The notes below the pieces were generated by a model, which saw only the letters and a program-made list of their open reading frames with translations, ran no database searches and was not told where the DNA came from. A stretch of 64,000 nucleotides of DNA from Mobula hypostoma (lineage: Eukaryota): contig NC_086097.1 of NCBI RefSeq assembly GCF_963921235.1, forward strand, positions 7,378,001-7,442,000, written 5' to 3'. Below, piece by piece: positions 1 through 64,000 of this stretch (within the stretch, counting starts at the first letter, position 1; each line of letters begins with the position of its first letter). A program made the translations under genes and the position numbers.

Positions 1-610
1 GAATGTAGAAGCAAGGAGATAGTGCTGAGCCTTTATAAGACACTAGTCAGGCCACATTTGGAGTATTGTCAACAGCTTGGGCCCCATATCTCAGAAAGGA
101 TGTGTTGTCATTGGTGAGAGTCCAGAGGAGTTTCATGAGCTTGATTCTGGAAATGAAGGGGTTAACATATGAGCAGCATTTGGCATCTCTGGGCTATACT
201 CACTGGAATTTAGAAGAATGCATGGGGATATCATTGAAACCTCCCAAATTTTGGAAGGGCTAGATAGAGGGGATGTGGAGAGGATGTTTCCTATGGTGGG
301 CTGCCCAGAACTAGAGGGCACAGCCTCAAAATTGAGGGGTGACCCTTTAGAACAGGGGTAAGGAGGATTTTTTTAGCCAGAGGTTAGTAAATCTGTGGAA
401 TGCTCTGCCACAGACTGCAGCAGAGACCAGGTCCGTGCATGTATTTAAGGCAGAAGTTGATTGTTTGCTGACCGGTCAGGACATCAAAGGATATGGGAGG
501 AAGGCAGGTGCATGGGGTTGAGTGGGTTCCTGATCAACCATAATGGAAAGGCGGAGCAGACCCAATGGGTTGAATAGCATAATTCTGCTCCCATGTCTTA
601 AGGTCTTATA
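1..610 (+). mobile_element. CR1 LINE 3' end, degenerate
   Basis: Broken frames give YKTLVRPHLEYCQQLG..RVQRSF and RTRGHSLKIEG; CR1-type 3' UTR ends in tcttaaggtctta. Confidence 0.9.
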
Positions 611-619
611 GACGATTTA

Positions 620-1850
620 GAAGGTAATAGGTAAAGCCAGGTGAGTAGGGGGAGATGTAGTGAGAAGCTGGGAAGTGATAACAGCATGATAATTCTTGAC
701 TGTGTCTCTTCCCACTCTGTCTCTTATAAAAGTGCTATTCCGTTTTCTCAGTTCCACCGTCTCCGCCGCATCTATTCCCAACATGAGTTTTCCTCTCCAG
801 AACATCAGGGATGTCCTCCTTCTTTAAATCGGGGTTTCCCTTCATTCACCATTTTTGCTGCCCTCACTCACGTCTCCTCTATTTCCTGGACATCCGTGCT
901 CAGCCCATCTTCCTGCTGACTAACAGTGATCAAGTTTACCACCTTTGTATCCAATATGTCATTTCCACAGCTTCTACCATCTACAAAGAGATATTACTAC
1001 CAAACGCATCTTTACCTCCCCCACTTCCCACCTACTGCACATTTTCAGCAGGGACTGCTGCTTCCGTCATTCCCTTGTCCATTCATCCCTCCCCACTAAT
1101 CTCCTTTCCAGCAATTATCCCTGCCAACAGCCAAAGTGCCATATCTGCTCATTCACCTCCTTCCTCACCTCCATTCAGGATCCCAAGCAGTCCTTCCCGG
1201 TAAGGCAACACTTCCCTGCGAATTTGCTGGAGTCATCTATTGTATCTGGTGCTCTCGATGCAACCTTCTCTACACTGGTGAGAAATTGTCCAGTACCTAT
1301 GCTCCATTCAATAAAAGCAGAATTTCCTGGTAGACAACCATTTTGATCCTATTCCTATTCCCATTGTAAAATGTCAGTCCGTGGCCTCCTCTCGTGCCAC
1401 TCTCAGAGTGGAGGAGCAACACATCATATTCCCTCTGGATAGCCTCCAGCCTAATGGCATGACCATCAATTTCTCCTTCAGGTGAAAATATTTTTTCCTC
1501 CCTCTTCCCCACTCTGGCTCCTTACCTCTTCTCCTCACCTGCCTATTTCCTCTTCCTGGTGCCCCTCCTTCTTCCTAGCCCATTCTCCTCTCCTATCAGA
1601 TTCTTCCTTCCCCACCCCTTTATCTTTCCCACCCTCCCAGCTTCATCCATCTCCTTCTAATGATCCTCCTTTCCTTCCATTCCTTTTTATTCTGGCATAT
1701 TCCCACTTCCTTTTCAGTCCTGATGAAGGGTCCTGGCCTGAAAAGTCAACTGTTAATTAACTTCTGCAGATGCTGCTCAACCTGCTGAGTTCCTACAGCA
1801 TTTTGTGTGTATTGCTTTAGATTTCCACTATCTGTAGATTTCCAGTGTCT
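620..1850 (+). mobile_element. Penelope-like element (Neptune-type) 3' part: RT C-terminus, GIY-YIG endonuclease, pseudo-LTR; short inverted piece at about 620-690
   Basis: AIPFSQFHRLRRI, a C-x4-C-x2-C linker (CQQPKCHIC) and the GIY-YIG motif GVIYCIWCSRCNLLYTGE; pLTR with hammerhead motif at 1715-1752. Confidence 0.88.
1715..1752 (+). ncRNA. Minimal type I hammerhead ribozyme motif (Penelope pLTR), partly mutated
   Basis: CAGTC-CTGATGA-AGGGTCCTGGCCT-GAAA-AGTC-AACTG. Confidence 0.65.
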
Positions 1851-2795
1851 GGCTAAAGAAATTCATCCTTATCTGTGTTCTAAAGTACTGCAGTATCTCA
1901 GACAGGTTGCCTTGAAGTTACTTGCAATTTCAAGATGGAGGAGGAAAATAAATAATTCTACAATCCTGACAAAAGTGAGTTTGGGCCCGCTTCGCACATT
2001 GTCTTTAACTTTTCACCAGTTCATTAGATCCATTTGTTGAGATGAAGGGGGTAGAGGATATTTGATGTTTCCTAAAACCACTTTGAGAACACCTCTTGAA
2101 ACTGTAGCTGTGTGTCGTACAACCTGCATGGTAATGGTATATGAATAATCCATAGATAGCGATCTCTGAATTCATCTGAAATAGCTGTGCTTCATTTTCA
2201 CTTGTCACTTACTTGATACTGCATGATTTTTTACAGTTTCAAAAACATTGTAAGAGCATAAAAGACTTCTCTGTGAGGGCTACAAAAACATTGCAAAAGC
2301 TGATTAGATCACAGGCAGTGACATGTCATTCTGCCCTCATATTTATGTGGGCTCAGGCATCAAATATCTCCTATATCGTTGTTTGCATAATGTGAATTTC
2401 AGAAAGCAAATGTTTATAATGTACAGGTGAAATGGAGTGTGACGGTGTTTGTACGTTGTGCAACTTGGTGTAAAGCACACTGTTTATATTGTACATTTAC
2501 AAAGCCTTTGTGGTCTGTAACCTCAGGGCAATCCATACATTGCTTGAGCATAGCAAATTGAACAACGTTAGTTCCTATGCAAACTTCCATAGAAATTCTA
2601 GCCTCTTGAATACTGATGACTGGAAATTTAAGGAAAGATAAGACCATTAAGTGGCTATCTTTCTTCTTTAACAGTTATCTTTGGTTCAAGGGTGAAGTAA
2701 AGTAAATTTATTATCAAAGTACATATATGTCAGGGTGGCGGGGTGGAGACACATCTCTACCGGAGGAAGTGTGAAGTGCTCCATCCCTCCACTAG

Positions 2796-5293
2796 AACAT
2801 AGAACATAGAATAGCACAGCACATTACAGGCCCTTCGGCCCACAATGTTGTGCCGACCATATAACCCCCAATTTAAATTTCTCCATATACCTGTCTAGTA
2901 GTCTCTTAAACTTCACTAGTGTATCTGCCTCCACCACTGACTCAGGCAGTGCATTCCACGCATCAACCACTCTCTGAGTAAAAAACCTTCCTCTAATATC
3001 CCCCTTGAACTTCCCATCCCTAACCTTAAAGACATGTCCTCTTCTATTGAGCAGTGGTGCCCTGGGGAAGAGGCGCTGGCTCTGCACTCGATCTATTCCT
3101 CTTATTATCTTGTACACCTCTATCATGTCTCCTCTCATCCTCCTTCTCTGCAAAGAGTAAAGCCCTAGCTCCCTTAATCTCTGATCATAATGCATAATCT
3201 CTAAACCAGGCAACATCCTGGTAAATCTCCTCTGTACCCTTTCCAATGCTTCCACATCCTTCCTAGAGTGAGGCGACCAGAACTGGACACAGTACTCCAA
3301 GTGTGGCCTAACCAGAGTTTTATAGAGCTGCATCATTACATCACGACTCTTAAACTCTATCCCTCAATTTATGAAAACTAACACCCCATAAGCTTTCTTA
3401 ACTACCCTATCTACCTGTGAAGCAACTTACAGGGATCTGTGGACATGTACCCCCAGATCCTTCTGCTCCTCCACACTACCAAGTATCCTTCCATTTACTT
3501 TGTACTCTGCCTTGGAGTTTGTCCTTCCAAAGTGTACCACCTCACACTTCTCCAGGTTGAACTCCATCTGCCACTTCTCAGCCCACTTCAGCATCCTATC
3601 AATGTCCCTCTGCAATCTTCGACAATCCTCTACACTATCTACAACACCACCAACCTTTGTGTCATCTGCAAACTTGCCAACCCACCCTTCTACCCCCACA
3701 TCCAGGTCGTTGATAAAAATCACGAAAAGTAGAGGTCCCAGAACTGATCCTTGTGGGACACCACCGGTCACAATCTTCCAATCTGAATGTACTCCCTCCA
3801 CCATGACCCTCTGCCTTCTGCAGGCAAGCCAATTCTGAATCCACCTGGCCAAACTTCCCTGGATCCCATACCTTCTGACTTTCTGAACAAGCCTACCGTG
3901 TGGAACCTTGTCAAATGCCTTACTAAAATCCATATAGATCACATCCACTACACTACCTTCATTTATATGCCTGGTCACCTCCTCAAAGAACTCTATCAGG
4001 CTTGTTAGACACGATCTGCCCTTCACAAAGCCATGCTGACTGTCCCTGATCAGACCATGATTCTCTAAATGCCCATAGATCCTATCTCTAAGAATCTTTT
4101 CCAACAGCTTTCCCACCACAGACGTAAGGTTCACTGGTCTATAATTACCCGAACTATCCCTACGACCTTTTTTGAACAAGGGGACAACATTCACCTCCCT
4201 CCAATCCTCCGGTACCATTCTCGTGGACAACGAGGACATAAAGGTCCTAGCCAGAGGCTCAGCAATCTCTTCCCTTGCCTCATGGAGCAGCCTGGGGAAT
4301 ATTCCATCAGGCCCTGGGGACTTACCTGTCCTAATATATTTTAAAAACTCCAACACCTCCTCTCCCTTAATATCAACATGCTCCAGAACATCAACCTCAC
4401 TCATATTGTCCTCACCATCATCAAGTTCCCTCACATTGGTGAATACCGAAGAGAAGTATTCACAGAGGACCTCGCTCACTTCCACAGCCTCCAGGCACAT
4501 CTTCCCACCTTTATCTCTAATCAGTCCTACCTTCACTCCTGTCATCCTTTTTTTCTTCACATAATTGAAGAATGCCTTGGGGTTTTCCTTTACCCTACTC
4601 ACCAAGGCCTTCTCATGCCCCCTTCTTGCTCTTCTCAGCCCCTTCTCAAGCTCCTTTTTTGCTTCCCTATATTCCTCAATAGACCCATCTGATCCTTGCT
4701 TCCTAAACCTCATGTATGCTGCCTTCTTCCACCTGACTAGATTTTCCACCTCACTTGTCACCCATGGTTCCTTCACCCTACCATTCTTTATCTTCCTCAC
4801 CGGGACAAATTTATCCCTAACATCCTGCAAGAGGTCTCTAAACATCGACCACATGTCTATAGTGCATTTCCCAGCAAAAACATCATCCCAATTCACAGCC
4901 ACAAGTTCTAGCCTTATAGCCTCATAATTTGCCCTTCCCCAGTTAAAAATTTTCCTATCCTCTCTGATTCTGTCCTTTTCCATGATAGTGCTGAAGGCTA
5001 GGGAGTGGTGGTCACTGTCCCCTAGATGCTCACCCACTGAGAGATCCGTGACCTGACCCGGTTTGTTCCCTATTACCAGATCTAGTCTGGCATTCCCCCT
5101 AGTCGGCCTGTCCACATACTGTTACGGGAATCCGTCCTGGACACACTCAACAAACTCTGCCCCATCTAAATCCTTGGAACTAATCAGGTGCCAATCAATA
5201 TTAGGGAAGTTAAAGTCACCCATGATAACAACCCTGTTATTTTTGCACCTTTCCAGAATCTGCCTCCCAATCTGCTCCACGGTATCTCTGTAT
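2796..5293 (-). mobile_element. Young 5'-truncated CR1 LINE
   Basis: End of APE endonuclease (MGDFNFPNIDW) through RT to a (ttctatg)n tail; one frameshift near 3427. Confidence 0.95.
3427..5115 (-). CDS. CR1 ORF2 fragment (reverse transcriptase), continued after a frameshift by 2824-3336
   Basis: 562-aa ORF with [37 protein letters not shown] and KFADD. Confidence 0.92.
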   Translation of the reverse strand: MDRPTRGNARLDLVIGNKPGQVTDLSVGEHLGDSDHHSLAFSTIMEKDRIREDRKIFNWGRANYEAIRLELVAVNWDDVFAGKCTIDMWSMFRDLLQDVRDKFVPVRKIKNGRVKEPWVTSEVENLVRWKKAAYMRFRKQGSDGSIEEYREAKKELEKGLRRARRGHEKALVSRVKENPKAFFNYVKKKRMTGVKVGLIRDKGGKMCLEAVEVSEVLCEYFSSVFTNVRELDDGEDNMSEVDVLEHVDIKGEEVLEFLKYIRTGKSPGPDGIFPRLLHEAREEIAEPLARTFMSSLSTRMVPEDWREVNVVPLFKKGRRDSSGNYRPVNLTSVVGKLLEKILRDRIYGHLENHGLIRDSQHGFVKGRSCLTSLIEFFEEVTRHINEGSVVDVIYMDFSKAFDKVPHGRLVQKVRRYGIQGSLARWIQNWLACRRQRVMVEGVHSDWKIVTGGVPQGSVLGPLLFVIFINDLDVGVEGWVGKFADDTKVGGVVDSVEDCRRLQRDIDRMLKWAEKWQMEFNLEKCEVVHFGRTNSKAEYKVNGRILGSVEEQKDLGVHVHRSL

Positions 5294-6009
5294 CGCTAGC
5301 GTGCAGGTCACCCTTGGGCAAGGTGTGGCTCCTCCTTAGCGCCACCCTCCCCAGTCATGGTTACGTGAAGCCATGGGAGGAGGTGGTAGATGGTTGTATG
5401 AGCAGCTGCTGCATATCACAATCCCTCGTGATGCGTCCACGGATGCCAGGCAGACAATCTCTGAAGAGTATTGATAATGACTGGGATCACCCATCTTGTA
5501 AAAACACTGCCCAGAAGAAGACAATGGCAAACTACTTCTGTAGAAAAATTTGCCAAGAAAGCATCATGGTCAAGACCATGATTGCCCATGTCATATGACA
5601 CAGCACATAATAATGATGATGATGATATATATGTCAGCGTATACAACTCTGAAATTCATTTTCTTATGGGAATACTCAATAAATCCAAGTACCATGATAG
5701 AATCAATGAAAATCTGTACCTAACAGGTGGGACAAATATCCAATGTGCAAAAGATAACAAACTGCAAACACAAAAGAAGAAAAAAAGAAACAATAAACAA
5801 ACAAACAAACAAACAAATAAATAAATAAGCAAGCAATAAATACTGAGAAAATGAGATGAAGGGTCCTTAAATGTGAGCCTATATGTTGTAGGAACAGTTC
5901 AGTGATGGGGCAAGTGAAGTTAAGTGGTTCCCTCTGCAATTCTTTAAGAATCTTTTATTCAAGATTGCTATCCTGGGACTTGTGCTGTTTAATTGTGGAA
6001 TGGATTTGA

Positions 6010-6490
6010 CCATAAGACCATAACACATACAGTAGGAGCAGAATTAGGCCATTCAGCCCATCTGCTCTATCGTTCAGTCATGGTTGATTTATATTCCCAT
6101 TCAACCCTATGTTCCCGCCTCCTCATTGTATTTGATAGCCTGATAAAATGAGCAACTATCAGTTTCCGTTTAATATATATCCAATGACTTGGCCTCAACA
6201 TGTGTCTGTGGTAATGAACTGCACAGTTTCATCACCCTCTGACTGAAGAAATTTCTCCTTATCTGTGTTCTAAAGTGATATCCTTTTATTCTGAGGCTGT
6301 GTCCTCTGGTCCTAGACCCTTCTACTATTTGAAACATCCTGTCTGCGTCAACTGGGCCTTTCAATATTCAGTAGGTTTCAATGAGGTTTCACCCTTGTTC
6401 TTCTAAATTCCAGTGAGTATGTGTCCAGAGCCATCAAACACACACTATATGTTAACCCTTCCATTCCTGGTATCATTCGTGTGAACACGA
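6010..6490 (-). mobile_element. CR1 3' remnant
   Basis: SRTRGHSLRIKG..FRTQIRRNFFSQRV; (cataagac)n tail. Confidence 0.85.
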
Positions 6491-6620
6491 CAAAATCTGC
6501 AGATGCTGTAAACCCAAAGCAACACACACAACATGCTGGAGGTACTCAGAAGATCAGGGAGTATCTGTGGAAAAGAGTAAACAGAGGATGTTTCTGACCA
6601 AGACTCTTCATCAGAATTCT
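6485..6620 (-). mobile_element. Short Penelope pLTR fragment with degenerate hammerhead
   Basis: Reverse complement reads CTGATGA-agagtcttggtca-GAAA-catc; tctgcagatgctg tail. Confidence 0.75.
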
Positions 6621-7084
6621 CCAGTAACGTTGGGAAGGATTCACCCACCCTGCTCATGGTCTGTCTGTCTCACTCCCATCAGGGCTACGTAGCATCCACA
6701 CCAGGACCACTAGACTCACAAACACTTACTTTCCTCAAGCAATAAGACTGATTAACACGGCCACTCACTAATTCCACCACTACTTTACTATTTCCCATCA
6801 GCCTAGCGTCACTTAATGGACATAAAATCAATATACAATGTACAATATACAATAAGCAATGTAGTTATATTTATGGGGTGCTTTATTATTATGTTCTTTA
6901 TCTATTTTTTGTGCTGCATCAGATCTGGAGTAACAATTATTTCATTCTCCTTTACACTTGTGTACTGGAAATGACAAACTATACTTTCCTACATTGTATT
7001 CCATCTGCTTTGGAGTGCTAGTAAGTGAGTTATTTACTGAAGGATAGGCAATCCTTGATCCTGCTCTTGTTCTTTAGGGCTTTG

Positions 7085-7330
7085 CAATGGCGGAGTTAAC
7101 AGAGTCGCATTTTCACAGCACCAGAAATCTGGTTCAATCCTGACCTGAGGTCCCGTCTGTATAGAGTTTGCACTTTCTCCCTGTAACCATGTTGATTTCA
7201 TCTGGATGCTCTGATTCAGTGACAGAATCGCAGAGGGGTTGAAAAAATGGGGAGAGTAAAAAATGCGTAATTTAGGATTAGTATAAATTGGTGGTTGATT
7301 GTTGGCAGGGTTTTGGTGTCCCAAAGGTAT
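7085..7330 (+). mobile_element. tRNA-derived V-SINE (HE1-like), degenerate
   Basis: B box ggttcaatcc followed by V-domain-like gagtttgcactttctccctgt. Confidence 0.7.
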
Positions 7331-8025
7331 AATCTATCTCAATGAATCTGTAGAAGCTGTGCATCTGTTCTCGATCTGCAATGTATTCAGTGCTGTGGGT
7401 TTATTAAAGTAACCAGTCATGAACGAGGGTGTGGTGAAAGTGAAGGGAATAAGTCACGTCTTCATGCTTTGATCATTGTAGTTTGTAGTAGCTAGGGACC
7501 AGCGGATTCCATATCTTTTGCTGACCACTCTGTACTGCTCAATTGTGCTTAGTTTACACTAGGGAATACTTAAATTTCATTGTTTCAAGATTGCACATTT
7601 GCTAATTGCTAATAAAGAATTAAATATATACCCCAACTTCTGGAGCAATTATTATTGGAGTGAGGGTACATCATACAAGTATGACAAATCCGTGGGGTCG
7701 TCGCCAGTGGCAATTACTTTGGTTTTGTTTTTGGACTGGTTTAGCTGCCACAGAATATATGACTCTAGGGTATTGATTGTGGTGAGACCCATGATATTCA
7801 TTGGGAATGAAAGTGTCATTCAATATCAAGGATATGTGTTTAGACTTCCCATGTCGAAACCAATAGTTGCCCAGATCTTCTCTGGTGCTAATGTTACTTC
7901 ATGCCATCGAGTCACAGAGTTAAATTGCATGGAAACTAGCCCTTCAGCCTAATGGATTCATTCTATCCATGATGCCCCATCCAAGCTAATGCCACTTCCC
8001 ATTGGTTAATCCATAGCCTTCTAAA

Positions 8026-8990
8026 CCAATCCACGTTCCTGTCCAATCTACGTATCTGTCCAATCCGTGTTCCTGTCCAATCCACGTTCCTGTCCAAACC
8101 GTGTACCTGTCCAATCCAAGTTCCTGTCCAATCCACGTTCCTGTCCAATCCACGTTCCCGTCCAAACCATGTACCTGTCCAATCCACGTTCCTGTCCAGT
8201 CCATGCTCCTGTCCAGTCCATGCTGCTGTCCAGTCCACTCACCTGTCCAGTCCACGCTCCTGCCCAGTCCATGCTGCTGTCCTGTCCACACTCCTGTCCA
8301 GTCCACACTCCTGTCCAGTCCACTCACCTGTCCAGTCCACGCTCCTGTCCAGTCCATGCTGCTGTCCAGTCCACGCTCCTGTCCAGTCCATGCACCTGTC
8401 CAATCCACGTTCCTGTCCAATCCACGTTCCTGTCCAAACCGTGCACCTGTCCAATCCACGTCCCTGTCCAATCCACGTTCCTGTCCAATCCACGTTCCCG
8501 TCCAAACCATGTACCTGTCCAATCCACGTTCCTGTCCAGTCCAGTCCACTCACCTGTCCAGTCCATGCTCCTGTCCAGTCCATGCTGCTGTCCAGTCCAC
8601 GCTCCTGTCCAGTCCGTGTTCCTGTCCAATCCGTGTACCTGTCCAATCCACGCTCCCGTCCAGTCCAGTCCACTCACCTGTCCAGTCCATGCTCCTGTCC
8701 AATCCACGTTCCTGTCCAATCCACGCTCCTGTCCAGTCCACGCTCCTGTCCAGTCCACTCACCTGTCCAGTCCACGCTCCTGTCCAGTCCATGCTGCTGT
8801 CCAGTCCACGCTCCTGTCCAGTCTGTGCACCTGTCCAATCCACGTTCCTGTCCAATCCACGCTCCTGTCCAGTCCACGCTCCTGTCCAGTCCACTCACCT
8901 GTCCAGTCCACGCTCCTGTCCAGTTCATGCTGCTGTCCAGTCCACGCTCCTGTCCAGTCCATGCACCTGTCCAATCCACATTCCTGTCCA
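8026..8990. repeat. 17-bp minisatellite (consensus TCCACGCTCCTGTCCAG), about 55 units with variants
   Basis: Directly visible tandem array; translated peptides repeat every 17 aa (51 nt). Confidence 0.97.
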
Positions 8991-9060
8991 TCTGACTTTA
9001 AGAGTTGTTATTCTCCCCATGTCATCACTTCTTCAAGAATTCATTTCACATACTGTAGAT

Positions 9061-9139
9061 CAGGGGTCCTAACCTTTTTTAAGCCATGGACCAATGCCAT
9101 TAAGCAAGGGGTCTGTGGACCCCAGATTGGGAACCCCTG
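9061..9139. mobile_element. About 80-bp hAT (Charlie-like) MITE
   Basis: TIRs caggggtcctaacct / gattgggaacccctg; imperfect 8-bp TSD ctgtagat / ctctggat. Confidence 0.8.
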
Positions 9140-9729
9140 CTCTGGATGTATTTAAGTACCTACTAAATCTTTATTCTCTCACCTTAAACCTGTGCCCTCT
9201 AGATCTTGATTCCACCACCCTGAAAGAAAGACTGAGCGCATTCACCCCCTTGAAGTTCCTCATGATTTTATGTCCTCCATAAAATCACCCCTCAGTCCCC
9301 TACCCTGTGCAATCTCTCCCTATAACCCAGTCCCTCATGTCCTGGCGACATCCACATAAATCTTTTCTGCATATTTTCCAATTTAGTAATATCCTCTCTG
9401 CAGCAGTGTAATGAAAACTGAGCATAATTCTCCAAGTGCAGCCTCACCAGCATCCTGTATAACCCCACCATGACTTCCCAACTGTTCCTCTCAATGCCCT
9501 GACTTATGAAAGCCAGTGTGCAAAAGGCCTTTTTCACCAGCCAGTGACTCCATTTTTAGCTAACCATGTACTTTACCGTATGGTCCCTTCATTCTACAAT
9601 ACTACCGGTGTTCTCTTCTCAAGGACCATGAACATATATCAATCTGTGTGCTGCTCAGGGTTTGCTTCATGTAGGCATGGACTTCTTCACTGGTTGACAA
9701 GACTTTAAGACCATAAGACCATAAGGATA

Positions 9730-10242
9730 CAGTACAGTCCCTAAGACTTTTGCACAATACTGTATTTGGCAACATGGAATGGAAAATGAGTTTGTAAATC
9801 TGTGGGAACAAAGGAGCTTGGGAATGGTGAGGGTGGGGTGCTGCGTGTAGGGTATCGGACAGGTGGCAGAGAAGGAGTACCAAGTGCAAGGGGTGGTGTA
9901 GGTGCAGACACACCCAGTCCTGAGATACCAGGCAAGGTCATTTGATTCCAAACAATTGGTTGATTGATCAGTACAGAATGTCTCTTTGGTGTTTTCCTTT
10001 CCCACTCTTCTCCATTCCCCTTTTCCCACCCATGATCCCCCTCTCCCTGCCTCCTTCCCACTCTCAGCCCACAGTCAAAACCCATATCAAAATCATGCTT
10101 ATCATCACTGACATATGTCATGAAATGTGTTTTTTGCAGTAGCAGCAGTACAGTGTATACATAAAGTTACCACAGTAATGTGCAAAAGTCCTGGGCACCA
10201 TGGCCACATATATATATATGAAAAGACCTTTGCACAGTACTG
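9730..10242 (+). mobile_element. Tc1-like compound non-autonomous element bounded by two mini-MITEs
   Basis: TIR type cagtactgtgcaaaagtc; TA on both sides; body repeated at about 11607-12020 and 52060-52280. Confidence 0.7.
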
Positions 10243-10799
10243 TAAGCTAATGAATTTGAATGCTGTGCCAGTAGCCAAAATCCTCACTTCTGACTTTATT
10301 GTCATGTGGACTGAATGTAATAGGCTGCAGACTGAATTTTGAGGTGCTATTTCCCACCAAAGGAAGACAAAATGGATTTTGCAACATTTGAAGTTTAATA
10401 TGCTTACCAATGCTTCAAGTTTGCCCTTCAGCAAGTCCTACCATCAATGGTGAGGGGGTGACCTCAGAGCGTTGTCTCCCTGTAAGCTGTTTATTTGTCC
10501 ACAACCATTCATAGCGCCATGTGAGAGAACTCCAGAGCTTTGATTTGACCCATTGATTGCATGTACGGTGCATTGCCTTTTCTGTTTAGTATGCATGTGG
10601 CACTGTACAAAAGTCTCACTGGGCTGGCATCTCAGTAGTTTTTACTTACTTCATAAAGTGGTCACTGAATGTATTTCTATCTAGCTCCATCCATTTGCAG
10701 CTTTTGGTTCAGAGTTTTGTGGCGTGAACCAGTCTTGCCATTCCTCTCTGTCTTCTCCTACTAAATACAAGGATTGTTTCTGCATCTTCCACCTCTCCG

Positions 10800-11017
10800 A
10801 AAATGAAGTCCGCATTGCAAGCCCATTTTAAACAGCAGCTCAAAACCTATTTATTTAACTGCTTTTAATTCACACCTGTTTGCCTTTTATTTTATCTTAT
10901 TCATATCTTTATTTTTATTTTATTTTCACATTTATACTTTTATCCCATCGTAAAGCACTTTGAATTCATCATCTGCATGAAAAGTGCTCTATAAATAAAG
11001 TTATTATTATTATTATT
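10800..11017 (+). mobile_element. L2 LINE 3' tail
   Basis: ctcaaaacctatttattt...gtaaagcactttga...aaagtgctctataaataaag(tta)n. Confidence 0.7.
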
Positions 11018-11323
11018 TGTTTTCCAGTGGAAACCAGACATATGACTCAACTTCCTGCTTATAATGGGGACTTTAATTTTCAGAACACATCTTTCTGGCA
11101 CTATTTATGTATTTTGTAATTTATAGTAATTTATATGTCTTTGTTCTGTAAAATTGTCACGAAACATCAAATTCTGTGACATACAGTATAAGTCAGTGAT
11201 TTAGAAACAAACTGATTTTCATTCTGGGAGTAAACTAAGTTTCTCAGAGGAAAAGGCAAGGATGAAACTTCACACAGAGACAAAATAAAAGCTTCTCCTG
11301 CTTCCTTTCCAGACTTAAAAAAG

Positions 11324-11460
11324 AAATTCTGAAGAAGGGTCTTGTCTCGAAATGTTGACTGTTTGTCCCCTGCTATAGATTCTGCCTGACTTGCTGAATT
11401 CCTCCAGCTTTTTGTGTGTGTTGTTCTGAAAGAATTTCTAACATTTGCAGAATCTCTCAT
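11324..11460 (+). mobile_element. Short Penelope pLTR fragment with hammerhead motif
   Basis: CTGAAGA-AGGGTCTTGTCTC-GAAA-TGTT-GACTG followed by the pLTR tail. Confidence 0.75.
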
Positions 11461-11606
11461 CTTCTAAATATTTTTTCCTAAAGACTTTACATCAATGACA
11501 CAGCAAAACGAAAATTAATTCAAGATTTGAAACACGATTTACATTATTCATTGATATTGTGGTGTGTTAGGTTTTCACAAATTCATTGCTTCAAGTGAAA
11601 TTTCAA

Positions 11607-12020
11607 AAAATCTGGAGCGAGCAAAGGATGTTGGGAATGGTGAGGGTGGAGTGTCAAGGGAGGGGTGTGGCACAGGTGGTAGAGAAGGAATGCCAAGGGT
11701 GGAGGGTAGGACACCCAGCCCTGAGACACAAACCAAGGTCATTTGATTCCAAACAATTGGTTCATTGATCATTTCAGAATGTCCCTTTAGTGCTTCCTGC
11801 TCTCTCCCTTCTCCCATCTCCTTTTCCTAACCATGATTCCTCTCTCCCTGCCTCCTTCCAATCCTCAGTCCACAAGAGACAGCCATATCAGAATCAGGTT
11901 TATCATCACCCACATAGGTCATGAAATTTGTTCTCTTTTTGCGGCAGAAGTACAGTATTGTGCAAAAATCTTAGGCACCATGACTATACATATGTACCCA
12001 AAACTTCCGAACAGTGCTAT
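11607..12020 (+). mobile_element. Second copy of the compound MITE element (5'-truncated)
   Basis: Colinear with about 9795-10242, including the captured LINE tail and the right mini-MITE. Confidence 0.7.
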
Positions 12021-12099
12021 GTATTGAATTCAATCAAGCCAAAGTTTTGTTGTACTTTATTTAGATTTGTGCATAGGACACAGGTGTTGAGGTTAGACT

Positions 12100-13205
12100 A
12101 CCCCTCCATCTGTGTGAAGATTTGAAGGATGCAATTGTCGAAAGCATTGTATGAAGACAGTCTATTATTGGCACTAGATGTCTGCGCTGATTTTGTTTAT
12201 TTACATTCAGTCATAAGAATGTGGCAGATGAATTCTTCCCTTGATAACAATTAGGAACTAATACACAGCTTTATATTGCTGGAGTAGTATTGGTAGTATT
12301 CTCATTTGTTCTGTATTTCAATTAAATACATAAATTATTATTCAGTTAAACAGTAGTTCATCCCTTTTATACCTTTTAACTATTTCCATGAAACTTTGGC
12401 TAATTGGGGCATCTGCTTAATTGGACCAAAATGTTTTGGTCCCAATTCAAATTCAAAAAGATTCAAAAACTTTATTGTCATTCTAACCGTACATCAGCTC
12501 TGCAGGGCAGAATGAGACAGCGTTTCCCAGGAGCAGTGTAATCATAACATAACAAACGCAGCACTAAATAATAAACATAACAATAAATAGTAAAACACAA
12601 CAGCCACATGTCAGTTAAAATCAAGTTACAAGTGTCCAGTGCGAGTTAAAAGTATCCAAAAGCAGAGTCAGGTAGAGCAGCTATTTAGCAGTCTGACTGC
12701 CTGTGGGAGGAAGCTGTTTAGTAGCCTTGTGGTTTTAGTTTTGATGCTCCTGTAACGTTTGCCTGATGACAGAAGAACAAACAGTTCATGGAGAGGGTGT
12801 GAGGGGTCTTTAATGATGTACCGTGTCTTCTGGAGGCATCGACTCTGAAAGAGGTCTTGGACAGAAGGTAGGGTGACCCCAATAACCTTCTCTGCTCCCC
12901 TAACCACCCTCTGCAAGGCTTTTTTGTCGACAGCACTGCAGCTGGAGTACCAGGTTGTGATGCAAAAGGTCAGCACACTCTCAACCACGCCTCTGTAGAA
13001 CGTAGTTACGATGTTAGTGGGGAGTGATACTTGTTTAAACTTCTTCAGAAAGTGCAATCTCTGCTGGGCCCGTTTTACAATCCCAGTGGTGTTCCTGGAC
13101 CAGGTGAGATTGACCGAGATCTGCACCCCAAAGAACTTAACTTTTTCCACTCTCTCCATTGTGGACCCGTGAACGATGTGTCCTAATTAAGTGGAATCCA
13201 CTGTA
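12100..13205 (+). mobile_element. Tigger/pogo-like DNA transposon end interrupted by a Rex1/Babar insertion
   Basis: ttttggtccc|gatgtgtcctaattaagtggaatccactg-ta; same TIR type at about 15705-15731. Confidence 0.6.
12445..13175 (-). mobile_element. Rex1/Babar LINE 3' fragment
   Basis: ORF 12668-13159 (KFFGVQISVNLTW..KRAQQRLHFLKK..FYRGVVESVLTFCITTWY..NSFLPQAVRLLN). Confidence 0.88.
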
Positions 13206-13442
13206 TTTTTGAGGTGGAGAGTTTTAGATTTTGGGAATGATTGGGTCTTGCATGGATGTTTTCTCTGGAACAGAGAAGGTTATGATGAAATTTAAATGAA
13301 ATCAATAAAATTATGAGGGGCCGTTTCTTTGCTTATCTCTAAGTTCTATTTTCGAACATCTCAGCATTCAATGCCAATGGGACAGAAATTTAAAGAGCTG
13401 TACTATCAATTATTTTCTGGATATTTTTGGAGGAACTGATAT

Positions 13443-15500
13443 GACGCTGGAGGACCTCAGCAGGCCAGGAAGCATCTATAGAAAAAAGTGCAGTTGACAT
13501 TTTGGACTGAGAACCTTCGGCAGCCCTGTGTTCCTCCAGCATTTTGTGTGTGTTGCTTGGATTCCAGCATCTGTAAATTTTCTCTTGTCTGTCCAAGTAG
13601 ACCCATTGTTTCAGCCTGTCCCTGTCCCACCAAACATATCTGTATACCTCAACTCTGTTTTATCCCCCTGGTTCAGTCCTTTCCTACCTACATCCATGAC
13701 AGTTCACATGCTCTGGATCCTTTCAATGACTTTGTTCCCTGGCCCTGTTCATCTCGTTTTCACTATGGATGTCCAGTCCCTATACACCTCCATCCCCCAC
13801 CAGAAGGGCCTTAAAGACTTCTGGGTCTTTCTGAGCAAAACACCCATCCAGTTCCCCTCCACCACAACTCTCCTCTGTCTGGTGGAACTGGTCCTCACCC
13901 TCAATAATTTCTCCTTCAGCTCTTTCCACTTCATCCAGACCAGAGATGTAGCCATGTGCACTCGCATGGTTCCCTGAAATGCCTGCCCGTTCGATAGCTA
14001 CATGGAACAGTCTATGTTCCAAGCCTACACTGGTACCTCTCCCCAACTCTTCCTATGCTACATCGACAACTGCATTGGTGCTGCTTCCTATGCCCATGCT
14101 GAGCTTCTTGACTTCATCAACTTTGCCTCCAACTTCCAACCTGCCTTCAAAATTACCTGGTCTGTTTCCGACACCTCCCTCCCCTTTCTTAATCTCTCTG
14201 TCTTCATCTCTGGAGACAGTCTATCTACTGATATCTTTTACTAACTCTCTGATTTTCACAGCTACCAGGACTGTACATCTTCCCAACCTGTCACTTGTAA
14301 AAATGCCTTCCCCTTCTCTCAGGTACCCTGTCTCCACCGCATCTGCTCTCAGGATAAGGCTTGTCTTCCGGAAATACTGCGATGTCCTCCTTCTTCAATG
14401 AAAGGGGCTTCCCTTCCTCTGTTGCTCTCAGCAGCATCTCATCCATTTCACACACATCTGTGCTCACACTATCCTCCTGCTGGCTCACCAGGGATAGGGT
14501 TCTCTTGTCTTCACCTACCACCCCAGCAGTTTCCGTGTCCAGCACATAATTCTCCATAACTTCCGCCATCTCCGATAGGATCCCACCAAGCACATCAATC
14601 ACATCTTTCCCACCCCCCCGCCCCCAGACTTTCTGTTTTCCATCGGGATTGCTCACTATGTGACTCCCTTGTCCATTTATCCCTCCCCACTGATCTCCCT
14701 CTCCTGGCCCCTCTCCTTGCAAGCAGAACAAGTGCTACATCTGCCCCTACACCTCCTCTATCACTCCCATTCAGGGCCCCAAACAGTCCTTCCAAGTGAG
14801 GCCTCACGTCATCTGTGAGACTGTTGGGACTATCTACTGTACCTGGTCCTTTTTGTGGGGCCTTCTGTATATCGGTGACATCCAGCAGGAGTTCGCTTCA
14901 CCGAGCACCTATGCTCCATTCACCAAAAAAAATAGGATCTCCCAGTAGCCACCCATTTCAATTCTACTTCCCATTCCGATTCTAACGTGCCAGTCCATGA
15001 GCTCCTCTTCTGCTGTGAAGAGGATACACTCAGGTTAGAGGAACATCACCTTATATTCCGTCTGGGTAACCTCCAACCTGATGGCATGAATGCCAAATTC
15101 TCAAACTTCCGGTAATTGCCCCAACCTCCTCCACCATTCCTCATTCTTTTTTCCCTCTCTCGCCTTATCTCTTTATCTGCCCATCACCTCCCTCTGGTGC
15201 TCCACCCCCTTCCTTTTCTTCCATGGTCTTCAGTCCTCTCCTATCAGATTCTCCCTCCTCCAGACGTTTATGTCTTTCACCAGTCAACTTCTTAGCTCTT
15301 TACTTCAGTCCCTCCCTCCTCCCAGTTTTAACTATCGCCTGCTACCTTGTATATCTTCCACCCTCCCCACACCTTCATAGTCTACCTTCTCCTCTTTCTC
15401 TCCAGTCCTAATGAAGGGTCTCGGCCCAAAACATCAACTGTTTACTCTTTTCCATTGATGCTGCCTGGCCTGCTGAGTTCCTCCATCATTTTGTCTGTGT
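13443..15500 (+). mobile_element. Penelope-like element (Neptune-type), degenerate RT and GIY-YIG, with upstream inverted pLTR piece
   Basis: RPIVS, FTMDVQSLYTSIPH, VAMCTRM, LFLCYIDN (YIDD variant), CKQNKCYIC, IYC..LYIG; pLTR at about 15400-15500. Confidence 0.92.
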
Positions 15501-15509
15501 TGGTCTGTT

Positions 15510-15731
15510 TGAAAACTGATCGATCACTCTAAACATGCAGTGGTGTCTAATGGCCATGCAAATGTACATGACTGATGGTAGGTATAAAATTTTCAGCAAC
15601 AGGCTCTTGACCAAACTGCAGTATAGTGTCTCAAATAAATGAAGGCAATCCAGTCTATTTTTTTTAGGAGTTGTCCCAAATGAGTGGCTGCCCTGATTAA
15701 TTGATGGACCAATTAACCAGAATCCTCTGTA
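15510..15731. mobile_element. Tigger/pogo-like terminal fragment
   Basis: Ends ccaattaaccagaatcctctg-ta. Confidence 0.5.
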
Positions 15732-16624
15732 TAGTCTGAACCTCTGTCTAGTGTTCAACAAAAAAAAACTGCAGCTGTTTTTCCAAATCAGATTATGTGA
15801 TCAACTATTGCAAATTATAAGCAACACACACAAAATGTTGGAGTGTCTATGGAAAAGAATAAACAGTTGATGTTTTGGACAGAGGCCCTTCTTTAAGCAA
15901 AGAGTATTGATTTCAGAATAACAAATTAGCAGTCACAAATAACCTAAAGTAATGATCCCTTTGTGGTCCCCAAGCAGCTATTGGATAGTTAATCTACAAT
16001 AAATGTGAAACATTAGGAATTCAGCTGTGAAATTGTGAACAAAATGAGATTGAAAAAGAATTCATGTAGAGAATGGCATTGAACACACAAGACTGGATCA
16101 AGGCAAACACATATTAGGTTAAGAGGGCATCTCCATTACATGCCAGAATATTAACCAGCTTGCAAAGTTGAAAGAGGAAGATTAACATTTTCTGTGGTGA
16201 AACTGAAGATGATGGTGAAATAAACTGAATATTTCTGGGCATTTACTTACATTTGTAGATGACTTTCTAATATTTGAATCTGAACATTGTTGTGGTGTCA
16301 CAAACAATTACTACAAGGTTACAAAACCAAGACGATGCTATCCCAGCAGTCATGAAAAAATCTACCAAGCTCTGTAATGTAAAATCACTGAGGAAAAAGA
16401 GACTGAAAGAGAAAAGAAAGCACTTCCTGGCACTAATCATCCTTTTTTTAAATGTAGCTCTATTGCTTTGACTATCTATAATACTCTGAAATTTTCAAAA
16501 TTCTAACAATCTCAACTCCGAATGTAAAATGTCTGAATTTGTCTCCAAAATACTTAGCAACGACAATGTTCATATTGATGCTGAAATGAGAGGAAATTTG
16601 CTCTAGGAAATTTTTACAAATATT

Positions 16625-16853
16625 ACATGGAGAGCAGTCAGTCTGGTTGCAACACAGTCTGGAGCGGAGGGGCCACTGCCCAGCATTAGAGACAGCTGCA
16701 GAAAGTTGTATCTCCATCAGCCCCATCATGGGCACAAGCCTCACAGCGTCGATGACATCTTCAAAAGACAATAACTGAAAAAGGCATTTATGAAACCTAT
16801 CACCTAGGATGGGCTCCCTTCTCATTGCCACCATCAGAGAGGAGGTACAGCAG

Positions 16854-16893
<40 letters not shown>

Positions 16894-16970
16894 CAACATT
16901 TCAGGAACAGCTTCTTCCCCTCTGCCATCAGATTTCTGAATGGTCAATGAGCTCATGAAAACTACCTTAT
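16625..16970 (+). mobile_element. Rex1/Babar 3' fragment containing a (CA)n run at 16861-16890
   Basis: ccatcagagaggaggtacagcagcctg..aacagcttcttcccctctgccatcaga (NSFFPSAIR-like). Confidence 0.7.
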
Positions 16971-16972
16971 TA

Positions 16973-17128
16973 TTTTTGGATGTCCAGTCCCTATATACTT
17001 CCATCCCCCATCAAGAAGGTCTCAAAGCTCTACGCTTCTTTTTGGATTCCAGACCTAATCAGTTCCCCTCTACCACCACTCTGCTCTGTCTAGCGGAATT
17101 AGTCCTTACTCTTAATAATTTCTCCTTA
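16973..17128 (+). mobile_element. Penelope RT fragment
   Basis: DVQSLYTSIPHQEGLKALRFFLDSRPNQFPSTTTLLCLAELVLTLNNFS. Confidence 0.85.
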
Positions 17129-17431
17129 GCGTTAGAGAATCTCAGAGTAGAAGCTGAGATGATAATAGCGAAGTTAAGGTCCGCGACAGAACCGTTTGTT
17201 TCTAGTCAGGGAGTTAAATTGGTTCCTCCATTTAATGAGGCAAAAATTCAGGCTATTCCCGATGTTCCAATTCCAACTGGTTAAACTGCAGTTTAATTTT
17301 ACAGGGATATGATATTTTAATAATGCACATTAAAGGCAAAGATAATGTAATTGCCGACTGATTGTCCAGATTTTGAATTTGTAAGTAATTTTGATTTTGT
17401 ATACACTCCTGCCATATGTTATATTAGTTGT

Positions 17432-17745
17432 AGTTATTATAGGCATCCGTTAGTCTCGTGAGACCCATGGATTTGCACCTTGGAAGATTTCCAGGGTGCA
17501 GGCCTGGGCAAGGTGTATGGAAGACTGGCAGTTGCCCATACTGCAAGTCTCCCCTCTCCACGCCACTGATGTTGTCCAAGGGAAGGGCGATAGGGCCGAT
17601 ACAGCTTGGCATCGGAGTCGTTGCAGAGCAATGTGTGGTTAAGTGCCTTGCTCAAGGACACAACACGCTGCCTCAGCTGAGGCTCGAACTAGCAACATTC
17701 AGATCACTAGACCGACGCCTTAACCACTTGGCCACGTGCTAACAC
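17432..17745 (-). mobile_element. tRNA-derived SINE with CORE-like domain and LINE-type tail
   Basis: Reverse complement: A box gtggccaagtggtta, B box agttcgagcc, tgtgtccttgagcaaggcacttaac; copies at 27834 and about 56750. Confidence 0.85.
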
Positions 17746-17877
17746 AGTTGTATAGTACTGTTTGATAATTGTATGTGTATTGTGCAATTTTATAAATTTT
17801 ATAGAGTTGTATATTTTGTTAATTGTAGTGAAAATTTTGCTCTTGACTGATCAAAATTTCCTTTTCTTGGAGGGAGG

Positions 17878-18660
17878 TGTTACATATCCTGTGAGCATGA
17901 TGTAATTGTCTTGTGAGCATTATGTCATTATCTTGTGATGGGCATGATGTAATTGTCTCATGACAGTGGGGTGATGTGATGTCACGTGATGGCATGGTAT
18001 AAACGAAAAAGCCCGCCACAGTGACGCAGTTCTCATTTTTATTTTTAGAGTAACGTTGTGCCGGTAGTTTCAAAAATCGCTGCCAGTTTTTGTTTGTTGC
18101 ACCTTTGTTTTCCTTTAACATCCAGTATCGGAGAGTGAAAACATTAACAGAATTATCCGAGCAAAGGTTTGGGTAAAATTAATGTTGTTCAGCTTCTTGG
18201 GAATGATCGACCTTTTTAATCTTCGTTCGGGAATTATGGCGTACACATTTGAGTAAAACCTCTGCCAGGGAGGGAAGGTTTGTGCAGTGACCACCCTCTA
18301 GTCAAAAGGTCAGCTCCTTTATTTCTTCGTGATTCCTTTGGACAAGGCATCTCTCGGCTGAGATCAACAGATTCGTCATTGCTACGAAGAAATCGTTGTT
18401 TCGGGGAAGTCACTCCTTAATGACTGTATAAATCACATGGACCTTTGAATTTACCACTTTAAGTCTGTGCTTGGATGAGAACTCTTTAAGAACAGTTTAT
18501 AAGTTTGACTGTTTGTTCAATATAGTCACCTAACTGTTAACCTCCGGTTACGTTAGTCGTTCATTTACTTTTCGATGTTTTGAGTAGAGGTTCATAAATA
18601 TTGTTGTTTGTTTATAAAACCTGACTTAATTTCATATCCATTGTTGCTGGACACATAACA
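17878..18660 (+). repeat. 3' LTR, 783 bp
   Basis: Begins TGTTA directly after the PPT and ends TAACA; tataaa at about 17998. Confidence 0.8.
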
Positions 18661-18914
18661 CTATCCTCTTGCTTCCATCTCTTCTTGGGGAAATTGAGAT
18701 ATTGTCAGCACTTCCACACCACTTTCTGCCACACCCGGGTTGGATCGTGCCAGCAACTGCTGTGACAAAGAGAACCAGTTGATCCTCTGCACTTGGGCCC
18801 AGTCCTGTGAGTGCACACCCTGACAAGCTTATACACATAGATTGTTTGTGAGTTGATAGAGTGACGCAAAGTACAGGAGTGTCTGTACACACGGTGACTC
18901 TGACAGGAAATGGT

Positions 18915-20345
18915 CACAGAATCATAGAGCAGTACAACACAAAAGCAGGCCCTTCACCCCATCTAGTCAATGCCAAACCATTTAAACTGCCTACTCCTGT
19001 TGACTTGCACCAGGACCATAGCCTTCCATATCCCTACGATCAATGTACCTATCCAAACTTCTTGCATGTACCACCTGTGCTGGCAGCTCATTCCATAGTT
19101 GCAATAGTTCCATTTAATATCAGAGAAAAGTAAACAATATGTATCCTTAAATTCTTGACCTTCACAGACATCCACAAAAACAGAAGAGTGCCCCTCAGAA
19201 TGAGTGATTAAAAAAACATTAGAAATCCCAAACCACCCCTTCTCCCCCTCCCATGCACAAGCTGCAGCAAAGCATCGACCTTCCCTCTCCCCTATGTATT
19301 TCAGCAAAAAGCATCAGCCCCCTCCACCCACATAACAAATCCCCCACGAAAGACCACGATCTGCAGTAAATCGAAAACTAATCATTTGCCCGACAAGTTT
19401 GACATACCACAGACTCTCTCTCTCTCCCTAATAAAGAGGCAGTGAGGAGTCATTCAGCGCGAGCAGAGACGTTAACAAAACAGCTCGCTGATTTGCAATG
19501 ATAAAATCTGCTGCGTCGTGTTTTCTCTCCGAATTCTCCGACTTAAGAAACGACAGCAAACTATCCCCCACCAATGAGAGAAAGAGCACACAATTCGTCA
19601 GGTACAGAGCCCTGACAGCCAATCCACTGTTCCTGATGTTCATTCTTCCCCGGAGACACTTCAGTTGGCAGCACCGGTATAAAGTCAGCTTGTTCACAGG
19701 GCCACGAAGCCTCAGAACCCTGAAGACGCATGTGTCATCTAGGCTGCATCGTCATGAGCCCCCTAGAACAAGTCCCACCACTGCAAAGAACCGAAGTCTG
19801 AGAGTAACTCCAGGTCAGGATCTCCGACAGAACCCCATCCACTCTGGAAAAGAAAAAGAGAGACATCAGCGGTAGGAATTAAGCTGTTTCCACATGAGAG
19901 CTTGAAGGAGTTGCTGTCAAGTGCCATTGTAGCTCTGCCCTGAACTCTCACTCTCATGATGCTCTGAGTGAAGAAGTTTCCCCTCATGTTCCCCTTAAAC
20001 TTCTCACCTTTCACCCTTGACCCATGATCTCTGTCTGTAGTCCCACCCAATCTCAGTGGAAAAACCCTGCTTGCATTTACCCCTCATAATTTTAGATGCC
20101 ATAATCCAATCACCTCTCAATCTTCTACATTCTAAAGAAAACAGTCCTAATTAATTCAATCTTTTCCCCCAGACCCAGCAACATCCTTGTAAATTTTCTC
20201 TGCACTCTTTCAATCTCGTTTACATTTTTCCTGTAGGTAGGTGACCAAAACTGCACACAATACTCCAAATTAGGTCTCACCAGCATCTTATAGAACTTTA
20301 ACATAACATCCCATCTTCTGTATCCATTACATTGAGTTATGAAAG
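18915..20345 (-). mobile_element. CR1 3' remnant interrupted by another repeat (about 19105-19935)
   Basis: LVRPNLEYCVQFWSP..RVQRKFTRML and KFKGNMRGNFFTQ. Confidence 0.8.
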
Positions 20346-23055
20346 GGAACATCCTTTGTTGCAGGAGAGGTACCAGGGGATTGGAGTACTGTGTAGACAC
20401 AGTAGAAGCATTCGCGTGCAAGTCCGGTGGAGAGCTTTAAAAGGCAGGAAGATTTTTCAATGGGAGCCTTTGATTGGAATACTGTGCAGGCGCAGTAGAT
20501 GTTTTCCCACGTAAGTCTGGCGAAGAGCTTTAAAAGCACAGACTCCATAAAAGTGGGGTATGGTTTAACAGAGCAGTCATTGAAGTGGACTGAGTCAGAG
20601 TAGTAAGGCTTTGGCTCAACTAGGCTTCAGCGAGAACAAGGTAAGTAGGTAGGTTCATTCCTTATTTCTTATTTCCATTTTCTTATTTAACTCTTGAGAG
20701 AATAGGGGTATGTCTACACACCCAGTGCTCTGTTCTGGATGTCAGATGTGGAATTTCCAGGAGACTACCAGCCTCCCTGATGGCCACATCTCTATTAGGT
20801 GCATTGAGATGCAGCACCTTAGAGACTGCATTAAGGAACTGGAGCTGTTGCTCGATGACTTTCGGCTTGTTAGGGAAAGTGAAGCAGTGATAGACTGGAG
20901 CAACAGGGAGGTAATCACCCCTATGCTACAGGGGACAGATAAATGGGTGACTGTCAGGAGAGGGAAGGGAGAACATCAGATAGTGGAAAGCAGCCCATGG
21001 CCATCCCACTCAACAATAAGTACTCCATTTTGAGTACTGTTGGGGGGAGCAACCTACCTGGGGGAAGCAATAGCGGCTCTGCCTCTGGAACTGAGTCTGG
21101 CCCTGTGGTTCAGGAGGGCAGGGAAAAGAGAGGATGACAACAGCAATAGGGGACTGTATAGTTAGGGGGACAGATAGGCGATTCTCTGGATGCGAAAACG
21201 AAACACGGATAGTAGTTTGCCTCCCGGGTGCCAGGGTCCACAATATTTCTGAGCGTGTCCACGATATCCTGAAAAGGGAGAGTGAGCAGCCAGAAGTCGT
21301 GCTACGTGTTGGTACGAATGACATATACTGAAAAAGGGAGCAGGTCCTGAAAACAGAAAACAGGGAGTTCGGAAGGAAGCTGAGAAGCAGGACCTCAAAG
21401 GCAGTAACCTTGGGTTTGCTTCCTGTGCCATGCGATAGTGAGAATAGGAATAGAATGAGGAGGCAGTTAAATGTATGGCTGAAGAATTGGAGCTGGGGTG
21501 CAGGGATTTACGTTTCTGGACAATTGGGACCTCTTCTGGGGCAGGTGGGACTTGGACAAAAGGCTCAGGTTGCACTTGAATCCAAGGGGGACCAATATTC
21601 TTGTGGGCAGATTTACGAGAGCTGTTGGGATTGGTTTAAACTAATATGGCAGGGGGATAGGAACCAGTATGAGAGACTTGAGGATGAGCCAGCAGGTTTA
21701 CAAGTAGATGATGGGTGTAACGTGAACGTAAGGAAGGACAAGCCAATGATTGGGTACAAATGCAGACACAGCAAAGAGTTAAATTGTATCACAAAGGCAA
21801 AATTTAAAAGGGCGATGAATGCAGGACTGAAGGTGCTATATTTAAAAGTGGGTAGTATTTGAAATGTCATTTACTTGGATTTTTAAAGGGTATTTGATAA
21901 GGTGCAACCCATAAGGGTGCTTAACAAGATAAAGTCCAATGATGTTACAGGAAAGATACCGGCATGAATAGAGGAATGGCTGACAGGCAGGAGGCAGCAA
22001 GTGGGAATAAAGGGGAACTGGTTGGCTGCCAGTGACTAGTGTTCCTCAGGGGTCTGTATAGGGATTGCTACTTTTCACATTTTTTGTCAATAATTTGAAT
22101 AATGGAATTGATGGTTTTCAGGCAGAGTTTGCGGATGGCAGGAAGATAGGTGGAGGGGTAGGTAATGCTAAGAAGCAATGTGATTACAGCAGGACTTAGA
22201 CAAATTGGAAGAATGGTCAAAAAAGTGTCAGATGGAATACAGTGTTGGGAAATGTACGATAATGCATTTTGGTAAAAGGAAGAATAGTGTGGACTATTAT
22301 CTAAATTGGGAGAAGGTTCAAACATCAAAGATGCAGAGGGAATTAGGAGTACTCATGCAAGATTCCCAGAAGGTTAACTTACAGGTTGAGTCTGTGGTAA
22401 AGAAAGCAAATGCAATGTTGGCATTTATTTCAAAGGGAACAGAATATAAAAGGAAAGAGATAATGCTGAGGCTTTATAAGACATTGGTCTGACTGCACTG
22501 GAGTATTGCCAACAGTTTTGAGCCCCGTGACTCAGAAAGGATGTGTTGTCATTGGAGGGATTCCAGAGGAGAAATATGAGGATGATTTCAGGAATGAAGG
22601 CATTAACATATGTGGAGCGTTTGGCAGCTTTGGGCCTGTACTCACTAGAATTTATAAAAAAAAAGTGGGGATCTTATAGAAACCTTACGAATGCTGAAAG
22701 GACTGGGTGAGGTGGATGTGGAGAGGATATTTCCCATGAGGGGGGTACCCAGAACTTGAGGACACAGCCTTAAAATTGAAGGACAACCTTTTAGAACAGA
22801 AATAAGGAGGAATTTTTTTGTCAGAGAGTAGTGAATTTGTGGAATGTTCTGTCACGGACTGCGGTGGAGGCCAAGTCTGTGGGTATATTTAAAGCCATTG
22901 ATAATTTCCTGATTGGTCAGGGCATCAAATGATATAGCTATAAGGCACGTGTCTGGGGTGGAGTGTGATCCGGGATCAGCCATGATGGAATTGTGGAGCA
23001 GACTCGATGAGCTGAATGGCCTAATTTTTCTCCTATGTCTTATGGTCTTATGGAC
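20345..23055 (+). mobile_element. CR1 with 5' UTR and ORF1 (zinc finger/coiled coil plus SGNH esterase); ORF2 internally deleted
   Basis: CSGCQMW..C..LRDCIKELELLL; AIGDCIVRG, CLPGARV, VGTNDI; ORF2 start LKVLYL jumps at about 21865 to IYLDF..FDKV; intact 3' tail. Confidence 0.9.
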
Positions 23056-23059
23056 TCAC

Positions 23060-23400
23060 CGGCCTATAATTTCCTGATTAATGTTTAGAGCTTACTTTTT
23101 TAAATAGCAGAATAACACTGACTACCCTCCAGTCCTCCTCTGATAACTGTCCCATCACTAAGGATGTTTTATATATCTCTGCTAGGCCCCCTGGCAATTT
23201 CTGCATTTCCCACTCATTGGACCAAAGGGAACACTCAGGCTCTGGGGATTTATTCAGCCTGGTTTGCCTTTGGGTAGCAAACACCTTCTCCTCTGTAGTC
23301 TGTACAGGATCCATGAAGTTGCTGCCACTTTGTTTCACTTCCATAGACTCTGTGTCCATCTCCTGAGGAAATATAGATGCAAATAATGCATTTAAGATCT
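23060..23400 (-). mobile_element. CR1 ORF2 fragment
   Basis: LNALFASIF..KSPEP..EDWRVVSVILLFKK. Confidence 0.8.
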
Positions 23401-23545
23401 CAAAATTATAATGTAATGGTAATGATAATGTATAATGTATCAAAATTGTATTTTTCCACTTGACATGTAACCCATTTCTCTCTGTAGAATGGATTGGAAT
23501 GACATTAAAGACAAAGGCAGATTAACAAAATTTAACAGACAAAAA

Positions 23546-23547
23546 TG

Positions 23548-23586
<39 letters not shown>
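23546..23586. repeat. (GT)n microsatellite
   Basis: Directly visible. Confidence 0.95.
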
Positions 23587-23592
<6 letters not shown>

Positions 23593-26147
23593 CTGTGTGT
23601 GTTTGTGTTTCTGTGTATGTGTGTTGGGGGAAGTGGGGATGTCAGGTTGAAATTGTGCATGCTTTGGGCAATGCACACTGGTAATTCAAACCTTGAAGCT
23701 GTGACCTCAGCTGATCCAGTGAGGTTTTGTCCCAGCCATAAATGGAATGTAGACCAGCAGAGTGACCTGGTCAGTCATTAGAAGTTGTATATCATTGAAT
23801 TGCCAGCAGAGTTCGATAGGAGATCTGCAGATATTGAGTTTTTTTGTTATATGTGCTGTGGATAGGAGAACTAGAGGAAATTATTTGGAAAAGATGGACA
23901 AGAGATTGTTGGGTGAATATTCAGTAAGAATGTTTTTGAACAATTCAGAATCTAGGTTGAGTTGAGTCTGAAATCATATAATGCCATAATACACTGGGTC
24001 ATTCAGCCCAATGAAGCTGCTTCACCATTTCAACTTCATTCTCACCGTAATCTATGACACTTTTACTAATCAAGAACCTGTCGACCCCTGCTATAAATAT
24101 ATACAGTGACTTGATCCCTGCAGCTGTCTGTGTCAATGAATTCCATAGATTCACCATCCTCTGGCTAAGTTTTTCCTTATTGCTCTACTCAAAACAAGCT
24201 GCAGAGAGTTGTAAACGTATTCAGCTCCATCATGGACACGAGCCTCCACAGTGTACAGGATGTCCTCAAGGAGCGATGTCTCAAAAAGGCAGCATCCATC
24301 ATTAGGGACCTCCATCATGCACGTTATGCCCTATTCTCATTACTACCACCATGAAGGAGGTACAGGATCCGAAAGGCACACACTCAGTGACTCAGGAATA
24401 GTTTCTTCCCTCTGCCATCAGATTAGGGAACACCACCTCATTACATATTTAGAAACATAGAGAAACATAGAAAACCTACAGCACAATACAGGCCCATCGG
24501 CCCACAAAACTGTGCTGAACATGTCCTTACCTTAGAAATTACCTAAGGTTATCCATAGCCCTCTATTTTTCTGAGGTCCATATACCTGTCCAGGAGTCTC
24601 TTAAAAGACCCTATCATATCCGCCTCCACCACCGTCGCCAGCAGTCCATTCCACGCCATCACCAGTCTCTGTGTAAAAAACTTACCCCTGACATCTCCTC
24701 TGTACCTACCTCCAAGCACCATAATACGGTGCCCTCTCGTGTTAGCCATTTCAGCCCTGGGAAAAAGCCTCTGAATATCCACACGATCAATAACTCTCAT
24801 CATCTTATACAGCTCTATCAGGTCACCTCTCATCCTCCGTCGCTCCAAGGAAAAAAGTCCAAATTCACTCAACCTATTCTTATAAGGCATGCTCCCCAAT
24901 CCAGGCAACATCCTTGTAAATATCCTCTGCACCCTTTCTATGGTTTCCACATCCTTCCTATAGTGAGGTGACCAGAAATGAGCACAATACTCCAAGTGGG
25001 GTCTGACCAGGGTCCTATATAGCTGCAACATTACCTCTCAGCTCCTAAACTTAATCCCACAATTGATGAAGGCCAATGCACTGTATGCCTTCTTAACCAC
25101 AGGGTCAACCTGCGTAGCAGCTTTGAGTGTCTTATGGACTCAGACCCTAAGATCCCTCTGATCCTCCACACTGTCAAGTGTCTTGCCATTAATACTATAT
25201 TCTGTCATCATAATTGACCTACCAAAATGAACCAATTTACACTTATCTGGGATGAACTCCATCTGCCACTTCTCAGCCCAGTTTTGCATTCTATCAATGT
25301 CCCGCTGTAACCACTGACGGCCTTCCACACTATCCACAACACCTCCAACCTTTGTGCCATCAGCAAATTTACTAACCCATCCCTCCACTTCCTCATCCAG
25401 GTCATTTATAAAAATCACGAAGAGTAGGGGTCCCAGAACAGATTCCTGAGGCACTCCACTACTGACCGACCTCCATGCAGAATATGACCCATCTCCAACC
25501 ACTCTTTGCCTTCTGTGGGCAAGCCAGCTCTGGATCCACAGATCAATGTCCCCTTGGATCGCATGCCTCCTTACTTTCTCAATAAGCCTTGCAAGGGGTA
25601 CCTTATTGAATGCCTTGCTGAAATTCATATACACCACATCTACTCCTCTACATCCTCAAAAAATTCAATCAGGCTCATAAAGCATGACCTGCCTTTCACA
25701 AAGTCTTACTGACTATTGCTAATCATATTATGCCTCTGCAAATGTTCATAAATCCTGCCTCTCAGGATCTTCTCCATCAACTTGCCAACCGCTGAAGTAA
25801 GACTCACAGGTCTATAATTTCCTGGGCTATGTCTACTCACTTTCTTAAATAATGGAACAACAACTACAACCCTCCAATCCTCCGGAACCTCTCCCATCCT
25901 CATTGATGATGCAAAGATCATTACCAGAGGCTCAGCAATCTCCTCCCTCACCTCCCACAGTAGTCTGGGGTACATCTCATTTGATCCCGGTGACTTATCC
26001 AACTTGATGCTTTCCAAAAGCTCCAGAACATCCTCTTTCTTAAAATCTACATGCTCAAGCTTTTCAGTCCACTGTATGTCATCCCCAAAATTGCCAAGAT
26101 CCTTTTCCATAGTGAATACTGAAGCAAAGTACTCATTAAGTACCTCT

Positions 26148-26683
26148 ACTGTAAAGATGAAGCCACACTCAGGTTGGAGGAACAACACCTTATATTCCGT
26201 CTGGGTAGTCTCCAACCTGATGGCATGAACATCGACTTCTCTAACTTCCGCTGATGCCCCACCTCACCCTCGTACCCCATCCGTTATTTATTTTTATACA
26301 CACATTCTTTCTCTCACTCTCCTTTTTCTCTCTCTGTCCCTCTGACTACACCCCTTGCCCATCCTCTGGTTCCCCACCTTCTGCCCTGTCTTTCTCCCCG
26401 GACCTCCTGTCCCATGATCCTCTCATATCCCCTTTGCCAATCACCTGTCCAGCTCTTGGCTCCATCCTTCCCCCTCCTGTCTTCTCCTATCATTTTGGAT
26501 CTCCCCCTCCCCCTCCCACTTTCAAATCTCTTACTAACTCTTCCTTCAGTTAGTCCTGACGAAGGGTCTCGGCCTGAAACGTCAACTGTACCTCTTCCTA
26601 GAGATGTTGCCTGGCCTGCTGCGTTCACCAGCAATTTTGATGAGTGTTGCTTGAATTTCTAGCATCTGCAGAATTCCTGTTGT
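26148..26683 (+). mobile_element. Young Penelope 3' fragment/pLTR inserted in CR1
   Basis: Exact 12-bp TSD ttaagtacctct (26136-26147 / 26684-26695); LEEQHLIFRLGSLQPDGMN. Confidence 0.92.
26551..26588 (+). ncRNA. Minimal type I hammerhead ribozyme with intact catalytic core
   Basis: TAGTC-CTGACGA-AGGGTCTCGGCCT-GAAAC-GTC-AACTG. Confidence 0.8.
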
Positions 26684-27833
26684 TTAAGTACCTCTGTCAT
26701 CTCCTCTGGTTCCATACACACTTTTCCACTGTCACACTTGATTGGTCCTATTCTTTGACGTCTTATTCTCTTGCTCTTCACATACTTGTAGAATGCCTTG
26801 GGGTTTTCCTTAACCCTGTCCACCAAAGGCTTCTCATGGCCCCTTCTGACTCTCCTAATTTCATTCTTAATCTCCTTCCTGCTAGCCTTATAATCTTCTA
26901 GATCTCTATCATTACCTAGTCTTTTGAACTTTTCGTAAGCTCTTCTTTTCTTCTTGACTAGATTTACTACAGCCATTATTCACCACACTTCCTATACGCT
27001 ACTATCATTTCCCTGTCTCATTGGAATGAACCTATACAGAACTCCATGCAAATATTCCATGAACATTTGCTACATTGCTTCCATACATTTCCCCAAGAAC
27101 ATGTGTTCCCAGTTTATGCTTCCAAGTTCTTGCCTGATATGCCTCATAATTCCCCTTACTCCAATTAAACACTTTCCTAACTTGTCTGTTCCTATCCCTC
27201 TCCAATGCTATGGTAAAGGAGATAGAATTGTGATCACTATCTCCAAAATGCTCTCCCACTGAGAGATCTAACACCAGATCAAGTTAATTTCCCAATACCA
27301 GGTCAAGTACAGCCTCTCTTCTTGTAAGCTTATCTGTATATTGTGTTAAGAAACCTTCTTGAACACACATAACAAACTCCACCCCATCTAAATCCCTCAC
27401 TCTAGGGACATGCCAATCGATATTTGGAAAATTAAAATCTTCCACCACGACAGCCCTGTTATTATTACATCTTTCCAGAATCTGTCTTCCTATCTGCTCC
27501 TCAATGTACCTGTTACTATAGAGTGGTCTATATAAAACTCCCAGTAGAGGTAATGACCCCTTCCTGTTTCTAACTTCCACCCACAGAGACTCCGTAGACA
27601 ACCCCTCCATGTCTTCCTCCCTTTCTGCAACCGTGACACTATCTCTGATCAACAGTGCCACGCCCCCACTTCTTTTGCCTCCCCCCCCCCCAACATCCTT
27701 TCTAAAATATCTAAAGGCTGGCACTCGAAGTAACCATTCCTGCCCCTGAGCCATCCACGTCTCTGTAATGGCCACAGCATCACAGCTCCGAGTACTGATC
27801 CACTCTCTAAACTCATTGGCTTTGTTCATAATA

Positions 27834-28149
27834 ATAATAAAGGCATCCGTTAGTCTAGCGAGACCATGGACCTGCGACTGAAACGTCTTCACTCTCCAGG
27901 GCGCAGGCCTGAGCAAGGTTGTATGGAAGACCCGCAGTTGCCCACGCTGCAAGACTCCCCTCTCCATGACACCGATGTTGTCCAAGTGAAGAGCAAGGGC
28001 CGATTCAGCTTGGCACCAGTGTCGTCGCAGAGCACTGTGAGGCTAAGTGCCTTGCTCAAGGACACAACACACTGCCTCGGCTGGGGCTTGAACTCACGAC
28101 CTTCAGGTTGCTGGTCAAATGCCTTAACTGTTTGGCCACGTGCCCACAT
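27834..28149 (-). mobile_element. tRNA-derived CORE-like SINE, full length
   Basis: 13-bp TSD tttgttcataata (27821-27833 / 28150-28162); A and B boxes; (tta)n tail. Confidence 0.92.
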
Positions 28150-28765
28150 TTTGTTCATAATACTCCTTGCATTAAAATAGAGACATCTCAAACCATTGGT
28201 CTGAGTGCGTCCCTTCTCTATCACCTGCCTATTCTTCCTCTCGCACTGTCTCCAAGATTTCTCTATCTGTGAACCAACCACCTCTTCCACCTTCTCTTCA
28301 GTTTGGTTCCCACCCTCCAGCTGTCCTAGTTTAAACTCACCCCAATAGCCTCAGTAAACCTCCCCGCCAGGATATTGGTCCCCCTGGGATTCAAGTGCAA
28401 CCTGTCCTTTTCGTACAGGTCACCCCTGCTCCAAAAGAGGTTCCAATGATCCAGAAATCTGAATCCCTGACCCCTGCTTCAATCCCTCAGCCACACATTT
28501 ATCCTCCACCTCACTCTATTCCTATACTCACTGTCACTGTTTTTATTGCTATATTTGCATTACTTAATTTAACTATTTTAAAAATATATACTAATTCTAA
28601 TTCAGTTTTTTTCTATTATTCTCTTCTGCAATGTACTGCTGCTACAACAACAACAAATTTCATGACATATACTGTTGATATTAAACCTGATTCTGATTCT
28701 GCTTCTGATTCTATAGGGATTCCCTCTATTCAGAATCAGAATCAGAATCAGAATCAGGTTTATTA

Positions 28766-29223
28766 GTTATAGTCACAGTCATAGTCATAGTCATACTTCA
28801 TTAATCCCAGGGGAAATTAGTTTTCGTTACAGTTGCTCCATAAATAATAAATAGTAATAGAACCATAAATAGTTAAGTAGTAATATATAAATTATGCCAG
28901 TAAATTATGAAATAAGTCCAGGACCAGCCTATTGGCTCAGGATGTCTGACCCTCCAAGGGAGAAGTTGTAAAGTTTGATGGCCACAGGCAGGAATGACTT
29001 CCTATGATGCTCTGTGTTGCATCTCGGTGGAATGAGTCTCTGGCTGAATGTACTCCTGTGCCCAATCAGTACATTATGTAGTGGATGGGAGACATTGTCC
29101 AAGATGGCATGCAACTTGGACAGCATCCTCTCTTCATACACCACCGTGAGAGAGTCCAGTTCGATCCCCACAACATCACTGGCCTTACGAATGAGTATGT
29201 TGATTCTGTTGGTGTCTGCCACC
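28766..29223 (-). mobile_element. Second Rex1-type LINE 3' fragment with (atgact)n tail
   Basis: ORF 28929-29222 (LIRKASDVVG..SHPLH..KSFLPVAIKLYN); 6-bp TSD ttatta. Confidence 0.85.
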
Positions 29224-29290
29224 TTATTATCACTGGCATGTGATATGAAATTTGTTAACTTAGCAGCAGCAGTTCAATTCAATACATAAT

Positions 29291-31461
29291 AGAAACATAG
29301 AAAAATAGAAAATAGGTGCAGGAGTAGGCCATTCGGCCCTTCGAGCCTGCACCGCCATTTATTATGATCATGGCTGATCATCCAACTCAGAACCCCGCCC
29401 CAGCCTTCCCTCCATACCCCCTGACCCCATAGCCACAAGGGCCATATCTAACTCCCTCTTAAATATAGCCAATGAACTGGCCTCAACTGTTTCCTGTGGC
29501 AGAGAATTCCACAGATTCACCACTCTCTGTGTGAAGAAGTTTTTCCTAATCTCGGTCCTAAAAGGCTTCCCCTCTATCCTCAAACTGTGGCCCCTCGTTC
29601 TGAACTTCCCCAACATCGGGAACAATCTTCCTGCATCTAGCCTGTCCAATCCCTTTAGGATTTTATACGTTTCAATCGGATCCCCCCTCAATCTTCTAAA
29701 TTCCAACGAGTACAAGCCCAGTTCATCCAGTCTTTCTTCATATGAAAGTCCTGCCATCCCAGGAATCAATCTGGCGAACCTTCTTTGTACTCCCTCTATG
29801 GCAAGGATGCCTTTCCTCAGATTAGGGGACCAAAACTGCACACAATACTCCAGGTGTGGTCTCACCAAGGCCTTGTACAACTGCAGTAGTACCTCCCTGC
29901 TCCTGTACTCGAATCCTCTCGCTATAGATGCCAGCATACCATTCGCCTTTTTCACCGCCTGCTGTACCTGCATGCCCACTTTCAATGACTGGTGTATAAT
30001 GACACCCAGGTCTCGTTGCACCTCTCCTTTTCCTAATCGGCCACCATTCAGATAATGATCTGTTTTCCTATTTTTGCCACCAAAGTGGATAACTTCACAT
30101 TTATCCACATTAAATTGCATCTGCCATGAATTTGCCCACTCACCCAACCTATCCAAGTCACCCTGCATCCTCTTAGCATCCTCCTCACAGCTAACACTGC
30201 CACCCAGCTTCGTGTCATCCGCAAACTTGGAGATGCGGCATTTAATTCCCTCATCCAAGTCGTTAATATATATTGTAAACAACTGGGGTCCCAGCACTGA
30301 GCCTTGCGGTACCCCACTAGTCACCGCCTGCCATTCTGAAAAGGTCCCGTTTATTCCCACTCTTTGCTTCCTGTCTGCTAACCAGTTCTCCACCCACACC
30401 AATACCTTACCCCCAATACTGTGTGCTTTAAGTTTGCACACTAATCTCCTGTGTGGGACCTTGTCAAAAGCCTTTTGAAAATCCAAATATACCACATCCA
30501 CTGGTTCTCCCCTATCCACTCTACTAGTTACATCCTCAAAAAATTCTATGAGATTCGTCAGACATGATTTTCCTTTCACAAATCCATGCTGACTTTGTCC
30601 GATGATTTCACCGCTTTCCAAATGTGCTGTTATCACATCCTTGATAACTGACTCCAGCAGTTTCCCCACCACCGACGTTAGGCTAACCGGTCTATAATTC
30701 CCCGGTTTCTCTCTCCCTCCTTTTTTAAAAAGTGGAGTTACATTAGCCACCCTCCAATCCTCAGGAACTAGCCCAGAATCTAACGGGTTTTGAAAAATTA
30801 TCACTAATGCATCCACTATTTCTTGGGCTACTTCCTTAAGCACTCTAGGATGCAGACCATCTGGCCCTGGGGATTTATCTGCCTTCAATCCCTTAAATTT
30901 ACCTAACACCACTTCCCTACTAACATGTATTTCGCTCAGTTCCTCCATCTCACTGGACCCTCTGTCCCCTACTATTTCTGGAAGATTATTTATGTCCTCC
31001 TTAGTGAAGACAGAACCAAAGTAATTATTCAATTGGTCTGCCATGTCCTTGCTCGCCATAATCAATTCACCTGTTTCTGTCTGCAGGGGACCTACATTTG
31101 TCTTTACCAGTCTTTTCCTTTTTACATATCTATAAAAGCTTTTACAGTCCGTTTTCATGTTCCCCGCCAGTTTTCTCTCATAATCTTTTTTCCCCTACCT
31201 AATTAAGCCCTTTGTCCTCCTCTGCTGAACTCTGAATTTCTCCCAGTCCTCTGGTGAGCCACTTTCTCTGGCTAATTTGTATGCTTCTTCTTTGGAATTG
31301 ATACTATCCCTAATTTCTCTTGTCAGCCACGGGTGCACTACCTTCCTTGATTTATTTTTTTGCCAAACTGGGATGAGCAATTGTTGTAGTTCATCCATGC
31401 AACCTTTAAATGCTTGCCATTGCATATCCACCGTCAATCCTTTAAGTGTCATTTGCCAGAT
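29291..31461 (-). mobile_element. Young 5'-truncated CR1 LINE
   Basis: Continuous RT ORF and intact 3' UTR; inserted at aatacataat|ctagcaga of the host element. Confidence 0.96.
29368..31158 (-). CDS. CR1 ORF2 reverse transcriptase region, 596 aa open
   Basis: [53 protein letters not shown]. Confidence 0.94.
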   Translation of the reverse strand: MKTDCKSFYRYVKRKRLVKTNVGPLQTETGELIMASKDMADQLNNYFGSVFTKEDINNLPEIVGDRGSSEMEELSEIHVSREVVLGKFKGLKADKSPGPDGLHPRVLKEVAQEIVDALVIIFQNPLDSGLVPEDWRVANVTPLFKKGGREKPGNYRPVSLTSVVGKLLESVIKDVITAHLESGEIIGQSQHGFVKGKSCLTNLIEFFEDVTSRVDRGEPVDVVYLDFQKAFDKVPHRRLVCKLKAHSIGGKVLVWVENWLADRKQRVGINGTFSEWQAVTSGVPQGSVLGPQLFTIYINDLDEGIKCRISKFADDTKLGGSVSCEEDAKRMQGDLDRLGEWANSWQMQFNVDKCEVIHFGGKNRKTDHYLNGGRLGKGEVQRDLGVIIHQSLKVGMQVQQAVKKANGMLASIARGFEYRSREVLLQLYKALVRPHLEYCVQFWSPNLRKGILAIEGVQRRFARLIPGMAGLSYEERLDELGLYSLEFRRLRGDPIETYKILKGLDRLDAGRLFPMLGKFRTRGHSLRIEGKPFRTEIRKNFFTQRVVNLWNSLPQETVEASSLAIFKRELDMALVAMGSGGMEGRLGRGSELDDQP

Positions 31462-32464
31462 CTAGCAGAGAGAGAGAGAGAGAAAAAAAATAAAATAAAG
31501 CATAATAAGAAACAAACAAGTAAATCAATTATGTATATTGAATAGATTTAAAAGAATGTGCAAAAATAGAAATACGGTACTTTAAAAAAGTGAGGTAGTG
31601 TGCAAAGCTTCAAAGTCCATTTAGAAATCGGATGGCAGAGGGGAAGAAGCTGTTCCTGAATCACTGAGTGTGTGCTTTCAGGCTTCTGTACCTCCTACCT
31701 GATGGTAACAGTGAGAAAAGGGCATGCCCTGAGTGCTGGAGGTCCTTAATAATGGACGCTGCCTTTCTGAGACACCGCTCCCTAAAGATGTCCTGGGTAC
31801 TTTGTCGGCTAGTGCCCAAGATGGAGCTGACTAGATTTACAACCCCCTGCAGTTTCTTTCGGTCCTGTGCAGTAGCCACTCCATGCCAGACAGTGATGCA
31901 GCCTGTCAGAATGCTCTCCACGGTACAACTATAGAAGTTTTTGAGTGTATTTGTTGACATGCCAAATCTCTTCAAACTCCTAATAAAGTATAGCTGCTGT
32001 CTTGCCTTCTTTACAAATACATCAATATGTTGGGACCAGGTTAGATCCTCAGAGATCTTGACACTGAGGAACCTGATGCTGCTCACTCTCTCCAGAGGCT
32101 GTGCCCTCTGATCTTAGACTCTTCCACTAATGGAAGCATCCTCTCCACATCACTCTATCAAGGCCTTTAATATTTCATAGGTTTCATTAAGATTCTCCCT
32201 CACGCCATTCTTCTAAATAAAGAAAACAATTGCTATGGAACTCATTTTCCAATCACTTGAATTCTTATTTCCTGCCAACTGAAAAGCTTTTTCTAAAATA
32301 ACATACTCATTTATACTGTATTCACCTTGGGCAAAATTCTGCAGCACCACATGTTCTCCATGGTAACACAAAACTCAGAATATTTAGTATCAATAAATCT
32401 TTGATGGTGTTACTCAGTCACTAGAGAGAAAATTCCAGTAGATAATACACAACAGCATGTACAA

Positions 32465-34060
32465 TACATGTCTTATGAGGGTAGGTTGAATGAGCTCGGG
32501 ATTTTCTAGCGAAGGAGGATGAGAAGTGACTTGATAGGGGTGTGCAAGATGATAAGAGGCATAGATGGAATAGATAGCCAGAGATTTTTTTTTCCCAGGG
32601 CGGAAGTAGCTAATTTGAAACATAGAAAACATAGAAGACCTACAGCACAATACAGGCCTTTCGGTCCACAATTGCTGTGCCGAACATGTACTTACTTTAG
32701 AAATTACCAAGGGTTACCCATAGCCCTCTATTTTTCTAAGCTCCATGTACCTATCCAGGAGTCTCTTAAAAGATCCTACTGTATCCACCTCCACAACTGT
32801 TGCCGGCAGCCCATTCCGAGCACTCACCACTCTCTGTCCTAAACACTTACCCCTGACATCTCCTCTGTACCTACCTCCAAGCACCTTAAGACTCTGCCCT
32901 CTCATGTTAGCCATTTCAGCCTGGGAAAAAGCCTCTGACTATCCACATGATCAATGCCTCTCATTATCTTGTACACCTCTAACAGGTCATCTCTCATCCT
33001 CCATCACTCCCAGGAGAAAAGGCCGAGTTCACTCAACCTATTCTCATAAGGCATGCTCCCTAATCCAGGCAATATCCTTGTAAATCTCTGCTGCACCCTT
33101 TCTATAGTTTCCACATTCTCCCTGTAGTGAGGTGACCAGAACTGAGCACAGTACTCCAAGTAGGGTCTGATCAAGGTCCTATATAGCTGTAACTTTACCC
33201 TTTGGCTCTTAAACTCAATTCCACAGTTGATGAAGGCCAATGCATCATTGTATGCCTTCTTAACTACAGAGACAACCTGTGCAGCAGGTTTGAGTGTCCT
33301 ATGGACTCGGATTCCTCTGATCCTCCACACTACCAAGAGTCTTACCATTAATACTATATTCTGCCATCATATTTGACCTACCAAAATGAACCACCGCCAC
33401 TCTCAGCCCGGCTTTGCATCTATCAATGTCCTGCTGTAACCTCTGATAGCCCTCCACACTATCCACAACACCTCCAAACTTTGTGTCATCAGCAAATTTA
33501 GTAACCCATCCCTCCAATCCTCATCCAGGTCATTTATAAAAATCATGAAGAGTAGAGATCCCAGAACAGATCCCTGAGGCACACCACTGGTCACCGACCT
33601 CCATGCAGAGTATGACCTGTCTACAACAATTCTTTGCCTTCTGTGGGCAAGCCAATTCTGGATCCACAAAACAAGGTTCCCATGCCTCCTTAATTTCTTA
33701 CTAAGCCTTGCATGGGTACCTTATCAAATGCCTTGCTAAAATTCATATACACTACACCTACTGCTCTACCTTCATCAACGGGCATAACTTTCGGCTGACT
33801 GGTCGGAAGTATAGGGGGATATCAGAGGTAATTTCATTATACAGAGAGTAATGAGTGCATGGAACACCATGCCAAGAGTGGTATTAGAGGCAGGTATATG
33901 AAGGGCATTTAAGAATCCTTTAGATGGGCACTTGGATAACAGAAAAATAGGGAGTTACATAGAAGGGAATGGTTAGATTGATCTTAGAGTAGGTTAAAGG
34001 GTCGGCACAAAATGTTGGGCCAAAGGGCCTGAATTGAGTTGTAGTGTTTTGTATATTCTA
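32465..34060 (+). mobile_element. CR1 3' end split by an antisense CR1
   Basis: RSDLIGVCKMIRGID..FFPRAEVAN breaks at about 32615 and resumes as GHNF at about 33780. Confidence 0.8.
32617..33778 (-). mobile_element. CR1 3' part
   Basis: [35 protein letters not shown]. Confidence 0.92.
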
Positions 34061-34074
34061 TGAATACCTCTTCT

Positions 34075-34370
34075 CCAAAGTTCGCCACCCATTTGTGGTG
34101 GAGCGGATAGTGTATTCCTGAGATTCCGAGATCAATCCCATCTAGAGTTTAGCTCCTGGTTGGGTTGACTATGGTGAAAAGGCCAAGTGGGAGGTTCCAG
34201 TCAGAGCGATCCAACCAAGAACTCAACGGTGAAGCTGGTGGAAGATGATGACATATCACAATGGCAGAGAAAACGGAGGAAGGCTGCAACAGTGAAAGGA
34301 GGCCCTGGACTCTGACCCTGATCTGTCAAGGACAATGTGGTAGCTGCCCAGATCGTCATACTCAACTTGA
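34075..34370 (+). mobile_element. RTE LINE 5' UTR-like fragment
   Basis: gccacccatttgtggtgg..ctcctggttgggttgactatgg..gttccag resembles RTE leaders (recognised by eye). Confidence 0.5.
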
Positions 34371-34399
34371 GTGATCACAGTACTCTGTACATACCTAGA

Positions 34400-34479
34400 G
34401 CAGGGTTTCCCAATCTTTGTTATGCTATGGCCGCCATCATTATCCTAGGGGTCCTTGGACCTCAGGTTGGGAACTCCTG
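34400..34479. mobile_element. hAT micro-MITE
   Basis: cagggtttcccaatc / ggttgggaactcctg; flanks acctagag / atctggag. Confidence 0.75.
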
Positions 34480-34994
34480 ATCTGGAGGCCGAGGAATGGT
34501 TGCTGATAATAAAGCTAAGGAACTGGAGTTGCGATATGGGCCAGCATTGGAAACCTGAAGGCTGAGTTTGAGAGCAAAAGTTTGTTGTAGTTAATTCAGC
34601 AAATTCTATTGCCCTGGTAACCCAGAACTGTTAGTATTAACTGCCACAATGGCCTGAATTCCTGGATAATGCCTATTGTGGCTGATAACTCACAATCTGT
34701 TCACGTGGACTCATGACATCCTTTCTCCCATCTCATTTCGAATCACATTTCTTCAGTTTTACAAACTTCAGAACTGGTATTAGGCCATTATAAATTGCTC
34801 CCCAATTAAAACCTCCTCACTAAAACCAAGACACCATTAAAAATAAGTTGTTATAATGTGCACTATCATAATTTAGTCATTAAATGTGAGCTGAAAGATC
34901 CTTATGCAGCATCCTTAAACAGGAAGAACAAGATCAAAGCATTCCAATTTAGTGGAGGCGGCTGGTGTCATTCTGCATCTATATAGATATCACA

Positions 34995-37500
34995 AGACCA
35001 TAATTACAGGAGCCAGAATTAGCTGTTCAGCCCATCAAATCTGTACCACTATTTCAGCATGGCTGATTTATTTTCCTTCTCAACCCCATACTCCTGGCTT
35101 CTTCCCATACCTTTGACACTCTGACTAATCAAGAACCTATCAAACCCTGTTTTAAATATACCTAATAACTTGGCTTCCACAGTCATTTGTGGCAATGAAT
35201 TTCACAGATTCACCACCTGCTGGCTAAAGAAATACCTGCTCATCTCTGTTCTAAAAGGACGCCTCTCTATTCTGAGTCTGTGCCTTCTCATCCTAGACTC
35301 ACTGACTATTGGAACCATCATCTCCACAAACACTCTGTTCAGGTTTTCCAATATTTGATGGGTTTCAATGGCATCCCCCCTCATTTTTCTGAACTCCAGC
35401 GAATACCGGACAAGAACCATCAAATGTTTCTTATATGTTAACCCTTTCATTCCTGGAATGATTCTTGTGAACTTCCTTTGGACCCTCTCAAATGACAACA
35501 TATCTTTTCTCAGATAAGGGGTCCAAAGCTGCTCTAAATATTACTAGTGCAGTCTGACCATTGCTTTATAAAGCCTAGTCATCACACCGTCTTATATTCT
35601 AGTCCTTTCAAAATGAATGTTAATATTGCATTTACCTTCCTTACCATTAAATCAACCTCCAAGTTACCATTTAGGGAACCATGCACAATGAATCCCAAAG
35701 TCATTTGCTTTTTAATTTTCTCCCCATTTAGAAAGTAGTCTATGCCTTTATTCCTTCTACTAAAGTGCTGACCATCGGCTTCCCTACACTATATTCTATC
35801 TGTCAGTTCTTTATACTCACCTTCTGCAAGCTCCCTGCTTCCTCAACACTACCCGCCCTTCACCTGTCTTTGTATCTTCTGCAAACTTAGATACAAAGCC
35901 ATTGATTACATCGTGCAAATCATTGACATATATGTGAAAGAAGCATCCCAATACCAACTCCTGTGGAACAGCACTAGTCACTGGCAGCCAACCAGAAAAG
36001 GATCTCTTTATTCTGACTCTGCCTCCTGTCAGTCAGCCAATCTTCTACCCATGCTGGTAGCTTTCTTATAATACCATGGGCTCTTATCTTGTTAAGTAAC
36101 CTCATGTGCAGAAAACCTTGTCAAATGCCTTCAAAAAAACAGTCAAAAACATCCACTGTCTCTCCTTTGTCTATCTTGTCTGGTATTTCCTCAAAGAATT
36201 CTGACAGATTTGTCAGGCAAGATTTTCTTTTTAGAAAACCATTCTGACTTTGGGCTCCAAGTACCCTGAAACCATATCCTTAAAATTCGTCTTCAACATT
36301 TTCCCAACCAATGAGGTCAGATTAACTGATTTGTAGTTTTCTTTCTTCTGCATCTCTCCCTTCTTGAAGAGTGGAGTGACATTTGCAATTTTCCATTCTC
36401 TCAAAACTATGCCAGAATCAATTGATTCTTGAAAGGTCATTATTAATGTCTTCACAATCTCTTCAGCTACCTCTTTCAGAAACCTGGGGTGTAGTCCATC
36501 TGGTCCAAGTGACTTATCTACCTTCAGACCTTTTAGCTTCTCAAGCACCATCTCCTTAGTAATAGCAACGATTACACTTCTGCCTCTGACACTCTTGCTT
36601 TTCTGACATTATGCTAGTGACATCCACAGTGAAGACTGATGGAAAATACTTATTCAATTCTGCCATTTCCTTGTCTCACATTACTACCTCTCCAGCATCA
36701 CTTTCCAGTAGTCCAATATTTACTCTTGTCTCTCTTTTACACTTTATATATCTGAAGAAACCTTTGGTATCTTTTTTAATATTATTGCTAAGCATACCTT
36801 AATCCTTCATCTTTTCTCTCTTTATGTTTTTTTTTATTTGCTTTCTGTTGGTGATGAAAAGCTGCCCAATCCTCTACCTTCCCACTAATTTTTGCTCTAC
36901 TCTTTGACCTTTCTTTTGCTTTTATGTTGGCTTTGACTTCTCCTGTCAGTCATGGTTGGCTCACCTTCCCTTTAAAATTCTTCTTTTTCTTCGGGATGTA
37001 TCTATCCTGAGCCTTCCAAATTGTTTCCCGAAACTCCAGCCATTGCTGTACTGCCATCATCCCTGCTAGTGTCCCCTTCCAATCAGTTTTGGCCAGTTCC
37101 TCTCTCATGCCTCTGTAAATTCGCTTTACTCTACTGTAATACTGATACATCTGATGTTAGTTTCTGCCTCTCAAATTGCAGGCTGAATTTGCTCATACTT
37201 AGATCTTTGCCACTTAACCTATTAAGTTCCCTAATCAGTCCAGTTCCTTTCACAACACCCAGTCCTGAAATGCCTTTCCCATAGTGAACTCAATCACAGG
37301 CTTCTCTGAAAAATATTTCTTAAGCATTCTACTAATTTCCCCCTCTTGGGATCCAGCACCAGCCAGATTCTGCCTCTTGACCTGCATATTGAAATCCCCC
37401 ATAACTATCGTAACATTGCCCTTATTACATGCCTTTTCTGTCTCCCAGTTTCATTTATATCCCATATTCTGGCTACTGTTCCAGGGCCCTGTATAGACTT
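34995..37500 (-). mobile_element. Older CR1 (endonuclease through 3' end), many disruptions
   Basis: LKGLKVDKSLGPDGLHPR, WKIANVTPLFKKG, ERVQRKFTRIIPG. Confidence 0.9.
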
Positions 37501-37629
37501 TTAATGCACTGGCTTCTCTGATGGGATTCAAATTTATCTCACTGAATTGTCTTTCCAGAGCTTATGCCTGGCAGTCCACTGATAAAAATCACCTTGTCAC
37601 TATTTTCAAGAGCCCTAAGTTGCAGAGTA

Positions 37630-38084
37630 GGGTGGCGGGGTGGAGATACGCTTCTGCCGAAGAAGGTGCAAGGTGCTCCTTCCCTCCGCTGGTTGAAGGT
37701 CACCCTTGGGCAAGGTATGGCGTCTGCTCGGCACCCGGGATCAGGCTCACGTGAAGCAATGGGAGCGAGTGGTGGATGGTCGGATGAGCAGCCGGCGTAT
37801 ATCACAGGTCCTGGTTATGTGACCACTGCTGTCAGGCAGACAGTCTCCGAAGAGTATAGGTAATGGCTGGGGTCACCCGTTTTGTAAAGATACTGCCCAA
37901 AAGAAAAGAAAGCAATGGCAAACCACTGTCATTACAGGCACAACAAATTGGCCAAGAACAATTATGGTTATAGATAGAGCAACTGCGTGAAGATAGTCTT
38001 TCCCACAGACAACGATCCCTCACTCAATAGACAGATTAAAGACAGATGAAAGACCCTGTTCACTCACTTCACACAACATAACAT

Positions 38085-38125
<41 letters not shown>
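37630..38125 (+). mobile_element. RTE-related non-autonomous element with (gat)n tail
   Basis: Same 5' end gggtggcggggtggaga as the copy at 2733; gcaatggcaaaccac motif. Confidence 0.8.
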
Positions 38126-38934
38126 AGGGTTAAAGAAATAAACTGACCATGTGATGAATTAAATGGTAACGTATTCATATAATCTATTAAGCAGTAAAAT
38201 TGAAGCTGCTCTTGATGGTGACATCTTTGTAATTTACATAAAACAGAAGTGATTAGACTTTTATGTTCAATTCAACGAGGAAAATACTTGCATTTATATA
38301 TTGTCTTCAGTATCACTTTCAGCACATGAAAGTAAATAGCAGTCAATGCAAATCTTTGTGATGTAGCATGGTTATAATCTCCCGTTTGCACTGATCAAGC
38401 TCCCACAATCTGCAACTGATAACAAGCAGGCAATTTGTTTCATTCAGTGAAGTAGATTGGGCGATAAATTTTGTTCTCAAGTCTTGGAATCATCTGATTC
38501 TACATACTGAGCTCCAGCTGACACTGTAAATTAAATGACATCCAGCTAAAAGGGAAATGGTTGACGAAGGAGAATTTACAGTATCTGTGAATGGGACTTT
38601 AATTGCTTCTCTGCTTCTTGATGGAGCTGCAAAGTTCACCAGCTGTCACTTTTGCTTGGAAGTGCAGGCACAACAGATGCACACAATTGTAAATGGACAA
38701 GTATTGTGTCCCCAGAGGCAGAGGCCATGCATTCCTGTCATTACCTCCTTCAAGGAACTGTGAGTAACCTTGTTATGAAGTATGGTTGAGGAACTGTGTA
38801 AGGATGAGTTCTCAGAGAGCAGAAAATTCATCTGAGAGGGCAAATACTCATATAGAGTGTAAATCTCATGCCAGATTCTTATGGTATAGCCCACACCACA
38901 CACTGCTGGCAGTTAAACCTCCATTAACTTTATT

Positions 38935-39205
38935 TATTCATACAGTGAAAAGTCAGCCCTTCCGGCCTTTCACTGCAGCAGCCACCAACAACCCCAAAAT
39001 AATGCTAACCTAATCCCAGAACAATTTTTTATGATCAATTAATCTACCTGGATTGTCTTTGGACTTGTGGGAAGAAATTGGAAAACCCATGCATTCGACG
39101 AGCACACTCAGAGACTCCTTGCATTGGCGCCAGGACTGAACTCCAAACTCAGACGTCCCGAGCAGTAATAGTGTCATGGTAACAGCTACACTACCATGGC
39201 ACCCA
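38935..39205 (-). mobile_element. tRNA-derived V-SINE
   Basis: Reverse complement ggtagtgtagctgtta..gagttcagtcc..tcccacaagtccaaagac. Confidence 0.7.
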
Positions 39206-39594
39206 TTAATGATCCGCAGCAAAATGAAATATTTTATATGAAACTACTTGTATTTTGTTAATTAGACTGTGGCTTTATTCTCCAATTTTCTTCCCTTTTA
39301 ATGACTTCCAGATCATGTCACTCACTTCAACACTGAACTATGGACACATTTTCGAGGACTCTACAACTCATGTTCTCAATATTATTTATTTATTGTTATT
39401 ATTAGTTTTTTTTAATTGCATAGTTTGCCTTCTTATGTACATTGTTTTTTTGTATGTCTTTTTCATTGTTTCTATTGTGTTTCTTCTGTATCTACCGTGA
39501 ATGCTTGCAAGAAAATGAATCTCAGTATGTGAGGACATATGCATGCTTTGAAAGTGCATTTACTTTAAGCTTTGAGATCCAATGACAAGATAAC

Positions 39595-39915
39595 AAGAGA
39601 GCCTTCCATTTATATAACTCTTTCATGACCTTTACAGAAGAGCTGAAGTTGTTTTACAGCTAGTGTTGTACTTTAGAGGTTTAAACATTTATCCAACGCT
39701 GGAAACTCAGTAACTAATTTGAACACAGCTAAGGTCTCCCAATCTGTGATAAGATATGATCAAATAATTTGATTTTAAGAAATGTTTACTGACTTCTAAG
39801 CACTAGTCAAGACAGATTGAAGATAATACTCCCATTTTCCTTCAAAATAGCGCCAGATTCTGCATGTTGACTTGAGAAGTCAGACCATTTCTAGTTTTAT
39901 ACCTCTGCAAAATTT
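39595..39915 (-). mobile_element. Ancient DeuSINE (SacSINE1-like) remnant
   Basis: catttatataactctttcatgacc..aatttgaacacagc..ccttcaaaatagcgcca resembles the Deu-domain SINE by eye. Confidence 0.55.
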
Positions 39916-40840
39916 CATCTTGGTGAGATCAAACATTGATAAGTCATGTTATACCTCTATAAAACTCTGAATAGAAATTAGAGAACTTAGAATTTAGAGA
40001 ACTGAGCACAGTTTCAAATGATGCATTTCAGGACGGATTTATCTGATTCAGAATCATAATCAAGTTTAATATCATTGGCATAGGTCATGAAATATGCTGA
40101 TTTGCAGCAGCAGTATATTGTGATAAATAAATATTTAAAAACTATAAATTATAATAAGAAATATACAACGTGTATGTATAAAGTTCAAAAGTTCAGGAAA
40201 TTAGTTTAAATTGCAAAGTAAACTTTATTATCAAAGTACATATATATCACCATATACAACCTTGAGATTCATTTCCCTGTGGGCATACTCAGCAAATCTA
40301 TAGAATAGTAACTCTAACAGGATCAATGAAAGATCAACCAGAGTTCGGGAGATAAAAAAACTGTGCAAAGACAAATATAACTAAATAGCAATAAATAATG
40401 AAAACTTGAGATAATGAGATAAAGAGTCCTTAAAGTGAGATCATTGGTTGTAGGAACGTTTCAATGATGAGGCAAGTGAGTGTAGTTATTGTCTTCCATT
40501 CAAGAGCCTGATTGTTGAGGGGTAGTAACTGTTCCTGTACAGATTGGTAGGTGCTTGGAGCTCACTGCCTGGGGAAATGATGGAATAGGTATGACACTAA
40601 CATTTAAGAGGTATTTACAGTTGCTTAATATAATTTATATATATATGTAAGATACAGCTGCTGCAAAACAACAAGCTTCATGACATATGGCAGTGATATT
40701 ATCAGACAATTTGTATTGAATGACTTTGAATTAAGAGGATTAGGAGCCAGTACACAGCACTGGCTACTGATCAGGGACCTTCCAGAGTGAAATGAATTGG
40801 ATGTGAGAGGGCATGAAAACAAGAAATTTTCTAGGCAGTT

Positions 40841-41224
40841 CGCACAACACGCTGGAGGAACTCAGCAGGTGGGGCAGCATCCGTGGAAACGAACAGTCAA
40901 CGTTTTGGGCCGAGACCCTTCATCAGGACTGAAGAGGGAGGGGGTAGGGGGCCTATAAAGCAGGTGGGGGGAGGGTGGGAAGGAGAAGGCTGGTAGGTGC
41001 CAGATGAAAAACCAGTAAGGGGAAAGATAAAGGGGTGGAGGAGGGGAAGCAGGGAAGGGATAGGCAGGAAAGGTGAAGAAGGAATAGGGAAAACACAATG
41101 GGCAGTAGAAGGAGGCAGAACCATGAGGGAGGTGAGAGGCAGCTGGAGGAGGGGGCATAGTGAAACTGGGATGAGGGAAGGGAGGGGGAGGGAATTACTG
41201 GAAGTTGGAGAATTCAGTGTTCTC
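40841..41224 (-). mobile_element. Penelope pLTR fragment; hammerhead at 40894-40931 with GAAA changed to AAAA
   Basis: 10-bp TSD ctaggcagtt (40831-40840 / 41225-41234). Confidence 0.88.
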
Positions 41225-41524
41225 CTAGGCAGTTGAAAGGCATTTGAAGAATCTTTGGAAGGTATAACTAAAGCTGAAGAAGTGTGAAAGTAGAATAAGG
41301 AAGGAGAAAGATCATCCATGTGCAATGTAAACCTTCCACCAAGTATCTGAGATAGAACATTAATAATCAACGTAGAGAACATAATATGAACAAAATAGAT
41401 GGGCTGAATGGCTCTCTAGCCTTTAGATTTTGCTGTGCTATAATTGACTTAATAACTAAAAAGCATTTCTACATAGACATTTTGCCAAAACCTGAAGCAA
41501 TACTACTTATGCAAATAAAGGAAT

Positions 41525-41845
41525 CAATGCCTAGAATTGATTTTAAAGTTTCCTTGCATGTTTTTAAAGCTCTTAATGGTTCGGGAGCAGAGTACATCAC
41601 AGAATCACCATTGTAATAAAATCTGCTCGAGCTCTCAGATCTTCTTCTGCCAGTCTCTTAAATTTAAACAATCTACCTTAAAAGAAAATTGGCAGGTCAG
41701 CTTTGTTGAATTACACACCTAAACTGTGGATTCATCGATAAAACTGTGAGGGATACAGACTCAGTTGACACTTTTAAATTCCAACGCCAACTCAAAACCT
41801 GTGTATGAAAAGTGCTCTACAAATAAGCTAACATTATTATTGTTG
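41525..41845 (+). mobile_element. L2 LINE 3' fragment
   Basis: RIDFKVSLHVFKALNG..EYI; aaagtgctctacaaataa tail. Confidence 0.75.
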
Positions 41846-43204
41846 TATTTTTTTCTCAGCTCAAAGTGTAAAATATGAGATTAAGGCATAGTTAAGCACA
41901 CTCATTTCTCAATTGCTAGGAACATTCAGACCATTCTAGTGGTGTTTAGTATTGTGCCTTTCTGAAGATTTATCTAGATATTACTGTGTAGCCCTAATTG
42001 TTTAATGCTATTGTGTAGTGCCTTTGGGATGATACCCATCTAACTATTTAACTATTTAATTATTTATTATTTATGGTGCAACTGTAACAAAAAACAATTT
42101 CCCCCGGATCAATAAAGTACGACTATGACTAGGACTATTATCAGGACAAGGTGTACACTGTTCATATTCCATAGTCTTTCAATTTCCTCTTTTCACTCAG
42201 CATATTTCTGGTGCGTTTCACTTATTAAGTTATGTGTATCCGGAATGGCGATATCTATTAAGTAAGTTGCTCTTGCTTGTTTATCCTGTACTATTAGATA
42301 GATTATCAGAATTGGATTTACTTAAATGGAGTGCTGAATCCTGTTTTCATTGATGAAAATATATCCTTAGAAGTTTTATCTGCAATATTAGTTCAGCCTG
42401 AGACAGAAGCACCAGCCTCACTGACACCGACCATCCTGTGTCACAAATGTATCAACTAATCCCTTCTTTCCTCATTTCCTCCACCAATCCTATCACTGAC
42501 CAGAAACTTTTGGATCATTTGGATCTTTTTTGGGACTGAGATGACCTGTAAAAGAGGAATGGATTGCACCTGAATTGGGGGGGGGGAATGGGAGGTACAA
42601 GATTAACAACCTGGTCCAGGTCCCAGTGCTTTAGGCAGGATGGAGGCGGAGGAGAAAGAGGATGGACAGCAGTGTTTCCCCTGAGCTGCAAGGGTGCATG
42701 AGTATGAAGGAACTGAAATGCTCCCACACCCACAGCCTTCGTTGCTGTGCAGCTGAAATTTTCTTAACTTTTAAACACAAAGTGCTGCGCAGCTTTCAGG
42801 CCATGTAAAAATTTCCTGTTCAGTGCAATAGTTGGTCTGCGCAGCTGTAAAAAAAATAAATGCAATATTGATGGGGAAATGCATTTTATGATTAAAGGGA
42901 ATATCACAGCTGTTGTCAGAACTGGTGGAAAATGCAATGAGATTTTATAGGTGGAGCTGAGAAATAAGAAGGAGATGCTCATATTGTTGGGATTGATGCT
43001 AAAATACATCCTAGGATACGCAGGGACACATCATCTGTGATGCAACCTGGGGTCGTCGGGTGTTTTGGCTCTTCCGACAACAGACTCTCTTGCCAGGAAC
43101 ACCCATTCATGGTTGATCAGGCCCTGACTTGTGTCCCAGCAGCACTGGTCCACGGGTCACACCTCTTGATCTACAGCCATCCGGAGACCCGCTCCTAAAT
43201 AGGC

Positions 43205-43345
43205 AAGTCACAAACAAGAGGAAATCTGCAGATGCTGACAATCAAAGTGATACACGCAAAATGCTGGAGGAACTCAGCAGGCCAGGCAGCATCTATGGAA
43301 AAGAGCAAACAGTTGATGTTTTGTGCTGAGAACCTTCATCGGGAT
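43205..43345 (-). mobile_element. Short Penelope pLTR fragment
   Basis: aaatctgcagatgctg..gctggaggaactcagcaggccaggcagcatc..ccttcatc. Confidence 0.8.
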
Positions 43346-43407
43346 CTAAATAATTAATTGGAATTTGAAGAACACATTTGCAGGGAGATTCTGTTGAGCT
43401 GTACAAA

Positions 43408-43622
43408 TGATAGTAAGAATGAGCTGCCAGACCAGGTGGTAAATGCGGGTTCTTTTTTAACATTTAAGAATAAATTGGACAGATACACGGATGGGAGGTG
43501 TATGGAAGGATATGGTTCGTGTGCAGGTCAGTGGGACTAGGCAGAAAATAGTTCGGCACAGCCAAAAGGGCCAAAAGGCCTGTTTCTGTGCTGTAGTTTT
43601 TCTATGGTTTCTATGGTTTCTA
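43408..43622 (+). mobile_element. Short CR1 3' end
   Basis: NELPDQVVNAG..FKNKLDRY; (ttctatgg)n tail. Confidence 0.85.
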
Positions 43623-43663
43623 ATAATATTCCGAATATTATTCCTATTAATAATAATCCCAGT

Positions 43664-43847
43664 GGGGTGTATAGGGTGTCCAGAGAGAGAGGGGTTGCAC
43701 CTTTGGTGTATGGGCTTGTGTTGTTCAATCTTGGACAGCACACTCACCTTTGGACCCACTGGTCACCCGTGGCTCCAAGCTGTTGCTTGCATCCAACAGT
43801 GGCAACACTTCGATACACTGCTTCAACAGGCAGGCTAAGCCAGGTGA
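43664..43847 (+). ncRNA. Candidate HDV-like self-cleaving ribozyme (degenerate copy)
   Basis: P1, P2, P3, P4 and J4/2 GCTAA occur in the HDV order; details in findings. Confidence 0.6.
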
Positions 43848-43879
43848 GGACTCAACCCTTGTGAGATAGGGACATGTGC

Positions 43880-45445
43880 AGGAAAGACAGCAGAGCAGCA
43901 AAGGCTGGAGTTTCTGTGAAAATGAGGGAAGTGCAAGACAGATATATTCCAAATAAGAAGAAATTTTCAAAGGGAAGAAGGACACTACCGTGGCTGACAA
44001 GTGAAGTCAGAGCCAAAGTAAAAGCAAAAAAGAGGGCATACAAAGAAGCCAGAGCTAGTCAGAAGATAAAGGATTGAGGAGCTTTTAAAAACTTGCGGAA
44101 GGAAACTAAGAAGGTCATTCAGAAGGAAAAGATGAATTATGAGAGGAAGCTGGCGATTAATATCAAAGAAGATACTGAAAGCTTTTTTAAGTATATAAAG
44201 GGTAAAAGAGGGTCAAGGGCAGATATAGGACCAATACAAAATGACGGTGGAGATATTGTAATGAGAGACGCAGAGATGGCAGAGGAACTGAATGCGTATT
44301 TTGCATCAGTCTTCACAGTGGAAGACATCCGCAGTATACCGGTCATTAAAGAGTGTCAGGGAAATGAAGTTTGTGCAGTGCCAATTATGACTGAGAAGGT
44401 ACTCAGGAAGCTTATGGTCTGAGGGTGGATAAATCCCCTGCAACTGATAGAATGCACCCTTGGGTTCTGAAGGAAGTAGTTGGAGAGATTACGGAGGCAT
44501 AAATGATCATCTTTCAAGAATCAATAGATTCTGGCATTGTACCAGACAAATGGAAAATTGCAAATGTTACTCCACTATTTAAGAAGGGTTGGAGGCAGCA
44601 GAAAGGAAACTATAGACCTGTTAGCCTGACATCAGTGGTTGGGAATTTGTTGGAATTGATTGTTAGGGATGAGATTATGGAGTACCTGGAGGTACATGAC
44701 AAGATAGAGGATATACTTATATACACAGATACTGAATCTGTGGAATTCTCTGCCACAGCAAACTGTTGAGGCCAGTTCATTAGCTATGTTTAAAAGGAAG
44801 TTAGATATGGCCCTTGTGGCTACAGGGGTCAGGGGGTATGGAGGGAAGGCTGGGTTCTGAGTTGGATGATCAGCCATGATCATAATAAATGGCGGTGCAG
44901 GCTCGAAGGGCCGAATGGCCTACTCCTGCACCTATTTTCTATGTTTCTATGTTTCTATGTTTCTATATTGGAGAGGGTTCAGAGAAGTTTCACAAGAATG
45001 ATTCCAGGAATAAAGGGTTACCATATGAGGAATGTCTGTCAGCTCTTGGGCTGTATTCCCTGGACTTCCAAATGTTAAAAGGCCTGAACAGTTTCGATAT
45101 GGCAAAGTTATTTCTCATGGTAGAGGAGTCTAGGACAAGAGACAACGACTTCAGGATTGAAGGACATCCTTTTAGAACTGAAATGCAGAGAAATTACTTT
45201 AGTCAGAGGGTGATAATTCTGTGGTATTTGTTGCCATGAGCGGCTGTGGAGGTCAAGTCATTGGGTGCATTTAAGGCAGAGATAGATAGGTTCTTGATTA
45301 GCCAGGGCATCAAAGGGTATGGGGAGAAGGCAGGGGTATGGAGATGACTGGAAGAATTGAATCAGCCCATGATTGAATGGCGGAGCAGACTCGATGGGCC
45401 AAATAGTCTACTTCTGCTCCTATATCTTATGGTCTTATAGTTTTA
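43880..45445 (+). mobile_element. CR1 with internal deletion and a nested young CR1 3' end
   Basis: FFKYIKGKR, LNAYFASVF, NYRPVSLTS, then LERVQRSFTRM. Confidence 0.9.
44733..44966 (+). mobile_element. Very young CR1 3' end
   Basis: Essentially identical to the reverse complement of about 55416-55640; (tttctatg)n tail. Confidence 0.9.
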
Positions 45446-45720
45446 TGATCTAATGCCTGTCCTACCATGTGAAGTCAGTTCCAGTGGACTGGGAGGATGA
45501 GAACAGCAGTTAGATCAAATGGCCAGTTCTTCAATGCTCTATGGAAAGTGAAGGGCACGACAAGGTACATATGAATTCATGGTCATCGACTGCAACCAAG
45601 GAAGACCCCAGTTGTGATGACTACTCAAAGCTCGAGGTGTAGACTTCCATGGTTGAAAGAGTGGAACTATCCCAGTGCAACAGCTTTTCCACTTTAGAAA
45701 TTCTCCCTCACAGACTTCCT

Positions 45721-46002
45721 ATCAGAATCAGAATCAGAATCAGGTTTATTATCATTGGCATGTGATGTGAAATTTGTTAACTTAGCAGCAGCAGTTCAAT
45801 GCAATACATAATCTAGCAGAGAAAAAGATAATAAAGAAAATAAAAATAGTAATAATAATAAAAAAAAAAGTAAATCAATTACATTTGTATATATATTGAA
45901 TAGATTTTAAGAAATGTGCTAAAACAGAAATACTGTTTATTAAAAGAAAGTGAGGTAGTGTCTGAAGATTCAATGTCCATTTAGGAATGGAATGGCAGAG
46001 GG
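45721..46002 (-). mobile_element. Rex1/Babar 3' tail
   Basis: (atcaga)n followed by sequence colinear with the 28731-31645 host element. Confidence 0.8.
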
Positions 46003-46747
46003 TTCATTGCTGGATACAATGAACAATGATCCTAATGGTCCTAGTAAGGGATTTTAACTTTATTAACTTTGATAGGGTAAATCTTACTTGTATGGTAGGT
46101 CAGTCGATGAAGAGGTTTCTGAGGGATAAGAATCTAGGAAGATATAGGTTGTTCAAGGGTAATCAATGTGGCTTTGTGCTTAGGAATGGTGTCTTACAAA
46201 CTTGATTGATTTTTTTTTTGATGAAGGGACCAGGAAAGTTGATAAGGGCCGCTTGGTAGCTGTGGTTTATATGGACTTCAGTAAGTCCATTGATACAGTT
46301 CCACATGGTAGGCCCAATAGTAAGTGTTGCCTTAAAATCCTTCATTTGTATCTTTATCTTGTCTTGATATGCTTGGTGACCCTAGTTCTCAGGTTTGAAC
46401 AGAATTAGCCTTTCAAGTGCTGTGTTCAGCCTGGGTGACTGCACTGTGTCTGCACACTGTTTCTGTCAACTTATCATCTTCACTTGTTGTCCTAGTGAGC
46501 TTTAACACGCAGAGAGGCTGTACAAAGTGTCTCTGATCAGTTAGAACACCATTTTAACCCTTGCTCTGCTGGGATTTCCACAGAGGACCTTGGAGTGTTG
46601 GTACATGATTTGCTGAAAATGGAGTTATAGGTAAACAAATTGAGAAGAAGACATTTAGCATGTGGGCCTTCATCAGTTGGGCAATGAGTATAAAGTTCAG
46701 GAGGTCATGGTGCAGTTATGCAGCTGAGGCTGCACTTGGAGTCTTGT

Positions 46748-46900
46748 AACACACATCAAAGTTGCTGGTAAATGCAGCAGGCCAGGCAGCATCTCTAGGA
46801 AGACTGTACCTCTTCCTAGAGATGCTGCCTGGCCTGTTGCATTCACCAGCAACTTTGATGTGCCTTGCTTGAATTTCCAGCATCTGCAGATTTCCTCATG
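46748..46900. mobile_element. Fold-back Penelope pLTR insertion
   Basis: Exact 13-bp TSD cttggagtcttgt; 52-bp inverted arms. Confidence 0.92.
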
Positions 46901-47085
46901 CTTGGAGTCTTGTGTTCAGGTTTGATTGTCCTGCAATATCTAAGACTTTATTCAACTGGAAAGAGATCAGGAAAGATTTACAAGGGTGCTGCCAGAATTT
47001 GAGGGACTGAGCATAGGGAGAGATTGGACTAGCAAGCACCTTATTTGTGAGAGCATAGGAGATCATATAGAGGTGTAGTGAGCAT

Positions 47086-47315
47086 GAAGACCACAACCTT
47101 GTTGTTGGGTTTGAGAGCTTGTGTGCCTCAATAATCCAGAGAGCTCTGTTGGCTGGAGTCAGGGCTTTATGCTTTCACTCTTGGTAGGGTCGCCCATACC
47201 AAACAGCTTAAACTGTAGAGGCCAGACTAAGAGTGGTCCACCAGTTCTCCAGGTTTGGGTGTTCAGCTCAGGGCTAACAACCCTGACTGGTAAAACAAAA
47301 TTTTTATTGAAACAT
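47086..47315 (+). mobile_element. RTE (Expander/Rex3-like) 5' UTR fragment
   Basis: ccacaaccttgttgt..ggtagggtcgcccataccaaacag..ggccagactaagagtggtcc; reverse copy at 52500-52918. Confidence 0.7.
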
Positions 47316-48089
47316 CATTTTACATCTGAGTGGCCAAGTACAACAGGTGTAATGTGCAGTAAGTAGGTAAAATCATGAGGGGCCATTGATAGCGTGAATA
47401 TATTTACTCTTTTATTCATGGTTGGGCAATCAAGAAATTGAGGCCAAAGGTTTAAGTTGAAAGGGGAAAGATTTATTTGGAACTTGAGTGACTTTTTTTT
47501 ATATATACAAAGTGTGGTATCTCTATAGGATGATATGCCAAAGGAAATAGTTGAGATATGTAAAATTATAATTTTTAAAAGACAGCTGGAAATGTTTATG
47601 GGTTGTAAAGGTTTTAAAGGATATGGGCCAAACACCGGCAAGCAGGACCATCTTGAGTGGGACATCTTGGTCAGCATGGACAGGTTGGGCTATTGCTGCT
47701 CTGTTAGCCAATGACTCTGTTACCTGTATGATGATGACTCTGTCGTACAGAGTCACACGATAATTCTGTATGACGGTAGTTGTTCCCATTTAGGATCTGA
47801 AACAGAATCAGGTTATTTTCACTGGCATATGTTGTGAAATGTGTTGTTTTGTGGCAGCAGTACATTGCAATACATAATATATATTTTTTTAAAACTGTAA
47901 GTATAAATCGTTGGTTGCATACCAAGTCCTGTGCAATTTCCTTGTGCCTCTTCCCTTTTCTTTGATTTTCACAAACTGAAGGAAATGATAAATCAACAGT
48001 TGACTGAACTTAATTCACATTATGGCTTCTTCTTGCATTTTGCTTTTACTAAATGCTGACTGACACCAAACACAGGTATACTGCTGGCC

Positions 48090-48508
48090 TTATGAGGCTG
48101 CTTAACAGGTTAAGAGCTCCGGCTCCGGCCCCAATATTACCCGAGTACTCCATCTCTCTTCTGTTTCCCATCATTACCTGTATCGCTGCCACCTGTGTCT
48201 CATTGCGCTCCACCTATCACCTGCCTCTTTATTTACTGCTCAGTGTATTTCAGTCCTGTCTTTTCACCTGTCTGTTGCCAGGTTGTACCAGTGAGTTTTG
48301 ATGTGCCTGGCCAGTATTTGTATCTGTACTCTGTCCGTCTGAATATCATCTCTGCCTGATTCTGGTTTTTTGGATTCCTCTGGAAGTTTTGATCTCTGCC
48401 TGAACTTTGATGCCAACTTTGTTTGCACTTTGGGATTTGTTACTCAATTAATATCATAGTGTTCACAGTACTGTGTCTGCAATTGGATCCCTGCTCCAGT
48501 GTCCAACA
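48090..48508 (+). repeat. Possible solo Gypsy LTR
   Basis: Pyrimidine-rich, cacctg motifs, ends ctgcaattggatcc..aaca; no clear TSD. Confidence 0.4.
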
Positions 48509-48514
48509 AAGGGT

Positions 48515-49265
48515 TAACTATTTTCTACTTGGAGAGAAAACACAAAAAAAAAGTGCAAAGGGACTTCGATTCCCTGTGCACAATTCCCTAAAGCTTAACT
48601 TGCAGGTTGAGTCTGGTGAGGAAGGCAAATGAGATGTTAGCATTCATTTCAAGAAGCCTAGATTATAAAAGCAGGGATGTAATGTTGAAACTTTATAAAG
48701 CACTGGTGAGGTCTCACTCCAAGTATTGTGACCAGTTTTGGGCCCCTTTTTTTTTGAGAAAAGTTGTGCTGAAACTGGAGAGGGTTCTAAGGAGGTTTAC
48801 AAAAATGATTCTAGGACTGAATGACTTGTCATATGAAGAGCGTTTGATGGTTCTGAGCCTGTTTTCAATAGAATTCAGAAGAATGAGTGGTGATGTCATT
48901 GAAACTTACTGAATTGTGAAAGCCCTTGATAGAGAGGATGTTTCCTATAGCGGGTGAGTTTAAGACCAGGGGACACACCCTCAGAATAGAGGGGCATCAT
49001 TTTAGAATGGAGATGAGGAGGAATTCCTTCTGCCAGAGAGTGGTGAATCTGTGGAATTCTTCACCACAGGTGGCTGTGGAGGCTAAGTCATTGCGTACAT
49101 TTATAGAAGTTGATAGATTCTTGGTTAGTCTGGGTATGAAGGGATACAGGTGAAAGGCAGGAGATTGGGGCTTGGAGGGAAAATGGATCAGCCATGATGA
49201 AATGACAGTGCAGACTCGATGGGCTAAATGGCCTAATTCTGGTCCTATATGTTATAGTCTTATGC
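48515..49265 (+). mobile_element. CR1 3' part
   Basis: KANEMLAFISR..LYKALVRSH..RVVNLWNS. Confidence 0.9.
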
Positions 49266-49554
49266 TCTCTTTTCGATGAAGACAGGATATAAATTCCTGT
49301 CAATGACTATCATAAAACTAGTTACTTGTTCATTTCACAACAAAATATTTTTCTCAGAGCTGAGGAATTAAGACGTGAAGTATAAGCTATTCAATTTTCT
49401 TCTTAAATGATCCAGGTTCTCGATCCTGATCTAAACCAGGTTTGAGCTACACATTGAGAGTTGAAAAGAAACTGAAGTGCAATTTATTTCAGCAGGCGGT
49501 GGTCCATATAATGATAGATTTGCCAGAGGAAGAGGTGGTCCATATATTGATTTG

Positions 49555-50127
49555 ATGCAGCCTGCAACTTAACCTTAAGGGGATTTTGCATAAGGACTCC
49601 CAAGTCTCTTTGCAACTCAGTTTTTTTTTGTATTTTCTCTCCATTTATAAAATAGTCATCCATAGAAACACAGAAAACAATACAGGCTCTTCAGCCCACA
49701 ATGCTGTGCTGTACATGGACTTTAGAAATTACCTGGGGTTACACATAGCCCCTTTTTAAGCTCCATGTACCTATCCAAGAGTTTCTTAAAAGACCATATT
49801 GTATCTGCCTCCACCACCATTGTTGGCAGCATATTCCACGCACTCATCACTCTCTGTGTAAAAACTTGGCATCTGGCATTTCCTCTGTACCTACTTCAAA
49901 GCACCTTAAAACTGTTTGTAGTTTCCTTTCTTCTGCCTCTCTCCCTTCTTGGAGAGTGGAGTGACATTTGCAATTTTTCAGTCTTCTGGAACCATTCCAA
50001 AATCTAGTGACTCTTGAAAGATCATTACCAATGTCTCCACAATCACTTTCAGAACCCTGGGGTTTACACCATCTGGTCCAGGTGACTTATCTACCTTCAG
50101 ACCTTTCAAGTTTCCCAAAAACATTCT
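49555..50127 (-). mobile_element. CR1 fragments (at least two elements)
   Basis: RT pieces (KSPGPDG region at about 50065-50095) and a 3' end at 49660-49915. Confidence 0.75.
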
Positions 50128-50288
50128 CTGCCTGGGGTGTGGCTGCTGTTGCATGCAAACAGCTACGGGGAGCCACAGTTGAGAGCTGAGTGCCGGGTGG
50201 GGACCAAATGTGGACTAACTGCCTTGAAAAGGACGCGACATGTTCCCCCACCAGAGGTGCTACCCGTCCCTGACACCCCATACACCCC
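50128..50288 (-). ncRNA. Second, 3'-truncated copy of the HDV-like leader
   Basis: Perfect P1 GGGGTGT/ACACCCC, P3 GGC/GCC, L3 TCCCC plus hairpin; P4 and the 3' strand of P2 are lost. Confidence 0.55.
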
Positions 50289-51679
50289 TTGTGCTGACTA
50301 AAGCATCATGGAAGGCTGAAACATTCGGACTGTAGGCAGTGTGTGCTGCTGTCAGAAAAAGTTTTCTCTCTCTCCCTCTCCCTCTCTCCCTCTCTCCCTG
50401 TTGTTGTCTTTGTGTCTGTCTCTTTCTCTCTGTTCCTGAGATAAGTGGCTTTGAGAGGTGACGCAGAGCAATGTTACATCAGAACATTGAGCTGCTGGTC
50501 TCTTGGCTTGTTGTTGGTGGAGTGACCTCTTTCTCCCTGAGGGGAGAGAGAAAGAGAGAGAGCCTGTGAGATACTGAAATACTGGATTATGGACTGTAGT
50601 TTTTGATGAACTTTGAATCAAGCTCTGTTTTGGGACTTTATGCAGTTGCCTGCATGGTGGGGTTGTGGGTGGTGGTTCTGCTGGTGCAAGTGATGGGGAG
50701 GAGGTGAGTCGATGCTGCTGCTGTTTGTATGATGGATGAAGAGGGTTGTGGATGCTCGTGAAGAGTAAGAATTGCAGGCTGCACACTGTACAACCTGATA
50801 TTAAATTGAACCATTTGAACAGTGCCTGGAAAATCTATAATCTACTTCCAAAATTTGGCTTCAAGTGACTGCAATACAAAGTGTTCCATAATAAGGGATG
50901 AATTTCTTAGAACAGCAAAAAAAATAAATTGGCTGAGAAAAATAATGCTTTAAGCAAAACTTTTAGAAGTAGTCTTAATAGACCATCTCTGACAGAGGAA
51001 ATGTGTAAAACATGTTTATTAAAATAAATTGTCTAACAGTTTTGGACAGAGAAAAAAATAACAAGATGGTTAATGACACCCGACTGGTAAAGCAGTTTCA
51101 GCACTGTTCTCATGTGCAATTGCATAAATTGGCTTTGTCAATTCTCATCGCAGTGTTATGCTCTTTAATTCAAATCTGCAGGAGAAGTTCAAGATGGAAT
51201 CATTTCCTGATTATTTTTTGTACAAATAGCTGTAAGGCTTTTATTTGAGCTCTTAACATTTATAAATAATTAATAAAATCAAATGTGGAAACATCAGTAA
51301 GGCAGCATATTATTAATTACATTTTGTACAATGCTTTCTCCGCCTGCATTTTGGAAACACTGTCAAGATATGTTCTGTGGAGATTTTGACTGAAAAGCAA
51401 TAGTTTATGTTCTGATATAAACGGTGCATTTATGCTTTGTCATGCAGTGAAGAAATATTAATCTGCAACTAAAACAGACAGTTGTCAGTCTGGTCCGTTG
51501 TCTCAGTCACTAACCTGAGACTAACATTGTTTATTGATTCTAAAAATAAATAAACATTTGAATTTGGTCAGCACATTGCATCCAAGTTGTTGAATTGTTC
51601 AGTTCACTTTGCAAAGATCTCCATTACTGTTATGTAATTTAATCTGCTTTTTCTCATCTACTTAGTACTGTTTATAATA

Positions 51680-52405
51680 CCGTGGGACAGGAAGACTCTA
51701 CAACAGGTAGTCAAAACTGCCCAATGCATCACCAGCACCAGCCAAACTCCCATCAAGGCCACATATACAGGAAAGTGCCAGAAAAGGGCCAATAACATCA
51801 TAAAGGTGCCCGCCCACCCTGCTCACGGACTATTTGTCCCACTCTCATCAGGGAATCCACACGTAGCATCCACAGCAGGACCACCAGACACAAAAACAGT
51901 TACAGTTATCAGCAGTAAGACTAGTCAAAACCTCCACCCACTAACCCACCTCCCCACATCCCCAACCACCACGACTATATCATTTCCTTTCAGAGTCACC
52001 TTATGTACAGACGCTCCTGTGCCTAGTGTCACTATATGGACATACAATCAATCCATATACAGAACTGTGCAAAACTCTTGGACACATATATTCAGTTAGA
52101 GCGTCTATGACTTTTGCACAGTTTTCTATTTGTCAACATGGAGTGGAGAGCAAATTTATAAATCTGGCAGGAGCAAAGGATGTTGGGAATGGTGACGATA
52201 GAGCACTGCATGAGGGATGTGCGACACGTGGCAGAGAAGGAGAGCCAGGGCTGGGGGAAATAGCATGGGTGTCAGGACTGTACGCAAGCTATCTTATGCA
52301 TTTATACAGTATTTGTTGTGTTTTTTTTTGTGCTGCATCGGATCCAGAGTAACGATTATTTTGTTCTCCTTTACATTTGTGTACTGGAAATGACATTAAA
52401 CAATA
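51680..52405 (+). mobile_element. Rex1/Babar 3' fragment carrying a compound-MITE derivative (52060-52280)
   Basis: LQQVVKTAQCI..KRANNIIK.PAHPAHGLFVPLSSG. Confidence 0.75.
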
Positions 52406-52499
52406 TTGGATGTTGTCGACAGTCATTGCATTTGAGTCTGAAGATTGTGAATTTAAGTCCCATTCCAGTGATTTACATACAAACCAAGGCTGATGCATG

Positions 52500-52918
52500 A
52501 GCCCAATATACTTACTGCCCCCTACGCCACTAGCATTTAGAGCAGTAATGAAGGATCTCGATCTCAGGGCTTCCTTCATCCTGTTAGGAGCATCCTCTCT
52601 GTTTTCACTACTGTCAGTCATGAAAGTCTCAGGTGGAGACTCAGGAATACCATCACCCTCTGATATGGAAGGTTTCTTCATTACTATTTCCATAACAATT
52701 TTGTTTTACCAGTTAGGGTTGTTAACTCTGAACTGAATCCCTGAACCAGGAGGACCAGTAGACCATTCTCAGTCCGACCTCTACCCTTTGACCTGTTTGG
52801 CATAGGTGGCCTTACCAGAAACCAAAGCATAATGCCCTGACTTCAGCCAAAATAGTTCTCTGGGTCACTGAGGCACACAAGCCTCCAAACCATGACAAGA
52901 TTGTGGTCCTCTTGGAGA
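52500..52918 (-). mobile_element. Bipartite RTE non-autonomous element (5' UTR joined to 3' end)
   Basis: RTE leader as at 47086 plus a 3' end ..gctctaaatgctagtggcgtagggggcagtaagta. Confidence 0.7.
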
Positions 52919-53150
52919 ATGAGGGGAGAATATTAGAGATGTTGCTTTGGATCTGAGAAACTTGGATGTCATCTGCTCTCAGAAGAGTGTAGAAGAAATG
53001 TTTGGCAGTCTTTTAAAGGGAAGCAGGTGAGTTATCCTTCCATGCTTTGTAAAATGTATGCCTCATTCAGTTTTACTAAACCAGGGTATCTGGTCCTTCT
53101 ACTTCTTCGCCACAAGAATAAAATTAGTTAGCAAAGCATCAATATACCCT

Positions 53151-53290
53151 TAGTCCTGATGAAGGGTCTCAGCCTGAAACATCCACTGTTTATTCCCTTC
53201 TGTGGATGCTGTCTGACTTGCCAAGTTCTTTCAGGATTTTGTGTGTCTGCTCTGGATTTCCAGCATCTGTAGAATCTCTTTTGTTTATCA
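53151..53290 (+). mobile_element. Short Penelope pLTR with hammerhead motif
   Basis: TAGTC-CTGATGA-AGGGTCTCAGCCT-GAAAC-ATC-CACTG. Confidence 0.8.
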
Positions 53291-54144
53291 CAAACTCTAT
53301 CAGTTTCTGCCATTCCTTTGGATCTGCTGCATACAGTAAAAGAACCTGCCCCATGGGCAACAGCTTGCTCTCCATGTCATACAGCCCTGGCTTGCATATC
53401 ATTCAAACAGATGGGACACGACATCTGTGGTTAACCCCAACCAACGGACAGCCCAATGTATCATTATGCCCTTTATCAGAACAACACAATAATTATTATG
53501 TTTTCTCCAAAATCCCCATCGAACTTAACGATTTCGTAATGCTTCCAAAATATAAGCGGAAAAGACATTGTTCCAATGCTATTAAAATCCTGTTCTTTGC
53601 AGATTGACTGTCACATTTCCAACTTACAACAGGGACCCTGTGTCAAGAAGTACTTAATTGACTGTAAATGAAGCCAATGAGGTTGATTATTAAATGCCTT
53701 CTGAAATGGCCTAGAAACTAGCCAGTTGTACCATAACCACCAACGCTGAAGCATAGACTCAGCATGTAGCTGTTCACAGAATTCAGAAAGGCAGAATCCT
53801 TGCTGTAACAACCTTACTAAATCCTTCTCGCAAATACCAGGAAATAGTGTCTAAACTAGGGGAGCCATAATGCAGTGTGGTGAAACAATAGTGTGACATA
53901 GTGAAAAAATACAGATACTGGAAAAGTTGAAGAAGAACATAAAATACTGAAAAGAAGCACCATGATAACATGGTGGATAAAGCAAAACTATTCCAGTTCA
54001 GGGCATCTGAGTTCGGAGTTCAGATCCAGCATCCTCTGGAAGAAATTTGCTCATCCTTCATATGATTATGTGGGTTTCTTCCCACAGTCCAAAGACATAT
54101 TGGTTAATATGTTCATTTGTTATTGTAAATTGTCCTGTGATTAG

Positions 54145-54485
54145 TTTGTCCTTTATGTGCCTTGTCGTATGACAAAGGCGATCATGGTCTTTCCATGACT
54201 ATGATTGCTCTGGGCAAATCTTTCTACAGGAGTGGTTTGCTATTGCCTTCTTCTGGGCAGTGTCTTTACAAGAGAGGTGACCACACCCATTGTCAATATT
54301 CTTCAGAGTCTGTCTGCCTGGTGCCAGCGGTCACATAACTAGGAATTGTGATATGCACCAGCTGTTTGTACGACCATCCACCACCTTGGACCCTAATCGA
54401 GTGGTTAAGCGTGGCCGGCAGGCTAGCAGAGAGAAGGAGCACCTTATGCCTCCTTAGGTAGAGACGTAGCTCAATCCCACATCCA
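54145..54485 (-). mobile_element. RTE-related non-autonomous element inserted in a V-SINE (about 53955-54530)
   Basis: Reverse complement matches the 37630 family (gaaggcaatagcaaaccac). Confidence 0.75.
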
Positions 54486-55415
54486 AATTTTGATTATTCT
54501 AGGCTATTTCAGTGTGTTGCTGGGCAGTGAGGATTATTAGTCCCTCTCAATCCCATTCTCCTGCCTTCATTCTGTAATCTTTGACACGCTTACTAATCAA
54601 TAACCTATCAACCTCCGCTTTAAATATAACCAACATCTTTGCCTCCACACCCGCCTGTGGCAATTAATTCCACAAATTCAGTAGCCTCTGGATAAAGAAA
54701 TTCCTCCTCTTGTAGCCGCGTAAAAATGGAAGTGTCCCTATGCTTTGGAGGCAGGCATCTTGCTGCTTTTCTACAGGACCTTGGTGAAACCACATCTGGA
54801 GTATTCTGTGCTGAATCTTTGCTGCTCCCCATGTCCTAAGCAGCGCCGTAAAGATTCAGAAAACTGATTCCTGGAAGGAAAAATCAGTTGTATCAGGAGA
54901 GAGTACGTTGACAAGGCCTTGATTGAATATCTTTAAGGTGGGGGTTGATATGTTCTTGACTAATCAGAGCAATAAATGTTACAGGGAGAAGGTAAATGGG
55001 GCTGAGAGGATAAAAAGTAACACAAGCTGATTTGTGGTTGATTGCAGATTTCTGCGACATTCGTGGACTCAAGGTATGGATTTTTTTTATGTGGCTATAT
55101 TTAGTGATACCTTACATGTGCTTGCTATCTTGTGCGTGCTATACATGACTATTGATATTGTGTTTTGTACCCTGGCCCGGAGTAACGCTGTCTCATTTGG
55201 CTGTATCCATGTATGTTTGAATGACAATTAAATTTGAATTGAACTGAATTGAAATCAGCCATGATTTCATGAATAGCTGAGTAGACTCGATGGGCTGAAT
55301 GGCGTAATTTTGCTCCTATGCCTTATGGTCTTATGGTCTTCTATTAATGAGAATTTAGAAAAATAATAGTGGACCTCATTGAAATAAGCATTTTTTTCAG
55401 AGGGCTGCAAAGTAT

Positions 55416-55800
55416 TAGAAACATAGAAACATAGAAAATAGGTGCAGGAGTAGGCCATTCGGCCCTTCGAGCCTGCACCGCCATTTATTATGATCATGGC
55501 TGATCATCCAACTCAGAACCCAGCCTTCCCTCCATACCCCCTGACCCCTGTAGCCACAAGGGCCATATCTAACTTCCTTTTAAACATAGCTAATGAACTG
55601 GCCTCAACAGTTTGCTGTGGCAGAGAATTCCACAGATTCACCACTCTCTGTGTGAAGAAGTTTTTCCTAACCTCGGTCCTAAAAGGCTTCCCCTCTATCC
55701 TCAAACTGTGACCCCTCGTTCTAGACCTCCCCAACATCGGGAACAATCTTCCTGCATCTAGCCTGTCCAATCCCTTTAGGATCTTATACGTTTCAATCAG
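55416..55800 (-). mobile_element. Very young CR1 3' end
   Basis: DRLDAGRLFPMLGRSRTRGHSLRIEG..; same subfamily as the copies at 29291 and 44733. Confidence 0.93.
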
Positions 55801-56067
55801 AATTAATATTAATCAGTATTAATGTCCTATCACAGAAAGATCCAACGCAGTATCTGAATAACTAGTTACCTTTCTCACAATACATGATGTTTGCTAATCA
55901 CCTTTACTGTTCTCTTTACATAAGCTATAAAGGTTTGCAGTAGTTGGGTTGAGTTGCTCTCTGAATTTAGCAATTTACTTGCAAACATTTCGCAACTATG
56001 CGAGGAGACATCGTCAGTGCGCTGTTGATTGTGGTGTGTCCTCTGAATGTTTGGCCTTTGTATACTT

Positions 56068-56085
56068 TCCAATCAGCTGATTGGA
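56068..56085. promoter_or_regulatory. Palindromic double CCAAT box around an E-box
   Basis: tccaatcagctgattgga, a perfect 18-bp palindrome in apparently unique DNA. Confidence 0.35.
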
Positions 56086-56749
56086 CATTATTTCAGAAAC
56101 TCAATTGTGATGTACAGAGGAAATCTCGTCGCTGATTGTCTATGTGGCGAACTCCATACATAGTGGTCAGGAAGTTTGCATGCATTGGCTCACGGATAGG
56201 ATCGAGGTCTATGTGTTTGTTTACAGAATTAGTTACAGTAATTCCATTTCCACCTCATCTTGGTGCAACCTGCATCTTTATTCATACGTCACACAAGGGG
56301 GCAGAATGTGGGTACAGTTGTGTCTTGGTATCACACTGGAGAGAAACTGTGAACAACAAAGATTATAAAATGAAGACATGCAAACACTTTGTAAAATATT
56401 CTCTGGAATGGTGGAGGTTGAGGGGAGATCTGATAGAGATTTATAAGATCATGAGAGTCAAAGACAGAGTAGACAGTCTATCTTTTTCCCAGGATTGAAG
56501 TGTCTAATACCAGCGGGCATGCATTTAAGGTGAAAGGGAATAACTTGAAAGGAGATGCAAGACATTAGTTTTTTTTTAACATGGAGAGTGGTGTGTGCTT
56601 AGAATACACTGCCTGGGGTTGGTTCATTAGGTCTCTGGTAGTTTTTTCTATTGCTTGCATGCTGGGGGAGGAGGTTGGTGCTTTTGCTGGTGCAAGTGAG
56701 GGGAGAGGGAATGTTCTGCTGCTGCTTGTGTGTGGGTGGCTTTGGGCTT

Positions 56750-57025
56750 CTAGTCTTGTGAGACCATGGATCTTCACTCTCCAGGGCGCAGGCCTGGGCA
56801 AGGTTATATGGAAGACCAGTGCTTGCCCATGCTGCAAGTCTCCCCTCTCCACAACACCAATGTTGTCTGAGGGAAGGGCATTAGGACCCATACAGCTTGG
56901 CACCAGTGTCGTCACAGAGAAATGTGTGATTAAGTGCCTTGCTCAAGGACACAACACGCTGCCTCGGCTGGGGCTCGAACTCACGACCTTCAGGTCGCTA
57001 GCCCAATGCCTTAACCACTTGGCCG
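56750..57025 (-). mobile_element. tRNA-derived CORE-like SINE nested in other repeats within a CR1 remnant (56395-57300)
   Basis: Same family as the copies at 17432 and 27834. Confidence 0.85.
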
Positions 57026-57814
57026 CTTCTAATGTTACTATCAAACATTCTTCCGGGTTTCTTGTTTCATGGATGTCTGCGAAGACGAAGAATTTCAGGT
57101 TGTGTATGGTTTACATTCTCCAATATTAACTTGACCCACTTGACTTTTAAGAGACATTTAGATAGGCACATGAATGAGAGGACAATAGAGGGATATGAAC
57201 ATTGTGTAGACAGAGGGGATTAGTTTAGTTGTCCACTTGATTAATAGTTCATTTGGCTCAGCACAACATTGCAGGCTGAAGGATCTGTACTGTTCCTTAT
57301 CCTATCTATATCATTAGTTATTGGTAGGCTGGTATTGGTTCCGAAAATGGGGTACGGAGGTATGTACACTAATGATAAACATGCAGCCCACAACCACTTT
57401 AAAAATCCCTGGTTGCTATAACTTTAGTTGACAGCTGTTTGGAAGACTGAACTCCATAAATTATTGAGCACGGGGTGGGACATACCTTCAGAAGATAGAG
57501 CCACTGGTCAAAACTGAGCTATTGCTGTTATGTAGAGTATTGACCTACATCATAAAATGCAGAATAGCTCTGGTACAATCAACCCTCTTACCCACCTGAC
57601 TGACTTTTTCTCATCTAAAATCAATGAGAATATGAATGTTCCACAGAATACAGTCCTCCCTTGCTCATCTCAGCGTGGATCCAATGCATGAATCTGTTCT
57701 GTCTTCCAATCTCAGAGGAGTTATATTGGAAGAGTTTTTCTCATTGAAAACTTTCTAAGTCCAAGCGAGGTTTTCTTCGAACCTGGTTAAGAAACTTTAT
57801 TCCTCAGAGAAGTC

Positions 57815-57950
57815 AGTGGTATAGCAGTTAGCGCAATGCTGTTACAGCTAGAGTTCAGAGTTCAGTTCCTCCAATGCCCATAAGGAGTTTGCACGTCCTC
57901 CCCATACTGGTGCAGGTTTCCTCCAGGTGCTCCGGGTTCTTCCCATGGTC
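57815..57950 (+). mobile_element. V-SINE 5' part
   Basis: gagtttgcacgtcctcccc..ggtttcctccaggtgctccgg V-domain. Confidence 0.75.
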
Positions 57951-59566
57951 AATGCTCAAAAGTTCAAAGTTCAAAGTAAAATTAATTATCAGAGTACATA
58001 CATGTCTCCACATACAACACCGAAATTCTTCTTCTGTGGGCATACTTTGCAAATCTATAGATCTGTAAACTGTAAATATCAGGACTGTAAACAAACCGCA
58101 AATGTAGATAATAAATAAATAGCAATAAATAACGAGCATGAAGTAACAAGATAAAAGAGTCCTTTATTGAGTGTAATTATCCACTTTTGTTCAAGAGCCT
58201 GATGGTTGCGGGGTAGTAACCCATCTTGAACTTGGTGTTGTGAGTCCTAAGACTCCTCTTCTTTCTTCCTGATGACAGCAGCGAGAAAAGAGTGTTGACT
58301 GGATGGTGAAGATCTTGATGATGGATGCTGCTTTTCTATGCTTTTCTCTGTTGTAATCTTGTAAGATTATTTTGTATGGGACAAAAAACTGTCAGAAAAC
58401 AGCTTGCTCTCCATATCCTACTGCCCAGGTTTACATATCTAGATAGATAGGACGCAACATCCATGGTCGACTCTAACTGACAGAGGCCTCCTCCTCTATT
58501 CTCTGTCTTAATGCCTCCTAAGCATTCCTATCATATCTATTTCCACCATGGCAGTGCACTCAAGGCACCTACCACTCTCTGTGTAAAAACCTTTGCTTCA
58601 CTAATCTCCTCTCACCTTAAACATACTACCCCAATATTTCATCAAGGACATCTTCAAAAGGTAATGCTTCAAAAAGGTGACATCCATCGTTAAGGACCCC
58701 CATCACCCAAGATATTCCCTCTTCTCATTACTACCATCAAGGAGGAGGTGCAGGAGGCTGAAGACACACACTCAGTGTTTCAGGGACAGTTTCTTCCCCT
58801 CTGCAATCAGATTTCTGAATGGACAATGAACGCATGTACACTATCTCACTATTTTTTGTTCTCTTTTTGCTCTACTTACTTAATTTAATATTTACACATT
58901 TTCTGATTGTAATTTATAGTTTTTTTCTGATAATTATGTATTGCACTGTGCTGCTGCATAACAACAAATTTCACAATGTATGACAGTGATACTGTATGAA
59001 ACATGATCCTGATTTGGCATTTCCACACAGAGAAAAATGCCTTTTGCTTTTTAATCCTATCTGAGCCTCCCCTAGTTTTATAAACCTTTATGAGGTCTCC
59101 CTCAGCCCCCAAGACTGCACAGAAATCAATACAAGTTTTTTCTAAAATCCCCTTCTAGTTAATATCCTCCAATCCTAGCAACGTCCTGGTGAAGCATTCT
59201 GCATCTTCTCCACATCCTCCCTACTGTGCAGTGATCAGAATTGCATGTTATACTGCAAATGTGGGATAATACAGTTTTATACAGCTGCAACATCACACCT
59301 TCCCTTTGGCCTTCTGAAAAACACTGCCACCGAAAGGAGAAATCAAAATTCATGGTCATTCGTCTAATTCAGAATCAGAATCGGGTTTAATATCAATGGT
59401 GTGTGTTGTGACATTTCAAAATTCAAAGTAAATGTTATTATGAAAATACGTATATGTCGCCTTATACAACCCTGAGATTCAATTTCTTGTGGGCAGACTC
59501 TTTCAATATTTTTATTGATAATATATGTGGGCAGATTCAGCAAATCTGTAGAATTATAACTATAAC

Positions 59567-59698
59567 CTGATGAAGAGTCTCGGCCTGAAACATCGACTGC
59601 ACCTCTTCCTAGAGATGCTGCCTGGCCGGCTGCGTTCACCAGCAACTTTTATGTGTGTTGCTTGAATTTCCAGCATCTGCAGAATTCCTGTTGTTTGC
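59567..59698 (+). mobile_element. Short Penelope pLTR starting at the hammerhead core
   Basis: CTGATGA-AGAGTCTCGGCCT-GAAAC-ATC-GACTG; flanked by gaattataactat repeats. Confidence 0.88.
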
Positions 59699-59711
59699 GA
59701 ATTATAACTAT

Positions 59712-60319
59712 TAACCTCTTCAGCTCGTCGGATGATTGCATTTCTTACTTTAATGGCTAGAAGGTCCATTTTGCTGAATTGGAAAGAGATTAATCCTCCT
59801 ACCACATTTCATTGGTTTTCACAAACTATGTTGTGTTTAAATTTGGAAAAAAATTAGAAGTGTTGTTTATGACCCTTCCGTTAAATTCGAAAAGACTTGG
59901 AGGCCATTTATTCAGCATTTTCATATGATGTAATTTGACCATTTTCCAAACTTATTTTACTTCTCTGTAATTTTGTTTGAGAGGAGCGGAGTTGTCGACA
60001 CTAAGGTTTTCTTTTCTCTCTTTTTTTACGATGTTAAAAACAGCCCAGGTCTTTTTTTTTAGTTTAGTTGATTAATTCTGTTTAGATTAGTTTTTTGGGG
60101 GGGGGTTATTATTTTTTTTTCCTTTTTCATGATTTTTTTTAGATATTTTTCTTTGTTTTATATTATTCATTTGTGTCTTATATGATTGGGAGTTTTATCA
60201 TTTAAGTGTTATCTGGCTTTATAATCACTCATGTTAATTATAACAATGTATTCCCAATAACTTTGTATTACTACCATGTTAAGTTTATATTTTTATGAAA
60301 CTAATAAAAAGAAAGAAAA
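59712..60319 (+). mobile_element. L1-clade LINE 3' end
   Basis: Manual translation ARRSILLNWKEINPPTTFHW..LNLEK(fs)I..KFEKTWRPF*; T-rich UTR, aataaa at 60303, A-rich tail; 13-bp TSD with one mismatch. Confidence 0.85.
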
Positions 60320-61271
60320 GAATTGTAACTATAACAGAATCGATTAACGATTCGCCCACTAGAGCATTCAACTAGAGTGCAGAAGACAACAGACTGTGCA
60401 AGTGCAAAAAGAAGAAATGAGAATATAAGTAATTATCAAGAACATGAGATGAAGAGTCCTTGAAAGTGAAGTCCTTAACATTTCAATGATGGGGTGAGTG
60501 AAGTTATTCCCTTTAGTTCAAGAGCCTGATGGTTGAGAGGTAATAACTGTTCCTGAACCTGGTGGTGTGGGTCCTAAGGCTCTTGTACCTCCTTCTTGAT
60601 GGCAGCAGTGAGAAAAGAGCAGATCCTGGGTGGTGGGGTTCCCTGATGATTGTTGCTACTTTCCTGCAATAGCGTTTCATGTAGGTGTGCTCAATGGTTA
60701 GGAGGGCTTAACCCATGTGGACTGAGTCATATCCAGTACTTTTTGTTGTGCAGTGGTGGTGCATTGAAATGCATAATAATAAAAACTATTATTAATGTAA
60801 AGTGCAATAAGATATATAGAGATAAATAAGTAGTTAAAAAAAGGGAAAACTAGTGAGGTAGTGTTGATGGGTTCGATGTCCCATCACTACATCACTACAT
60901 ATTTTTAAGTTCTAGTTTCCGTTCAAGTTTATTGTCATTCAACCATACACATGAATGCAGCTTAATGAAACTTCATTCCTCTGGGGCTAAGGTGCAAATC
61001 ACAGTGCATCGTCCACACAGTAGATATAGTCACGGAGTAATGTCAGCACATGTTCCCGAGTGGCAGAGCCTGAGCACTGACAGGTTGACATAAAGCACGA
61101 GCACTCCCCCATGAACGGACCCAAGCCTGGCTGCAGAAGGAGTAGATTTGGGAATGGGGCTGGCAGCCATATCCCGTAAAACACCGGAGCTAGAGAAATG
61201 CCAACAGAATCTCCAAATCTTCATCCCTGGGAGAGGAAGGATACGCCTAGAAGATGGGCGACATCTGGAGC

Positions 61272-61344
61272 CAAGGATTCCCAACCTGGGGTCCACAGAC
61301 CCCTTGCTTAATGATATTGACATAAGAAAGGTTGGGAAGCTCTG
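61272..61344. mobile_element. hAT micro-MITE (reverse orientation to the copy at 9061)
   Basis: caaggattcccaacctggggtccacagaccccttgcttaatg..ggttgggaagctctg. Confidence 0.75.
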
Positions 61345-61389
61345 CCTGGAGATAGTGTGAAAGGTGCGAAGAGCATGGTTGTACATCAA

Positions 61390-61645
61390 TGTAATTTATT
61401 GAGATTCACGGCAGAGTAGACCCTTCCGTCCTTTGAGCTGCGCTGTTTAGCAACCCCTGATTTAACACTAACTGAGCCTCGGACAATTTGCGATGATCAA
61501 TCAGCCTACCTTTGGACAATGAAAGGAACTCAGAGCACCCAGGGAAAAGCCACGAGGTCGCAGGGAGAACCTACAATCTCCTTACAGTCAGCAGCAGGAA
61601 TTGAACCCAAGTTGCTGGTACTGTGCTATCCACTGCCCTACTGCG
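61390..61645 (-). mobile_element. V-SINE
   Basis: Reverse complement B box gggttcaattcc and ggttctccctgcgacctcgtggcttttccctgggtgctctgag. Confidence 0.7.
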
Positions 61646-62434
61646 ATGTAGTGTTACTGCCACTATTATATATAAAGAAACTATCAGTCATATAAATATG
61701 TGAAACAGCAGCAAAAAAGATGAAAAGTGACCAGAGTGTACAAGTGAGTTGGGAAGTGGGAGGCTGAGAGGATGGCAATGTAATGAGGCATTCAGACAGG
61801 GTCTACATGTATGCTGGGCATGTATGATGGCCAACATCCTGTGGGAAGAAGGTAATTTTATGGTTGTGGAACACTGCTATGTATAAAATGGTTGAAAGAT
61901 CTGATGATCACAGAAACGGCAATTTAAGGAAGTATGCTAGGTTATGGCTTATTCGTAGCCTTTAATAGGTACTGTTTAAATACTGATTCTCTTGTTTGAA
62001 GTCCATATTGCTTTTGGCAACTGATGTGATTGATTTTTTTAAATAGATCTCTTTTAACAGTTTTACTACCTAACATTATTTAACACCATAAACCAATTCA
62101 AAGGAGTGCGACTGAAGAAATAAAAGATCTTTACTTACATAACCCAAGATTAAATAACTAATTTTCTTATTGCCTTCAGTGATGTTTGATGTCTACTTTT
62201 AGACACAATTCAAATATACTCATAACATCAACAGTGTTAGGGCGAATTTTAATAATGTTATGTACCTACTGAAATTCATTATAAGTGCCAAAATAAATTG
62301 TAAATCTGAAAAAAAAACGTGGGTCATTTAGGCTTTAAGCAATTACAGTGCATGTTTGCTCTGACTGTATTACTTTGACTGTTATGAAAAGATATTAAAC
62401 ACTCACAACCAAGGAAGTGTTAGAATCTTTAAAC

Positions 62435-62524
62435 GCAGCAGGCCAGGCAGCATCTCTAGGAAGAGGTACAGTCGACGTTTCGGGCCAAGACCCTTCGTCT
62501 GTGTCCTGCAGAATTCCTCATGTT
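62435..62524. mobile_element. Tiny inverted Penelope pLTR insertion
   Basis: 14-bp TSD tagaatctttaaac / taggatctttaaac; reverse complement contains GAAAC-GTC-GACTG. Confidence 0.85.
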
Positions 62525-62604
62525 TAGGATCTTTAAACATTGATTTTATTTAGAGTACCAAATATATTTTGGTGATTTAAGATGGTGGTGAATATTGGTG
62601 ACTA

Positions 62605-62935
62605 GGGTTGAGGCATTTAACTGGGGTACCATGGAGACTCTGGCACAGGCAGGCATGAGAATTTTTTAAAGTGTGGTTCTCTTCTGATAACTCTGTAAAT
62701 AAACTATCAAGATCAATGTCACCTACGAACCCTTCAGTGCCAAAGAAATGCACGCCAATAGAATTCAAAGGTCAACTGAAGGCGTAGTCAATCAGGACCA
62801 AGGCAAGCGAATGGATGCCTATATAAACGCCAGTACTCCCAGAGAGAAACACCAACAATTGCTCAGTGGAGAAGTCACCCCAACTGGTGATGAAATGTCT
62901 GCAAGCTCATTTCCACAACATCAGATCTTTTGGTG
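62605..62935 (+). mobile_element. Old Penelope (Poseidon-type) 3' end
   Basis: FNWG..LAQA..EF..WFSSDNSVNK-like endonuclease end; tatataaa; degenerate hammerhead gtcacc..ggtgat-GAAA-tgtc. Confidence 0.55.
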
Positions 62936-63359
62936 ATGTTGAACAGCTTGCATGTTGAAGAGGAAAGATAAACTGTAGGAACATAACTTAGAATAATTCA
63001 GTATCTCATTCTAGATTTAAGAAAGCTCATTAGAGAATTGCTGGAAGAATAACTAAAGATACATGGCTTTAATTTGAAGCTAATTTCTTCACAAATGCCC
63101 TGCCAGCATTATTTGAACTGAAATGAGTTCATATTAGTTTTTATTTGATGTATGTAACACTGCTGTATCCATTAGTGATTATGAATAACTGATTAAATTT
63201 GGGCGTCTTTTTGACAGTCGTCAGATCAAGTTAATTGTCATTTAACTATACAGGTATACTGCCAAACAAGACAACATTTCTCCGGACCAGGGTGTAAAGC
63301 ACAGGTGTACACAAACTCACACATAGTACACAATAACTTAGGAAAGTTGGGATAAAATC

Positions 63360-63707
63360 TGCAACACACTGAAAATGCTAGAGGAACTCAGCAGGCCAGG
63401 CAGCATCTATGGAAAAAAAGTACAGTCGACATTTCGGACCGAAGCCCTTTGGCAGGACTGGAGAAAAAAATCTGAGAAGTAGGTTTGAAAGGTGGAGGGA
63501 GGGGAGAGAGAAATGCCAGGCAATGCCAGGTGAAACTTGGAGGGGGGAAGGATGAAGCAAAGAGCTAGGAAGTTGATTGGTGAAAGAGACAGAAGTCCAT
63601 GGAAGAAAGATAATGTTGGCTGTACTTTTCTCCATAGATGCTGCCTGGCCTGCTGAGTTTCTCCAGCATTTTGAGTGTGTTGCTCGGATTTCCAGCATCT
63701 TGTTTGC
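63360..63707. mobile_element. Penelope pLTR with inverted arrangement, inserted in a Rex-type tail
   Basis: Antisense pLTR at 63360-63610 then sense piece at 63615-63707; TSD gataaaat. Confidence 0.82.
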
Positions 63708-64000
63708 GATAAAATGATGCAGATGAATTGTGCATAAATAAACGAAGTAAGGTGTATAAATTAAATATTGTAAGGTACAGAACAGATTAAGCTGTAACAC
63801 TTCAAACGCGATGTGGCAGGGAGTTCAGAAGACTAATGGCCTGAGGGAAGAAACTGTTTCCCATCCCATTCTTGTTTTTATGCATTACAGTGTCCTGCAT
63901 GATGGTGGAAAGTCAAAGAGGGTACTGGATGGAAGGGTGGGCCCTGTGTATGCAGCACTCCTGATAAATGTCCCCAATGGATACTAGGGAGAGCCCTATG

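Follow-up and report, generated by a model that had tools for sequence, protein, structure and literature searches.

A putative large HDV-like ribozyme with a hairpin in L3 at the head of an old SINE-like retroposon family of Mobula hypostoma

The window, i.e., the whole stretch of 64,000 nucleotides that was analyzed, contains two copies of the head of a short retroposon. The first is a decayed, ribozyme-like sequence of 184 nt, the helices of which were read directly from the sequence; the second lies on the opposite strand.

43664-43847, + strand: ribozyme-like head of the short retroposon, decayed
43664-43670, + strand: P1 5' strand, GGGGTGT, with the putative cleavage before G43664
43671-43762, + strand: J1/2, 92 nt, a self-contained imperfect hairpin forming a P1.2-like peripheral domain in the minimum free energy (MFE) folds of the window copy and of the family majority head
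43763-43769, + strand: P2 5' strand, TCACCCG (TCACCTG in the family)
43771-43773, + strand: P3 5' strand, GGC
43774-43801, + strand: L3, starting with TCCAAG and followed by the inserted hairpin CTGTTG/CAACAG at 43780-43799
43802-43804, + strand: P3 3' strand, GCA (GCC in the family), with 2 of 3 pairs in the window copy
43805-43811, + strand: P1 3' strand, ACACTTC (ACACCCC in the family), making 7 pairs with the 5' strand, 2 of them G-U
43812-43813, + strand: P1.1 partner position, GA in the window copy (GG in the family majority)
43818-43833, + strand: P4 hairpin, CTGCTT/AGGCAG, paired
43834-43840, + strand: J4/2, GCTAAGC, with C43835 at the place of the catalytic C
43841-43847, + strand: P2 3' strand, CAGGTGA, with 6 of 7 pairs in the window copy and one C-A mismatch
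43848-43876, + strand: short retroposon body, ending where a nested LINE interrupts it, from alignment with family copies
50132-50288, − strand: second head copy, family positions 2-159, 82% identical to the family copy L004 and starting with GGGGTGT

An HDV-like ribozyme fold had been proposed at this site from the letters of the DNA, and each of the elements named in that original prediction (P1, P2, P3, L3, P4, and J4/2) was found where it had been placed. Both window copies were said to begin at the first G of P1, and they do so at 43664 on the + strand and at 50288 on the − strand. The first copy was further described as decayed through loss of the P1.1 GG and of one P3 pair. We confirmed these losses and found that, relative to the family, one P2 pair is missing as well; the copy also fails a relaxed HDV descriptor (defined below). 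It is dead, and taken as a single sequence it resembles an HDV-like ribozyme no better than chance. A covariance model of the family core (R1) scored this copy at 80 bits (43756-43853) and the second head copy at 49.7 bits (50189-50091). The run of R1 across the window gave these two matches, both of them head copies already known.

Both head copies adjoin pieces of a LINE, and both are dead, each disrupted by that nested LINE. The features downstream of the first head copy were as follows.

43877-45452, + strand: fragment of a LINE with apurinic endonuclease and reverse transcriptase (APE/RT), nested, 5' truncated, and internally deleted, outside the ribozyme-bearing element
44708-44957, + strand: repeat of ~250 bp inside the nested LINE, recurring in the window
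45453-45724 (about), + strand: the rest of the same short retroposon copy, family positions ~233-495, from a BLAST search of L004 against the window

A better copy of the LINE, L067, has a 628-aa open frame in which Pfam searches identified Exo_endo_phos_2 (aa 16-108) and RVT_1 (aa 386-608). Window positions 43865-44707 matched L067 (reverse complement) at 2932-3776 with 90% identity, and 44967-45434 matched L067 at 5745-6244 (i.e., its 3' end). The window piece starts 434 nt into the L067 frame, past the endonuclease domain. The LINE joins the head at position ~213 in the first copy and at ~160 in the second copy (50132-50288), which also runs into a truncated piece of this LINE. Because the short element resumes after the LINE, the piece is truncated past the endonuclease domain, and the two junctions differ, the LINE is a nested insertion. 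It is an extremely abundant element; a search with 68 aa of it gave 212,464 first-look candidates. Further copies lie in the window, one of which runs on upstream of the junction point. A Pfam search of eight decayed LINE fragments of the window returned nothing.

These observations bear on whether the ribozyme-like head originally formed the 5' end of the LINE next to it, for which a probable Ingi/Vingi type had been proposed. Such an origin would agree with the presence of the LINE open reading frame next to the head in both window copies. It conflicts with the resumption of the short element beyond the LINE at about 45453-45724, with the truncated start of the piece, with the upstream extension of another window copy past the junction point, and with the different junctions in the two head copies. 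Additionally, L067 showed no similarity to the short element, and the element body showed none to the 3' ends of the abundant LINE. We regard a LINE-owned head as extremely improbable, and for this window it is refuted. The original placement of the fold at a retroelement 5' end is therefore true of the short retroposon and false for the LINE that bears the open reading frame, which is nested at 43877-45452; the assignment to an Ingi/Vingi-type family is left unsupported, because that reading frame belongs to a nested fragment without similarity to the head's element.

Some features of these insertions were recorded separately. Copies of the ~250-bp repeat occur at 55416-55668 (− strand) and 29289-29547 (− strand), one 96% and one 90% identical, which points to a short repeat family of much younger age. 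Another repeat (45720-45826), with an (AATCAG)n-like start, truncates the retroposon copy at 45453-45724 on its 3' side and recurs at six or more further sites in the window. The second head copy ends at family position ~160, where it passes directly into the LINE piece at 49665-50131 (− strand); the window contained no other remainder of its short element, and a clear target-site duplication was lacking. This arrangement could have arisen by nested insertion combined with a deletion, or it could be a chimera produced by template switching.

The head belongs to a dispersed family. A search of the 3.48-Gb genome with positions 43664-43900 gave 1,140 first-look candidates, and the 40 that were scored all had E values of ≤6.3e-22. 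With the full copy L004 as the query, first-look candidates numbered at least 7,816; the identities of the best 39 were 78 to 83%. Identities between query copies and sampled copies ranged from 70 to 83%. As anticipated, the 5' ends of the copies cluster at GGGGTGT. When 200 nt of upstream flank was included in the query, homology started at 43660-43668 in 28 of the 29 other loci, and at least 6 of the first 9 alignment columns were matched by 53 of 59 heads. Approximately 525 to 540 bp were common to loci that were compared with each other. The 42 copies with both ends mapped were ~465 to 681 bp long (mostly 515 to 549 bp), and the 3' tail of the family consists of a stem-loop and then ...CAACCACCA. 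Of the 42 full copies, 25 were flanked by exact direct repeats of 7 nt or more, whereas such repeats occurred in 30 of 820 control pairs that were mismatched. In 19 of the 25 repeat-flanked copies, the upstream repeat ended no more than 2 nt from G1. These target-site duplications are variable in length (7 to 12 bp).

On the basis of the sharp 5' end, the duplications, and the tail, we identify the 184 nt as the head of a short non-LTR retroposon, the RNA of which starts at G1. The family is short (~525 bp), noncoding, dispersed, SINE-like, and old. Both the copy ends and the duplications fit the start of P1 as the RNA 5' end and, by position, as the putative cleavage site. A solo LTR with TG...CA ends was considered and rejected because the duplications vary from 7 to 12 bp, copies are occasionally truncated at the 5' end, and the tail is a stem-loop. 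An ARAGORN scan of 4 family loci predicted no tRNA genes, and an Rfam search of 12 family loci at an E value of ≤10 gave 5 unrelated matches, none of which was inside a head. Because neither a tRNA nor an Rfam small-RNA head was found, the element has no evident internal polymerase III promoter, and a polymerase III small-RNA origin of the head (tRNA, 5S, or 7SL) is unsupported in the loci scanned. In the search for a partner LINE, tail-only copies were absent from the 60 loci and the window.

We evaluated the fold with an alignment (A1) of 59 heads, which were the best BLAST hits to two seeds, with no random draw. In the family majority, P1 is GGGGTGT/ACACCCC, with 7 of 7 pairs Watson-Crick. 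P2 is TCACCTG/CAGGTGA and can extend to 10 bp, and P3 is GGC/GCC (3 of 3 pairs), with all three pairs Watson-Crick in 37 of the 59 copies. L3 reads UCCAAGUA and continues into an extra 5-bp hairpin before the P3 3' strand. The P1 3' strand is followed by GG (P1.1), P4, and J4/2 with the sequence GCUAAAC. The consensus thus has the P1.1 GG and the full P2 pairing on which the original prediction depended, and the HDV-type helix order, which holds in the window copy, improves in the majority. All 33 named pairs are standard in the majority of the 59 copies, and 86.3% of the cells in this fold are paired, compared with 33 to 50% when the partners were slid. The window copy and the majority differ at 12 paired positions; pairs form at 12 of 12 of these in the majority and at 6 of 12 in the window copy. 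A prediction made from a broken copy therefore held out of sample, since the majority restores the pairing. The canonical HDV double-pseudoknot order (P1, P2, P3, P1.1, and P4) can be drawn at the level of one ancestral sequence.

The positions expected to matter for catalysis are well kept. In HDV, the catalytic C of J4/2 is C75; a C is present at this position in 54 of the 59 copies, and the CNRA motif is present in 51. In L3, position 1 is U in 55 copies, positions 2 and 3 are C in 52 and 53, respectively, and position 6 is G in 56 of the 59. The extra hairpin sits after L3 position 8, at the 3' edge of L3, and is kept (at least 4 of 5 positions paired) in 56 of 59 copies, so that the hairpin-expanded L3 first noticed in the window copy is present family-wide. 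At least 5 of the 6 P4 pairs are retained in 45 copies. Across the 59 copies, 89.0% of the cells in the 31 pairs of the J1/2 hairpin are paired. Of the two P1.1 columns, column 165 has G in 36 copies and A in 19, and column 166 has G in 47, all out of 59; the losses of GG fit CpG-type decay. All core features are kept together in only 3 of the 59 sampled copies (L008, L042, and L060). In the unconstrained MFE fold of the majority head, the J1/2 hairpin, P2, P3, the L3 hairpin, and P4 all form. Bases 1 to 7 are unpaired and their 7-nt complement is largely unpaired in the same model, as a pseudoknotted P1 would require.

Two features depart from the HDV type. The cleavage-site pair of HDV is a G·U wobble, which the majority does not have; its pair is G1-C, and the partner column is C in 42 and T in 14 of the 59 copies. 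L3 is 28 to 29 nt long instead of about 7 to 8 nt, and among the 13 descriptor solutions on the majority, the 6 listed all have an L3 of 28 nt. Taking the L3 hairpin as P3 itself was rejected, as this would leave 12 plus 4 unpaired nt at tight junctions and no CC for P1.1. We know of no precedent for a 29-nt L3 with a hairpin in this loop of the catalytic core. A literature search, which was not exhaustive, yielded no description of a hairpin inside L3, and this feature appears to be unreported so far. In the literature searched, HDV-like ribozymes and sharks were mentioned together in a single paper, which concerns R2.

A difference in P2 was noted at column 120 of A1 (window position 43768), which is C in 13 of the 59 copies, including the window copy, and T in the others; the C gives the C-A mismatch of P2. 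Because the CA decay product is nearly absent, the difference suggests a subfamily rather than random CpG decay.

Among known systems, the putative ribozyme resembles the large HDV-like ribozymes. Genomic HDV differs: its cleavage-site pair is G·U, its L3 has about 8 nt, and its J1/2 spans a few nucleotides, compared with G-C, 28 to 29 nt, and about 92 to 97 nt here. The two share the P3-L3-P3'-P1'-GG layout, with U, CC, and G at L3 positions 1, 2-3, and 6, as well as G-C-N-A-A in J4/2, according to excerpts of PMC13635239. The L3 G, its L3 U partner, and the catalytic C are described as conserved features (PMC3774820 and PMC13635239, in part). The large Agam-2 HDV-like ribozymes of Anopheles gambiae are reported, in the portion of PMC4908430 consulted, to owe their activation to a helix that structures J1/2, together with short linkers and a lengthened P2. 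Agam-2 and the Mobula family both have a J1/2 hairpin (P1.2) between short linkers, the canonical core order, and a P2 extended beyond 7 bp (12 bp in Agam-2 and 10 bp in the Mobula family) (PMC4908430, same portion). They differ in that the J1/2 hairpin is longer here (~92 nt), L3 contains a hairpin here, the host here is a probable cartilaginous fish, and the ribozyme here is a putative one; sequence homology between the two was undetectable (no Rfam match).

HDV-like ribozymes in R2, RTE, Baggins, L1Tc, and some nonautonomous elements free the element RNA from cotranscripts, as stated in excerpts of PMC6765202. In R2, the P1 and P1' strands lie 23 to >700 nt apart (PMC3774820, in part), and because of this range, a long J1/2 is no obstacle here. 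The family resembles R2, as R2 is described in sections of PMC3774820, in having its putative ribozyme at the extreme 5' end of a non-LTR element, where in R2 the ribozyme defines the 5' end of an RNA released from a cotranscript, and in the conservation of the L3 G and the catalytic C with P1 and P1' potentially far apart. Internally deleted, nonautonomous derivatives retaining the ribozyme are another point of likeness (PMC3774820 and PMC3414825, in part). R2 is site specific for 28S rDNA, whereas the family here is dispersed and has variable 7- to 12-bp duplications, and the sections of PMC3774820 consulted do not describe an L3 hairpin for R2. A further parallel is Pr77 of L1Tc/NARTc in Trypanosoma cruzi, a 5' HDV-like ribozyme common to a LINE and a short nonautonomous partner (excerpts of PMC3383444 and PMC3185411). 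Pr77 is compact (77 nt) and is also a promoter, whereas the head here is ~200 nt long with two inserted hairpins (PMC3383444 and PMC3185411, same excerpts). An autonomous partner with the same head, as in L1Tc/NARTc, was not found in the 60 loci and the window.

We consider it probable that the head represents a large-type ribozyme of the HDV family that processed RNA 5' ends, had a hairpin in L3, and headed an old and now inactive SINE-like retroposon family. In this proposal, the ancestral first ~200 nt would be a putative self-cleaving ribozyme. Its P1 (7 bp) would start from the first base of the element, J1/2 would form a stand-alone hairpin of ~92 nt between short linkers, P2 would be extended to 10 bp, and P3 (GGC/GCC) would enclose the L3 hairpin, with P1.1, P4, and J4/2 following. 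The element RNA would be transcribed within longer host or read-through transcripts; we propose cotranscription because the element lacks a recognizable polymerase III head. The ribozyme would then cut just before G1 and leave an RNA with the exact 5' end of the element. A presumed partner LINE would copy this RNA into new sites by target-primed reverse transcription, producing the 7- to 12-bp target-site duplications. A broader statement, to which we give tentative and slightly less than balanced credence, is that the HDV fold may tolerate both a J1/2 of ~92 nt and a hairpin in L3, placed after the conserved G and ahead of the P3 3' strand, and may in this form drive 5'-end formation of a SINE-like retroposon of many thousand copies without a polymerase III head in a cartilaginous fish.

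The principal competing explanation, which we judge less likely but serious, is a chance resemblance: the head would be a structured 5' region with another role (e.g., an internal promoter, a binding site for a partner protein, or a stability element), and G1 would be a transcription start rather than a cleavage site. Relaxed HDV-like drawings are indeed common. A relaxed descriptor (P1 with at least 6 of 7 pairs, P2 with at least 6 of 7 pairs, three Watson-Crick pairs in P3, a 2-bp P1.1, P4 of at least 4 bp, CNRA in J4/2, and L3 of 6 to 35 nt) matched 60 of 27,064 G starts on both strands of the window. Anchored at base 1, it matched 27 of 3,000 and 522 of 60,000 dinucleotide shuffles of the majority head (~0.9%). 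Moreover, a transcription start predicts a sharp 5' end equally well, and the site pair is G1-C. Rfam gave no matches for the whole window at the gathering threshold and, for 43300-44300 at an E value of ≤10, one unrelated snoRNA-like match and no HDV-type model; such an outcome is expected if the two inserted hairpins break HDV-type models. Covariation did not exceed the shuffle controls in the 33 fold pairs or the 31 J1/2 pairs, and the observed paired-cell percentage was reached by 377 of 500 shuffles. The 59 copies appear to have decayed neutrally from one master, which deprives this test of power and leaves the fold resting on one ancestral sequence. The RNAalifold consensus was weak (only −2.77 kcal/mol), and nested-fold stability was unremarkable (z = +0.59 for L008 and z = −1.77 for the window copy). 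The 5' end also has a competing pairing: in the MFE folds of L008 and the window copy, the 5' GGGUG pairs with CACCC of the P2 5' strand instead. Against chance resemblance stands the strict descriptor, i.e., the relaxed one plus UCC..G in L3 and GG after P1. The majority passes it; of 60,000 dinucleotide shuffles anchored at base 1, 5 did so, as did none of the 27,064 window positions, although these figures are optimistic because the descriptor was written after the sequence had been seen. What exceeds chance is the family majority rather than the single window copy. Furthermore, the majority repairs all of the defects of the window copy (12 of 12), UCC..G, GG, and GCUAA occur at their canonical places, and a polymerase III-type head was not detected.

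An improbable third reading accepts the HDV-like descent and places the failure in the chemistry: the head of the master element would have cleaved poorly or not at all, owing to the L3 hairpin and G1-C, and would have been kept as a folded 5' domain. It draws on the position of the insertion inside L3, which is part of the catalytic core according to excerpts of PMC4908430, and on a site pair that is G-C and not G·U. However, the hairpin lies at the 3' edge of L3, past the U, CC, and G positions, and noncanonical P1.1 pairs are tolerated by cellular HDV ribozymes (PMC13635239, in part). Thousands of copies with a precise G1 end also imply that some precise 5'-end-forming step was needed.

If the large HDV-family ribozyme is real, then descriptors with a fixed L3 length and current Rfam models would systematically miss a class of vertebrate HDV-like ribozymes, and other "promoterless" SINE-like families may likewise define their RNAs by ribozymes. 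It would explain a defined 5' end in a SINE-like element without a polymerase III head. A dispersed, high-copy-number, noncoding vertebrate family using an HDV-like ribozyme would widen the known picture of R2, RTE, Baggins, and L1Tc. As L3 is part of the active site, an active natural hairpin graft would show where the core can expand and would serve both ribozyme engineering and the rewriting of search descriptors. If the RNA does not cleave, the case would be a useful warning, given that a relaxed descriptor matches 60 places in 64 kb by chance.

Several minor observations concern the 5' end and individual copies. The P1 5' strand is duplicated, with GGGGTGT at bases 1 to 7 and again at bases 10 to 16 (window positions 43664-43679; A1 columns 1 to 16), and the second GGGGTGT is sequestered in the J1/2 hairpin in the folds. 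A few copies (L032 and L040) start near this second repeat. The duplication recalls a model for R2 in which P1 duplication extends the element 5' end (PMC3774820, in part). In L018, the head is followed by a long, near-perfect inverted repeat (MITE-like), ~230 to 330 nt after the element start, which replaces the usual body.

The retroposon in L004 (1441-2120) is inserted within a frame that we take, from reading by eye, to be a gypsy-type reverse transcriptase (..FFFVRKKDGKLHACIDYW..), and this gypsy-like frame can be followed on both sides of the inserted copy. Contigs of four public runs covered the LINE 3' end that flanks the L008 copy (1300-1500) in all four organisms. Clusters of starts or ends were not reported in these contigs, a type of data that does not record RNA ends. 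The short retroposon itself (L008, 1503-2024) was covered only in the X1 and X2 contigs (at least 80% likeness), with X4 and X5 covering only the upstream LINE flank, and the retroposon family may be restricted to part of the group.
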